DNA of 63,855 nt, counting the filler, from Cercozoa sp. M6MM (Eukaryota > Protista > Endomyxa: Ascetosporea), in the NCBI GenBank assembly GCA_040357565.1. It is 11 parts of 11 records of this genome, joined end to end, with 100 filler letters (N's around TTAATTAATTAA, not from the genome) between each part and the next. Parts side by side here need not be neighbours in the genome. Positions count along the whole stretch, not along the records: positions 44,701 to 53,943 come from JBDODJ010000492.1; 10 more parts are not named here. One strand, given 5' to 3'. How positions within the stretch are numbered: position 1 is the first letter of the stretch; every line of letters begins with the position of its first letter. The position numbers and the translations under genes were made by a program. Positions 1-63,855 of the stretch are shown here, piece after piece. The notes under the pieces were generated by a model. The model had not been told where the DNA came from. It was given only the letters and a program-made list of their open reading frames with translations, and searched no databases.

Positions 1-30
1 GGGGGGGGGGGGGGTAAAACGGTGGCGCGC

Positions 31-32
<2 letters not shown>

Positions 33-90
<58 letters not shown>
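33..90. repeat. (GT)n microsatellite (representative; similar runs at 3556-3645, 17159-17345, 28358-28484, 44460-44600 and most contig ends)
   Basis: Direct observation. Confidence 0.97.
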
Positions 91-93
<3 letters not shown>

Positions 94-118
94 GGGGGGG
101 GGGGGTAAAACTCAATAC

Positions 119-660
119 AATGAAGCGACGCGACTGCGGCTGCGGGTTGCGCTTGTCGTTGGCGGCCACCTGCGCCAAAATACGCTCCAGGTCGCTCATG
201 TCGTTGTGCGCGAACCACATGACGTCCGCGCGGCTGCACAGTTTCCTGTAGTTTCCGTAATCCGCGCGGACATAAAGAAGATACCTCAGACCGATGCCCT
301 TGCGCATCGTCCACGGGATGCCGGCGTCGGCCTGACACGGAGCACTTAGCTTCTTCTCATCCCCTGCCAGACAGAGCAGATGTGTGTACAACGACAAGGT
401 CGTCCTTGGAGGCAAAGGCCATGATGACAGAGGAGGCGCACGCGATGCTGTCCGAGTACAGGATGGCCGGACGGTCGTCAAAGTGCTTCGACAGTGCCTT
501 CTCCAGGTTTACATGCGCGTCAAACGTGCCGTAGAATCCGCGCGGACCACAACTGAAGCAAGGGATACAGGACACAAAGTGGTTGCAAAGTCTAAAGTTA
601 CCTGCCCACGCCGAACTCGCGAATGCACTATTTGGATTCAGACAATAAACACACATACAC

Positions 661-709
<49 letters not shown>

Positions 710-1468
710 TGTATATATAGAGGGTACCTTCTCGGCCTTGTCGATAACTTCTTCGTTCTTGGTTAGGTTCAGGTAGTCGTAGGACACGAAGCTGGTCACC
801 TGTGGGGAGGGGGGAGTGATATAGTTGTAAAGAGGCAAAGGGAACAAACCTCTCCCTCACGACCTTCGAGTTTGACTTTAATTCCGTTTCGGTCTTCGAC
901 CAACTACCGAGGGATGAGATAAAATGGCAGGAAAGTAAGAGGAGGTCAATATGCTACCATGTCGACAAACTCATCAGACGGCGCGGCCCATTTTTCGTCC
1001 TTGCCAGCACGGTGTCCCTTCGTCGTTGCTATGGGGGGGGGGGGGGGGAAAAAGCGTTAAAAAGTTAAAGCAAGCGTGCGAAAAAAAGTAAATCGGAAAA
1101 TCAAAGGGGAAAGGGGTAAAGGGGCAAAGTACCGTCAGCAGGCGGCACAAGCGGCTCGGGTTCCCATTCGTCAATCAGTCGCTGCTTCTCCTTTTCGCTA
1201 TGAAAAGCAAGGAATCGCGCACTCAAGCATCCAAATTAGAGCCTGTTACCTCAGCGGACGCTCTGGCTTGTAGGACGGCCGCGTGAGCATGTAGACAAGC
1301 CATACGGCAAGGCCGACCTGGGTCAGGCAAATACAAAATCAATCAATCACAATTCCCGCAGGGCAGAATTGACACATCCCCAGATTGCGATATTTTTACC
1401 TCCAAAACGATGTGCAGTGGGGCTTCATCCAACTGGTGCACAAAGCCGTGCCAAAGTGTCTCCAGCAT
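119..1468 (-). CDS. SPTLC1: Serine palmitoyltransferase LCB1 subunit, multi-exon, 3'-partial at window edge
   Basis: Hand-spliced: MLETLWHGFVHQLDEAPLHIVLE|VGLAVWLVYML...KQRLIDEWEPEPLVPP...GPRGFYGTFDAHVNLE...AILYSDSIACASSVIMAFASKDD...WFAHNDMSDLERIL...RRFI. EWxPEPLV, GPRGFYGT and HNDM are LCB1 hallmarks. Confidence 0.93.
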
Positions 1469-1593
1469 TTTGGGCCTGGATTCCCTGATTCGCAAATTTC
1501 CGCGCGATACGTACGCTCACAGGGCTTGCCAGATAACGTCACCGATCGCACCTCACCGAAGTCACAACAAGCGTGATACGGCCGTGCTGATTG

Positions 1594-2635
1594 ATGAAAA
1601 AAACAAGTCTATTGGCTCAATCGCTTGGGATCGAGCCAGTGAGATACAATAGATCTCTATTGGTGCACAAGCAGGCCTGTGACTGTGTTCTTTCTGCTCT
1701 GTTTTGTAGATATTGGCTTATAGGGAGTTGTATAGCCATGGTGCCCAAGCAGTTTAGCCAATAGAATAATGTGTGCGTTTCCTCTGACTGATCGTTTTGT
1801 TGCTCTGCTGCACAGCAATGCTGCCTGTCGCGCGGCGTCACAGCCAACGTGGCCGACGAGTTACAGGAGAAACTGCTAAACATTCGACTGTAACATGGAA
1901 CTGTGATTGAGAAATATGACCTGACCAGTATGTATGTGTTGGGCAGTGTACTTCCATCGTGCGAGGAAGCACTCCTCGTCACTGTAGATTTTACCCTTTC
2001 CTTGACTTCCTTTTTCCTTACCTTTTACCTCCAGAGTGATGGCGAGGTACGTGCGGAATGGCGACGCGACGAGAGCGACCCAAAGCCACCGCAACACCTG
2101 CTGTCGCTCCTGCTGTCGCTGCGACGCGCATCTTCCAAAATGAGCAGGTACCTGGGGAGGGGTAGAATGTAAATAAAAGAGGAGGCTAAACTTTCTTCGT
2201 GTGCTCAGCACGCTGCAACAAAAACACGCCTCGCTCATTCGAATCACTGGCGCACACACCACTGTTTTGGTAGCATCGGCAGGCGCTGACCAGTTGGTTG
2301 TGTTTCTTCCTTCAACCGCAGAGGATGCCCGGAGGCTTGCTGAGGCAGGTTGCTTCCGCTTTATTCTCCTTTAGCCCTTTACCTCTTTACCAATTTACCC
2401 CTTTACTCGTTTGGCCTGGTGTACTCTGTATTGTGGACAGACGCGGGAGACGAGTGCAGAATCGCGCTGGACAATCTGTGTGACGAGCTGAGGTTAGTGT
2501 CGCAGAGCATGCAGATTGGCGGGTACCCATCTTTGTTCCTTTCTTTCCCCTGCTGTTCGTTGAGTTGTTTGGATGCTTTGTTGTGTACTGTGCAGGATGC
2601 CCTTGCACAGAGAAGACTCTAAAGGCCGATTGTAA
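1594..2635 (+). CDS. Putative Roadblock/LC7 (MglB/LAMTOR-like) domain protein, about 7 exons
   Basis: Splices with GT-AG introns (e.g. 1890-1946) to ...ELQEKLLNIRLVLPSCEEALLVTSDGEVRAEW...LLSLLLSLRRASSKMSSTLQQKHASLIRITGAHTTVLVASAGADQLVVF..., which fits the helix / A-h-h-h-x-x-DG / helix / beta-strand Roadblock pattern. Ends TAA 2633-2635. Confidence 0.5.
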
Positions 2636-3268
2636 ATAAAACTGAAACAACGAACGCAACATTGACCGCGCCATCGCCTGATCATGTGACGGAATTCAAG
2701 TCGCCGATCGCGTTGCGTCGGCGTTAATGGAAAATTAATTTAGCGTGTCGTTAGTCGTCAGTTAAGGGGCATCGATATCGGTCGGTAGTAACGTAAATCG
2801 AGTTAAACTGTGCAATTGTAGTGGGCAGTTCTACAATTGTGCTCTTTCTAGTTTCGTACACGCTGTACTCAAGCTACTGTAGGAGGATTCCACTTACTGT
2901 ACTTCATTGCCGCGAACCTGGCTGTTCCGTCTGTCACGCCTCACAAAATTACTCAGTTTGCAGCCCCAGAGTCGAAATTTGCCCGCAGTCCGATGGCCAC
3001 ACTGAAGCACAAAATCGACGTTTCTGTATGACGAAACTGACGTTTCTTGAAATCGGGTTCGATCGTGTCCGCCAGTCCGATCAGAGTGACCTCAGTTTCT
3101 CGGAGTGGACGCTCAGATACGTCTTTTAGCTCTCTGAGTGACGGTTCAGCCACCTGTTTATCTGTGAAAGGTATCGAAGGGTCCCCAGAGCACTAGAAGG
3201 GCGTTGGTTTATTTTTCTGCCGCAGCGCTGTCCGAAACCGATTGTTCCAATCACGAGCGAAACCTGAA

Positions 3269-3553
3269 ATGTGCCGCAGGGTCACTTGCTCAAAGTGCAA
3301 TAAGCCTACGTGGGTTGGTTGTGGCTTGCACATCGAAGAAGTACGTACTTAATAATAAGTTCCTTCTTTCTGACTAAGGCTTAAGTTCCTTCTTTCTGAG
3401 TTGCCCTCAGTTTCAATTCATTTTGTCGGCGTTTGTAAATTAGGCTCTCGCAGGTGTCCCGGAGGACCAACGCTGCAAATGTCCGCGTACCCTTTCTCTG
3501 TTCCGATGTGTGCTTGTCTGTCCTGTTGATGAATGTACATTGTGTAAATTTTC

Positions 3554-3647
<94 letters not shown>

Positions 3648-3691
3648 GCTCTCGGGCAGCCCGTCTGGCGAAGAGCTGTGACGTCATGTAA
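3269..3691 (+). CDS. 52-aa Cys/His-rich putative zinc-binding microprotein with C-terminal CaaX (CDVM)
   Basis: Exons 3269-3340, 3444-3486, 3648-3691 (GT-AG, phases compatible) give MCRRVTCSKCNKPTWVGCGLHIEEALAGVPEDQRCKCPRSRAARLAKSCDVM*. Absent from the ORF track. Confidence 0.85.
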
Positions 3692-4276
3692 CCGTGACGC
3701 TCGTCGGCGTGAACACTGCGACCATTGGAGTCGGATGTGTTCGAGGTGAACATGAACCCCGCTTCCAAACTAGTCCCTACAGTATAGCCAATGCTGACTG
3801 AAAAACAGCAAATTGAGCAAAGAAGAACTAAACTGTAGTTATGATGTTTGGGAGTAAATCGCCGTACATATATATATATATATATTCTTACTGTTCAGCA
3901 TACTAAATGTGGCGCTGTGGTGGTAATGCTCTTGCTTCCCTTCGCGGCGCGACCTACTGTACGCTTGGACCAAAACTACAATAGGTTCTGCAAAGATTGC
4001 GTTGCAAAGCAATTGCAAAGTGCTTTTTTCAGTGTCCAGACTCCAAAATTTCGTTTGCAAGTTATTGTACGAATACGAATTCTCATGGAACGAACACGTT
4101 TTAACCACTAACGCATGCGTTAAAATAGTCACCGTCCTCCATGCGCATCGTACCATCATCTAATTTAGGCGACGCTGCACCAGCCCCTGTCGTGCGACTT
4201 GAAGTAAAGGTCGATGTAGATAGTTTCTGAGTAGACTGAACTAACGTCAGCGTCGCGCCGCGTGCTCGACTGGAGA

Positions 4277-5039
4277 TCACTCCGGTTTCACATCGGAGTC
4301 ACTCAGCTTGGAGTTCGACTCCTCTTCGGAGTGGTCTCCCGGTAGCTTGACCCAGCGGCCGCCGCCGTGTCGTTCACGCGCAGCCGCGCGGGCTTCAAAG
4401 TGCTTGTGCAGCAGACGCGCGTCGTCACGCGTCAGCACCGGTCGCTTGTGGTCGTAGATCGACACTGTCTCGTCAGTCGCCTCGTCACTTGAGACGTCAC
4501 TTTTGGTTTGACTGGCCGAGGCAGCTTTCGCAGAGTCTTGTGTCAGTTTTTCGATGTCCTTCGACGAAATGTGAGTCACGGTCTCGCCGTGCTTTTCGAG
4601 AAGTTCCTCCAGCGACTTGCCGACGCCCAGGAGTCCCTTGCGATCTGCCTTGCCAGTCAATGATCCCACATACTATACTGTGGAAATTAAAGCCATACCT
4701 GACAGTAAGTGCATCGTGTGACAGCCGTCACATCGAGCGACCACAACGCCGTGTTCTACAATGTCCGATCAACAGAACGCAAGAGGGGATGCTGGATTAA
4801 ATACCAAGCGTGAAACGCGAGAACGCGATCGCATTGCGAGTCTTGCAGCGCTTGCACGTGTACAGCATGCTCAACAAATCCTCTGGCTGTACAAAAAAGT
4901 AACAACGGACAGACGAAACTTGGTCAGCGAGTGAGCACACCTTATCGACTGACAGAAAGCGGCGCTGCGGTTGAACCGCGAGCGCGCGAAACTGCGGGCG
5001 CACGACGAATGCTCTTCGCAACCTTGCGATAAACGACAT
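4277..5039 (-). CDS. DNLZ: Mitochondrial DNL-type zinc-finger Hsp70 escort protein (Hep1/Zim17)
   Basis: Arg-rich presequence MSFIARLRRAF...RRFLS, then MLYTCKRCKTRN...HGVVVARCDGCHTMHLLSDRKG...SLEELLEKHGETV (two CxxC, zf-DNL pattern). Confidence 0.88.
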
Positions 5040-5244
5040 CGCTTGAACAATAATTATCAGCTCGGACACACCACCACGCTACACAGAAACACTAAGTCCG
5101 CCAGCGAATTTTCTAGGGGAAAAAATAAACAGTTCAGTAAAAACCGCAATTCGTCGTTTCCCGTCTCGTTTTTGACGCATATTGCCACAAATTGTGTGTT
5201 TTGCGGTGTTGAACCACCGTTGCACACATTTTTGGTGGGACAGG

Positions 5245-8200
5245 ATGATGCAAGATGACATGTTTTTTGATTTGCCAGAACAGACTGGTATCTCAGCGGC
5301 TTGTTTCGTTGCTTTGTTGTTTTTTGGTAGTTTGCTGCTATCCAGGGGACGAAAGCGACTTTCAAGCGATACAGGAGCTACTGATGCACCAACTCAGTCG
5401 TGCACAGCAGCAGCAGCAACGTACTTGACTTGTTGTTCTATATTATTTGTGGCTTTATTTGTATTTGACAGACGCGGCCATTGAAGCAGCAAAGGTCGCC
5501 AAAAACAATGGTATCTTGAAATTTAGATAAATTCTTTGGCTGTTCGAGGTCTCAACTGCACAGAATCAACGCTTCAGTTTGCTTTGCGTGAATTGCGACG
5601 TCTCGATGCGACTCTAAATGTACTTCAGTCGTTTCAAATGTTGTGTTCATGCTTCACGTGATTTTGCTTTCCTTAGTCGCTATCACAAAGAGGCAGTGAA
5701 TTGCTTTCATCCTCACAAGCCACCGTGGAACACTTCGAAGCACTGTGCGAACCGCTCAAGCGACAAGCACGAGTGCTTCGCGAATCCGAGCGACAAGCAA
5801 AGCTGCAGCAACTGTTGCAGGAGGCCAGTCAAGCCAGCGACCGAATTGAAACAGTACTTGCTTCGGTTTCGAAGCATTTTGGCGTCGTTCTTGATGCTGC
5901 TGCGAGCGAGAAAGCTGCGGTTTCGACCGACGCGAGCGAAATCGGCGCAATTCCGACCGGAGTCAGCGAAGCTTTGGCGAAACGCAGCAGTTTCGTGCTT
6001 GACGGCGATGCTGTTGTTGGCTTCTGTGCTGCGCGTGCCGAACTTTTGCGATTTCTCAAGTTGCTTCGATCGGACGCTGCGAAATTCCTCGACTCGACTC
6101 AGTTGACGCAAATGTGCGAACGACTCGAACATTTGCAAGTGCGCGTGCAGGCTGTTCGAGATGTTGTGCGTGCAGTTACTTTGCGTGCACTCACTTCGAT
6201 TGGGTGAGCTTTGCTTGTAAGCTTGAGCTCAACTGGGAGTGACTTTGTTTTGTGTGAAGGTACCCGCGTGCACCAAGCGCCGACGAGTCGGACGGCTTCT
6301 CGGCTTTGGAGGAAGCAGACGGCGCAATCGACAGCGCGTTTTCGCTGCTAGGAGCTCTGTACGTGTGCGACCGCAGAGCTGCTGTGCACGCGCTTTGCCA
6401 TGCCTTCCGGAAGGTAAAAGCTCAGTATGAGCTTTGTGGTTTTACCTCCTTGCTTGTTGTTGCTTTAGAGATTCGCGTTCCATTTCGAGCGAAAAGAGTC
6501 GCGTCTCAATCGGCTCGCACGACCTGAGTGGTTCTTTACTTTCGTATTGCAGTGCATCGAAGCACACGAATCGTTCTGGTCGACCGTCGATCAATACCGT
6601 CTGTCCTTTTGTTTTTTCCGACTCAAACATGCGATAGCATTTATGCCGCAACTTGTGTACACAGTCTCTCGAGTGCACGAAGCAACTCGCATTGAAACCA
6701 GCGAAAGATATTCGGCTATTTCTCAAGATGTTCGCAAAGCTCTCGTTCAACTTTGCGCTGATCGCTCGCGACATCTAGTGCAGCAATTGCTCACCGATAT
6801 CGAAACCAACGTACCTTGAAAGATATGTTGTTGCACTCAGGTATTTTTTGAATTAGCAGAGTGAAAACGATGCGCTGCTGCGGCATCTGATCGATGAGAT
6901 TCTGTGCTTCCAAGATGCTGCTGGTGCAACAAATGACGCTTTTGTTGGTACCAATTCAGTTATTTACACAATTTACTACACTACTGTCGTGTGTGTAGGC
7001 ATTCTGAGTGACCCAAAGTTAATACCTCAATGGTGCAAACAACTTTCCTTGATTCGCGCGGATGCATTATTTGCAAGCTTGTAGGTTTCGATTGGATCGC
7101 GACTTTCTCAATGCGCAACTTGACGTATTATACGCCTGTTTGCTTTTTTGCTTTCCGTCGTGGATTTGTTTGCCTTTTGCAGGTTTTGTTTCAGATCGAT
7201 AAACCCTTCCACGAGGACGAAAGTATCCAACCTCCTTTCCCATTTTTTGCAAAATAAAGATAACTTGGATTTGTGTCGAATAGGCGGTTGCACGAGGTCT
7301 TTACGACTGTTCATCACGCTGTTTGAGAGTGCTACAGCCAGATGGCACTGTCTGCGCAATGTGCATTATCGACTCGCTTTCTGGCACCGTTTCGCGCGAC
7401 GTTTACTGCGAGTGTACGCCGCCGAGCTGCGAGACACGGCGCTTAGTGTTAACACACTGCACAACAACACCAAAGACGATCTCACGAGCGATCAGTTGAG
7501 CGATCACGGTTCGAGCGATCACAGCGAGCGAGGCGAAAACTTGAGCAATCTGCAGCTTTTGGTCGGAATTGCGAAATCCGCGATTTTGCTGCGAAAGCAG
7601 CTACTGATGCGACTGCTCGACGATCGGTACTTTCACTGAACTTTACGTTTAGTGTTTTCCGCGCAAAATGGTTTTGTTTCACAGAGACATGAGGAAAATG
7701 GCTATTGCTCAACGTCGCTGGCACGTAGAGTTTCTGTACTAAGTCGTGTCTACTGTATCGGTGATCTGCACACTGCAGGCGAGAGTGGACCCGGACGCCT
7801 TCACAACGGATACCGAGTGGCGTCGCTTTTTCGATGCGAATGTTGCAGTCGTCGACATCAGTCTGTACCAACAACACTCCTATGGAGCAGCGCGATTATT
7901 GTGGAGAGTGAAAGTTGTGCGTTTGGTTGTACAGAGACGGCGAAGAACCAGTCGATTTGGACGATCACATTCTGCTGGGTGACATTGCACGCTCTTTTGT
8001 AAGTTATGTTTCTTCTGATCTTTCTCCGTGCCTCCCCCGACTCTCGAATAGGCCGAAATACCCAAAGTGGTGGTGTCTCGTCTCACGTCACTGTTCGTGT
8101 GTACCTTGACCCTTCTTTCTGCCCTCAACTCAAACTACGTGTGTGCTGTACAGCACAAACACTTCGCGCAGCTGTTGCCGACGCGTGCTTGCACCAGTAC

Positions 8201-8649
8201 TGCACCTTTTACCCCTCCCAAGTTTCTTTTGTTCATGTCTATTTACAGAGGCGACGAAACACCGCCGTCGCTTGTGCTCGCTGCTGCCGAAATACAGCAC
8301 ATGGGTACTGTTTCACTTTTTGTTTTATTTCACTTCCTTTTACTTCTGTGCAGTTGCGACATGCGCCGCAGTGCCGCAGCTGTGCATGCCACTGCGCGTG
8401 TCGCTCCAGCGCGCCGTCGTGCAGCAGGCGCAGCAACTGCCGCGGCACATCCGCGTCGACCCGGCCTCAAAGCTTGGACTCCTCCTAGCACGCGACAAGG
8501 ACAAGTCGGAGTACACTAGCGACACTGACAGTGAGAGTGGTCACTTGGGTGACGACGCCAGCAGTGGCCACTCGGTGCGCTCACAGATGCCGGTGCATGT
8601 GCCAATCAGTCGCGGATTCTCGTCGCTGCTGGCGCCACTTTACGCCTAG
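5245..8649 (+). CDS. RINT1/TIP20-like (CATCHR tethering) protein, many exons
   Basis: In-phase splicing traced for the 5' exons from ATG 5245 and across intron 7627-7684. N-terminal coiled coil. Segments RHLIDEILCFQD and LFITLFESATARWHCLRNVHYRLAFWHRF resemble RINT1. Middle exon boundaries are approximate. Confidence 0.55.
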
Positions 8650-9903
8650 CTAGTCGCGGAGCGTAGCTAGATTTACATTTGCCTCACGGTCAGCTGTCGT
8701 ACAGTTAACGTTCGGTTCGCGTCGTTTACTGGTCGACTTTAGTTTTTCGTTAGCGGTTTCCGTATCCGCTTGACCGTACATATACAGCCTTCGCTTGCCA
8801 GGCTTGGCTGCACGTGCAGCAGCTCGAGCTGGCATTGCCAACTGAGTTTCCTTCGTTGGCAGTTTGCAATCGCAGCCATCCCTAAGAAACCCAAAACCAG
8901 CTTCACTGCTACTGTACAGCACTAGTATAGCGACTTGTAGCCGATCCACAGTACTGGAGTCTGCAGTATAGCACCTGCACCAGGCCATTTATAATTACAG
9001 TACGGTCAAGGTTCTTTGCGAATGCGAGTCACAGGAGCCGTTTCTCTTGGTCAGAGTCGCGGTCAGACAATTCTGTTCTCGCGTTTGTTTTCTGTCTTGA
9101 CCGAAATTTTAAGTGACGCCTTACGCTTCTTGGCTTGAGTTTCGGAGGCCAGTCCGATGATGGGTATCATCATTCTATATGCTGGTTGATTGAAAATCAT
9201 CAAATCCGTTTACTGGGAGGCTTTGAACTAGAACTCTCTTTGCTCTCCTTTTCCGAATGTACTCCCGTTTATTTCTCAGCAAACGCGCGGTCGAACGGAT
9301 CGCCTACGTCGGTGTAGGTGCCTACGTGTACCGAGTGCACTTGAGTATTTTTAACCTCTGTCATTCAGAACGTGGTGTGATTTACCAGGTTCATTTTATG
9401 TTTTTGTACTGCAAATGAAGGAGCGCTCAAGCGCGAGAAGCTTCAGCCGCCTGCTCAAGGTACACTTTGTGCACTATGACTCTGTTTTGGAACAGGATTT
9501 GCGTGTTTTACTGACTGAAAGAGTAGCATAACTGCACCTGAAAAGCGGACGGAACGAAAAAGCCGATAATTAGAGATCAATAAATTGAATCATCGCTACA
9601 CCGTAAATTAAAAGAACTGAACTTTCAAAAGTCGGACATGCAAAGTGAGTATTCCAAACCACAGCAACATCGACATCCGATTCTGACTACCTTACTCAGA
9701 CTTTAAACTCAGATAAGAACGGAATTGAACTCAAAAAGTCGCGTCGGGCAGTTTCTTCATAGGTCGGAATTTGATTAGCGTGCGCCCAAACTGAAATCTC
9801 GTTGTAGCAGGCGAGTAAAATGCTGCCTGATGCGTATTATTTTTAGGTTCACGTTCAGTTGATTGATCTGGGTCCAGTCTCGCCGGGCGATTATTATAGA
9901 CAG

Positions 9904-11830
9904 TCAGTTGGAATCTTGAGCGTTGTCGGCGCAGCCCATCGGCGCTGTAAAAGAGCGCTGCAGCAAATCGAGCGGCAGCCACTCGCAGTTGACCTTGTGC
10001 GTCAACGCAGTGGGAATGCCGACAACGCCGCGCACATCTCTGTCGGCGGCAAAGCCGAACACGGCACTCTGCCGGGGAGCAAGCACAGCAGTGTTCACAG
10101 GACGATCGTTCGCTGTGCTGGAGTGAACACGAGGCAAGTCCACGGTCTCGAAGCGCAGTTGTCCGTTGGCGTAGTCATTGACTCGAGCAGCTGTCTCCTC
10201 GGGCGACAGCAGCGACTGGTCAGGTCGCACCTGGAAGCATGGCATGTGCAGTTCCGGGAAGTCTTTCTGCTCGACGTTCAAGCTGTAGATCAGTTGTCTA
10301 TTCGGTGCGTGCCGCGAGGCAACCCGACAGTTGCACGTGATGTCGATATCCCTGGGCAATACAGGGATCACTGAGAAGTCAATGTCACAGCGAAGCGACG
10401 ACACTGACTTTGGTCGGCGCTTGTTGTAGAAGGCCTGACTGTCGCACGCTGCCGATGGCGACACATACAGCACCGAGTAGCGAGTCAGTGTCGGCGGGAT
10501 CTGGATGTTTGACCTAGGGTTGGGCGCGCGCTTCTCCACAACGCGAGTCGGCACCACAAGCGGCGGCATGTTGCACTTGGCCTGCTTCACGTCAGCCACC
10601 AGCTGCCACACCAAAAAAGTAACAAAGATATCTCATACCATTGGAGTAAATAAAACTGGTACCGCAATCGTGGACACATCAGTGTCGCCAGCCAACCACT
10701 GTTGGTTGGTCTGCCAGTGTCGCTTGGCACGCAGCAGGCGCACGGTTTGCTCCTCGCAGTCTGCAAAGAGGGACAGGCATACAGCACACAATACAGCCGG
10801 GACAAATTACACTCGGACAGTGCTCTCAGCGAACGACGTAGACTCATAAAGCAGCGTGCTCGAGGCATGCGCTGCAGTGCCACACAATACTTCCTCACAG
10901 CAGTATTGCCAGAGAGGTAGGTGTACATTGCTGGGTCGCAAATTCAGCACACGATTGATGAAACGAAACAACACTGTGATCTGTCAACACAATACTAGTT
11001 CGGCAGGTCAGGGTACAATGAAGCAATATTAGTACAGTGAACATGTCGAGTCCACCAATAGAGGTGCCAAGCAACTCGTCGAACGAGCACAGGGTCTGCA
11101 CAATTGGCACATCGATGCACAGACAGACACAGACAGATGCACAGGCGCCTTGTGAAAGTCGATGATGGGTGCCACAAGCAAGGTCAGTTCCTATTCACAT
11201 AAAGCATGTGCACAGGAAGGGATATAATAATGATGGTTCAATGATAGTTCAGTTTTACCCAAATCTCGGCCTCGTCATACGAAGTGAACAGCTGCACACT
11301 GGTCTTGCCCAGAAAACGCTGGTTGTGCACTGCAAAAAGCCTCGAAAAGATTACTGAACTGACAAAAACTCAAGGGCCCTCTCAGCTCTACCTCTCGCAA
11401 GTGTCGGCAAATGGACACGCTGGGACTTGTTGTGGATCTCTCGCGCAAAGTTCTGCACCTCGGCGACAGTGCTGTGTTCCCCAGGTAAAGCTTTTGAGAA
11501 AGAGATGCTTATAAAACATGCCTTTAACTTACATTTCCGGACGACTGATGTCAATCACGTTCGTTGAACGGTCACCCGCGAACTGGGCCGCGAAGGGCTG
11601 CGGTTTAATGCAAACGAGAGTTTTTTTAACAGAAAATGGAAGAGGCCAAACCGTGTTCTCCAGCTGCTCTGGCGTCAGTTCGGCTTCAGGGACAACAGCG
11701 CCTGCATAAAGCACAATAACAAAGAAGCAGACCTAGAGGACTGCCCACCGTCAGCGAGTCGGAATCGAACCGTGCCCACGGCCTGGGTAGAAACACCCAA
11801 TTCAGCCTCGTCCAAGCTCCCAGCTGTCAT
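9904..11830 (-). CDS. Hypothetical multi-exon protein
   Basis: MTAGSLDEAELGVSTQAVGTVRFRLAD|GAVVPEAELTPEQLENTVWPLPF..., several short exons, and a long terminal exon (ORF 9904-10614). No family recognised. Confidence 0.6.
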
Positions 11831-12004
11831 TCTAGTCGTACAGTGCTAGGCACACAAGCAGTAAATCACCCGAGAACAAAGAAGTATTTGCAGACAAGCG
11901 ATCACAACACTGATCTTTCAAGTAGTTTATGCTAATACGCAGTCTTTATATGCTTTGTGCACTTTAGTGGATGCAGATTTAGTTTTGAACTCAGTGACAG
12001 TAGG

Positions 12005-12165
12005 TTATTCGAGAATAACGGCAATGTAGAACCAGACGGCGGAGAAACCGTTGGGGTATGGGTGCACGTGCACGGCGCGGGCGAAACGCGCCGTCTCGCG
12101 CGCAGTCTCGTGCAGACCCGTCTGTCGCACTGCCGCCAACATGCGCTCCTCCACACTGCCGTCGC
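12005..12165 (-). CDS. CC2D2A: Terminal exon of a CC2D2A/MKS6-like ciliary transition-zone protein (5'-truncated by contig end)
   Basis: GDGSVEERMLAAVRQTGLHETARETARFARAVHVHPYPNGFSAVWFYIAVILE* matches the CC2D2A C-terminus pattern (TGxH...FAxAVxxHPYPxxxxxVWxYxA). CEP76 shares a related C-terminus. Confidence 0.75.
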
Positions 12166-12201
12166 CTGCGCGGGAGGGGGGTCAGAAGATGGGGGGGGGG
12201 G

Positions 12202-12301
12202 NNNNNNNNNNNNNNNNNNNNNNNNNNNNNNNNNNNNNNNNNNNNTTAATTAATTAANNNNNNNNNNNNNNNNNNNNNNNNNNNNNNNNNNNNNNNNNNN
12301 N
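12202..12301. other. Artificial contig linker N44-TTAATTAATTAA-N44 (12-mers also start at 19543, 24451, 27159, 32084, 38021, 44645, 53988, 58618, 60954)
   Basis: An identical palindromic six-frame-stop 12-mer inside fixed-length N runs, ten times. Confidence 0.98.
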
Positions 12302-12482
12302 GCATCTGATACGTCGCAGTATGTAACGAAAGTCGCGTCGGTAACCGAACCGAGTACGGTAATGGAGTGGGTACTGGTTGGAGGAATACAGACGCGAGCC
12401 GCAACGCCCTTACGTGCGAAAAAAACGAAGAAACCTCACGTCCAGTCGGGTCGATCACATCGCGCGCATGCCCGCGGTCGCG

Positions 12483-13867
12483 TCAGAAATTAAAAAGGTC
12501 GTCATCGTCTTCAAAAACTGAGCCATCAGAAGAATTGGAATCTGCGATGGTGTCAAAAATACACACGCATCACGACGTATATTTTAAGTATCCCTCAACA
12601 GACTGACACTAAAATCTGATACCGGTTGATTCGCTTCCACTTTCGGCATTTTCAGACTCGTCGTCCACCTCCTCAACTTCATGAGGCACGCTCGTTTGTT
12701 TTGAGACCTCTAGCAATGGAGAAAACTCTTCTGCCTTTTTGGAGCCAAGTTGGCGTGCCTCGAGCTCCTTCACATTCGCAAGCGACTCATTCGGCAAATC
12801 GACATTGATGGACGTGTATATCTCTCGCACGAAATCAGTGCTCGCGAGCATGAATGGGCAAAAGTGGCTTGAGTTCACGATCAGGGCGGATGGCTGAGAT
12901 TCCTGTGAAAACACATGTTAAACAGATCAGTTAAACAGGTCAGGTCAGTTGGTTAACCTTAGATTTCAGATCTGCTGCTGTACCTTCAAAAGATTTGCGA
13001 GTGCATTGTCAGCCACGTCAAGCTTTTGCTCAGGTAACACCACGGCTGCTATAAAATTAGACGTTTCAGATACTCATTTTCAAGACAGCAAACTCGGAAA
13101 ATACGCCGACGAGCATTGGCGAAAGCACTCCGTGACAAAAATGCTGCAGACGTGGTTGCTTCAACGTTCTCCTGAAGATTAATCGCATCAAAATGCAACA
13201 ACTTACACAGAAAAATAGATTTCTTGTTTGGAAAAGCACCTGAAACTTGGCAACTTTTTCGAACTTCTTTAATTTTCTTGCTTGCTGCTTCTCAATCCAT
13301 TCCTAGGCAGAAGACAGTCATAATTGATAGTCAAAACTGACAAACCTTACCACGCCGCCATAAACTCAGATATACCTTTTGTGCTTCGCGTTTTTCACGT
13401 GTACTCTGTGAGTTTGCTTTTGGCTACGACCCAAACATGTAGTGGCGACGCCGAACACAATCGATGATTGTTGCAGCGACCGTACTTTCGGGTTTCTCCT
13501 GTGGTCTACGAAATCTGACGCCTTGGTCTTACGTCTTCTGGCTGACATAATGTGTCCACACTCCTTGGCAGTGCATAAGACCTCGGAATCCCAGCCACAG
13601 GAGCTTTTAGAGAATTATAAAAAATCTGGTACAACGCTAGTCCATATAGACGGCTTGCGCAATCGGGCCCTGCGCTGTGCGATCTGCATTTTGCTGTAGT
13701 GCCTGCGTGGTGAGCTTCTTCTGTGACGGGAAAGGCTGTGTGTACAATTCACAAACGAGATACTGTACACAGCGACCCAATAAATTACTGTACTCAAATC
13801 CGCTGCTGCAAAAGGTGAGGATCATTTCGCACAATTCGATTGCTTCCCTGCGCCGCTTTTCAGACAT
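12483..13867 (-). CDS. Hypothetical multi-exon protein with acidic C-terminus
   Basis: Exon-like ORFs (13867 start; 12609-12914) separated by GT-AG introns, ending ...SVFEDDDDLFNF*. The exact model is uncertain. Confidence 0.4.
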
Positions 13868-14016
13868 TTATCCCACCACTGTGCCTTTACGGTGTGGCTA
13901 TTTTTAGTATCTGGCGTTATAGTATTTGTTGGATAGTAACCGATCTGCCGACAATTTCACCGTTTTTTGCTTTGAAGGTGACCACCGACAGCGCCGCCGT
14001 TTAGTGCCAACCAGTT

Positions 14017-17000
14017 ATGTCACATAAGCCGGTTGGCTTCTGGGGCTGGTTTCTACGGCGTCGTGCATGGCGGAAAGACACGTGGAGGCGTGTCTGGTAG
14101 CCTTGTATCCATCATTATTCCTTACTCTTATTAAAAGCATTGATGCTTGCGACAGGTTTGTGCTACTTCCTGACGAGCTCGTGTTTTTTGCTGCCCCAGA
14201 AGATGCCACGCGACTTGCTTGTACTCCTTCCGCCGGTACGTTGTTTTTACGCTGGTTTTGTGGTGACCTGCCCGTCGTGATGATATCTTGTGCGAAGATG
14301 CCGATCAAGACAGCGATGACGACGAAGTGCGGGTGCTGGGACGGGTTTTGCTGCGCAGCGTTGTCGCAGTGGTGCGCGATATGCAATGCCCGGACATTGG
14401 TCTGCCCGTTCAGTACCTGGCTTTTCGACTGTGCTTTTTGAGTGTGTCTCGACTTTGACATCAGTGTGTGTTAGGCTCCAAAAATTCGACCCGGTGGGCT
14501 TACTCCTCGTGACGACACGACATGCACTGCGTGTACGACTGCTAAAGAGCGATGGCATGGTTCATTGGCCGGCACTTACGCAGTATGGCTTTTTTTGTTG
14601 GCATCAAAATGTAGAGTGCCCCCTGTACAATCAACCTTACACGTGCACACCTTCATTTCAGGAGAACGGTGGCACGTGCCGTTCCGACCGACCTGTGTGA
14701 TGCATGCGGACTCGATACGCACGGACAGCTAGCACGCGTCGGCGCACCGAGGTGCAAGCTGCTACGGACACTACCTCGATGACGGTATTTTTGGGTATGT
14801 GGACGCAACAGCGAGGGCATCCGCGATCAAGGGCGACCGAAGGAGGCCCTTCTGTCAGTCTGGCTTCGACATCGAACGCTCACGTTTCTGTGGCAGCCTG
14901 TACTTCGTTTGTGTTTTTACCCGACGCGCTTTCACCTTTATCCTTAATTCTATGCTCAGGCGACTCTCGTATTCGCTTGGCCACACCTGCTGGTGTTCAA
15001 GTCGCGTCGCATCGCGCTCAACTTCCTCGACTGGCGACTGGTCCCAACTTGTCTGACTGCCCCACTGCCCTCTGGATACTCATTTCCTTTTCGCAGGCAC
15101 CGTGTGATACCAGCGAAGACTGGCTCGAGTCCTTTCATGATGTACTACATATGCGTGGCTGCCTCTATGCTATGTATGTTTACCTTTGTGTGTATGCATT
15201 CCAGAACTTGGTGTTTGGGATGCCCCTGGACGCTGTGTCGCCACCCTGCCCTGTAGCCGTTGTCGACTACCCGAATGCGGTACGTGTCGATGTAGTTGAT
15301 CGTGTGTGTGCGTGTGTGTGTGTGTGTGTCACTTGTGCTATATCATGTGCTGTGCAGAGTGGTCCGACGGTAGCCAGTGGTCAGAAGCTCGCGTATTCTA
15401 TCACACTGGATGACAGGTATGCCGTCGCATATCGTGTTTGGTGTGCTGAAGTCACACAAGAACGCTCGTTTCATGAACAGTTTTGGCGACGACATTGTGA
15501 TCGGCGTGTCACAGGCCAACGCACGTGGCAGTGCCACCGACGCCGAAACTGACGGTGTTGCAACTTCCAGCGGTAGCAGTGCCAGCAGTCGCCACAGCAG
15601 TGACGGGTACTTGCCACACTATGTGTTTTCGTGTTTGAGGGGAGCTGTTCTTGCATGTGTCTGTCTGTTTGCCTGTTGCAGTGAAACAGAGGCGAGATGC
15701 CGTGTCGATTGGCTCACGCTGTTCAGCGTACTCGAGCTTCGCTACGTTCAGGCAGTCAATCGCGCGCAACTGGCGTCTGCCACCAGGTAGTGCCCAATGG
15801 AGAGCAGGCACTACTTTTGTACCCCAGCTGTCTGGTCCACAGGAGAGGCAGAGGCCGAGGAAGGTCGGTGCTACTGTCGAACTCGCGCGAGACGGACGAA
15901 AGCGACCACCAGCAGCAGCAGCAGCAGCAGCAGCAGTCGCCGCAGCAGGAGCGAGAAGCGACACAGCAAAACACTGAGAAGACGGAGAAGACCGAAGATG
16001 ACATGGTGATTGAGTCCCTGGACAGATGGCTCGGTATCACCACCGCCGACAGTCCCACCACAGCCGATAGTACCGACCGAAGCAGCGGCGCTGGCTGCTA
16101 CGGTGACAATTACGTCAGTGGCAGTGACGACACGAGCGTCAAGAGCCACGTCTCCTGCGATCGCGACAAAGACGACAGCAACAGCAGCGGCAGCAACGCT
16201 GACAGTGACGCCGACAGTGTAGAAGCTGCATCTCCCGTCAGTACGCTGTGTTTCCCTGTTCTTGTGTGTCTGTGTCTGTCTGTGTGTCTGTGTGTCTGTG
16301 CGCCCTTTGTGTGTATTTGTGTACGCGCATGTGCATCTTTGCCGGCAGGCACACCGATAAAGCGCACGTCGGTGCAGTGTAAGGCACGCGTGCGCGCGCG
16401 AATATTGCCTCGGCATCGCCGTGTCCTTTGGCCTCTGGTACCACTGCTTCACTTTCGTTCTGTGTATTTTTACATCTGCCTCCGTATATCAGTGTCTCGG
16501 AGTGTTCAACCTGTCGGGCGATGAGGTAACACACACATACACACACACGCTTGCTCTTGCTCTTGCTCTTGCTCTTGCTCTCGTACCTGTTGCTCTTGTG
16601 ACACTGCTGGTGTTTGTAGTCTTCGTTGGATGACGAATCAACGACAGAGTCAACACAACGTCTTCGGTATCTCTTAACAGCCACTGGTGACAATGGTATA
16701 ACGTTTGTCCGCGCAGGTGGCAAAGGAGAGCACGTGCGCACGCCGATACATACGCTGCGTTGATCCGCCGCACTCTACGGTACGACAACGCGGTTGCTAC
16801 CGCCGCCAACGAAGATGTGTCGACTGTTGTGAAGGACATTCCGCGCACTCGACCACGCTGTCGCTTCTTGGATGAGGTCAGAGTTGTCTCCACCTTCCAT
16901 GTTGATTGTATTGGAATGTATTGGAATGCAATGACAGGCCATATCAGAGACGCGATTGGAGGAAGTGCGACGGGCCATTCAGAAAAGTGATGATGATGAC

Positions 17001-17156
17001 ACAGGCAGGTAGCTCTCCCAGATAAGTACAGTACTATAAATGTTTGTTCATGCATGTTGTGCACTCGCAGGTGGGAGTTTTGTAATCTGCACAATGCCAC
17101 ACATCGCGCTGCCTTAGAGAGGATACTGGTACCTTTGATTTACCGGGTGGCATAAC

Positions 17157-17203
<47 letters not shown>

Positions 17204-17303
17204 NNNNNNNNNNNNNNNNNNNNNNNNNNNNNNNNNNNNNNNNNNNNNNNNNNNNNNNNNNNNNNNNNNNNNNNNNNNNNNNNNNNNNNNNNNNNNNNNN
17301 NNN

Positions 17304-17348
<45 letters not shown>

Positions 17349-17477
17349 ACTGTGCGTGTAGGTGGTGTTCGCCAAGACAGCGGGTGCGCTGGGGTACGTG
17401 CAGGGCATGAGCGACATGGCCGCCGTGTTTTACTACGCTCTCTTGCACCAAACGGATGAAGGTACAATGTCGTTTGC

Positions 17478-17509
<32 letters not shown>

Positions 17510-18122
17510 GTGCGTGTGTGTGTGGTGTGATGCGTGTGCATCGGAATGCATACATTTGACGGATTGCATAGGCACGGACGAAGATGACAGTTGCGATGAG
17601 GCACTTGTGTTCTTCTGCTTCCTGCGTTTTGCAAGTCGTCTGAGCGACCTGTTTGCGCACGAGCTCGACGACACCTCTGTAAGTACAGTTTAACTGTCTT
17701 GGCACGATGCGTGTGAGCGTGTGCACAAGGCAACACTCTTGAGAGCAGGCTGGCGTCCTCGGTGTGGCGAGTGCGTTCGAAGAACTCCTGCGCCAACACC
17801 TGCCCGACATTGCCGCACGACTTGATGCCTTGCATGTGGTACGAATGCTCGTTTTGTGAGTTGTAAACATAGTCTCGACTGGCGTACCACTATGGTTCTT
17901 TATTCTGTAGCAACCATCGACCGTGGTGCTGCCATGGGTGCTCACCATGTTCTCTCAGGTAGACCAGCTTTGTGAACTTTGTGTCTCCTGCGCTTACACT
18001 GCCACATGCAGATTTTGCCACTTCCGATGCTGTGTCGACTCTGGGATCGCCTACTGTTGCCAACTTCCGATACGCCCGACGAAAAGAGGTGTGTATCTAA
18101 TGTATGAGTGTGTGCGTCCTGT

Positions 18123-18177
<55 letters not shown>

Positions 18178-18691
18178 ACACGTGAACAGAATGTTCCAGC
18201 TGAAACGCACGTCTTTTGCTTCGCCGTTGGTGGCGCGTGTGTTTGCCGCGTCATTGGCCTTGCTAGAAGTGCTCAAGTCGCCGCTACTCGCACGAGGCTG
18301 CGGGCTCGAGCAAGTGTGTTGCCTTTCGTTTGTTATCTGTGCGTGTGTGCGGTGCATGATGCAACGCGCCGTGCCTATGCTCAGGTGATGTCGCTCTGCC
18401 AGGCGCCACCATTGCACGATGATAGCATAGCTGATACCTTCCTCGCTTCAGTAGACAAGTGCTCCCACTTTGTGCATTCTGTGTTGCTGTGCTTGTGCGG
18501 TCAATTTCTCTGTTGCTGCTATAGATGGCTCGTTGTATTGGGATGTGATGTGCCACTTGATGGTACACGCATGGTTAGTGCATTGCTCCTGTGCGTGTAT
18601 CATACGTGACATAAACGCAGAAGAGAACGCCGACGGCAAAGGTCCGACTTGGCGATTGCCTCGGTGGACGCGCAAGAAAAAACGAAACTAA
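14017..18691 (+). CDS. PH-domain + TBC Rab GTPase-activating protein
   Basis: N-terminus MSHKPVGFWGWFLRRRAWRKDTWRRVW|FVLLPDELVFF...VLGRVLLRSV is PH-like. TBC catalytic motifs VKDIPRT (Arg finger) and GYVQGMSD (Gln finger) are present, plus PWVLTMFS and LCRLWDRLL. That PH and TBC belong to one gene is inferred; there is an internal N gap. Confidence 0.8.
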
Positions 18692-19449
18692 TTGACCCGA
18701 CGGTTGACGGAATTGTTGAGCGTGCCGTGCGCAAGAGGCTGAATCTTCAAACGATGACGTGTCGTGTGCATACGCTGGCGATGTTGCATTGATATGTATG
18801 TTGTTTGCGTGGGACAGATACGATGTGCTGTATATTCCTACCCTACCTAACCGTACTATGTGCCCCGAATCATTTGGGTGTCTGGTATGTTTAGGTAGTT
18901 ACTGCACCCTGGATGCTTTGAACTTTTTTGACGATAGGGATTCCCCATCTTAGATCAAAGAAAAACGTAACGAGGGACTATGACGCAACGGGACCAAAAA
19001 TTAAAGACAGCACAGAAACGGTCGGGTAAAATGACGGAGGTTTGAGTTGCGCACGCCGCGCGACGGCCGAACTCGCAATCAATAAATCATTGCGTTGCAT
19101 GGAATCGCAAAGCACGCCAGCGCAATGCGTCGCGGTCGTGCGGTGGGATGACGCGACGGGCGTTGTTTTCTGCGACTTGTATTCTACATTTCAATGTCGT
19201 GCGGTGAGCGCGCATCCCATGCGTTCGCTTGTTCCGCCTATGCACAAGAAGCATGACAATGATTGAATCTGATGCCGAAAGGATAGACCTAGAAAGGTAC
19301 CTCTTGCTGCCGTTTTCTCCGCCAATAGGTTTCGACGGTCGCGACCTACGGGAGCACAGCCATCTTTAACGCTGACTGGCAGCATGTGAACGCAAAACAA
19401 AAGATACGTCGTTGTAGTCCAAACAGTCGCATCGTTCGGATCGTAGGCA

Positions 19450-19498
<49 letters not shown>

Positions 19499-19598
19499 NN
19501 NNNNNNNNNNNNNNNNNNNNNNNNNNNNNNNNNNNNNNNNNNTTAATTAATTAANNNNNNNNNNNNNNNNNNNNNNNNNNNNNNNNNNNNNNNNNNNN

Positions 19599-20166
19599 AC
19601 CCCGAGAAGCTTGGTATGCCCAGTGTTGCTTTTGCTTTGTGTGCATCTTTGGCATCGGCTTTGTGATACACGGCAGACCCTGCGCTGATCCGGCCGGGTC
19701 GCGTCGATGTGATTCATCGAATTGGACACATCGGACACTCGCAAGCGATGCGAATGTTCTTGCGTTTCTTCCCGAATGCTGACGAGGACGCTGCCAAGTT
19801 CGCCGATGAGCTGGCTACGTACGCTGCCTCCAAGGGCCTCGAGCCTGATGAAGAGGGTGGGTTTATATCTACATATACTTATATATATATATATATATAT
19901 ATATATCAATAATACTGTGAGCAGGTGACGTTGTACGATCGTTGCAACTGAGTCCGGCCGACTTGCAGAGCTATTTCTTGCTGCACAAGGAGGCACCAGA
20001 CACTGCACTTGAGGACGCACAGTTGTGGCTGCAAGTGCGCGAACGCGCCAGGCACAGCAACACGCTCGTCGACAGTGCCGATATGCAAACCAATAACAGC
20101 AACGACAGCAGCACCGTCAGGGCTGAACATGGCAGCTCGCCTGTCAGGGTGGCGGCTGCTGAGTGA
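19599..20166 (+). CDS. BCS1: BCS1-like AAA+ ATPase, 3' part
   Basis: PEKL|DPALIRPGRVDV (second region of homology), MFLRFF, LSPADLQSYFL, which are typical of the BCS1 C-terminus. Confidence 0.8.
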
Positions 20167-20589
20167 TGATGATACGATAGTCAGATAGCGTAGTTCAGTG
20201 GCGTCTTTTCGGAATGGCTGTGATACAGCTACTGTACAGGCCACCCCGACTTCCATTGCAAAGCGGTGGCGACCCTAAGTGCTGAACTAACGTAAGTGGT
20301 ATGCTCTTCAGTATGTGCGTGCTTAATAGGCGACGAGAGTCAACTGTAATTTACCATGAACCATGAAGCGGTGACTGCTGAGTTTTTCTCACTCCTAGAC
20401 GGCTCTCGTGATGACGCATTCATGCCGTTCCAGGCTGTCACTGTATGTTTAATGGGGTTTTTTAGTGTTTTTACTTGACCGCCAACCTTCTTTAGAGTAA
20501 CCAGTGTGTGCACTGCTCTGCTCAAGTCATCAGCTCCAGTTAGAGCCCCATATCGACCCGCTAAGGTGCGCAACCCCACTTTTTGGCTA

Positions 20590-23500
20590 GGTGGGCCCTG
20601 TCCCTATGGCCCGCCAGAAGGCACAAACGAGGCCTGAGGGCCCCATACAACTAGCATGCGGAGTTAGAGCCCCAGCGAAGCTGCCCCAACTTTTGTTGTT
20701 TCTTGTTTCCTGCGTTCTCTTTTCTGTTTTTCGTCTCGGTGTGTTTTCGCGCCCTGACAACCCCCCACTCGCAGGATGGGGGGCTGAGTGCCTCGGCACT
20801 GGATGCTATGCATTACAGGCGTCAGCCATTGCCGGTCTCCGGCCACCCGCCAGGGAACCCACCAACAAACAAAAAACACCTATCGCTCGTGCGGAAGACC
20901 ACGATGAACGGGATCAGCTTCGGCGAGATCTGCGACCACGTGGAACAAGCAGCCCAGCCCAAGGTGATCAGCCCACGACTAGAGCATATAAATTGCTACA
21001 GCTGTGCCCACTGCCGGAAGCCCCGTCCGGTAGCGGTGCACGATCCAAACCCCGGCCAATAATTACTGGCCGGACAGGGTAGCCTAAACCCCACACCCGG
21101 GGAGCACCGAAAGGAACGGGAGGGCCTACACCAGACCGATAACCGGAAGAAGCGCCCGAGATCTGCAGCGAGACACGAAGAACGCCTCGAAATAGAAGAA
21201 CATGAAGCTGACCGAAGCCACCCACGGCACACGAGAGCTGCCCCTGCAGAGGCTCACCGAGACCTGGAGCACCCAGACCCCGACCTCGACCTACCCAGCG
21301 ACCTCGAGCCAGATCTCTCAGCGCCAAACCGACCGTGCGATCTAGACAAAGTACAACAAATCTCAACCAACGAGTCGCTAAACCAGCCGGACGAGGACCC
21401 TACGGACCAAACCCGCCGGTTAGGCACAACCGTAGAACCCACTACCAAAAATACACACCAAGCGATGATTAGAATAGGAGAAAAACGGAACAGAGCCTTG
21501 GCTGATATACAAGGAGCAGAGAGCGTAAACAATCGCAATAAACGAACAAGGCACGCAGAGAATAACAGAGAAGAGAGGGACCACCCAAACGGCGAGATCG
21601 GGATACCAGGTATGAGAGAGATTGGAATAGAACCCTATGAGAGTGATGACAACAATAACAACGATCGTCACATTGATGAGATAATTATACCCGACATGAG
21701 GGAAATTGGCCTAGAAGCATACATGATAGAACAAGAGGAAATCCTGGGACCTGAGACAGGACAGAAAAGAATAAAGGAACTGTACGAACGCGCAGACAAA
21801 CGAGCTAAGCACAGGTGCACCGCAAGACGCACACTCAACGGGGCAATGATACAGCAGGCCTTCAGGCGGGCAAAGATCGGGGCCCTACAGAACCACGCAG
21901 AAAGAAGTACGAAACTACACATCCTACACCAAAATGTGAACACCTTCAACAAGGAAAAACAACAGGAACTACTGAGCAGCATATACTGCCTGCAGCCCGA
22001 AGAAAGGCCGGACATCGTATGCTTAAGTGAAACCAGACACAACAACCCACCGCAAAGACTACACGAATACGCACTGGTCGCCTCCATCGCGCCAAAACTA
22101 TCCAAAGAAGACAACAAGACACTCCGAGAAGGCACACTGATATACAGCAAACACAAAGCACTGCTACACATTGTTGGTGTCTGGAACCCAGAAACATCCT
22201 CGTACATCCACCTAAGAGTGGGACAACATAAGAGAACGAGATTCCATCTATGGTACGCTTACATCCACCCAACCGACAGAAACTGCAAGGAACAAATGCA
22301 GCAACTGACAACTGACTTCAAGGAATTCCACAGCAGAACACAGGAGCCTGGTCTCATTCTTGGCGACCTCAATGCAAAACACGCCAAGTGGTGTGCACAT
22401 ACCAGAGATCAAGCTGGATACTCCCAGGAACACGTAGACAACGGTACAGCGAGAACCACATCAGCGCGGGCGAACAAGCAAGGCATTGCCCTACAAGAAG
22501 CAATAGCTGAAAATGACTGGGAGATACTCAACAAGTACACCCCAACCCACAGTTACAGAGTCCGAGGAGAGGCAGAGGCCAAGCCCAGAACAACGATAGA
22601 CCTTGCGATAGCTGACAGTGCCATCTCAGCACAATCTACAATATCGGTCTACGATCACCTGCACTTACTATACAGCGACCACCACGCTGTTATGGTCACA
22701 GTAGAACGAGCAGTGCGTAAACCAAAACACACCATACGGAGAAAGAACTACAAGAAGATAGATCTCCAAAAATACACAGAACATGAATCGATTCGACTGC
22801 TATCACAAGAGAGAGATGTGGACAACATCGAGCAAATCAATGACACAGTCGAAGACATCACCAAAGCCATGCAGGAAGCCATAGAAGAGGCAACACCCAC
22901 CAAAATAATCACCCAACACTCATGCCTAGGCATATCGGTCGACTCGATAAAAATCAAGAGAAACACATATAGCACCATGAAACTCATTAAGGAACTGAAA
23001 AACAAAAATGAAGATGCGTCTGAACTCGAAGCACTCCTCAAAAACATGAGAAAACAACTCAGACAATGCCTTCGCATTGATAGACAAGCACTATGGCAGG
23101 AGAGAGTGGCCAGACTGAACGCGCACACAACAATCGGGGAGACCACTCGACTACTGAGAAACATCAATGACAGAGAAACAAATGGCGCTACCAGAGCCTC
23201 AACAATTGAGGGTGCCTCAGAAGACAAAGCCATCGCAGAGATCTTCGCAGAACACTTACAAAAGAAAACCACACTAGACTGGTCCCAATTCGCAATGAAC
23301 AATGAAGTACTCGGAGAGAACAGATTTGCACAACAACACCAAGAGGTGTTACAACAGGCAGCACAACTGCAACAAGCACCAAAACTATGGACAATGGACG
23401 AACTGGAAGCTGCAATCAACACTCTCCCGCCATTCAAGGCACCTGGCAGAGACAAAATCATGAACCACCACATCATACACCTACCAGATGAGACCAAACA

Positions 23501-24406
23501 ACTGCTACTGAAGGTCTACAATGCCTGTCTCACACATGGGTACTTCCCGAAGGCATGGAAACATGCAACTATAGTGATGCTACCCAAGCCTGGCAAGGAC
23601 TGTACAAAGGCAGCTTCCTACCGACCCATCTCGCTGCTGCCGTGCCTCGGCAAGCTACTGGACAAACTCATGAACGAGAGAGCATCCCAACAAATGAACA
23701 CACAGTATGTATCCAAGTACCAATCTGGGTGGAAACAACACATGTCAACGCTAGACACACTGGCTTACATACAACAGCAGGCAGAAATGGCAAAGAAAGC
23801 AGGAGAGTACATGACAGTCATTAGTCTAGACATCAAAGGCTTCTTCGACAAGCTCCACAAAGAGGGCGCAATCATTGCCCTGTCTAAACATGTGAATGGC
23901 AAAGAACTGCTACTCATGGAGTCCTTCCTCTCAGACAGAACCATCTCGGTGAGAAGAAACGACACCGAATCAACAGACAAACAAGTCAACGGCAGCACTC
24001 CCCAAGGGGCCATCTGCAGTCCTCTACTCGCAAAGACCTTCCTCGATGACATGCACATACAACTGCAAAGAACAGGAGAACACATGAAACGACACCCCCG
24101 TAACTCTAAAATTAAAGGAGCAGTAGCCACTGCACACAGTGTCGGATACGCCGATGACTCATACATCATAGTAAGGACAACAAAGAGATCAGACATGCAG
24201 GAAGCTTGTAAGCGCCTCTTGGACACAGCCACCACCTGGGCAAAACGCAACGGCATGGAATTCGCACCTACAAAGACTCAGTTCATTCAACTGGGAACGA
24301 GGACAATCAGAGACCTCAAAATCAGAATGAAAACACTGTCCCACGACAACGAGAGAGACGACATCGAGCAAGTAGACAAAATGAGAATCTTAGGTCTCCT
24401 CATAGA
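20590..24406 (+). mobile_element. Non-LTR (LINE) retrotransposon, APE endonuclease + RT, I/Jockey/Ingi-like; 3' end cut by contig break, 5' boundary uncertain
   Basis: Intronless, A-rich coding strand distinct from host genes, with the motifs listed under its CDS. Confidence 0.92.
21465..24406 (+). CDS. LINE polyprotein (AP endonuclease - reverse transcriptase), partial
   Basis: APE: HQNVN, DIVCLSET, LGDLNAKH, TIDL, SDHH. RT: KAPGRD, PKPGKD, SYRPISLL, LDIKGFFD, PQGAICSP, YADD. Confidence 0.95.
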
Positions 24407-24506
24407 NNNNNNNNNNNNNNNNNNNNNNNNNNNNNNNNNNNNNNNNNNNNTTAATTAATTAANNNNNNNNNNNNNNNNNNNNNNNNNNNNNNNNNNNNNN
24501 NNNNNN

Positions 24507-24562
<56 letters not shown>

Positions 24563-24647
24563 AGCGAGGGCAAGCATGGTGTACCCCTCGTAGTGGGATC
24601 TATATCTGTCTTGGTGGCAGCGACTGATGGTGTGGTGATCGGGGTAT

Positions 24648-24695
<48 letters not shown>

Positions 24696-24795
24696 NNNNN
24701 NNNNNNNNNNNNNNNNNNNNNNNNNNNNNNNNNNNNNNNNNNNNNNNNNNNNNNNNNNNNNNNNNNNNNNNNNNNNNNNNNNNNNNNNNNNNNNN

Positions 24796-24837
<42 letters not shown>

Positions 24838-25125
24838 GTAAGGGGGTAAAAGACAGTGTACCGTACGCTCTTGCGTGGTTCGAGCACGTCGATGTCGGCC
24901 TCTTCGTCCACAGACCCCTGCAGGTAACATGGGGTGTAAGAGGGTAAAGAGGGAGTAAAAGTCGTACAGTTCATGAACGGAGCACCATCAATCAACGTTG
25001 GCAAGGCAACCATCTGCGCTGGATACAGACACCGACTAAATAGTCGAGTAGCAACATTGCTGGACTGAATGTTAACTAACTCCGCTATCGTATACGAGAT
25101 ATTATATCGTATCCCGATCCATCCA

Positions 25126-26871
25126 TCACCGGCGAATCAACGCGTCGCGTTTACCGACCGTGTACCGCCGACTTGAGGCAAAGTCTACCTGCTGTTGCTG
25201 CGTGCGGGAGGTGCTGGAGGCGGTGCCCCCGTGGGACCACCGGCCGTCGGAGCGAACTGCGGCATGCCTAGCTGCTGCATGTTGCCAGGTGCGCCACGCG
25301 GTGCCGTCACAGGCAGCTGCACCGTGCCAGGCGGCATGTTGTGGCCAGGCAGTCCGTGTCCCGGCATGGGAGGCATGCCCTGTAAATACATGTTTGTATA
25401 GGATATATATATACATGTGTATATATGTGTATATGTGCATATGCACGGACATAGATAGCGTGTATAGTACAGAGGGGAAACGCACCTGCAGCAGAGGCTG
25501 CGGCATGTGCTGTACAAATTGCGGCGGCGGCATCATCGTGTTGGTGAAGGCGGGCGACGGGTGTGTGCCGACACCTGTCGCAACATTGAAACAGTCAAAC
25601 TCAAACTCAAACACAGAGCGAGAGGCAGCGGAGGGGCAGATGGGCAGATGGGCAGATGGGCAGAGGGACAGGAGGCAAGAGGAAGGAGGATACGCAGATG
25701 GGATCCAGTACGTGTGACAGAGGGAGGCATATGCGACAGGAACCTCGCCTGCTGCTGCGGTGCTGCTTGTATCTGCTGAGTCGTCAGCTGTTGTTGTTGC
25801 TGTTGCTGTTGCTGTTGAGGCAGAGGAGGCTGCGAAGGCTGCCGCTGCCACTGCGGCACAGACGCACTCTTGCCGAGCAGGTGCGTGGCCGGCATGCCCG
25901 GAACGGCAGGCACCGCGCCTGCTCCCGGCAGTGACGACGACGCCAGGTGCACCGGCAGTGTCGGCGTCGGCAGGCCGAGGTTCATGAGCATCGGCGGCAT
26001 GGCTACATCGCTACTGCCAGTGACACTGCCGACGGTGTTGGCGTTGCTGCAGACACTGCTGCAGACACTGTTGCTACTGACACTGGCGACGACACTGGCG
26101 GCGGCACTGGCGACACCGCCGACACTGGTGCCGCTGCCGCTGCCGCTGCCGCTGCCGCCAGCGTCGCCAACCGACAGTGCGCGCGGCACGTGCTTGCTCA
26201 CACTCTTGCGCACTCGCTGTGTACCCACATAGGACAGAGGTAGGTAGGTAGGTAGGTAGGTAGGTAGGTAGGTAGGTAGGTAGGTAGGTAGGTAGGTAGG
26301 TAGGTAGGTAGGTAGGTAGAGAAATATATAGATAGCTAGCTAGCTAGATAGATAGAGATAGATAGTTAGACGGATAGATAGATAGACAGATAGATAGAGA
26401 TAAACTATATACATATATACTATAGATGGTAGACAGAGGAACCGTAGTGCGCGACAAGGCCACGTCCGACACGGAGAGGATCTGCTGCACCGTTCGTTTC
26501 GACACTGGTCTCTGTACACATGTGTATGTATATAACATACACATGTATAGTGGAGATATACGACAGCGGTACCCTGTCCATCCGCCTACGCGCACGTCCG
26601 GCAGCGTGTGTCTGTGCCTGCCGGAGGTGCTGCACCTCGCTGTTGAGCAGGTCCTCCCTCTCCTGCTGGTCGAGCACCTCACCGACCTCACCTGCAGCAG
26701 CAGTAGGCCCTGTCTGTTCTGGTTCTTGTCGTTGTTGTTGCTGTTGTTGTTGTTGTTGTTGTTGTTGGAGGAGCAGGCGCTGCACCTGCTCGAAGCGACC
26801 CTGGTGTGTCAGAGTGCGCGCCTGTCGAAACAGTTTCGCCGTTTCGCTCGTTTCGGCCGTGCGCTGTGTCT
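25126..26871 (-). CDS. Hypothetical low-complexity (Q/P/S/G-rich) protein, 3' part
   Basis: Exon-like blocks (TQRTAETSETAK...QQQQ; VGTQRVRKSV...; PSPAFTNTMMPPPQF; GMPPMPGHG) flanked by GT/AG and by microsatellite introns. Confidence 0.55.
26239..26318. repeat. (GGTA)n tetranucleotide microsatellite, intronic
   Basis: About 20 perfect GGTA units, followed by degenerate GATA/TA repeats. Confidence 0.95.
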
Positions 26872-27036
26872 GCAGGGCACACACACAAATGCACATACAC
26901 GTACGTATCATATCATATCTAATATATATATATATGCATATATATATATATGCATATAGATAAATATATATACGTGCAAATCCTCTCGTATATTAAGACA
27001 TATATATATATGCATGCACTTTATCTATAGGTGCAT

Positions 27037-27100
<64 letters not shown>

Positions 27101-27214
27101 ACAGACACACAGTCNNNNNNNNNNNNNNNNNNNNNNNNNNNNNNNNNNNNNNNNNNNNTTAATTAATTAANNNNNNNNNNNNNNNNNNNNNNNNNNNNNN
27201 NNNNNNNNNNNNNN

Positions 27215-27263
<49 letters not shown>

Positions 27264-27279
27264 ACCAATATGGTCAACA

Positions 27280-30076
<2,797 letters not shown>

Positions 30077-30271
30077 CCATGCAATTCCACAGCAAGCACG
30101 CTAAATTGCGGCGATATTGCAGTTCATGAAACGCCGAAATAATATTGATGACAACTTGGAAACCGACTATTATTCTTGATAAACCCGAAAACGCGTGCCG
30201 CACTTTAGTAGTGCGCAGAGGCGTGTTTACACGGTGTTTTTGTCGCTGGGTACATTCGGTGCTGCTCTGGC

Positions 30272-31341
30272 ATGACTTCGTTTTTGATCGAGCGTGAGCG
30301 ATGCTTCTTGCAACCGCGCGGCGAGTGCAAGTATCTGACCACGCCCACAGCCGAGCAATACTTGCCTACGCACGAGCAAGACAAGTTCTTTCTAACACCG
30401 GTGACAGCGGCTGGTCTGCCGGAGAAAACACACGCAACATTCCTTGTTTCAGGTATTTTGCCTTTGTTTCTGCTCTATATTGCTTCGAGTTGCTTTGTTG
30501 CTTGTACAGCAGAGCACAAATATGACGAAGCCGCGCAAGTAAACCCCTCGGTTTCGGTGGAGCAAGCGTCGTCGACACCGAGTGATCAGAAAAAAGTTCA
30601 GTTGCCGCTTCGCCCTGTTTACGTCTACTCGGACGAGGACAGAAAAGAGGCCGAAGAAGAACAAGAACAGAGTTCACATTACAGCACCAGCAAGTTCAAG
30701 CTGAAGCAAGTGCTTGGAACTAAGTACTTTTGTTTTTTTCCTTTTGTCTACATGACCAAGACTTCAAATTACAGGGACGAACACTCCGAACTGAAAGCTG
30801 CGCTTCGAAACATGTTCCCACCTTTGTGTTTTTTGCCTTTGAGTTGGAATGAATGAAAATTGTGCGCTCCAGGGGACTGACTCGCTCGCAAGCAATGCGG
30901 GCGCTTAAAGCGGTTAACTACAGCAGCGCCAACGACGCTGCGAACTGGCACTTCGCTAACGGCGGCGGAAGTTCCGCCCACAATGGCAGCAGCAACAACA
31001 ACGCTTCACGCCGGCCACGCAAGCCGAACTCAGTCTGCGTCTGGTTCCTTGCTAGCTCAAGCACATTTGTCGTGTTACACGGTTGTTTAAACTTGTACAG
31101 GATCGAAGGCAGCGGCTGGTACGACCCACGTCTTCCAAATGGCTACGCTATGCAGCGTCATGGCGGCAAGCCCTACTTCATCAACCACGTGAAACGCACT
31201 ACAAGCTGGGACGATCCCCGGCCGTTACCTCGAGGCTTTCGAAAGCAAGGCAAGTTTTTCCGGACGCCGCAAGGCAACAGGACGAAAATCGATCCACGCC
31301 CTGCTGTACAGCCTGGCACCACCGACTTCCACAAAGTGTGA
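30272..31341 (+). CDS. UBA + WW domain protein
   Basis: Spliced LRNM|GLTRSQAMRALKAVNYSSANDAANWHF (UBA). LPNGYAMQRHGGKPYFINHVKRTTSWDDPR (WW), followed by a degenerate second WW-like unit ending DPRP. Confidence 0.8.
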
Positions 31342-32185
31342 AACCACCTTGCATGCATGATCATCGCTGAAAATCCTAAAATCGTCGATAGTACGCGCGA
31401 AAGTTATTGTACCATAATACTACGTGGCAGTGTCATGTTCAGTCTACACCCTCCGCTCCGAATTGAGAACCGTCACCAGATACGCTTAAGAACGCGTCGG
31501 GCACTTTGGTAGTGTCAAAACTGTGTTAGCACAACCACACCACGCAGGGAATCTGTCTGGACCCACCCTCTGCGAGCACAATGACAACCCACAAGACTGT
31601 GATTATTGTGCGTCATGCACAATCCGAGTACAATCTTGCAATGCGCACCGCTGCAACGTACATTGGCTTCACAAACATGAAATGCATGCATTCAATGCTC
31701 ATACAGGTGGTTCAAGTTCGACTTTTGGAAGCGCGGCTTTGACCCGTTCATCGTTGATCCGGAACTCAGCGACGTTGGCCTGTACCGCGCTTCTGTTTTC
31801 TATGAGCGCAGCATGTGGTTGATTTTGTACAGTCGGCAAACAGCCGAAGCACGCGACTTTGTTGAGACTTCAAACTTTCTTGAAACTCTAGTAACTTGTC
31901 GATACTACTTTTGTGTCGATACGCAAGACTGAGGTTGTATTTCTGCCGGACGGTAGGAAGTAGAGTCGATCGTCGTTTCACCCTTGCGCAGAGCGTTGCA
32001 GACCGCACATGCTCTGTTTCCTCAGGTTCGTTTTTTTTTNNNNNNNNNNNNNNNNNNNNNNNNNNNNNNNNNNNNNNNNNNNNTTAATTAATTAANNNNN
32101 NNNNNNNNNNNNNNNNNNNNNNNNNNNNNNNNNNNNNNNGTCTCTCCTTTCCCTTACTGATTGGGCCATTGAGCCGCAGTAACAT

Positions 32186-32203
32186 TGGTGGAGAATTCGC
32201 GGG
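32186..32203 (+). promoter_or_regulatory. Primer binding site, probably for tRNA-Ala
   Basis: TGGTGGAGAATTCGCGGG lies one base after the LTR-terminal CA. TGGTGGAGA is complementary to the ...UCUCCACCA 3' end typical of tRNA-Ala. Confidence 0.75.
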
Positions 32204-32260
32204 TTTTCGAGTTCTTGGCGACCAAGCCTGCTTCAAAGAAAATTCTGAGAGAAAAAGACA

Positions 32261-35200
32261 ATGTCAAAATCAACACAAGGTTCGGTGAAAATGGAGCAAC
32301 TCCATCACGATGATTCTGGCTCTGAAGCGTCCTCGCATTCCATTGAAAATCGCTTTGACGAAATGTTTGAACTGATTCATAAATTGGCAGACGCCAACGA
32401 ACAACGTTTTGCGAAGCTCGAACAGTCTCTCGTCACCAGAGAAGAGATGCAAAAGTTCAGCCAGGACATGTCGGATCAAATTGGAGCTCGGTTCAAGGAG
32501 TTGGAAAAATCTCATGAAGACCTAAAAGAACGTCAATCACGATCAGCTTCACCGATTTTTGAAACGCAGGAGCACGAGGAACTCTTGGAAAAACTTCTTG
32601 AACGAGAACGCTGTAGGCAACAAGCGAATGCCAAGATGGTGGACGAAGATCCAGAACGACTTGAACAGGACGAAATTCGTCTGTCTACGTGGACCTTAGC
32701 GCCTCAGCTACGACACAGTATCATCGACAGCCTCACTGTTCCACCGACGTCATTTGACTTCGAAGAAGGCATTTTGGGACGAAAGGATATGACAATCCCA
32801 CTTAAACTGTCATATCAAGCTCTCGATGAAGTTATGAGAACTTTCGACCCGTTCACGATTGAAGGCTCTCAACGCCCTTTGTCTGACTTATTCAAGTACA
32901 CGGCAAGATTCGTTGAGTTGGTCAAACGTGACCCAACCATCTGCGAACTGTCAGTTGAACAGTTGATGATACGTTTCCTTCGAAAGCTCCAAGGCGCGCA
33001 GTACTCCATGTTGACCACTTCTTACTATGCAAAGTGCCAAAAGGACGATAATCGAACTTTCGTCATTTCGTTTTCGACCTTCCTGGAGCACGTGAAATCC
33101 GCACTGTTCCATTCGCACAACATTATTGCTGAAGCTCACCAACACTGGAACGACTTGAAATTCACGTCGAACTTCATCTCCGTTGAAGCGTTTGCGGCGG
33201 AATACTGCCACCGGAAACACTTTTATGAGACGGTGCACCCTGAGGGACGGCTGCCTCAGTTCTCGGAATACACGAAATTAAGACGTATGTTGCCTACGTC
33301 CTTGCGCGAGGCATTTGACTTGGAATTCCGAAAATTGCGCACGGGAAATTCTTCGATGGACTACAGTCTCAAATTCTGTTTCCTTTGTGTTCAAATCGCT
33401 TTTGACACAGTGGGAAGAGGCTGTAGACCTCCTCGTCAAAATGAACGAAAGGAAGTTGTGACTCGAAAGCAGTCAAAAAGACAAGAAGCTCATGTTTTGT
33501 CGGAGCCGGCAAGGTTGCCTTGCCCAGCCTGTCGAGGAAATCACGACCTGAGTCGGTGTTGGAACTTCTTTCCCGACAATGCTCCAATCAGACTTCGTGC
33601 GATGTTTCGCGAAAGACACCATCGTTTGCAACAGTTTCTAGACGAAATTCGTACAACAGGACGAAAGTCGCAACCGATTGCTTCGAAGGAGGTCGTCAGA
33701 GAGGCACCTGTCGCGCATTACACGAAACAAGAAGCGAAGTCGCTTCAAGAACAGGATATCGTGACTTCTACGAATGCTTTCCGAGCCACTTTCGGTTCTT
33801 CCTCAAGTCAAAACCAAGAACAACAACAGTCAGTTCTTTTTGACACGGGAGCCAGAGTGACGCATTGGGACATTCTACTTGAAAAGGGCTCTTACGAACT
33901 GCTTCGAAACACAGACAGAGTCATTCGTTACTCTCCTTTGCCCAAAGAGAGCGTTTCTGTGATTCGAGTGGGAGGAGACCATCACGGAAGTCCGAACCAG
34001 ATGAAAGTCTTGGGTCAGCTTGACACGACAATGACCGTTCAAACACTTCAAGGCGAAGAAGTGAAGCTACCTGTGAAATGCGCTGTTGTGAAAAATTTGA
34101 ATGCTGCTCAAGACGCGCTCGCCACAACTCGTTTCCAGAGTCGTTTCCTCGTGTCGTGTAACTGCCCAGAAAGAAAAGGTGACTGCTTCACGCTTTCATT
34201 CAAGAAGCCGTGCTGCTTCTCGCTACCGCTTATGGATGAAAAACCATCCTATGATTCGAAAGCAACCTCTCTGTACGCACTGCGACTTTTGCCTATCGCG
34301 GCGGCAGTCTGTGATGTTCCACGTTCTATAACGGTTCCTCCGAAAAACGTTGTGAATGTGCCCTTCAAAATTCATTTGCCGAGTTCCAAAAGCAAGTTTC
34401 CGAGTACGGCAGACACGCTGACCTTCCAGCCTGACTCAATGTTCATGCGAGCTGCTCACTCCATCGTTTTGTCAGACGACAACATCTCGATGAACATGTT
34501 GTTTCCGGTTCCAGAAGATGCAAACGCCACGATAGCGTTGCCACTTCTAAACAACTCGGGGAAACACTTGACGTTGGAGAACGGCACTGATGTTGGCACA
34601 GTTCAAGCTTTCTTCCTCGAAGATCATGAAATGTTGCGAAATTCATCAGACAGTTCTGTTCCGGATGATAAGAGCGCCAATGAACTTTTCGACCAAGCGT
34701 TTTCCATACTGCCAGCTGAGATCACTTTCGAGATGTCCGAGAGAGAGCAGGCGCAGTTCCAAGAAGACATGACAGTTTCGCGTGAAAGGTGCGAGAAAGA
34801 CCCAGACTGGCTCGCAGACTACTTGGATGGAATCTCAGAAAGTGCAAAGGTCGAGGTCGGATCCCATCTGACACCTGAAGAGAAGTTCCTCGCAACAACT
34901 CTCCTCACGCAGTTTGGCGACTGCTTTTCACACCCAAGAACAGCGTATATTCACCCAATCAGCATTCAGTTACGTGAAAATGCGCAACCAGGCATCACAA
35001 AACCACGGCATCGGGCACCACACGTTGAGGCTAAGGCGGATGAACTTTTTGACCAATACCTGAAAGAAGGAGTCGTTCGCTACATCCACAGTCCTTGGCT
35101 AAGCGAAATGGTGTACGTCTTGAAAAGCGATGGAAGTATTCGTGCCTGTACGGATTATTCGGTTTACGTCAATGCACAATCGAAAAGCTACAGCTGCTCA

Positions 35201-37951
35201 ATTCCACGTTCAAAAGACATCTTTGCCGCACTGAGCGATTTCCGCATTCTACTCCGTCTTGACGCGACGCGAGGCTTTTGGCAGCTCCCAATTTCGAAAG
35301 CTGCTCAAGAAGTGTTCGCTTTCAGGACTCGAAAGGGAGTATTGACTTGGACTCGTCTACCATTTGGTTGGGTCAACAGCCCGATGGTCTTCCAACAAAA
35401 GATGAATGAAATGTTCTCTGACATGATTTGGAAGTTTCTTTTCATCTACATTGACGATTTCATTGCAGGCGCTTCGAGCCTCCAACAGCTTCTCGCGCGA
35501 GCTGCTCTGATTTTTGCACGGTGTAGACGATACCGCCTTCGATTGAATCCAACAAAATGTGCCATTGCAGTCCTATCGACGACAATGTTGGGTTTCAAAG
35601 TCGATTGCAAAACTGGTGTTCGCACGCCTTTGGAAAAGGGGGTGATGGCTGTCAAGAACTTACTTCCGGCTACGAATAAGTCTCAAGTGCGACACATCTT
35701 GGGAATGGCAGGCTTCTTCCGCGAGTTCATACCAAACTTCGCTGAGATCACATGCCCTTTGGTGGAACTTCTGCGCAACAGTACGCCCTTCATCTGGGAC
35801 GAAGAACAGCAACGTGCGCTCGATGCTCTAAAAACTGCCATGTCATCTGCTCCTGCCCTTGCCCTTCCTCGAAGCGATTTGACCTTTTATGTGTTGTTCG
35901 ATGCAAGCGACACAAGCGCAGGCTATGCTCTTCTTCAAAAGCACGAAGACAGCCGATATCACGTGTGCTCCTTCGGCTCCCGAAAGTTCAATTCAACACA
36001 ACAAAACTGGCCGATAGAAGAGAAAGAACTATTTGCTTTTGTGACTGCTTGTCGAGACCACCGCTCTGTTCTGATAATGAAGCCCTTCATTGCTGTCACG
36101 GACAACCGAAATCTGACCTATTTGCCTTTGCGAAATACCTCGAAGCTGCGGCGCTGGGTGGTTGAGCTGAACGAATTTCAGTACCAGTTGGTACACGTTC
36201 CGGGCAAGTACAACTCAATCGCAGACGCATTGTCACGATACCCAATCGACTCTGACTACTTTTCCGAGATGGAATCGTTGCCAAACTTCGGCGAAAAACA
36301 AAACACGCTAGACGAAAGTGCATGTCTCGAACTGTCGACAGCAGCTCCAAAACAAGAAGACCTGTTCCAGCTACCGTCAGCCTCAGAATACCAGCAGCAG
36401 CAGGAAAATGACATTCTTTTCGGCCCTTTGGTGAAATACCTGCAAAAGCCCCAATCAGAGAACTTGGAACAAATCCATTCGACTTTGCAACCGCGGGTGT
36501 CGCGCTTCAGTCTTCAGAAAGAGACCAATGTCCTCTTATATCGGAACGACAGTGACGTTGTTGTCCGAGTCGTTCCTCAAGGGCTTCAGCACACGGTGTT
36601 GCACTTCCATCATGACTCGCCTGTAGGTGCCCATGTAGGGAACCCGAAACTACTTGGACTCTTGCAAAGACGTTACTGGTGGCCGACAATGCAAAGGGAT
36701 GCTCGTGACTTTGTCAAAACTTGCTTTCTGTGTGCTCAGCAAAAGGCGCACCAGGGCAAGAAATCAGTTCCACTAACAGCTTTCTTTGCGACAAAACCAT
36801 TCGAAATCGTTGCATTCGATCTCATCGGTCCGCTCCCTCCAACAGAAGAAGAAAACACTTGGCTTCTAGTCGTCGTTGACAAATTCACACGGTTCATTGA
36901 AATTGTGCCACTCAAGAACTCTGAGGCGTCGTCGGTCGCTCATGTTCTTCTTCCAATCTTCTTGCGATTTGGCATTCCAGAAAGCACGCTATCAGATCGA
37001 GATCCACGCTTTTTGTCTGAAGTCTTTCAAGAAATGCAACGTGTTCTCAAGATCAAGAAGCTGCTGACAACTGCATACCATCCACAGTGCAACGGCACTA
37101 CTGAACGAGTGAATCGATTCATTGGAGTGGCCTTGTCTCTGTTGACGCGACAGTTCAAGATGATGGACAACTGGGAACGCTTTGCCCCACTCATCGCATT
37201 TGCGTACAATGCCACAGTTCATTCTTCGACGAAGTACACTCCTTTTGAACTCATGTTTGGCCGAAAACCGCGATATCCCACGGAAGAACGCAATGAGAGA
37301 AAATATCACGCAACAACGGACGTGACAAAGGACTCAAAGAAGTACTTCACCAACGTGCGACGTATACTACACCGCTTGCGCCGACTCGCCGATGTGCACC
37401 AACGAGAACAAGCAAAGGTCTACGCACCCGATCAAAGCTCTGAGGAACAACTTGTTGCATATGGAGCTGGCGACCTCGTCTGGTTCAATGTCTCGAAAGT
37501 GCCGCCTCCAGTTGGACAACCACGTGGCACAAAGAAGTTTCTTCCACGTTGGTCAGGACCCTGGATAGTCGTGGAGCGACTGAACAAGGGACTAAACTAC
37601 CGTTTGAAGCATCAAGAGAGCCATGAAGAACGCATTGTCAACGTCCGCACCTTAAAACCTTACTTCGGCGTTGACTACTCTCGCGTGCGAAAACAAACAT
37701 CCACACGACCTGCAGAGCAGACAAAAACATTGACGTTTCCTCGTATCAGCGACAAACGGCTCAACACCGACGCACCGGCTGAATATCTTGTGCAATTCGA
37801 TGCTGAGACTTCGGAGTGGCTTACCGAAGATTTTCTCAGCCGCTCCTTGTTGAAACAATTCGAAAAACAACAAAAAGAAGCTCGTCGCGCTCGAAAAACC
37901 CTGCGACAACAAGCTTCGGAGGGGCGAGATGTTACTGCACATTTTCAGTAA
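32261..37951 (+). CDS. Single-ORF Gag-Pol polyprotein, 1896 aa
   Basis: Zn knuckle CPACRGNHDLSRC, protease LFDTGA, RT LDATRGFWQ / LPFG / YIDD, RNase H FDAS...EKEL...TDN...ADALSR, integrase HHD..H..CFLC / FDLIGP / SDRD / TERVNR, GPW module, and a degenerate chromodomain-like tail. Confidence 0.97.
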   Translation: MSKSTQGSVKMEQLHHDDSGSEASSHSIENRFDEMFELIHKLADANEQRFAKLEQSLVTREEMQKFSQDMSDQIGARFKELEKSHEDLKERQSRSASPIFETQEHEELLEKLLERERCRQQANAKMVDEDPERLEQDEIRLSTWTLAPQLRHSIIDSLTVPPTSFDFEEGILGRKDMTIPLKLSYQALDEVMRTFDPFTIEGSQRPLSDLFKYTARFVELVKRDPTICELSVEQLMIRFLRKLQGAQYSMLTTSYYAKCQKDDNRTFVISFSTFLEHVKSALFHSHNIIAEAHQHWNDLKFTSNFISVEAFAAEYCHRKHFYETVHPEGRLPQFSEYTKLRRMLPTSLREAFDLEFRKLRTGNSSMDYSLKFCFLCVQIAFDTVGRGCRPPRQNERKEVVTRKQSKRQEAHVLSEPARLPCPACRGNHDLSRCWNFFPDNAPIRLRAMFRERHHRLQQFLDEIRTTGRKSQPIASKEVVREAPVAHYTKQEAKSLQEQDIVTSTNAFRATFGSSSSQNQEQQQSVLFDTGARVTHWDILLEKGSYELLRNTDRVIRYSPLPKESVSVIRVGGDHHGSPNQMKVLGQLDTTMTVQTLQGEEVKLPVKCAVVKNLNAAQDALATTRFQSRFLVSCNCPERKGDCFTLSFKKPCCFSLPLMDEKPSYDSKATSLYALRLLPIAAAVCDVPRSITVPPKNVVNVPFKIHLPSSKSKFPSTADTLTFQPDSMFMRAAHSIVLSDDNISMNMLFPVPEDANATIALPLLNNSGKHLTLENGTDVGTVQAFFLEDHEMLRNSSDSSVPDDKSANELFDQAFSILPAEITFEMSEREQAQFQEDMTVSRERCEKDPDWLADYLDGISESAKVEVGSHLTPEEKFLATTLLTQFGDCFSHPRTAYIHPISIQLRENAQPGITKPRHRAPHVEAKADELFDQYLKEGVVRYIHSPWLSEMVYVLKSDGSIRACTDYSVYVNAQSKSYSCSIPRSKDIFAALSDFRILLRLDATRGFWQLPISKAAQEVFAFRTRKGVLTWTRLPFGWVNSPMVFQQKMNEMFSDMIWKFLFIYIDDFIAGASSLQQLLARAALIFARCRRYRLRLNPTKCAIAVLSTTMLGFKVDCKTGVRTPLEKGVMAVKNLLPATNKSQVRHILGMAGFFREFIPNFAEITCPLVELLRNSTPFIWDEEQQRALDALKTAMSSAPALALPRSDLTFYVLFDASDTSAGYALLQKHEDSRYHVCSFGSRKFNSTQQNWPIEEKELFAFVTACRDHRSVLIMKPFIAVTDNRNLTYLPLRNTSKLRRWVVELNEFQYQLVHVPGKYNSIADALSRYPIDSDYFSEMESLPNFGEKQNTLDESACLELSTAAPKQEDLFQLPSASEYQQQQENDILFGPLVKYLQKPQSENLEQIHSTLQPRVSRFSLQKETNVLLYRNDSDVVVRVVPQGLQHTVLHFHHDSPVGAHVGNPKLLGLLQRRYWWPTMQRDARDFVKTCFLCAQQKAHQGKKSVPLTAFFATKPFEIVAFDLIGPLPPTEEENTWLLVVVDKFTRFIEIVPLKNSEASSVAHVLLPIFLRFGIPESTLSDRDPRFLSEVFQEMQRVLKIKKLLTTAYHPQCNGTTERVNRFIGVALSLLTRQFKMMDNWERFAPLIAFAYNATVHSSTKYTPFELMFGRKPRYPTEERNERKYHATTDVTKDSKKYFTNVRRILHRLRRLADVHQREQAKVYAPDQSSEEQLVAYGAGDLVWFNVSKVPPPVGQPRGTKKFLPRWSGPWIVVERLNKGLNYRLKHQESHEERIVNVRTLKPYFGVDYSRVRKQTSTRPAEQTKTLTFPRISDKRLNTDAPAEYLVQFDAETSEWLTEDFLSRSLLKQFEKQQKEARRARKTLRQQASEGRDVTAHFQ
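37918..37929 (+). promoter_or_regulatory. Polypurine tract
   Basis: GGAGGGGCGAGA immediately before the TG of the 3' LTR. Confidence 0.8.
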
Positions 37952-38124
37952 TCATTGCTCTGACTCGTCCGCGTGGNNNNNNNNNNNNNNNNNNNNNNNN
38001 NNNNNNNNNNNNNNNNNNNNTTAATTAATTAANNNNNNNNNNNNNNNNNNNNNNNNNNNNNNNNNNNNNNNNNNNNATATATATATATATACATAGACAC
38101 ACACACACACACACAAAGAACGAC

Positions 38125-38779
38125 CTACGGTACTGACTGAACCAGTCGTCACTCTCGGTGGACTGCGCCGCCTTCTCCTCTATGTCGGTACATACTATAA
38201 GTACCCCTCCCCATGCACAGAGGGTACCTTCGACAAGCTTGTCCACATTGGCGATGATCTCGTCCAGTTGCACTCCAAGCGACTCCTGTCAGACAAAACT
38301 GAAGGTGCAACATGCCTCCAGTAGTACACACACACGGCCCTACCGCAGTGGCACGGAACTCCTCCTGTGCCGACGCCAGCACACGCACGTGCGCGTCGTT
38401 AAAGTCGCCAGTTTCTTTACATTTCACATGTGCAGACACTCAAACACAACCGTCGTTCTCAATGTTACCTCCCGGGAAGGCCGTGGCATGACGCCACACA
38501 TCGACTACACAGGCAACAGTTAGTTAGTTGGTGGCATCTTTATATTTTGGTCAAGACAAAACACCAATACCCCCAGAGCCGGCATTCGTCGCTGGGAACG
38601 CGTCCAGCAAACGCGCAATGTTCGCGCGGTCTTCGGTCGATCGGGCCTGCGGTGCTTACAGTGTTTCATTTGAAAAGAAAGCAAGAGTTGTTTACGCGAA
38701 GTGAGAAGACGCTTGAATTCTCCGATGCATCGGCGCTGCCGGCGAGCGCGAGTGAAGCCACTACGGCCGTGAACAGCAT
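38125..38779 (-). CDS. Secreted M14 zinc procarboxypeptidase (signal + activation peptide), 3'-truncated
   Basis: MLFTAVVASLALAGSADA (signal) ...VFSLR|ARSTEDRANIARLL...VDVWR...AHVRV...EEF...LGVQLDEIIANVDKLVE|DIE...DWFSQYR matches the carboxypeptidase A/B pro-segment and the F..Y start of the mature enzyme. The catalytic motifs are not in the contig. Confidence 0.68.
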
Positions 38780-39094
38780 GGTTTGTCTGCAGGGCGTACA
38801 GCTACTGCACAGCTGCTCAGCAAAAGAAATGATGTTAATCCGAGCGATCAGCGGATCGAGAGATCATTTTTCGAGAGCGCAGTTCTGAATTCATGTTGTT
38901 CAAGAACTGGGAATATTCGAGCTCAACTTCTCCATATACAGCTCCACGACCTCACGCAGTGTAGGTGTATTCCGCCGACGTAGTTTTAGTTTGAGACACC
39001 GCAGCGGTACTCTAGGCCACGGCAGCGAATTTATTATCTCCTCGTTTTTTCTGCTGTGTTCCTTCGCGAATAAGTGTGCGTGTGTGGCGTAGAG

Positions 39095-40739
39095 ATGCCG
39101 CCGAAGAAGAAGGGAAAGGGCAGCGCCACTGAGGAGCGCGCTCCGCTGCTGGGCCGTCCCGTAATCTCCATGTTTTTGCTTGGTGAGGAATGAATATTTT
39201 TGTGTGCGTTTTGGCAGGGCAACAACGTCAAGATCGGTGTTGTTGGTCTCCCCAACGGTAGCCTCACTCACATCCAAGATAACAGATCGTATGTGGACTT
39301 ATGTTGCATATTGTGCAGTCGGCAAGAGCACGACGTTCAACGTGCTGTCGGGCCAGGCAGTCCCGGCGGAGAACCACCCGTTCTGCACGATCGACCCGAA
39401 CACGGCCAAGGTGCTGGTGCCGGACGAGCGGTTCGAGTTCTTGTGTGAGCACTTCCAGCCCAAGGTACACCGAGTATGCATGTGTATGCACATGTCGGTA
39501 TACGTATGCTGTTGGGGTATGCTGTTGGGGTATGCTGTTGGGGCGGTGTGTATATTGATATGACACAGAGCAAGGTGCCGGCCGCCCTGACGGTGACGGA
39601 CATTGCCGGTCTGGTGAAGGGCGCGCACGAGGTGTGTGCCACTCCGGTTTTTGTCTGTGCGTGTGGTCAATTACGCGTCTGTCTGGACAGGGCGCCGGTC
39701 TGGGCAATGAGTTCCTGGCCAACATCAGTGCGACAGATGCGATCTACCACGTGGTGCGCGCCTTCAAGTCCAAGAAGGTTGAGCACGTCGAGGGCGACGT
39801 CGACCCAGTGCGCGACCTGCAGATCATCAGGTGCCTCTTGTTGTTACAACCTTCCCTGCGCGGCCCTTTCGCTCCTGTGCCTGTCGTTTGACCCTGCCTG
39901 ATGCAGTGACGAGCTGCTGTTCAAGGACATTGCGATGCTGCGCAACAAGATCCCGCTGCTCGAGCGGTACTCCTACTCTATACCTCGGCCTTCTACCCCA
40001 CCCTTTACCCCCTCCCCTGTCATTAGAGTCGTGCGAGGCAACCCGAACAACAAGCAGGCCAAGGACGAGGTCGCCATGGCGCAGGTTCTGCTGGAGCACC
40101 TTGAGGTACAGTGACAGTGACCATGTACTCCCACGTGCCAAGTGAGATATGACTGCGATGTCTGGTGACTGCAGAGTGGCAAGGACGCACGTGCCAACGC
40201 GTGGAACGCCAAGGAGATCGAGTTTATCAACACGCTGCAGTATGATACCCCCCTCTTCCCACTTGCCTCCCNNNNNNNNNNNNNNNNNNNNNNNNNNNNN
40301 NNNNNNNNNNNNNNNNNNNNNNNNNNNNNNNNNNNNNNNNNNNNNNNNNNNNNNNNNNNNNNNNNNNNNNNCAGTGTGATCCCCCCCTCTTCCCCCTCGC
40401 CCCCCCCCCCCCCCCCCCCCCGCAGGCTTCTGACGGCCAAGCCGGTGGTGTACCTCGTCAACTTGTCCAAGAAGGTACTCTTTTTACCCTTTTCATCATC
40501 TACCTTTATCATGCGCATCGACTGACGTCTACGCAGAACTGGGCCGCTGGTCGTGCGCCTCGCTGGGTCGGCGAGATCAAGCAGTGGTACTTCTTCTCCT
40601 CCTGGCTTGCCCCTCCCCTCCCCGCAATATCTGTGTGTTACAGGGTCGAGCAGCGCTCGCCGGGATCGCCGGTGATTCCGTACTGCGCCAACTACGAGAA
40701 GGTAGGCTGAGTAGTACTCCCCAGCCCTCTGGTGTACCC

Positions 40740-40776
<37 letters not shown>

Positions 40777-41412
40777 CATGTGTGTATCTATCATTGGATT
40801 GTTTATATCATGTATTGTGCGTGTGTAGATATATATATATATATATATCATGTCTTGTATATACATTATGTATTGTGTATCGATATCACGTATTGTATAT
40901 ATCATGTCTGTTGTGACAGGAGGCGCACGAGCACGAAGGTGGCGTGGCGGCCTACTGCGAGGAGATGGGCGGCGCTCCGTCGATGCTCGGCAAGATCATC
41001 TGGGCCGGCTACCGTGCCCTGCAGCTGATCAACTACTTCACCGGCTCGGCCAAGGAGGTGCGCGCCTGGACGATTCGCGAGGGCACGACGGCCAAGAAGG
41101 CGGCCGGCGTCATTCATTCCGATATCGTAGGCTTCCTGTCAATGTCCAGCTCCATGTTTGCGGCTGTTGTTGTCTAACTGTTCGTGTGCTGCAGGAGCAC
41201 GGTTTCATTGCTGCCGAAATCATGGCGTTCGACGACTTCAAGGAGCTCGGCAACGAAACCGCCGTTCGCTCGGCCGTAACTACTTCTCCGTTCCTCAATG
41301 TCCTGTGTGTTTTTCTATCTGCGTGCATGTGATTTGACAGGGCAAGCAACGCACGCAGGGCCGCGACTACATCATGAAGGACGGCGACATGGTGCTCTTC
41401 AAGCATAACTAG
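39095..41412 (+). CDS. OLA1: Obg-like ATPase 1 (YchF family), about 13 exons
   Basis: [63 protein letters not shown] end [10 protein letters not shown]. Introns 39161-39217, 39258-39318, 39465-39568, 39632-39690, 39831-39906, 39967-40026 and 40106-40174 were verified in phase. Confidence 0.97.
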
Positions 41413-42215
41413 GCTCGCTCGGCGATCGAGGTCCGCGCTCGTCGGCGCCACGTTTTCAGTTTTCGTTTGCGTTGTTTCCCGTTGCTATTTTTCGACTTGC
41501 ATCTGTTGCCGCAGCCCTCTTAGATAGCTAGCAGTGGTAAATTGAGCCAGTGATACAAAAAACTGAGGACGTATCTTGTCTGAAAGAGTTGACCCCAAGA
41601 GCCCTCTTCGCCGGACAAATCTCCTCGAGAACCGGTTTTGAGTAATTTACTCAAATTACTCTGCCCTTTTGGAGCACTAAACGCACTCTAACCTACCGAA
41701 ACGTTGCCCACAGTTAATTACCCACAGGATGCACGCCAACGGTTCAGTTGGGCGGCAAAGTACTGATGCACGGGAAGGACACCCGACAGATAGAACAAAA
41801 GAGCCCGTAGGGGACAGTATTTGACGTGGGGCGCTTCTTGAGGTTTTCGTAAGTCTTGAAGTGGATACAGTATTTTAGATCATGCTGAAACACGACCGGA
41901 TTTGTTGACAAGTCAACGGACGGGACGCGAAACCGTATTGCAGCAGCTACTGCTCAATCGACGAAGAAATCTATTCTGTAGTTTCCTGGTAACAGTCCCG
42001 GGGTGGATCACACGCACACGGCCATAGTCTCCCCGCCCGTAGCCGCAGTCTGAATAAAGAAAATTGTTGTATGTCGGCAGCACGAATGACGGACGTTCGG
42101 TTACGTTAGTGGTCAGGTGTAATCAATAATACTGCGACGCTGGTTTGACGACTGGACGCCAACGAGACTCTAAATTTACTGCATCAATCCGTGTATCAAA
42201 TCAGTCGACGCGACG

Positions 42216-44450
42216 TCAGTGCATCTCGATGCTGGCACCTTGGGAAGCAGTGGCGGTGCCATTCTCACCGGCCGCCGGAGTGATGGAGTCGTTAGCGGAT
42301 CCTTCCGATTCGTCGTCGCTGTCAGGCTTGTCTAAGTACCGCGTTCCTACTAGTACGTGTGTGTTGCAGCTTTTGTACAGAGCTTGGATACTGTAAGTTT
42401 ACCCGACTTAGCCAGGTCGTTCATGTCGATGCAGTGCGGTGCCTTGGCATTGCTGCCGGGATCGAACAGTGCGATCGACGACTGCTTGGTCACTACTGCT
42501 TTCTCACGGACCTGGAACGCCCCAAATATACAGAACGCCAAGAAACAATAAAAGTTGTCAACTCACCGAAGCGACGTAGAGGGCACCGAACTTGAGCAGT
42601 GCCATCAGCAGCGACAGCACCTGTGCGAATCGAATCAGCCCAAGACCGTATTTATAAAGTACGCCCACTGTGTGTACAGCCAGTCTGTACCGTCAGGAAC
42701 ATCGAAAGCAGCAGCGACGAGCCGTATTCATCCGTCTTGCTCAAGATGAGGGCCTTTGACATCATGCCAGTATGAATGCAAACTACAGAAATCAGAGGCA
42801 GCGTCTAACAGACTCACCTGCAAGGCAAACTGCGGCACATCCTCCAAGAATGTCGACAGTGCAAAGGATTTCCTACAGTATATTTACACCTCCTCAGCAA
42901 AACAAGACAGCTGGAGTTGTACTGCAGCTGATCGCGCACTTTTCGATCGAACTGGGCGTTCCACTGGAGCACATGCCAAGTCAGTCAGTCAGTCACTCGT
43001 AGTGGTACCGTACCAATCAGTAGAAATCACTGAGTACCTGTGGAATCACTTTGGACTCAAGCAGCAGAACGGACTGCACGTTGAAGGCGCCCAGAAGCAG
43101 CACGGGCGACGCGAATGCCGCGTGCGTTCTGTGCATTACCAAAAGAAGTAACAATCAGTCAAGCAGTCAGTCCATGAATCAGTCCATTTGGACAGACAGG
43201 TGGGCAGACAGGAGTCCAGACAAGATGAAACTCACTTGAGCCACTCGCGGAAGTCGGTGCTCAGTTGCGAGGCTCGGTACAGTTCCTGCATGGTAGAGCA
43301 GGGGGACAGTCGGATAGGAAACGCACACATACTGACACACCAAGCCAAGACGACTGTACATAAACAGTGGCGCAGCAGTTGGCAGCGACCGGCAGTAACA
43401 GGAAGGTCAACACCATGATGGCCTTCGGTCAGTCAGACAGTGGTACAGTTACGAGATTGCTTTAGAGATAAACCGAGGGAGGAAAAGCTGCACCTCGGTC
43501 GACAACTCCTCATCCACGGCAATGTCGAGGTACTGTCAGGGTAGGCAGGCAGGGATAAAGGTGAGGGGAGGGGTAAGACATGGAGAGACAACACACGAAG
43601 CAGATGTCGGTGAACACGTCGGCGAACTGCATGATGGCAGCCGACCTGCGTACATTTAAATCAAACCGTAGCCTTAACCATGCCAAACAAAAGTGGCTAC
43701 AGTTGCAGAGGCGGCACACGCTGCGTAGCCACCATGCCACTCTCCGAGGTAGCCCACTGCAGATCCCATACCATACCAACCACACCCTTAACCAATCCCA
43801 CCAAAGCTAAAGAAGCAGGCACCACAGGCACCCAGGCAGGCACTCGCGCACGTCGAATCTGTTGTCCATACACACACACTTGCTAGCCTTCCTCTTAAAA
43901 ACCCTTCCTTCCTATTAAACCCTTCCCCCTTAAACCCCCTGACCATAGCCCATTTGCCCCTACCATGGAAAGGACAAAGGCGAGCACGGCGAGAGCGACG
44001 ATAGCGGCCAGCACGCCATGTTTCACACCGTCCGACAGGGCCAGTTTGGACACGCACTGACCGAACGTGTCCGCGTCTGTCCGCGTGTCCAGTCGATACC
44101 AGCCCTTGTCCTCGCAGGTGCCCTGTCCATTCCGATCGGATATGCGGGACTGTCCAAAGTGGACCGTCCAAGACAGTGTACCATGGACACGGCCAGTTGC
44201 TGAGTCGGCTGCGCCGAGAAGTCGCCGTCCTCGCTGCGAATTCTCACGGAGAGACTGACGGTGTCACCGACACCGACGCCGACATCATCGGTGCTACACA
44301 CACACACAGTCACCAGTGGACACATGCTCACTGACACGTGCTCACTGACACGTGCTCACTGACGCGTGCTCACTGACACGTGTCGCATGCTTTGATCTAC
44401 CTGTTGGCTACGACAGCAACAGTGACACCGGCGTAGCCATTCTGCACATG
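42216..44450 (-). CDS. Multi-pass membrane protein with EDxPQ transmembrane module, 5'-truncated
   Basis: Spliced exons: QFADVFTDICFV; AIMVLTFLLLPV; TDFREWLKTHAAFASPVLLLGAFNVQSVLLLES; FLEDVPQFALQ|ALIL...LLLSMFLT|VLSLLMALLKF; acidic tail ending IEMH*. Confidence 0.7.
44323..44381. repeat. 14-bp minisatellite (ACGTGCTCACTGAC) about 4 copies, intronic
   Basis: Direct tandem copies are visible. Confidence 0.9.
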
Positions 44451-44457
44451 GTACACC

Positions 44458-44600
<143 letters not shown>

Positions 44601-44700
44601 NNNNNNNNNNNNNNNNNNNNNNNNNNNNNNNNNNNNNNNNNNNNTTAATTAATTAANNNNNNNNNNNNNNNNNNNNNNNNNNNNNNNNNNNNNNNNNNNN

Positions 44701-45109
44701 GGAGACGCCGGAGTGCGTGCTGAACAGACTGCACGGCGAGGTTTTTAACGAGATCCGCAGTTCCCTGCGGCTCGGTGAGGCCTGGCTTCAGCAGCACCGC
44801 GACGCTTTTGTGCTCTCGGACGAGTTCCTGCCTGCCAGTGTCTGCGAAGACGTCAGACACCTTATCTGGACCTTTGCTGGCGATGATCTCTTTGCCGTGG
44901 AGCACCTCTATCTCATGGTAAAACACTACTCTATGACCTTACCTCAGTTGATTTCGTCGACAGTACGGTGCTATTGCTTTGCTTGCATGGAACAGCGTCC
45001 CCTGCATCAGAAGCGCAACGTCGCATGGCAGACAGTGTGTCACATGGCGCCCCAGGAACTCGCACTCGTTCGGAGTGCACGCATTGGCTTTGCGAACTGG
45101 GAGTCTTAG
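44701..45109 (+). CDS. 3' fragment of a hypothetical protein
   Basis: Open protein-like frame from the contig start (LNRLHGEVFNEIRSSLRLGEAWL...) with one probable intron. Confidence 0.4.
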
Positions 45110-45548
45110 GGAACGGTACAGTATACTCACGCGACGGTACGCTGCGAAATCGAACGACAGGACTCCGCCCGCCACATGTACCAATCTTCCTTCAAGTTAG
45201 TTGAGTCCGATAAGAAATTTAAACCAACGCAGCCATCGCCGCTTAGTTCCCCTGCACCAGACTGGGGTGGGTCACAAGAGCATGGCAAAGCTGTCCTGGG
45301 GATTTTTTAAAGAAAAACCGAGTGGGGCAGGATCCCAGGTCATGACTCGACCCCTGTTTCACGGGGCTGAGCTTGATCCGACAATTGAATCAGTTGCACG
45401 CAACGTGCGTGTTCGCGTAACCAACATAAGAAACAAAAAAGTGAGGAAAAACGCGCGCGTCCCGTTCAGCGAGCGGCGAAGTGTGAAGGGACGCAAACTG
45501 AAGCTGAATAGATCGGTCGGTCAAGTCGCTCGGTGTGGCAGAAAGCGC

Positions 45549-48369
45549 CTACTCAGGCTGCGATTTCTCCTCGTCGACGAGCTTCTTGGCGACGCCGGCG
45601 CCCATGATGCTGTCGACACATGTGTTGTCGGCGGCCGCGGCGCCGAAGACCTTGTCCAGCAGCTCGGCGGCCAGCATCTCGGCGGCATCGGCCTCGCTGA
45701 CGGCGACGCCCGTCTCAACGAGCTGTGCAAAAAATAAAGATATACATACACATATACATACGTGTATATATGCATAAAGACATTTAGATATATCCACCTC
45801 GGTGAAGAGCTCGGCCAGCTCGGCGTCCTCGAGCACGGCCTCCTTGACGGCAGCGACAGAAAGCTCGCGCTTGTACTCGTTGAAGAGGTCCTTGTCGGAC
45901 ATGATGGCCACCTGCACGGCGTCGTCGACCTGCTCGGCCGGCAGCAGGCCCTTCTCGACGGCGTCGTCGAAGAGGTGCTCCACGACCTCGTGCAGCGTCG
46001 GCACCATGTGCGGCGTGGCCACGATGTCGCTCTTGGAGGCCTTCTCGAAGAGCGAGAAGCCTTCCTTCTCGTGCAGCATGCGCTCGCAGTCGAGCAGCGC
46101 CTGTTGCGTCTCGAAGAAGAGGTTCGTGCCGGTCGGGTGCTTGAACTTCGTGAGCTTGAGCTGCTCCTCCACCTTGCCAAGCGCCTTGCGGACCGCCTGC
46201 TGGATCTTGAGCTGCGACCACTCCGCCTCCATGCCCGGCTCCGGGAGCTGCTTGCCCGGCGACTCGCTGTATCATGAGCACACACATCCACACACATATA
46301 CCCCGTACTACCCACCTGCATAACAACAGCACTGTCTCCTGGTACCTCTCCACGACGCCCTCGGGATCGTCGCGGCTGAGCCACTGCGCCGACTGGCCTG
46401 TGAGGGCCGGCGCAATGTCGACCTCGTGCACGTCCTCGAGCGACACGTTCTCGAAGTCCTTGACGGCCAGCGTCAGCGGGTCGATCGTCTTGACACCACG
46501 CAGACCCTGGTCGGACAGCTGCTCGAAGGTCTCCTTCACGGCCTGGTAGAACTCCTCGCAGTCCCAGTCGCCGGCACGGGCACGCGCCGTCTGCACACGT
46601 ACACAAGAAACAAGGTTAAGGCAGCACATGTATAGATATGTGTGTATATATTGGAGATAGGCAGGTAGGTCAGGCAGGTACCTCGAGCTTGGCGGCGAAC
46701 TCGGCCGAGCGATCACGAGCGGCGATCATGTCGGGCGCGCCGACCCAGTGGCGACGCGTCTGCTCGAGGATCGAGAGCTGGAAGCCCGGCACGCTCTGCA
46801 GCTTGCGCTCCAGGATGTGCTCATCGTGCAGCTCAAGCGACGAGCCGAAGAAGTAGGTCTCACCGTCGGCAGCCGGAGTGACCTGAGAGCGTCCATGTTA
46901 TAAGGAAGACAGGAGGGGAAAAAGTAGAGGACGCATGCACCTTCATCTCGAGACCACCGCCGAGCATGCTGCTCTTGACAAAGCGCACGAACACGTAGGG
47001 TCGGTGCGGCAGCGCGAGCTTCTTCGTCAGCGCGTTGCGCAGCAGATCCTGCGCCTGCGGCGACAGGTCGTGCGCCGTGCTCACCTACCGAGTACGTACA
47101 GAGTGTAAACACACACACACACACACACACACAGGCAGGGCAGCAACAGAGAAGGGAAGGGCAGACAGGGCGGTGTTGTACCTCAACGTTGGTGCACTCG
47201 AGGTTGAGCGAGTTGAGGTAGCGGAACATGGCGATGAGGTCCCAGAAGTTGTCGAGCAGCTCGTACTTGTTCATCCAGCGCAGCGCCGAGATCGTGCACT
47301 CCGAGATGCCGACGTTCTCGTGACGCAGCACGTCGACGTTGTCGATCGTGATGGCGTCGCTGATGCGCAGCGGCAGCGCCTCCGACGCCGACTTGAGCGG
47401 CGGCTGCAGGTTGATGCGGTTCTGCAGCGTGAGCTCCGTGCCCGAGCCGCGCGCCACGTCCTCCTCGATGGCGTTGATGTCGACGTGCGTGTTGGGAACA
47501 AAGCCCACGAGCTCGTCGTAGCGCTGGAACACCTCCTCAAGCTCGTTGGCCGTGCGCAGCAGCTCGAGCGGGCCGTACGGCGACAGGAACTCCCAGAGCA
47601 TGATCACCTTGCCAAAGCCGTCGGCCAGCAGGTTGTGCCACGACACGTTGCACGCCATCGACGGCGCCTCCGGCACGTCGTTCACCATGCTCACCAAACG
47701 CTCGTCCTGGTCCCACTCGTACTGCGTCTTCCACATCTCCGAGTTCTTGGCGCGCGCCGCCTCCATCTCCGGCGTCACCTCCTTCAGCGCCTGTCAGCAC
47801 ACACATGGATATATATAGCAAAGGGGCAGCATGCGGAGTGAGGCTCGTACCTTGTCGACGAGAATATCGCGCAGGTCGTCGAACACGGTGTCCTCGCGCT
47901 TGCCGAACTTCTCAAAGAGCGGCATGGCTTCGTCCTCGAGGCGGAACTTGGCGGCCTCGAAGGGCGTGCCCTTGTCGTCCGTGACCATCGTGTTCCAGTT
48001 GCGCGGGTTCTGCGCCTCGCCACGCACCTGCTTGTCCTCGTGGAAGACGCTCCACTGCCAGCGCGGCACGAGCGACGTCGTGTCCGACTTGACGTAGCGC
48101 TGCGTGAAGGGCAGCGCGTGCACGCCAGCGGCCGCCAGCAGCGAGGCCGCGCGCTCCTGGTCGTGCTGCGTGTTCAGGTAGAGCACATGGCCCACCTTCC
48201 AGCGCTGCGAGAACTCGTGCTCCATGGCACGCATGCTCTCGAGACCGGGCAGGTGCACCATGAGCTCCTGCTCGTGCACCTGCGTCGTGTTCATCGTGTA
48301 CAGCGACCACGCCGTCGCCATGCCGCGCTTCTGCGCTCCTGCGGCGCGCGCCGTCTTCGCGCTCAGCAT
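45549..48369 (-). CDS. ~796-aa mitochondrial protein containing an ATP synthase OSCP/delta-like domain with long extensions
   Basis: Exons 48369-47851, 47790-47182, 47084-46941, 46882-46682, 46590-46316, 46266-45798 and 45722-45549 total 2391 nt, all GT-AG and in phase. Presequence MLSAKTARAAGAQKRGMA. OSCP-like core ISECTISALRWMNKYELLDNFWDLIAMFRYL...VEVSTAHDLSPQAQDLLRNALTKKL...KSSMLGGGLEMKV. The gene model is strong and the product call moderate. Confidence 0.72.
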
Positions 48370-48861
48370 TTTCTGCACAGACACACCGCATACACTGAGC
48401 AGTGCAAACCAAACTCCAACGACAAACTAAAACAAACAGCAGCAGCTTTTTTGGTGGTGAACAACATATTGGAACAACAAAAGCAAAAGCCACGAAACCA
48501 ATCGCAACAACAAAGCAAAGTGCAAGATGCTGTGCCAGAGTATCTGCAGCACACGCTGGCTGTACACGTGTTTATTGCACGCGGGTTGCCGTGACATGAG
48601 CAGGGCAACCCGCCGAGCACAGCACATCACAAACACCCAAGCGACACGTCTGCGCACCGAGTTAGGCTGCAGGTACCTGGCAGAAAGTCGCACCACAACG
48701 CTGAAAACACCGGGTGGCGAGTCTGCTCGATTACAGTGCTGTCGACTGTCCTTGCAAACGTTTGGTCCAGGGTGGACCAAACTTTTTATTTTACTCTCCG
48801 GCGCTCGTTTTAGCTTCGAGCTGGACGAATAACTTGATTTGACAGGTTTGCAGTGTGTACA

Positions 48862-49746
48862 ATGACGGGCAAGCCAAATTATCGAGCTGTAGCGCAGGAC
48901 GATGATCCTGTTGGCCTCGATGCCAGGCTACCCGAGCCAGCAACGCGATTTTCCACAGGCAGGTTTATCCTCAGTTCTTGTCTTGTACCCAGCCAATTGT
49001 GTGCAGGTGACAAGGTGAAGACGTACCTACACTCAGTGTTTTGGGTGGCACTGGCTGTGCTGCTGCTGTGGCGATCGAAACTCTTCCAAGTCGTCAGCAA
49101 TGGCGACGAACGACTGCGCTGGCCATTTTTGGTGCCGATGTTTTTTCCAGTTCAAGTGAACTTTTGACGCTTTCCGATTGTTCCTGTCCTCAGGTGTGCG
49201 GCATGGCTTCGACGCTGACTGTGATCGGCATCTTTACCTACCTGACTGTACGTGTGCTTTGTGGGAAAGAGCACTGTGATAGGAAGTATGTGTGAGTGTG
49301 CTTTGTGCAGGTGTGGCTCCCAATGGTGAAGAAGCAGTACCGCCGCGATTTCAACGAGTTCAAACCGAAACACATTCAAGTGGCTACAGGTACCACAGAT
49401 CACACTCAGTTTCTGTTGTGACAGGCTTGGGTTGATCATGCGTGTTTGTTGGTGCTGCAGCCCTCATGGTGGCGCAGTTCTTCCTCTACTGCATTGCACT
49501 GTGGCCTGTCTATGGCTTCGCTTCGCCAGTCCTTGTTGGTACCAACACGCACCGTGCTTTTTTGCCTCTGTCATGTATGCGCTGCAGGTGTCACGGGCAT
49601 GGGTGCTCTCTTCTCGGTACAGCCTGCTTCCCTCTGTGTGTACATGGCTGTGTTTTGTTTGTCTGTGTGGATTGTGGATCCCTCGATTGCTGCAGTTAAA
49701 TCTGCTGCCGTCTTGCCCGGGTGGTTCGAAGCAGCAAGCCGAGTGA
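48862..49746 (+). CDS. TMEM128: TMEM128-family four-TM protein
   Basis: HSVFWVALAVLL...IGIFTYLTVWLP...IQVATALMVAQFFLYCIALWPVYGFASPVLVGVTGMG matches the TMEM128 pattern (HSxFW; IALWxVxxFxxP; xxMG). Confidence 0.8.
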
Positions 49747-50264
49747 GTTTACTCAACACTCGACGTGAAGAAACAAACGAAAAAAAACTGATCGAAATCA
49801 ACGCAACTCCGACAACTAAATTCGATTTACGTTACCAGAGGGTTTGTCCCGGATTGACCGGGCGTTTTTTTCTTTGGTCTCATAGAGGGGGGAGTACAGT
49901 CAAGAAAACATAGGAAAGCTCACAACGCCTAACGGTTGGATTTTTCAAAAACGCCCTGCCAATCCAGGGCATACCCTTTGACTTGACGAAGGCAACCTAA
50001 GGACAGCCACCACACCAATGTAGCGCAGTCCATGGGTGGCATGCGGCGCGGTGATCGATGTCAGTCCGGTCAAGTCGACGACCGGCGGAGTGACTTCAGT
50101 CAGTCAACTAGCAAGAAGAGTAACTGAAGACCGGCAGTTTTTGTACTTTCCCAACGGTAAGAAACGCAGTCGCCGAGCACGTGCTCGAACCAGCGAGACG
50201 GTTTAATGGCATACACCTGTTAAGTCTAAACTCTCGTAGCGTAGATTTTGAGAGACACGGCAGA

Positions 50265-52099
50265 ATGCTCAGTGACGCCGAATCGTGCCCCGGCCTCACC
50301 TCGGTCGAAAGCGATCAGGTACAAAAACACACTGCTGGTGTTGTTAATGATGTCTGTGCTTGACGACAGTTTCAGACAGAAGAAGATCTGTACACGAGCA
50401 CATTGACGTCTGGCTCGCCCACACGCAGCACGATCGGCACCGAAGTCACCTCCGACACTGACGACGACCGCAGCGGCAGCAGCGACAGGCACGACGAAGG
50501 CGAAGCCGTCGTCACCGACATTTACGATCGCAATACGCGCGAGATAATGAACGAGTTGGCTCAGTGCGTTTTCCATGATCGTTCGCAGCATGCTGACGTA
50601 TGAATGCTTGTCTGCTTGTGCAGCGATCCTCCGACTAACGAGCAGGTGCAGCAGATGGAAGCCTTGGCCAAGTTTGCCAACTATGCCGAGTACACTGTGG
50701 GCCAGCTGCATGAGACCGACCTGCGTTTTTTACGGGACACTGATCTCGTACTGCAACTCATGAGCACTGGTATCCTGGAATGCACGTCTTTTCTTACATT
50801 TATACGCCTTCCTACTTTTTACATACATACATGCATACATGCATCTACATACTTAACATACGTACACACACATTAATACATACATGCGTGCATCCACATG
50901 TAAGTTTATTTTACATAACCTACATAAATCTATAGGGTGCGGTGCTACCAGTGCAAAACCTCCCCTCACCGAGCAAGAGTTCGACCGACTGCGAACGCGC
51001 TATGTGCTGTTCCTCAAGGTAAAGTTACTAAAGCTTCTTGGCCATGAAAAAAAACAGTACTCGAATCAGGTGAAAGGAGGAGCGCTGGACCGACCGCGAA
51101 CACCGATACCCTCGCGGACAGAAAGGTTTTCTTGAGCATGAGTAGATGCTAGTGTACCAGTATTTTTCGTGCATAGACCGCTGCTGCGCGCGCTGTACGA
51201 GCGACGAGAAGCACTTCGCCGCAACCACATGTTCAGCATTGTCTTTGTTCGCACAATTGTCCGCGTGCGACGAGACAAGACCAAAGAGGTTAGTCAACGT
51301 CTTTTCTCAACCATTCTGCCTCTGTTACTACCCCTCTTTCACCTGGCTGTAGGTGGTCGAACGCGAGGTGAGTGGCTTCATCGACGTTGAGCAACGACTG
51401 CGAGAGAATGAAAAGGACTTCTGGCAGAAGGCTGCAAGGTACTTGGAGAAGACTGCAGTGTTGTACCACCCAGTCTGTGCCTGTAGTTGCTTCGTTCCTC
51501 GCAAGAGCGACCTGTCCTGGTTTGCGTGGCAGTTTTCCTCGGCATCGACAGTGCTCAGCAACGACTCGGACAACTTCGAAGTTGTGACGCTCGAACACCC
51601 TCGTCGCGGCGATGCTGGTACACCACCGTATACCGTTGGCGCGCTTAACTTGTTCACTTTGATGTAGTGCTTCTGCAACCTACTGAATCCCGCCGCACGC
51701 CTGCCCGTGTCGCCAGCAAGCTCGTCAATCAAGTGAACGTCTGCATGTCGCGACGCCGTACCATTGGCGCGGCTGTCAAGAAGATTGCTCAGCCTGGCGG
51801 CACTGGTAGCAACAGCGACAGCAAGGACAAGTCACTCGATTCATTCGCTCAGTGCGTGGCGAGTGAACTTGCGCCGTCCATCGCTTTCAAGAGTCGACGC
51901 GATCGGCGTCTTGTCCATCCTTGTACAATTTGTTTGAATCCTCGAGCTGCACCTTTTGGGGGTTTTTAAACGTATCGACGAGCCTGAGCGTATGCTTCTT
52001 CCAGGTATTCGTACACCGCACACTGCACGCAGTGACATCGACTCACCGCTCTACAAACAAGCCTTCATCCTCGACTTCTTTCCAAACCGGTACCATTAA
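50265..52099 (+). CDS. CFAP299: Cilia- and flagella-associated protein 299 (DUF4464) with acidic N-terminal extension
   Basis: FANYAEY...DLRFLRDTDLVLQLMSTG; LRALYERE...SIVFVR; EVSGFIDVEQRL; PRKSDLSWFAW; SNDSDNFEV; RSDIDSPLYKQAFILD. Confidence 0.85.
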
Positions 52100-52193
52100 A
52101 AGAGTCACGGCACCGCCCCCGCACGAGATCCGAGCACCATGATGTATGGCACACGACACTGCCCGATTAACGCTATTCTGTCCGTCGCCGGTG

Positions 52194-52416
52194 CTACATC
52201 CATTACTTAGTTAGTTGAGTCTTATAGGAAACCAACTAAGTAGTTGTGTCTGCCCGCTGAGGGTAGGGCCATCCTCCCCTTTCGGCTTCATGGTTGGTGC
52301 AGGTGGCGGGCTACAAATAGAGGCGTCATACGCGGCGTCAGGTCGTCCCGTCGTCCTGTCCCTCCACTCGATAAACTAAACAAAACAAAAAAAAAAAAAA
52401 AAAACTACACCCATTA
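52194..52416 (+). mobile_element. Short retroposed insertion (SINE-like or 5'-truncated LINE 3' end) with poly(A) and probable TSD
   Basis: A ~199-bp body ends in an A-rich tail with an 18-A run. It is flanked by CTACATCCATTA (52194-52205) and CTACACCCATTA (52405-52416), 11/12 identical. Confidence 0.6.
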
Positions 52417-52543
52417 ACGTCGGTTCCACCACTAAGCTCCCAGCGAACACTTCGTCGACGTTAAACTCCGCTCGCTCGGGCCGACCCAGTCAAGTACCGT
52501 ACGATCGGATGGGCGCGGATATCTTATATACTATGTACTATGG

Positions 52544-52546
<3 letters not shown>

Positions 52547-52593
<47 letters not shown>
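52547..52593. repeat. (GA)n microsatellite
   Basis: Perfect dinucleotide run. Confidence 0.95.
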
Positions 52594-52594
<1 letters not shown>

Positions 52595-52694
52595 CAGAAG
52601 CCAAACAGCTCAGAGCATACATAGGGTGACCTTTGACAAGATTGCATAGGTGAGGACGAATGTAAGACGGAAGGCAAAACTAAGAACAACAATT

Positions 52695-53090
52695 TCACGT
52701 GCGAACAGCGCTAGCATCCGCACGTTGGCGTAGCGCGATAGCTGCCTGAAGCGTCAGCCTCCGAGCGCAGCCCGATCCGAGGCGCGCGGACTGTTTGACG
52801 GCGTTGCTGAGGCTCCTGTGCCAACGAGGACAGTACCACATTACATTATACAGAGACAGAGACAGAGACAGAGACAGAGACACACACAGACACAGACACA
52901 GATACAGACACACATAGACACATGTATAACACACCGGGTATGGCAGAAACGGCAGTGCGCGACTGCTGCTGCTGCTGTTGTTGTTGTTGTTGTTGTTGAC
53001 TCAGCTCGGTGTCCTCCTTCTGCAGACTGCGCAGCTGCAGACTCGGTCTCGTCGTTGTCGCTGTTGTGCCTACACAACACGTATCAGTCC

Positions 53091-53138
<48 letters not shown>

Positions 53139-53148
53139 NNNNNNNNNN

Positions 53149-53190
<42 letters not shown>

Positions 53191-53921
53191 GCATAAACAG
53201 AGACGTAGACTTCGACATCGACATAGACATAGACATGCAGACATAGACATATACACATAGACATGGCATAGAAGTAAGTACACTCATAGATGGCCGTCGT
53301 GGCCTCTGTCGTCGCTGCCGGTACCGAGGCAGACGGCGCCGCCAGCGAGCGTCGCAGTCGCAGAATCAGATTGCGCGGCGACGGCAACAACGTCGTCGTG
53401 CCACCCTCACCCTCCTCGACTGCAACACTACTGGCCTCCTGCAGCTCCATCTCCTCCATCTGCTCCTGCACACCCACATACACACACTCAGGGGGGGGGG
53501 GGGTCCGGGGCCGCGGGGGGGGGGGTATGCTGCACCTGCCAGTCGGCCTCGCTCTCCTCACTCAGTCGACACAGCAGGTCCAACGCCGCCTGCCAGGAGG
53601 GAGGGAGTAAGGGGGAGGGGACGGGTAGGGTGCTAAACTAGCCTACGTCCGAGTTGGTCGCCAGCTGCACGTCGCGTAACCTCGTCACGTCCATCTAAAA
53701 CCCGAGACAACAAGTAGGGGGGGGGGGGGGGGCAAGGGAGAAAGTCAGGACTTAATACAACCTACGCTCAATGTAACACCTCGCGGACCATCCAGTCCTC
53801 TACACAACCACAGGGGTAGGAGCGGGGAGGGGGGTTAGAAACAGCACAGAAAGCCCCCCACCTGGGACAGTGCACAAACTGCACACGCGACCGCAGCAAC
53901 TCGCGCTCCTTTGCCAGTTCC
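52695..53921 (-). CDS. Hypothetical protein, 3' part
   Basis: Exon-like blocks (ELAKERELLRSRVQF; AALDLLCRLSEESEADWQ; VQEQMEEMELQE...; WHRSLSNAVKQ...*) separated by C-rich and CA-repeat introns. Confidence 0.5.
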
Positions 53922-54179
53922 TACAGGACGGGGGGGGGGGGGGNNNNNNNNNNNNNNNNNNNNNNNNNNNNNNNNNNNNNNNNNNNNTTAATTAATTAAN
54001 NNNNNNNNNNNNNNNNNNNNNNNNNNNNNNNNNNNNNNNNNNNGTCGACCACACGACAGCGCAGCCCGCTTCGGGTGGGACCATCCAACGCAACTCCCCT
54101 TTTGAAGGCATCAAGGTTGGTACGGAAGCAATGTATAAGGCGAGGGCACTATGCGTACGCTGGCTGACGGAACAAAAAG

Positions 54180-55236
54180 CTAAAGCTGAAGCTTCACCTC
54201 GTCGCCGGGAGCAAACGCCGGCTGGCCGAGATAGGGACACGAAGCGCAACGGAAGGCGTCGCCCAGGTAGCACGAACCGCAGGAGGACTTCTTCGCAGCT
54301 GGCCTGTTTACAAAATAACGCAGTACAACACAGCTTTAGTCTACAGTTATAGAACAGGAAGTACGCGTTGTCAGCAACAGCTTCTTGCTCAAGTTCTTCA
54401 GCACGACCACAGGTGCAGTCCTTGCAGGCCTTGCGACGTCCGCCGGGACCGGTCTCGCAGTCGTCGAGCTTGGTCGACTCGACCTGCACGGGCTGCGCCT
54501 CGTTGAGCAAAAGCTCGTCCTCATCGGCAAGTTCTTCAAAAACATCGTCGGTGGCGCCAAGACTCCTGCAGAAAAAAAAAACGCATATCTTGTTTGTTTC
54601 TAGACTTTAAAAAAGTGCTCAGCGCGTACCAGGCAGCGCCGATCTTGTTCAACGTGCCGCGAACAACAGCTTCGGCCTTCTTGCCGAGCCATTCGTCGCC
54701 ACTAAACACCAACAAACAAAGCTTTGTTTGCAAACCTGCATTGCTCGAAAAGACAAAAGGGTTAGACAGCTACACTTGCTCGACGTCGAGGAAGCCGGCG
54801 TACAAGAGCGCTCGTCGCCAATCGTCGGTTTTCGTGCTGCTTTGGACACGAAGCTTTCCGCCTGCTTGCAGCACACGCAGCACCTCCGCAAGGAGCGAAC
54901 CCTGCTCAACCACAGACTCATCAACTCATAAACAGCGACAAAACACGCACTGGTACCTCGCTCACGGCGTCAGTTTGCAAAAGGACAGTCTCGTAGTCGC
55001 CATCGCTGCACTTGGAGATGTCTACATTCAAAAATACGCTAAGTTCTTCCGCGTGGAAGCAATCATCAAAGAAAGCAGCGAACATCAAGGAACAAGGCGT
55101 TTAGAACAGAGAAAACAACGCTACCCGAATGCTGCGAAAACGTCACAACATCCCCCGACACATTCTTTTCCGTCGCCGCCAGAGCAGCATGCTCCAACAC
55201 GAGTGTCTTGCCCTGAGTAGCCTCTGGCGCACTCAT
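54180..55236 (-). CDS. CIAPIN1: Anamorsin/Dre2 (cytosolic Fe-S assembly)
   Basis: N-terminal methyltransferase-like [12 protein letters not shown]. Motif 1 DCETG...KACKDCTCG. Motif 2 [34 protein letters not shown]. Confidence 0.96.
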
Positions 55237-55495
55237 TGTGAGTTTTTAAAACAAATTAAGTAACCGGGGGTGCGATATCGTCCTCTACGGTCCGAGAAGA
55301 TTCTCTTTTGGGGCATCAGGGGGGGAACTGTAGCCACACGTTTTTTCTCGCGCTACGGACTTTCAAACAGTAAGACAGCGCTAATTCCAGGCAGAGTTCT
55401 TTGTTGCTTTCGTTGCAAAAGTAGTCGTTGTGGTATTTTGGATTAGTTCGGCTTCGATTGGTTTTTCGAAATATTGTCATGGCAGAAAGAGCACG

Positions 55496-56731
55496 ATGAG
55501 TGATTTCTTTTGCTACGGCTGCGATCGAAACATCGGCGGCAGCGTTCGAACAGACTCCGACGGCGACATTCGATGTAAACAAAACATTTGTTGTGAGGGT
55601 CTGAAGCTTTTTTGATTGAAATAGGCCTGAGATGCGATGGTGAATTCGTCGAAAACCTCGCGCTGGACGAAGAACGACAACAGCAACAACAGCAACAACA
55701 ACAACAACAGCAACAGCAACAACAGCAACAATCACCGTTTCGAACTTTTGAGACAACGCTGCCGAATGGTGCGCACGTGTCAGTCACGACACTGTCGCCG
55801 CAGATGAGTGCGACGTCGTTCTCGTTCGCCGACATTTTTGGCGCCTCTAATGGTAGCTTTCTCTTTTCTTGTACCTTTTTTGAATTATATCTTTAAAATT
55901 TGGTTCCAACAGCTGGTCCAACACACGGCTTGTCCGAAATGTTCGCTTCGATCTTGTCGCCCGAGCAGCACGGCCACACTCGCTCCGACTCTAGCAGAAA
56001 CGACGACAGTAACAACGACCGAAACACCGAAGAAACTGACAACACTCGAAACACACAAAACACACGAGGCATGAATCCTTTCGCCGTAATTTCGGCACTT
56101 CTGCGCGGCGACACCGAGAATCTCGGTGCTCAACTTGGACACAGTAAGTTGCTCCTTGCTTCTACCCCTCATATTCCCCGCCCTCTATTTTTTTGTCATG
56201 TAGTTGAGTTGGGCGGAAGCGGAGTCAGGATAGGCGATTTTTTCCACGGCGATCTGTCGGAACTCGTGGAGCGACTGGGTGGCGGCATTCACGGTACGAC
56301 CTTTGCGCCTTTGTTTTCCCTTTGTTCTTGCTTGTGCGTGTGTATGTTTGGAGAGTGTAGGCGGCAATGCGGGTCCTCCTCCGACGCCGCAGAATGTTTT
56401 GGATGCTCTGCCGCGCGTGAATGTCACAGCTGCCGATTTGGACCTTCAGGCCAGGTGTCCGGTGTGTCAGGACGATTTTGAGGTCGATGCGAGCTTGCTG
56501 CAGCTGCCGTGTGAGCATTTGTACCATGACGACTGCGCGCTGCCGTGGCTGCGACGGCACAACACGTGTCCCATGTGCCGCGCCACTGTTTCTGCCGATG
56601 TCACCACCAGTAGTACCAACACCACTCGCAGCAATCGCCACACTGCGAGCAGCGAAGCTAACGACACTGGCAGCACGGATGCTGCACCTTCTCCTGACAC
56701 CGACACTCCTCCGCCGTCGTGGTACGGCTAG
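55496..56731 (+). CDS. RNF126/RNF115-like E3 ubiquitin ligase (N-terminal Zn ribbon + RING-H2)
   Basis: FFCYGCDR...CLRCDGEFVE; GPPPTPQNVLDALPRV; CPVCQDDF...LPCEHLYHDDCALPWLRRHNTCPMCR. Confidence 0.92.
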
Positions 56732-57269
56732 TGTAGGTGTTACGGCATAGCGTTCCCCGTTTCTCAGCCCATCAATACCCGTATGGCGGGTTTCGAGGCA
56801 AAATCAGAATCTATAAAAATGCCATTGGTATCGGCCTGGGAAAGGCACAAATGAGAGAGGGCTTTTCTTAAAAGTTATCAGGCCCCCGGAAGGCCTAAAA
56901 GCCCTAATAAAAGCAGTTTGAGGGCAGTATTTTTGTAGAGGTGAGCTACACGACACAGTAAATTTACTACTTTCCTAGGTACTGTACTGGTCTATTTCCG
57001 GTGTAGCAATTGGGAACTGAGGGTTTGTAATATTATGTGTCGGGTCGGCAGACATGATTGATTCCGTGTGCGCGTGAGCCAATAACAAACCCTCCTATCT
57101 ACGCAGCGCAGCCTGCACACGCTCTAAGGTCATTCAATAGGTCACTCCGACTCTGCTAAGGCGCTAACGGGACAAGATTTAGCTTTTTCTATAACAATCC
57201 CAACTGGAAAAGTGAGTTGCGAAACGTCACAAACCCCCAGGTGTCTATGAGAAATCGTCCAGTCATTGA

Positions 57270-58440
57270 TCACGTCGTCCTCGATCGGCCCATCGCATCA
57301 ACGTTATGGAACTCTCGCCTGACGCTCTTGAAGTAGCAGGCTGCGCCTGGATTGGTTGGCGTCGTCTGCCGCGGCGTCGTGTGCACATCATCGATATCCA
57401 CGTCTGTCGGCTCAGCTGCAGCGTCAGTGCCGACATCGTCTTCATCAGAAAAGGCTACTGTAGCTCTCACTGGAAGGCGTATCCTCTGAGCAACCAGCCT
57501 GCCTTCGTACAGCCTTCGCAACACCGCGCGGGCCGACTCGAGCCTTCTTCCTTGACTCGTGCATCGCAAAATTTGTTACGATTAAATTTACTGCCTCCCT
57601 GGAGTCCTCGCGTGTTCCGAGTATGAGGGTCAAAAAAATTACGATTATGGGGAGTTTGCCTTGTATATTGTGCATCCCCCTGCGCTGCACAATTAACCGC
57701 AGATTGGAAGAAGACAGCTTAGACCGCCGGCTTAGGAGCGCGGACGATGCGTTCACGACTCGCCACAAGTACCTGACGTGGATTCAGTTTGCCGTTGCTA
57801 CCGATGGGCAGTATCGAATCCGTCACAATTCTGGTCTGCGACGTCGTTTCGGAAGTAGTCATTGACATCAGTGCAGTTTTGACTCCAAAGTGGACACTTT
57901 TTATGTGTGAACAAAAGGAGAACGCATAAAGTGTGGTGGGTTGATTCTGAACTCATTTGTTCACACATAAAAAGTGTGGTGGGAAGGCATTACCCCAGTA
58001 TGCGAGGTCCGGTGTACTGTAAGACCAACAAGACATGCAAGAGCAAACTAGGAACGAGTATTGTTACCAACAGTAAGATACACGTGATGACAAGGAAGTT
58101 GCCGCTGTAGAAATATCCGTGTGCATCATCCCGGAGTAAATTAATTTAAACGAATGAGGTTAGATACGCTGCTGAAACTCGAGCACTAACGTTAATGCGT
58201 CCAAGGAACACTCCTTGCAATATGACTGCAGACCATGCAATAAAAAAGTACACACAAGAACACGAATCTGGAATCCGACAAGTAAACTTAAAAATACCTG
58301 TTGTTGCGGTGGTAAGGAAGGACAGCCAAATGATAATTTCGATCTAGGACAGAGCGAAAAGTACCAACACAGAAACTGCGCTCTAATTTTGCATTAGGTT
58401 TACCTGTAGTGCTTCCCTGAAATCCGGTGGTGCATTTCGG
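57270..58440 (-). CDS. Hypothetical (possibly membrane) protein, 3' part
   Basis: Short exon-like blocks with hydrophobic IEIIIWLSFLTTATT|VILQGVFLG and an acidic terminal exon. The model is incomplete. Confidence 0.35.
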
Positions 58441-58525
58441 AGAGTGACGCACAGTTTAATGACCCAGAGCAGCTACCAAAGGAAAGAAATTTAACTATTT
58501 TATCAACTGGGAAGTCTGTAATGTT

Positions 58526-58573
<48 letters not shown>

Positions 58574-58677
58574 NNNNNNNNNNNNNNNNNNNNNNNNNNN
58601 NNNNNNNNNNNNNNNNNTTAATTAATTAANNNNNNNNNNNNNNNNNNNNNNNNNNNNNNNNNNNNNNNNNNNNACAC

Positions 58678-58739
<62 letters not shown>

Positions 58740-59191
58740 CATGGCAAAGAGTGAGAGATTAAGTTGACAGTCCGAAAAATGAAAGACCAAAAATGCTATG
58801 AACTAACTCGCTGCTTCGACGAGTGGACGCACGGGTTATGTTTCATTCCAAGAGAGGCTTACAGTAAGTTTAGATTTACATCAGACCCGTCCTGTAAAGC
58901 ACTAATTTACACTTAAAATTTAGTGTAGTATTTTCTCTGCAGCCATTATCGATATACCCAATTTGTGCAGAACACGAAACAGAGATACACCATCACGGCG
59001 GCAACCCGACTTTTTCTGTTTGCAAAAAAGTCGGCCAAAAAAACAGGCGTTGTGACCATGAACATTGGCGTTTTTCTTCGTAGTGTGGCGTTTTTCTTCG
59101 TAGTGACTAGAAATGTCGGAAAGTAAACACTAGTCAGAAAGTAAACACGAGCGGAATCATGTCGGTAAGTGCACTCTTTAAATTCATAATC

Positions 59192-60033
59192 ATGGCCACC
59201 CTCAAAACAACTAATCACTACCTCTTGGAACAGGAGGCGCTCTGTATCGTGGCCAGCGCAATGGCTTCGCGAATTCGGCGAATTGTACATTTCAAAAATC
59301 TGTAACTACCCTGCCGGCATTGCAAACTGGAATTTAATCTAAGTTTACCTCTATCTCTTCTGCAGCCTGTTCGCCACGTTCCCCGTCTCCTTTGCTGGGG
59401 AATGCTGTTTACAGCCGGGGCTTTGACTGCTCCTCCGATTTTCAATTCGTACTTGGAGCATGTACCGATCGCCTCATTCTCTCTCATTTCGGATTTCTCA
59501 CTTATGGTGTTGTCTTTTTGCAGAAGCGCCTCCTGTTCCAAGAGGAGCAACAGCGGATCAACTTTGAGTCGCATACCACTGCGCGTATCCAGCTACAGTT
59601 TGGACTGCACTGCTCTTTTTTGCTGGAGTCGGCGAATGTCGAGACTAGCTCCGAGAAACTCTCGGTCCCATCTTGCGTGCCCGAGTAAACTTAGCGAGTG
59701 GAGGAAGCCCTCGTAAAGTACCTTAATATCACCGTTTCGCTCAGTTGCCGAAGCAAACGCGGCAAAATAAGCTATATTTCTCGAAGTAAGCAACAACCTA
59801 CCACGCTCTCCAAGCGCGTACAATTTACTACTTACTTGACCGCTGCACCCGAAACCATCGGCGAACCATAGTTAACGGGCAGTGAGACTCAAGGTAGTAG
59901 TAGCACGAACGGAAGTTATGCATGCCTACTGTCTGTGTATGCCGAGTCGCACAAACGAAATTGCGACACAAGTAGTAAATTTTTTACTTTTTGCGCGCCC
60001 GACGCGTCGGTGACCGACGGTCTCAGCTGAGGG

Positions 60034-60065
<32 letters not shown>

Positions 60066-60250
60066 TGCAGCAACAGCAGCAACGAGTGGAACCGAAAAGG
60101 GAACGAGAGGCATCGCCAGTAAGCTGTGTGTGTGTGTTTTCGTTGTTCTCCAAAACCCATTGGGTGGTCGGCGCCGACGGTGTTATTGGATTTCACCATA
60201 AAATTGCAAGCCAGAATCGGCCACTGTGCCTTAGTGCTCAATGTGATCTA
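59192..60250 (+). CDS. Hypothetical multi-exon protein with poly-Q
   Basis: Regularly spaced GT..AG introns and the exon EGQQQQQRQQRQLQQQQQRVEPKREREASP. The frame of the early exons is ambiguous. Confidence 0.35.
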
Positions 60251-60864
60251 AGCGTACATTGTCATCTACAAAAGAGAGAAAAAAATTAAGAACAGACGGG
60301 TTCAGCCGCGGCGACCGCTTTGATCAGTGGCTTTCGTTTGCTCGCATTATGCGCGTTGCTGCAATCGCGTCCTCGATGTCTTTCACCTCTGCCGGGCGAA
60401 TGATACGATCGACGCCGCACACCGACTCTTGCCGGATGTACGGGTCGTACTGGGCGGCCCCGGCCAGTCGCAAGAGACCGACCACTGAGAGCAGGCGCAG
60501 AAACATACAGGGACTCCGAGTTCAAGTGCACGAGCCGAATACCGAACGCAGCTTCCGTCGCACGAGGCGCCAAGCCACGGTGAGAATACCATCAATTAAT
60601 TCAGCTGGTTGTCGCCTACTCTACCGCGTTTGCACCGAACAATACAACATCGCCCTCGATCAGTAGGCGCATAGCAGTACCCCGCGGATTGGCGATCTCA
60701 AGATGGGAGGCGGAACCATTGGCGCAACCAGAAAGAACCCGATCCCGCCGGGCGTGCACGCCAAGCTGCGGAAACGCCACGGACACGATATCTCGAATGC
60801 CATTGCGATCGTCGCTGGTGTCGATGACGACTCGGTCCACAAGGCGGTATCCTGCCACAGATGC

Positions 60865-60909
<45 letters not shown>

Positions 60910-61135
60910 NNNNNNNNNNNNNNNNNNNNNNNNNNNNNNNNNNNNNNNNNNNNTTAATTAATTAANNNNNNNNNNNNNNNNNNNNNNNNNNNNNNNNNNN
61001 NNNNNNNNNATCCACTTTCCTTTTGCTTGCCCCAAACCCACTGTCCCGATTGCCCGGCACTGGGGGGGGGGGGGTAAAGGGGGGGGTAGGGGGTAAAGAG
61101 GGTAGGGTAAAGAAAGGGTGAACTCCGAGTCCGAC

Positions 61136-62095
61136 AGGAAGACGGAGCGCGCGGCGCTGCTGCTGGCGTCGCTGCGAGTGGAAACTTCGCGTCGCCGCGG
61201 TTCCAGTTTGCTGCAGCAGAAACGTCAATTGGCTCTGACACGCAATACGTACATTCAGGTACTCTCGTACATACACAAATAGTACATAGTACATATTGTG
61301 CATACTGCAAAGTAGGTTTTGAGGGTATAATACGTTACTGGCAGTAGGGGGTATTTAGAAAGTAAATGTGCATAGCTCGATGGTAAGTATGCATAGTTTG
61401 GTAGTATGTATGCATGGTACATAACAGTAAATTTATGTCCAGGCAGGGTGTCTTTTTTGAGAGCGTGTGTTGTCCTGGTAGAAACAACGTTCGCTGCTGA
61501 TCGCTGCTGCCAAAACATTTGAGATGTCGGTAAAGAACATCAATACTGAACTACACTAACTGAATCGGTCTAAACTGGACTGGACTGGTCAGAAGCGACT
61601 CGAGTCGGATGAGTTGTGGCAGCTGCAGCGCCTGCGACTGCTGGCCGAGATGGAGCAAGAGGTCATGCCGCAGCACTTTGACCTGCACGGCATGGTGGCC
61701 ACCACCTACCACATCAAGGTGCGTTCAGTTAGTTCAGTTCCGAGAGTTAGATTACCTCCACCAACTTACTCTTTCCGTTTAGCTCGGTCGCTACTTGCTC
61801 TCGCTAAAGGACTGAATGTCTCTGACGAATATTCTTGCCCCAGATTGTTACATATTTGTAAATTTAGTTTTATTAAACTTATGATATTTTTGCCACCCAG
61901 TAAAACTCAGATTGACCTTAACTATTTCATTGTATGTGTTTTACTAAAGAAGGAATCGAGGTAGCACTCAGTAACACACGGCTGGTTTCAAGCAGAAAAC
62001 GAAAACGCCAGTTACTGAAAACCGTCCTGCCAATGCCGCGGTGGTCATTGAGCAAGGGCAGATCGATCGACCAATCAAGTGTGTCACTCGGTTGA
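61136..62095 (+). CDS. Hypothetical helical protein, 3' part
   Basis: KTERAALLLASLRVE...TYIQ|KQRSLLIAAAKTFEMS|KRLESDELWQLQRLRLLAEMEQEVMPQHFDLHGMVATTYHIK| spliced in phase. The last exon is tentative. Confidence 0.45.
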
Positions 62096-62252
62096 TTGAA
62101 TGGGTCACCAGTCACTGGTTGCTGACGAAGTGGACTCAGTCAGCAGTCTCGCCCTTTAGGTGATTGATCCGCGCAGGTCAGGCCTCCCCTTTGTGCTCTT
62201 AGTTCTTTGCTTCTTCGCTCGTCGTGCTTTTGTACCCCGTAGTTCTTGCACA

Positions 62253-63110
62253 ATGAAGTTCCTGGTACGTCTACTGTAGCAGTTTTGTTAGCGTGTGAGT
62301 GCGATGTCGTTTTTCTGGAGGTAGATTGCCACGATTGCCGCCCTTGCCACGGTCGCTCGCGCTCAGGCGCCGTCGTTCGACGCGATCTCTGAAGTGCTTG
62401 ACGGCGACAAGTGTGTCGAGCGCTACGAGGCCTGCAAGGAGGACCAGGACTGTGCCCGCGTGCTGGCCGACTACCACGAGGCTGCCAACCGCTGCGTGCT
62501 CGAGAAGTGCAAGCTCGAGGGTCTCTCGGGTGTTGAGTACGCCAAGACGCTGCAGAACTGCGACTTTGAGTGCGCTGTGGTACAGTAAATTTAGTCCTGT
62601 AATTTTCTGTTTGTGATAATCTGTTGTGGAGCTTGGAAATCGTCAGTTGTACTGTCTGATCCTTTCTCTTTGAATGAACTAGAACCCCGACAACTTTACG
62701 ATCCCGTCGGGCACGGACCTGCAGCACAGCTGCTTGGAGACTGAGTCCAAGGGCCGGCGTGCTGGTAAGAACTAAATTGAACTTTCACGTATGTAAATTT
62801 GGTTTTATTCTTTCGTGGCATGTGTTTTACGACAGACGAGGACGTGGAGTTGCAGTACAAGTACGAATCTAAGCAGCAAAACGGTCTGATGGTGCCTAAG
62901 GGCTGCCACATCGTCGACAAGGCCTTCGCGTCGCAGCAGCTCTCGCTGGAGGCGGCCAAGAAGCTCAACGAGGCCGTCTGCGACGTTAGCAACGAGAACA
63001 AGACCGTGTGCGCCGAGATCAAGAAGAGCAAGATCCGTCCGTGCTCATCGGCTGCCTCGGTGTCGGCCACGCTCGCCTTCGGCGTCGCTGCTGTTCTTGC
63101 CCTCAACTAA
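62253..63110 (+). CDS. Secreted Cys-rich, probably GPI-anchored surface protein
   Basis: Signal MKFL|IATIAALATVARA, about 10 Cys, and C-terminal SSAASVSATLAFGVAAVLALN* (small-residue omega region plus hydrophobic tail, no cytosolic tail). Strong C/G-ending codon bias. Confidence 0.82.
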
Positions 63111-63855
63111 ACGCAACTGCGCTGGCAACCTCGGGCCGGCAGAACCGACTTTCGATCATGTGTACCATATCCGATCGTGTGTACAGAAAACAGCTTCGGC
63201 CTCTAGGTAATTGGCTTCTTCAACTAACCAGCTGCTGCACGCAAAAATTGGAGTCCAGGAGACCAGATTAAAAAAACTTGAAGAGACTGCCAGTCCGTCA
63301 GAGTACAAGTAAAACTCCTTATAGACGTATATACGTTCTCGGAAAATGCCAAAATTGACGACTACTACCCTTGAATTTCTTTAATAAATTGCTTAATAAT
63401 TTGAATCGACCGACCTAAATCAGCTTAATAGAGAACACAAGTACTAAATTAGGTTTAAACTACTAGAGTGAACGTGTCAACCGAAGATCAGCCGCCATCG
63501 CCGTCGTTGACCAAGAACTCGTCAGAGTCGTGCATGTCGCCGCCTGCGACGTCGAAATCGCTGTCGAACGAATATCCTGGCGGCCGTTCGACATTTTCGT
63601 AAGGGAAAGCATCATTCGGAAGGGTTTGAGTCGGGAGGAGGTTCTTACGGGCGATGCGAGCACTGCGCCGCGTGGGTTGCGTCGCAGCCAGTTGCAGCCA
63701 GTTCAGGATCCTGCACGAACTCGGCGTCGGACGAGTCGGCGACATCCGAGGCATCCACGTTGCTCTGCGCCCCGCTGGTGGGTGTTGACAAAGTCGCACG
63801 CCTTGACCGTGGCCTGAAAATAGTGTGTGTGCGTGTGTGAGTGTGTGTGTGTGTG

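Follow-up and report, generated by a model that had tools for sequence, protein, structure and literature searches.

OSCP is the hinge between the F1 head and the stator and, to our knowledge, is small and at most modestly extended in every ATP synthase known. A gene of the marine amoeba Lemnamoeba sinaloensis (Cercozoa sp. M6MM; Rhizaria) raises the question of whether an OSCP can form the centre of a far larger polypeptide. The window analyzed here is a stretch of 63,855 nt, in which the locus is read from one 9.2-kb contig. The original prediction, based on motifs recognized by eye, placed a giant OSCP-like protein at this locus. Our results indicate that the gene encodes 786 aa, probably a genuine protein of OSCP type whose size is extremely enlarged, and we infer that it has a role in the stator.

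Gene structure, leader and codon usage

The coding region lies at 45549..48369 on the minus strand, as predicted, and runs from an ATG at 48369 to a stop codon at 45551-45549. It is defined by exon translations, splice sites, the match to a deposited protein and uniform GC3. Exons 1-4 occupy 48369-47851, 47790-47182, 47084-46941 and 46882-46682, and exons 5-7 occupy 46590-46346, 46266-45798 and 45722-45549. All six introns have GT..AG ends, with lengths of 60, 97, 58, 91, 79 and 75 nt in order. The exons sum to 2361 nt, that is, 786 codons and the stop, which corrects the length of ~796 aa given originally. The prediction of seven clean in-phase exons holds for the exon number and the GT-AG borders but not for the exon 5/6 junction, which splits a codon (phase 2); the remaining junctions are phase 0. 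The exon model is identical to the deposited "hypothetical protein" MES1913947.1 (786 aa; 100% identity in exon 2), whose annotation came from a transcriptome-trained pipeline (PMC13746701). Full-length analyses were carried out on this deposited sequence (P0001), and exon statistics were taken exon by exon.

The first 25 residues (48295..48369, minus strand, within exon 1) form a presequence-like leader, which is rich in Ala, Arg and Lys, contains four basic (K+R) and no acidic (D+E) residues and ends in ...AQKRGMA. Its composition, in agreement with the presequence proposed earlier, suggests a putative mitochondrial targeting peptide. The 786-aa protein contains no hydrophobic segment of transmembrane grade (highest 19-residue Kyte-Doolittle mean, 1.05), as had also been anticipated. 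GC3 is 0.93 over the whole gene and 0.87-0.97 in each exon, compared with 0.49-0.72 in the neighbouring coding exons. The extreme codon bias noted from the start is thus real and, if codon bias is taken as a guide to expression, is consistent with a core gene expressed at a high level.

The central region resembles OSCP/F1-delta

The OSCP/F1-delta-like domain spans residues 242-456 (46787..47586, minus strand, containing introns 2 and 3), as delimited by hhalign and supported by shuffled controls and the ESM Atlas. When the full-length protein was compared with 24,736 Pfam models, OSCP (PF00213) ranked first with an E value of 0.048 and 14.2 bits, a score that falls short of the family's gathering cut-off of 22.3 bits; the OSCP reading was therefore borne out in rank but not in score. 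The matching residues 335-400 align with positions 64-130 of the 172 in the profile and, together with the delta HMM described below, define a sequence-signal core at 47013..47307 (minus strand, containing intron 2). The delta HMM was built from 17 bacterial delta subunits of 174-189 aa, namely E. coli atpH and 16 delta genes obtained by tblastn from PLSDB records; the close AtpH relatives left out of the profile were enterobacterial only, with at least 79% identity to E. coli AtpH (nearly all at least 89%). Against the whole protein it scored 14.2 bits (P 1.8e-6), aligning the same residues 335-400 with positions 70-135 of 178, and it scored 15.5 bits on the slice 225-470. None of 10,000 shuffled sequences reached 14.2 bits, the highest being 10.1.

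Further hhalign comparison with the delta profile gave a probability of 78%, P 1.8e-5 and a score of 38.3 over 173 columns. The alignment is colinear, pairing residues 242-456 with delta template columns 8-180 of 181, and takes in both the start of the N-terminal helix ("xxPYxxxL") and the "V-x-S-x-L-GG" end. None of 300 shuffles reached 38.3 (highest 26.4), and the reversed sequence scored 13.7 and the protein's own extensions 12-15. Within the domain, the N-terminal part (~242-366) is predicted to be helical and the C-terminal part (~372-456), which includes "VKSSMLGGG", to be alpha/beta. The conserved C-terminal strand motif of OSCP/delta, D/x-P/S-S-h-h-GG, is present as "VKSSMLGG", which both the delta HMM and hhalign align with "VDPSLLGG" at HMM positions 144-151, a match that is not significant alone. 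The motifs picked out by eye, ISECTISALRWMNKYELLDNFWDLIAMFRYL, VEVSTAHDLSPQAQDLLRNALTKKL and KSSMLGGG, are indeed the stretches that Pfam, the delta HMM and hhalign align to OSCP/delta. Relative to delta, the domain carries ~42 extra residues, most of them near 270-320. Posterior confidence in the hhalign alignment is low across the N-terminal half of the domain, and the delta HMM alone gives no signal for the N-terminal helical bundle.

Several searches found no such similarity. The NCBIfam delta models did not match the 786-aa protein, phmmer returned no OSCP/delta at E <= 10 from the complete set of PDB chains, among which OSCP/delta structures are numerous, and BLASTP against E. coli delta gave no match. 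Pfam and PDB sequence searches made exon by exon also missed OSCP, because the signal straddles the exon 2/3 border. The three sequence-profile tests draw on one underlying signal. Nevertheless, the HMM, hhalign, shuffled, reversed and internal controls indicate that similarity to the OSCP/delta profile across both domains exceeds chance, and they support an OSCP relationship that is sub-threshold but of calibrated significance.

Language-model neighbours agree with the profile searches on the middle of the protein, for which OSCP identity had been proposed over residues ~225-430. In the ESM Atlas, the top feature neighbours of residues 225-470 were PF00213 clusters (score 0.80) and the sole structure neighbour was an F1 delta cluster (TM 0.48, residues 225-448), both scores lying within the range occasionally reached by shuffled sequences; exon 2 alone gave no usable match. 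AlphaFold2 in single-sequence mode gave a pLDDT of 37 for the full protein and 39 for residues 215-376, too low in both cases for a usable model, and a Foldseek search of the full-length model against PDB returned noise. The order H-E-H-E-E-E-H over 348-451 in this pLDDT-37 model and ~6-7 predicted helices over 224-367 are compatible with the two-domain fold of OSCP.

The flanking extensions and the search for relatives

The N-terminal extension comprises ~215 residues after the leader (residues 26-241; 47587..48294, minus strand, containing intron 1 at 47850-47791), and the C-terminal extension ~330 residues (457-786; 45552..46786, minus strand, containing introns 4-6). The hhalign boundaries thus revise the flank sizes from the ~220 and ~370 aa first estimated to ~241 (leader included) and 330 aa. 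The C-terminal extension is acidic, with a net charge of -33, and mainly helical in the low-confidence pLDDT-37 model. The same model places a beta-alpha-beta-beta unit at ~61-110 of the N-terminal extension, followed by helices at 145-245, likewise with low confidence. Neither extension has a family assignment: the N-terminal one found no match, and the C-terminal one no significant match, in Pfam, NCBIfam or PDB sequences. An AadA-type nucleotidyltransferase signal at residues 649-697 (NCBIfam E 0.011; 15 bits against a cut-off of 375 bits) was treated as noise. A weak match to PDB 7uy4 and a sub-threshold Pfam GAAD match agree with this signal and were also taken as noise.

The extensions had been suggested to be fused stator elements. 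A bacterial subunit-b profile, built like the delta profile, gave -0.1 bits against the protein with hmmsearch and 11.6-13.2 with hhalign, below shuffles. By hhalign, the N-terminal extension scored 12.4 with the delta profile and 12.1 with the subunit-b profile, both under the shuffle range, and the C-terminal extension scored 11.6 with the subunit-b profile, also under shuffles. Because the subunit-b profile matches neither extension, fusion of a bacterial-type subunit b was rejected. Nor did the extensions match any Pfam family, whose models include mitochondrial b, d and F6 and served as the comparison for mitochondrial b-h, d and h, or any PDB ATP synthase chain, so the suggestion found no backing.

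A search for equally long orthologues in relatives had been suggested; neither ~15 billion proteins nor the JGI metagenomes yielded a homologue, whatever its length. HMMER, run exhaustively on 1.84 billion representatives with exon 2 as the query, recovered no true relative beyond the protein itself; scattered short matches to two TPR-like repeat proteins (P0002 and P0003) were judged spurious. In word-seeded searches, the self-match was the only result whether the query was the whole protein or region 330-470. Conservation is consequently without support, since no orthologue was found.

A proposed OSCP-type stator subunit and its alternatives

We propose that the gene specifies a nuclear-encoded, matrix-targeted protein with a highly divergent OSCP/F1-delta centre of ~215 residues and two lineage-specific extensions. 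Its most likely identity, which we give about an even chance, is the OSCP-type stator subunit of Lemnamoeba. The protein would be imported into mitochondria and incorporated into ATP synthase. There, the OSCP domain would grip the N-terminal tails of F1 alpha atop the F1 head with its predicted helical N-terminal half and connect to the peripheral stalk through its predicted alpha/beta C-terminal half. An additional "hat" over the F1 crown may be formed by the ~215-residue N-terminal extension, and the ~330-residue acidic helical C-terminal extension may descend along the stalk or thicken it, possibly replacing stator subunits unidentifiable in the related Retaria. Lemnamoeba sinaloensis is aerobic and has tubular cristae and a retarian-like mitogenome without atp8 (PMC13746701). 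Stator remodelling is plausible in this clade, because subunits b-h, f, 8, i/j and k cannot be identified in retarians (PMC10214729). A stronger version, which we rate somewhat short of even and hold tentatively, is that the protein is the sole OSCP of Lemnamoeba and that its extensions form, within one polypeptide, a matrix-side architecture not seen before: a "hat" or crown above F1 together with a reinforced or substitute peripheral stalk in place of the subunits unidentifiable in Retaria/Apofilosa.

Against a sole OSCP stands the possibility, in our view rather unlikely and resting on expectation, that a normal-size OSCP serves the ATP synthase and that the 786-aa protein is a divergent paralogue, whose OSCP-derived domain is reused for another purpose in the mitochondrion, for example in a partner of F1 with an accessory, regulatory or assembly function, or in an unrelated scaffold. 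The OSCPs of ciliates, euglenozoans and apicomplexans, whose ATP synthases are very divergent, are still caught by standard profiles. It would thus be unusual for a sole OSCP to escape profile recognition, a point in favour of a paralogue; the domain, under the Pfam cut-off and without a PDB OSCP match, looks too divergent for an essential single-copy stator subunit. The protein is moreover a singleton without an orthologue, as a young, fast-evolving duplicate would be, and the subunits that a survey of 219 proteomes (PMC10214729) lists as missing from rhizarians or retarians do not include OSCP. On the other hand, the strong codon bias in all exons and the presequence-like leader suit an abundant core mitochondrial protein. 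We also know of no occurrence of the OSCP fold beyond the F-ATPase delta/OSCP subunit and b-delta fusions, which speaks for a stator subunit.

The two remaining explanations deny the architecture itself. The protein could be an orphan, probably mitochondrial, with no relation to OSCP, whose resemblance reflects a chance or convergent pattern of amphipathic helices and a beta-hairpin. Each single line of evidence is indeed sub-threshold (Pfam E value, ESM feature score, TM score and hhalign probability), the three profile tests have one signal in common, and the AlphaFold2 and Foldseek results give no structural confirmation. We nevertheless consider this explanation improbable: OSCP/delta comes first among ~25,000 Pfam models, with the delta profile and in two neighbour searches that draw on language models or structure, the match runs colinearly along the entire delta length, and the real scores are never reached in either set of shuffles, with reversed and internal controls flat. 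Alternatively, the gene model could wrongly unite two or three adjacent genes, a normal OSCP and genes for the N-terminal and C-terminal parts, and splice junctions 1/2 and 4/5/6/7 are in fact predicted. However, the boundary between the N-terminal extension and the OSCP domain falls within exon 2 and that between the OSCP domain and the C-terminal extension within exon 4, each one uninterrupted ORF; since both fusion points lie inside single exons, the architecture is not a product of joined gene models. The inter-exon gaps measure just 58-97 nt and carry GT-AG ends. Of the six introns, intron 1 would introduce an in-frame stop on retention and four others would shift the frame by their length, which leaves intron 6 as the only one that would read through. 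High GC3 sets all seven exons apart from their neighbours, and the deposited model stems from a transcriptome-trained pipeline (PMC13746701). Such an artefact is accordingly highly improbable.

If the 786-aa protein is an OSCP-type stator subunit, this aerobic rhizarian would have an OSCP enlarged ~four-fold, larger than any other known to us; if it is also the sole OSCP and its extensions build the proposed crown and stalk, the mitochondrial ATP synthase of Rhizaria would include a structural type that is new. We found no reported ATP synthase structure from Rhizaria, and a 2023 survey of ATP synthase subunits calls for rhizarian structures (PMC10214729). The protein would offer a handle on the missing retarian stator, as a target for a pull-down tag or antibody and as a marker in complexome profiling, and it opens the hypothesis that OSCP extensions carry the missing stalk mass. 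If a normal OSCP exists, the protein would instead represent a rare recruitment of an OSCP-fold domain into another large mitochondrial protein.

Comparison with known systems

The Lemnamoeba protein resembles mitochondrial OSCP and F1 delta (PF00213) in the colinear match over residues 242-456, the predicted succession of helical and alpha/beta halves and the "V-x-S-x-L-GG" motif, and it shares with mitochondrial OSCP a mitochondrial-type leader and the absence of a transmembrane helix. In contrast, it has 786 aa rather than ~180-230, a Pfam score below gathering, extra residues in the N-domain and ~215-aa and 330-aa extensions without known homology, and its association with F1 is proposed by inference. 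In the mycobacterial b-delta protein (AtpH), a b-type N-terminal transmembrane helix and coiled coil are fused to delta. In both proteins a delta/OSCP domain is embedded in a far longer chain that has an addition at its N-terminus, whereas the Lemnamoeba protein lacks a transmembrane segment and similarity to the b profile and carries a large C-terminal addition as well.

Closer in phylogeny, peripheral stalks modified by fusion and accretion have a precedent within the same supergroup, namely the b-h fusion found across SAR and the divergent stators known from ciliates, myzozoans and euglenozoans (PMC10214729, PMC7785744, PMC6930080). Those changes, unlike the one proposed here, affect subunits other than OSCP. 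The OSCPs in known ciliate, myzozoan and euglenozoan structures have modest extensions and are recognizable by standard profiles. In Acanthamoeba castellanii, OSCP is elongated by a C-terminal extension and lies beneath an MDH/MASA "hat" (PMC13632647; PDB 9ZFT, 9ZFW). The Acanthamoeba hat consists of separate proteins and its OSCP is extended only at the C-terminus, whereas the Lemnamoeba chain is extended at both ends and has no recognizable enzyme domain and no sequence similarity to any PDB chain. Acanthamoeba is nonetheless a protist with an enlarged OSCP, and it sets a precedent for extra mass above OSCP (PMC13632647).

Gene structure and genomic context

The contig carrying the OSCP-like gene is one 9.2-kb piece (window 44701-53943), on which seven clean open segments run along the minus strand from an ATG at 48369 to a stop codon at 45551-45549 (exons 1-7: 48369-47851, 47790-47182, 47084-46941, 46882-46682, 46590-46346, 46266-45798 and 45722-45549). 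These exons total 2361 nt, equivalent to 786 codons plus stop, and are separated by six predicted introns of 58-97 nt, all bounded by GT..AG; the codon at the exon 5/6 junction is split and the remaining junctions are in phase 0. Exhaustive HMMER searching with exon 2 matched a 786-aa protein at 100% identity over its residues 174-376, the sequence of which equals the translations of exons 1-7 placed in series. This protein, NCBI MES1913947.1 ('MAG: hypothetical protein MHM6MM_006090 [Cercozoa sp. M6MM]'), forms a singleton cluster found on one 9243-bp contig, and all full-length analyses were made on it. M6MM, a marine and amphizoic amoeba belonging to Apofilosa (Rhizaria) and since described as Lemnamoeba sinaloensis, has tubular mitochondrial cristae and a reduced, retarian-like mitogenome without atp8, and its gene models were trained with transcriptome data (PMC11069148, PMC13746701).

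Intron 6 (window 45723-45797; 75 nt, a multiple of three, 27% GC, no in-frame stop) alone reads through if retained, adding 25 residues with the frame kept, and the ORF 45549..46232 runs through it. Its retention could yield an alternative isoform or explain why gene models differ in length.

A neighbouring plus-strand multi-exon gene (window 48862-~49750), arranged head-to-head with the OSCP-like gene and separated from it by ~490 bp of intergenic sequence, has an exon at 49003-49167 that matches Pfam TMEM128 (E 2.5e-4; 22.0 bits, just under the 23.9-bit cut-off). Another plus-strand multi-exon gene (window ~50400-52140) matches DUF4464 (51353-51667, E 1.7e-8; 50604-50770, E 5e-3) and has ordinary codon bias (GC3 0.66-0.69). 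Simple-sequence repeats (SSRs), dinucleotide and related ((AC)n, (GA)n and (GACA)-like), occur at 47109-47133, within intron 2 of the OSCP-like gene, and at 52546-52593, 52850-52920 and 53095-53187, the last being interrupted within its (AC)n run by an assembly gap (N at 53140-53149). They match the reported L. sinaloensis genome, in which AC:GT repeats are unusually abundant (PMC11069148, PMC13746701) and SSRs fragmented the short-read assembly (PMC13746701). Poly-G tracts of at least 10 bases are found at 53490-53530, 53720-53745 and 53930-53943, in a GC-rich low-complexity region near the contig end. The contig terminates in such a tract, which suggests that homopolymers, besides SSRs, limited assembly.

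The OSCP-like middle domain

Single-exon queries of the gene gave no match in Pfam or PDB. With the full-length protein, OSCP (PF00213) ranked first among all Pfam families, residues 334-400 aligning with profile positions 64-130 (E 0.048; 14.2 bits, under the 22.3-bit cut-off); this match straddles the exon 2/3 border and was therefore absent from the exon-wise searches. An independent delta profile was built from E. coli atpH and 16 delta genes from plasmid-collection records, covering gamma-, beta- and alphaproteobacteria, Bacillota and one actinomycete. In hmmsearch with filters off, it matched residues 335-400 at model positions 70-135 with 14.2 bits (P 1.8e-6 for a single comparison), a score that 10,000 shuffles, whether global or windowed, never attained (maximum 10.1). 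Moreover, hhalign of residues 225-470 against the delta alignment gave 78% probability (P 1.8e-5; 173 columns), pairing residues 242-456 with template positions 8-180 of 181, from the '..PY......A' helix to 'V.S.LGG ... G....GS ... L'. Its score of 38.3 compares with at most 26.4 in 300 shuffles, 13.7 for the reversed sequence, and 12.4 and 15.3 for the protein's own N- and C-extensions. A subunit-b profile built likewise as a negative-control family gave no signal across the whole protein. The N-terminal helical half of the domain aligned with low confidence in hhalign and was not detected by the delta HMM alone; the NCBIfam delta models returned nothing, and phmmer against PDB returned no OSCP/delta match.

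In the ESM Atlas, PF00213 clusters took ranks 1 and 3 among the feature neighbours of residues 225-470 (score 0.80, weak alone), and the lone structure neighbour of the Atlas model was an F1 delta cluster (TM 0.48 for 168 residues over 225-448, also weak alone). Obtained without profile alignment, these neighbours agree with the OSCP/delta profile matches. Two AlphaFold2 single-sequence models reached pLDDT 37 and 39, too low for use, and Foldseek on the AlphaFold2 model returned noise only; the predicted order of secondary structures, from a low-confidence model, is compatible with OSCP and is no evidence by itself. Residues ~242-456 are very probably a true OSCP/delta homologue, and that the protein bears no relation to OSCP is improbable.

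No relative of the protein was found by exhaustive HMMER with exon 2, by word-seeded searches (~5.8 billion clusters) with the whole protein or with the 330-470 region in a long-protein length window, or in a JGI metagenome scan. So far, the L. sinaloensis genome is the only one with this giant architecture, and the absence of relatives leaves no alignment to improve structure prediction.

Leader and extensions

Residues 1-25, which include four basic residues and no acidic one, look like a mitochondrial presequence. For the two extensions (residues 26-241 and 457-786), searches of Pfam, NCBIfam and PDB found no matching family or chain. With a net charge of -33, the C-extension is strongly acidic, and it is predicted to be helical; the protein has no TM-grade segment anywhere. 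The original prediction took these extensions as possible fused stator elements. The b profile finds no resemblance to bacterial subunit b in either, and likeness to mitochondrial b-h, d and h was tested through Pfam only. In view of these null results in families, PDB and the b profile, the fused-stator idea has no positive support.

Residues 649-697 (window ~45895-46041, minus strand) weakly resemble the motif region at the N-terminus of nucleotidyltransferases of the ANT(3'')/AadA kind (NCBIfam E 0.011; PDB 7uy4 E 0.59) and overlap a sub-threshold Pfam GAAD match. With scores far under the cut-offs, this likeness was taken as noise, probably arising by chance.

Identity of the protein

Most probably, MES1913947.1 is targeted to the matrix, is abundant and has an OSCP core of divergent sequence. 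That seven exons of separate genes were artefactually joined is hardly credible: GC3 is 0.87-0.97 in all seven exons versus 0.49-0.72 in coding exons next door, and retention of five of the six introns breaks the frame (four through length, intron 1 through an in-frame stop). In addition, the N-extension/OSCP-like and OSCP-like/C-extension boundaries fall within exon 2 and exon 4, respectively, and therefore both fusions lie in uninterrupted ORFs. The most economical reading, to which we give roughly even credence, is that the protein is the bona fide ATP synthase OSCP subunit of L. sinaloensis; its main rival, a divergent paralogue alongside a normal OSCP, is rather doubtful. The OSCP-subunit reading fits the reported absence of identifiable b-h, f, 8, i/j and k subunits from the related retarians (PMC10214729), and the precedent of Acanthamoeba, in which OSCP is elongated and additional mass lies on top of it (PMC13632647). 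As an OSCP subunit, the protein would place its N-extension over the F1 crown and its C-extension along the peripheral stalk.

On the basis of sub-threshold homology and a single orphan gene, the protein may point to an unexplored ATP synthase. Our literature search found no description of an OSCP-type protein that reaches 786 aa and bears large additions at each end. The OSCP/delta family itself is known, and a fused version of it exists in the mycobacterial b-delta fusion. The OSCP of Acanthamoeba is enlarged by a C-terminal extension, whereas the L. sinaloensis protein carries large additions at both ends.
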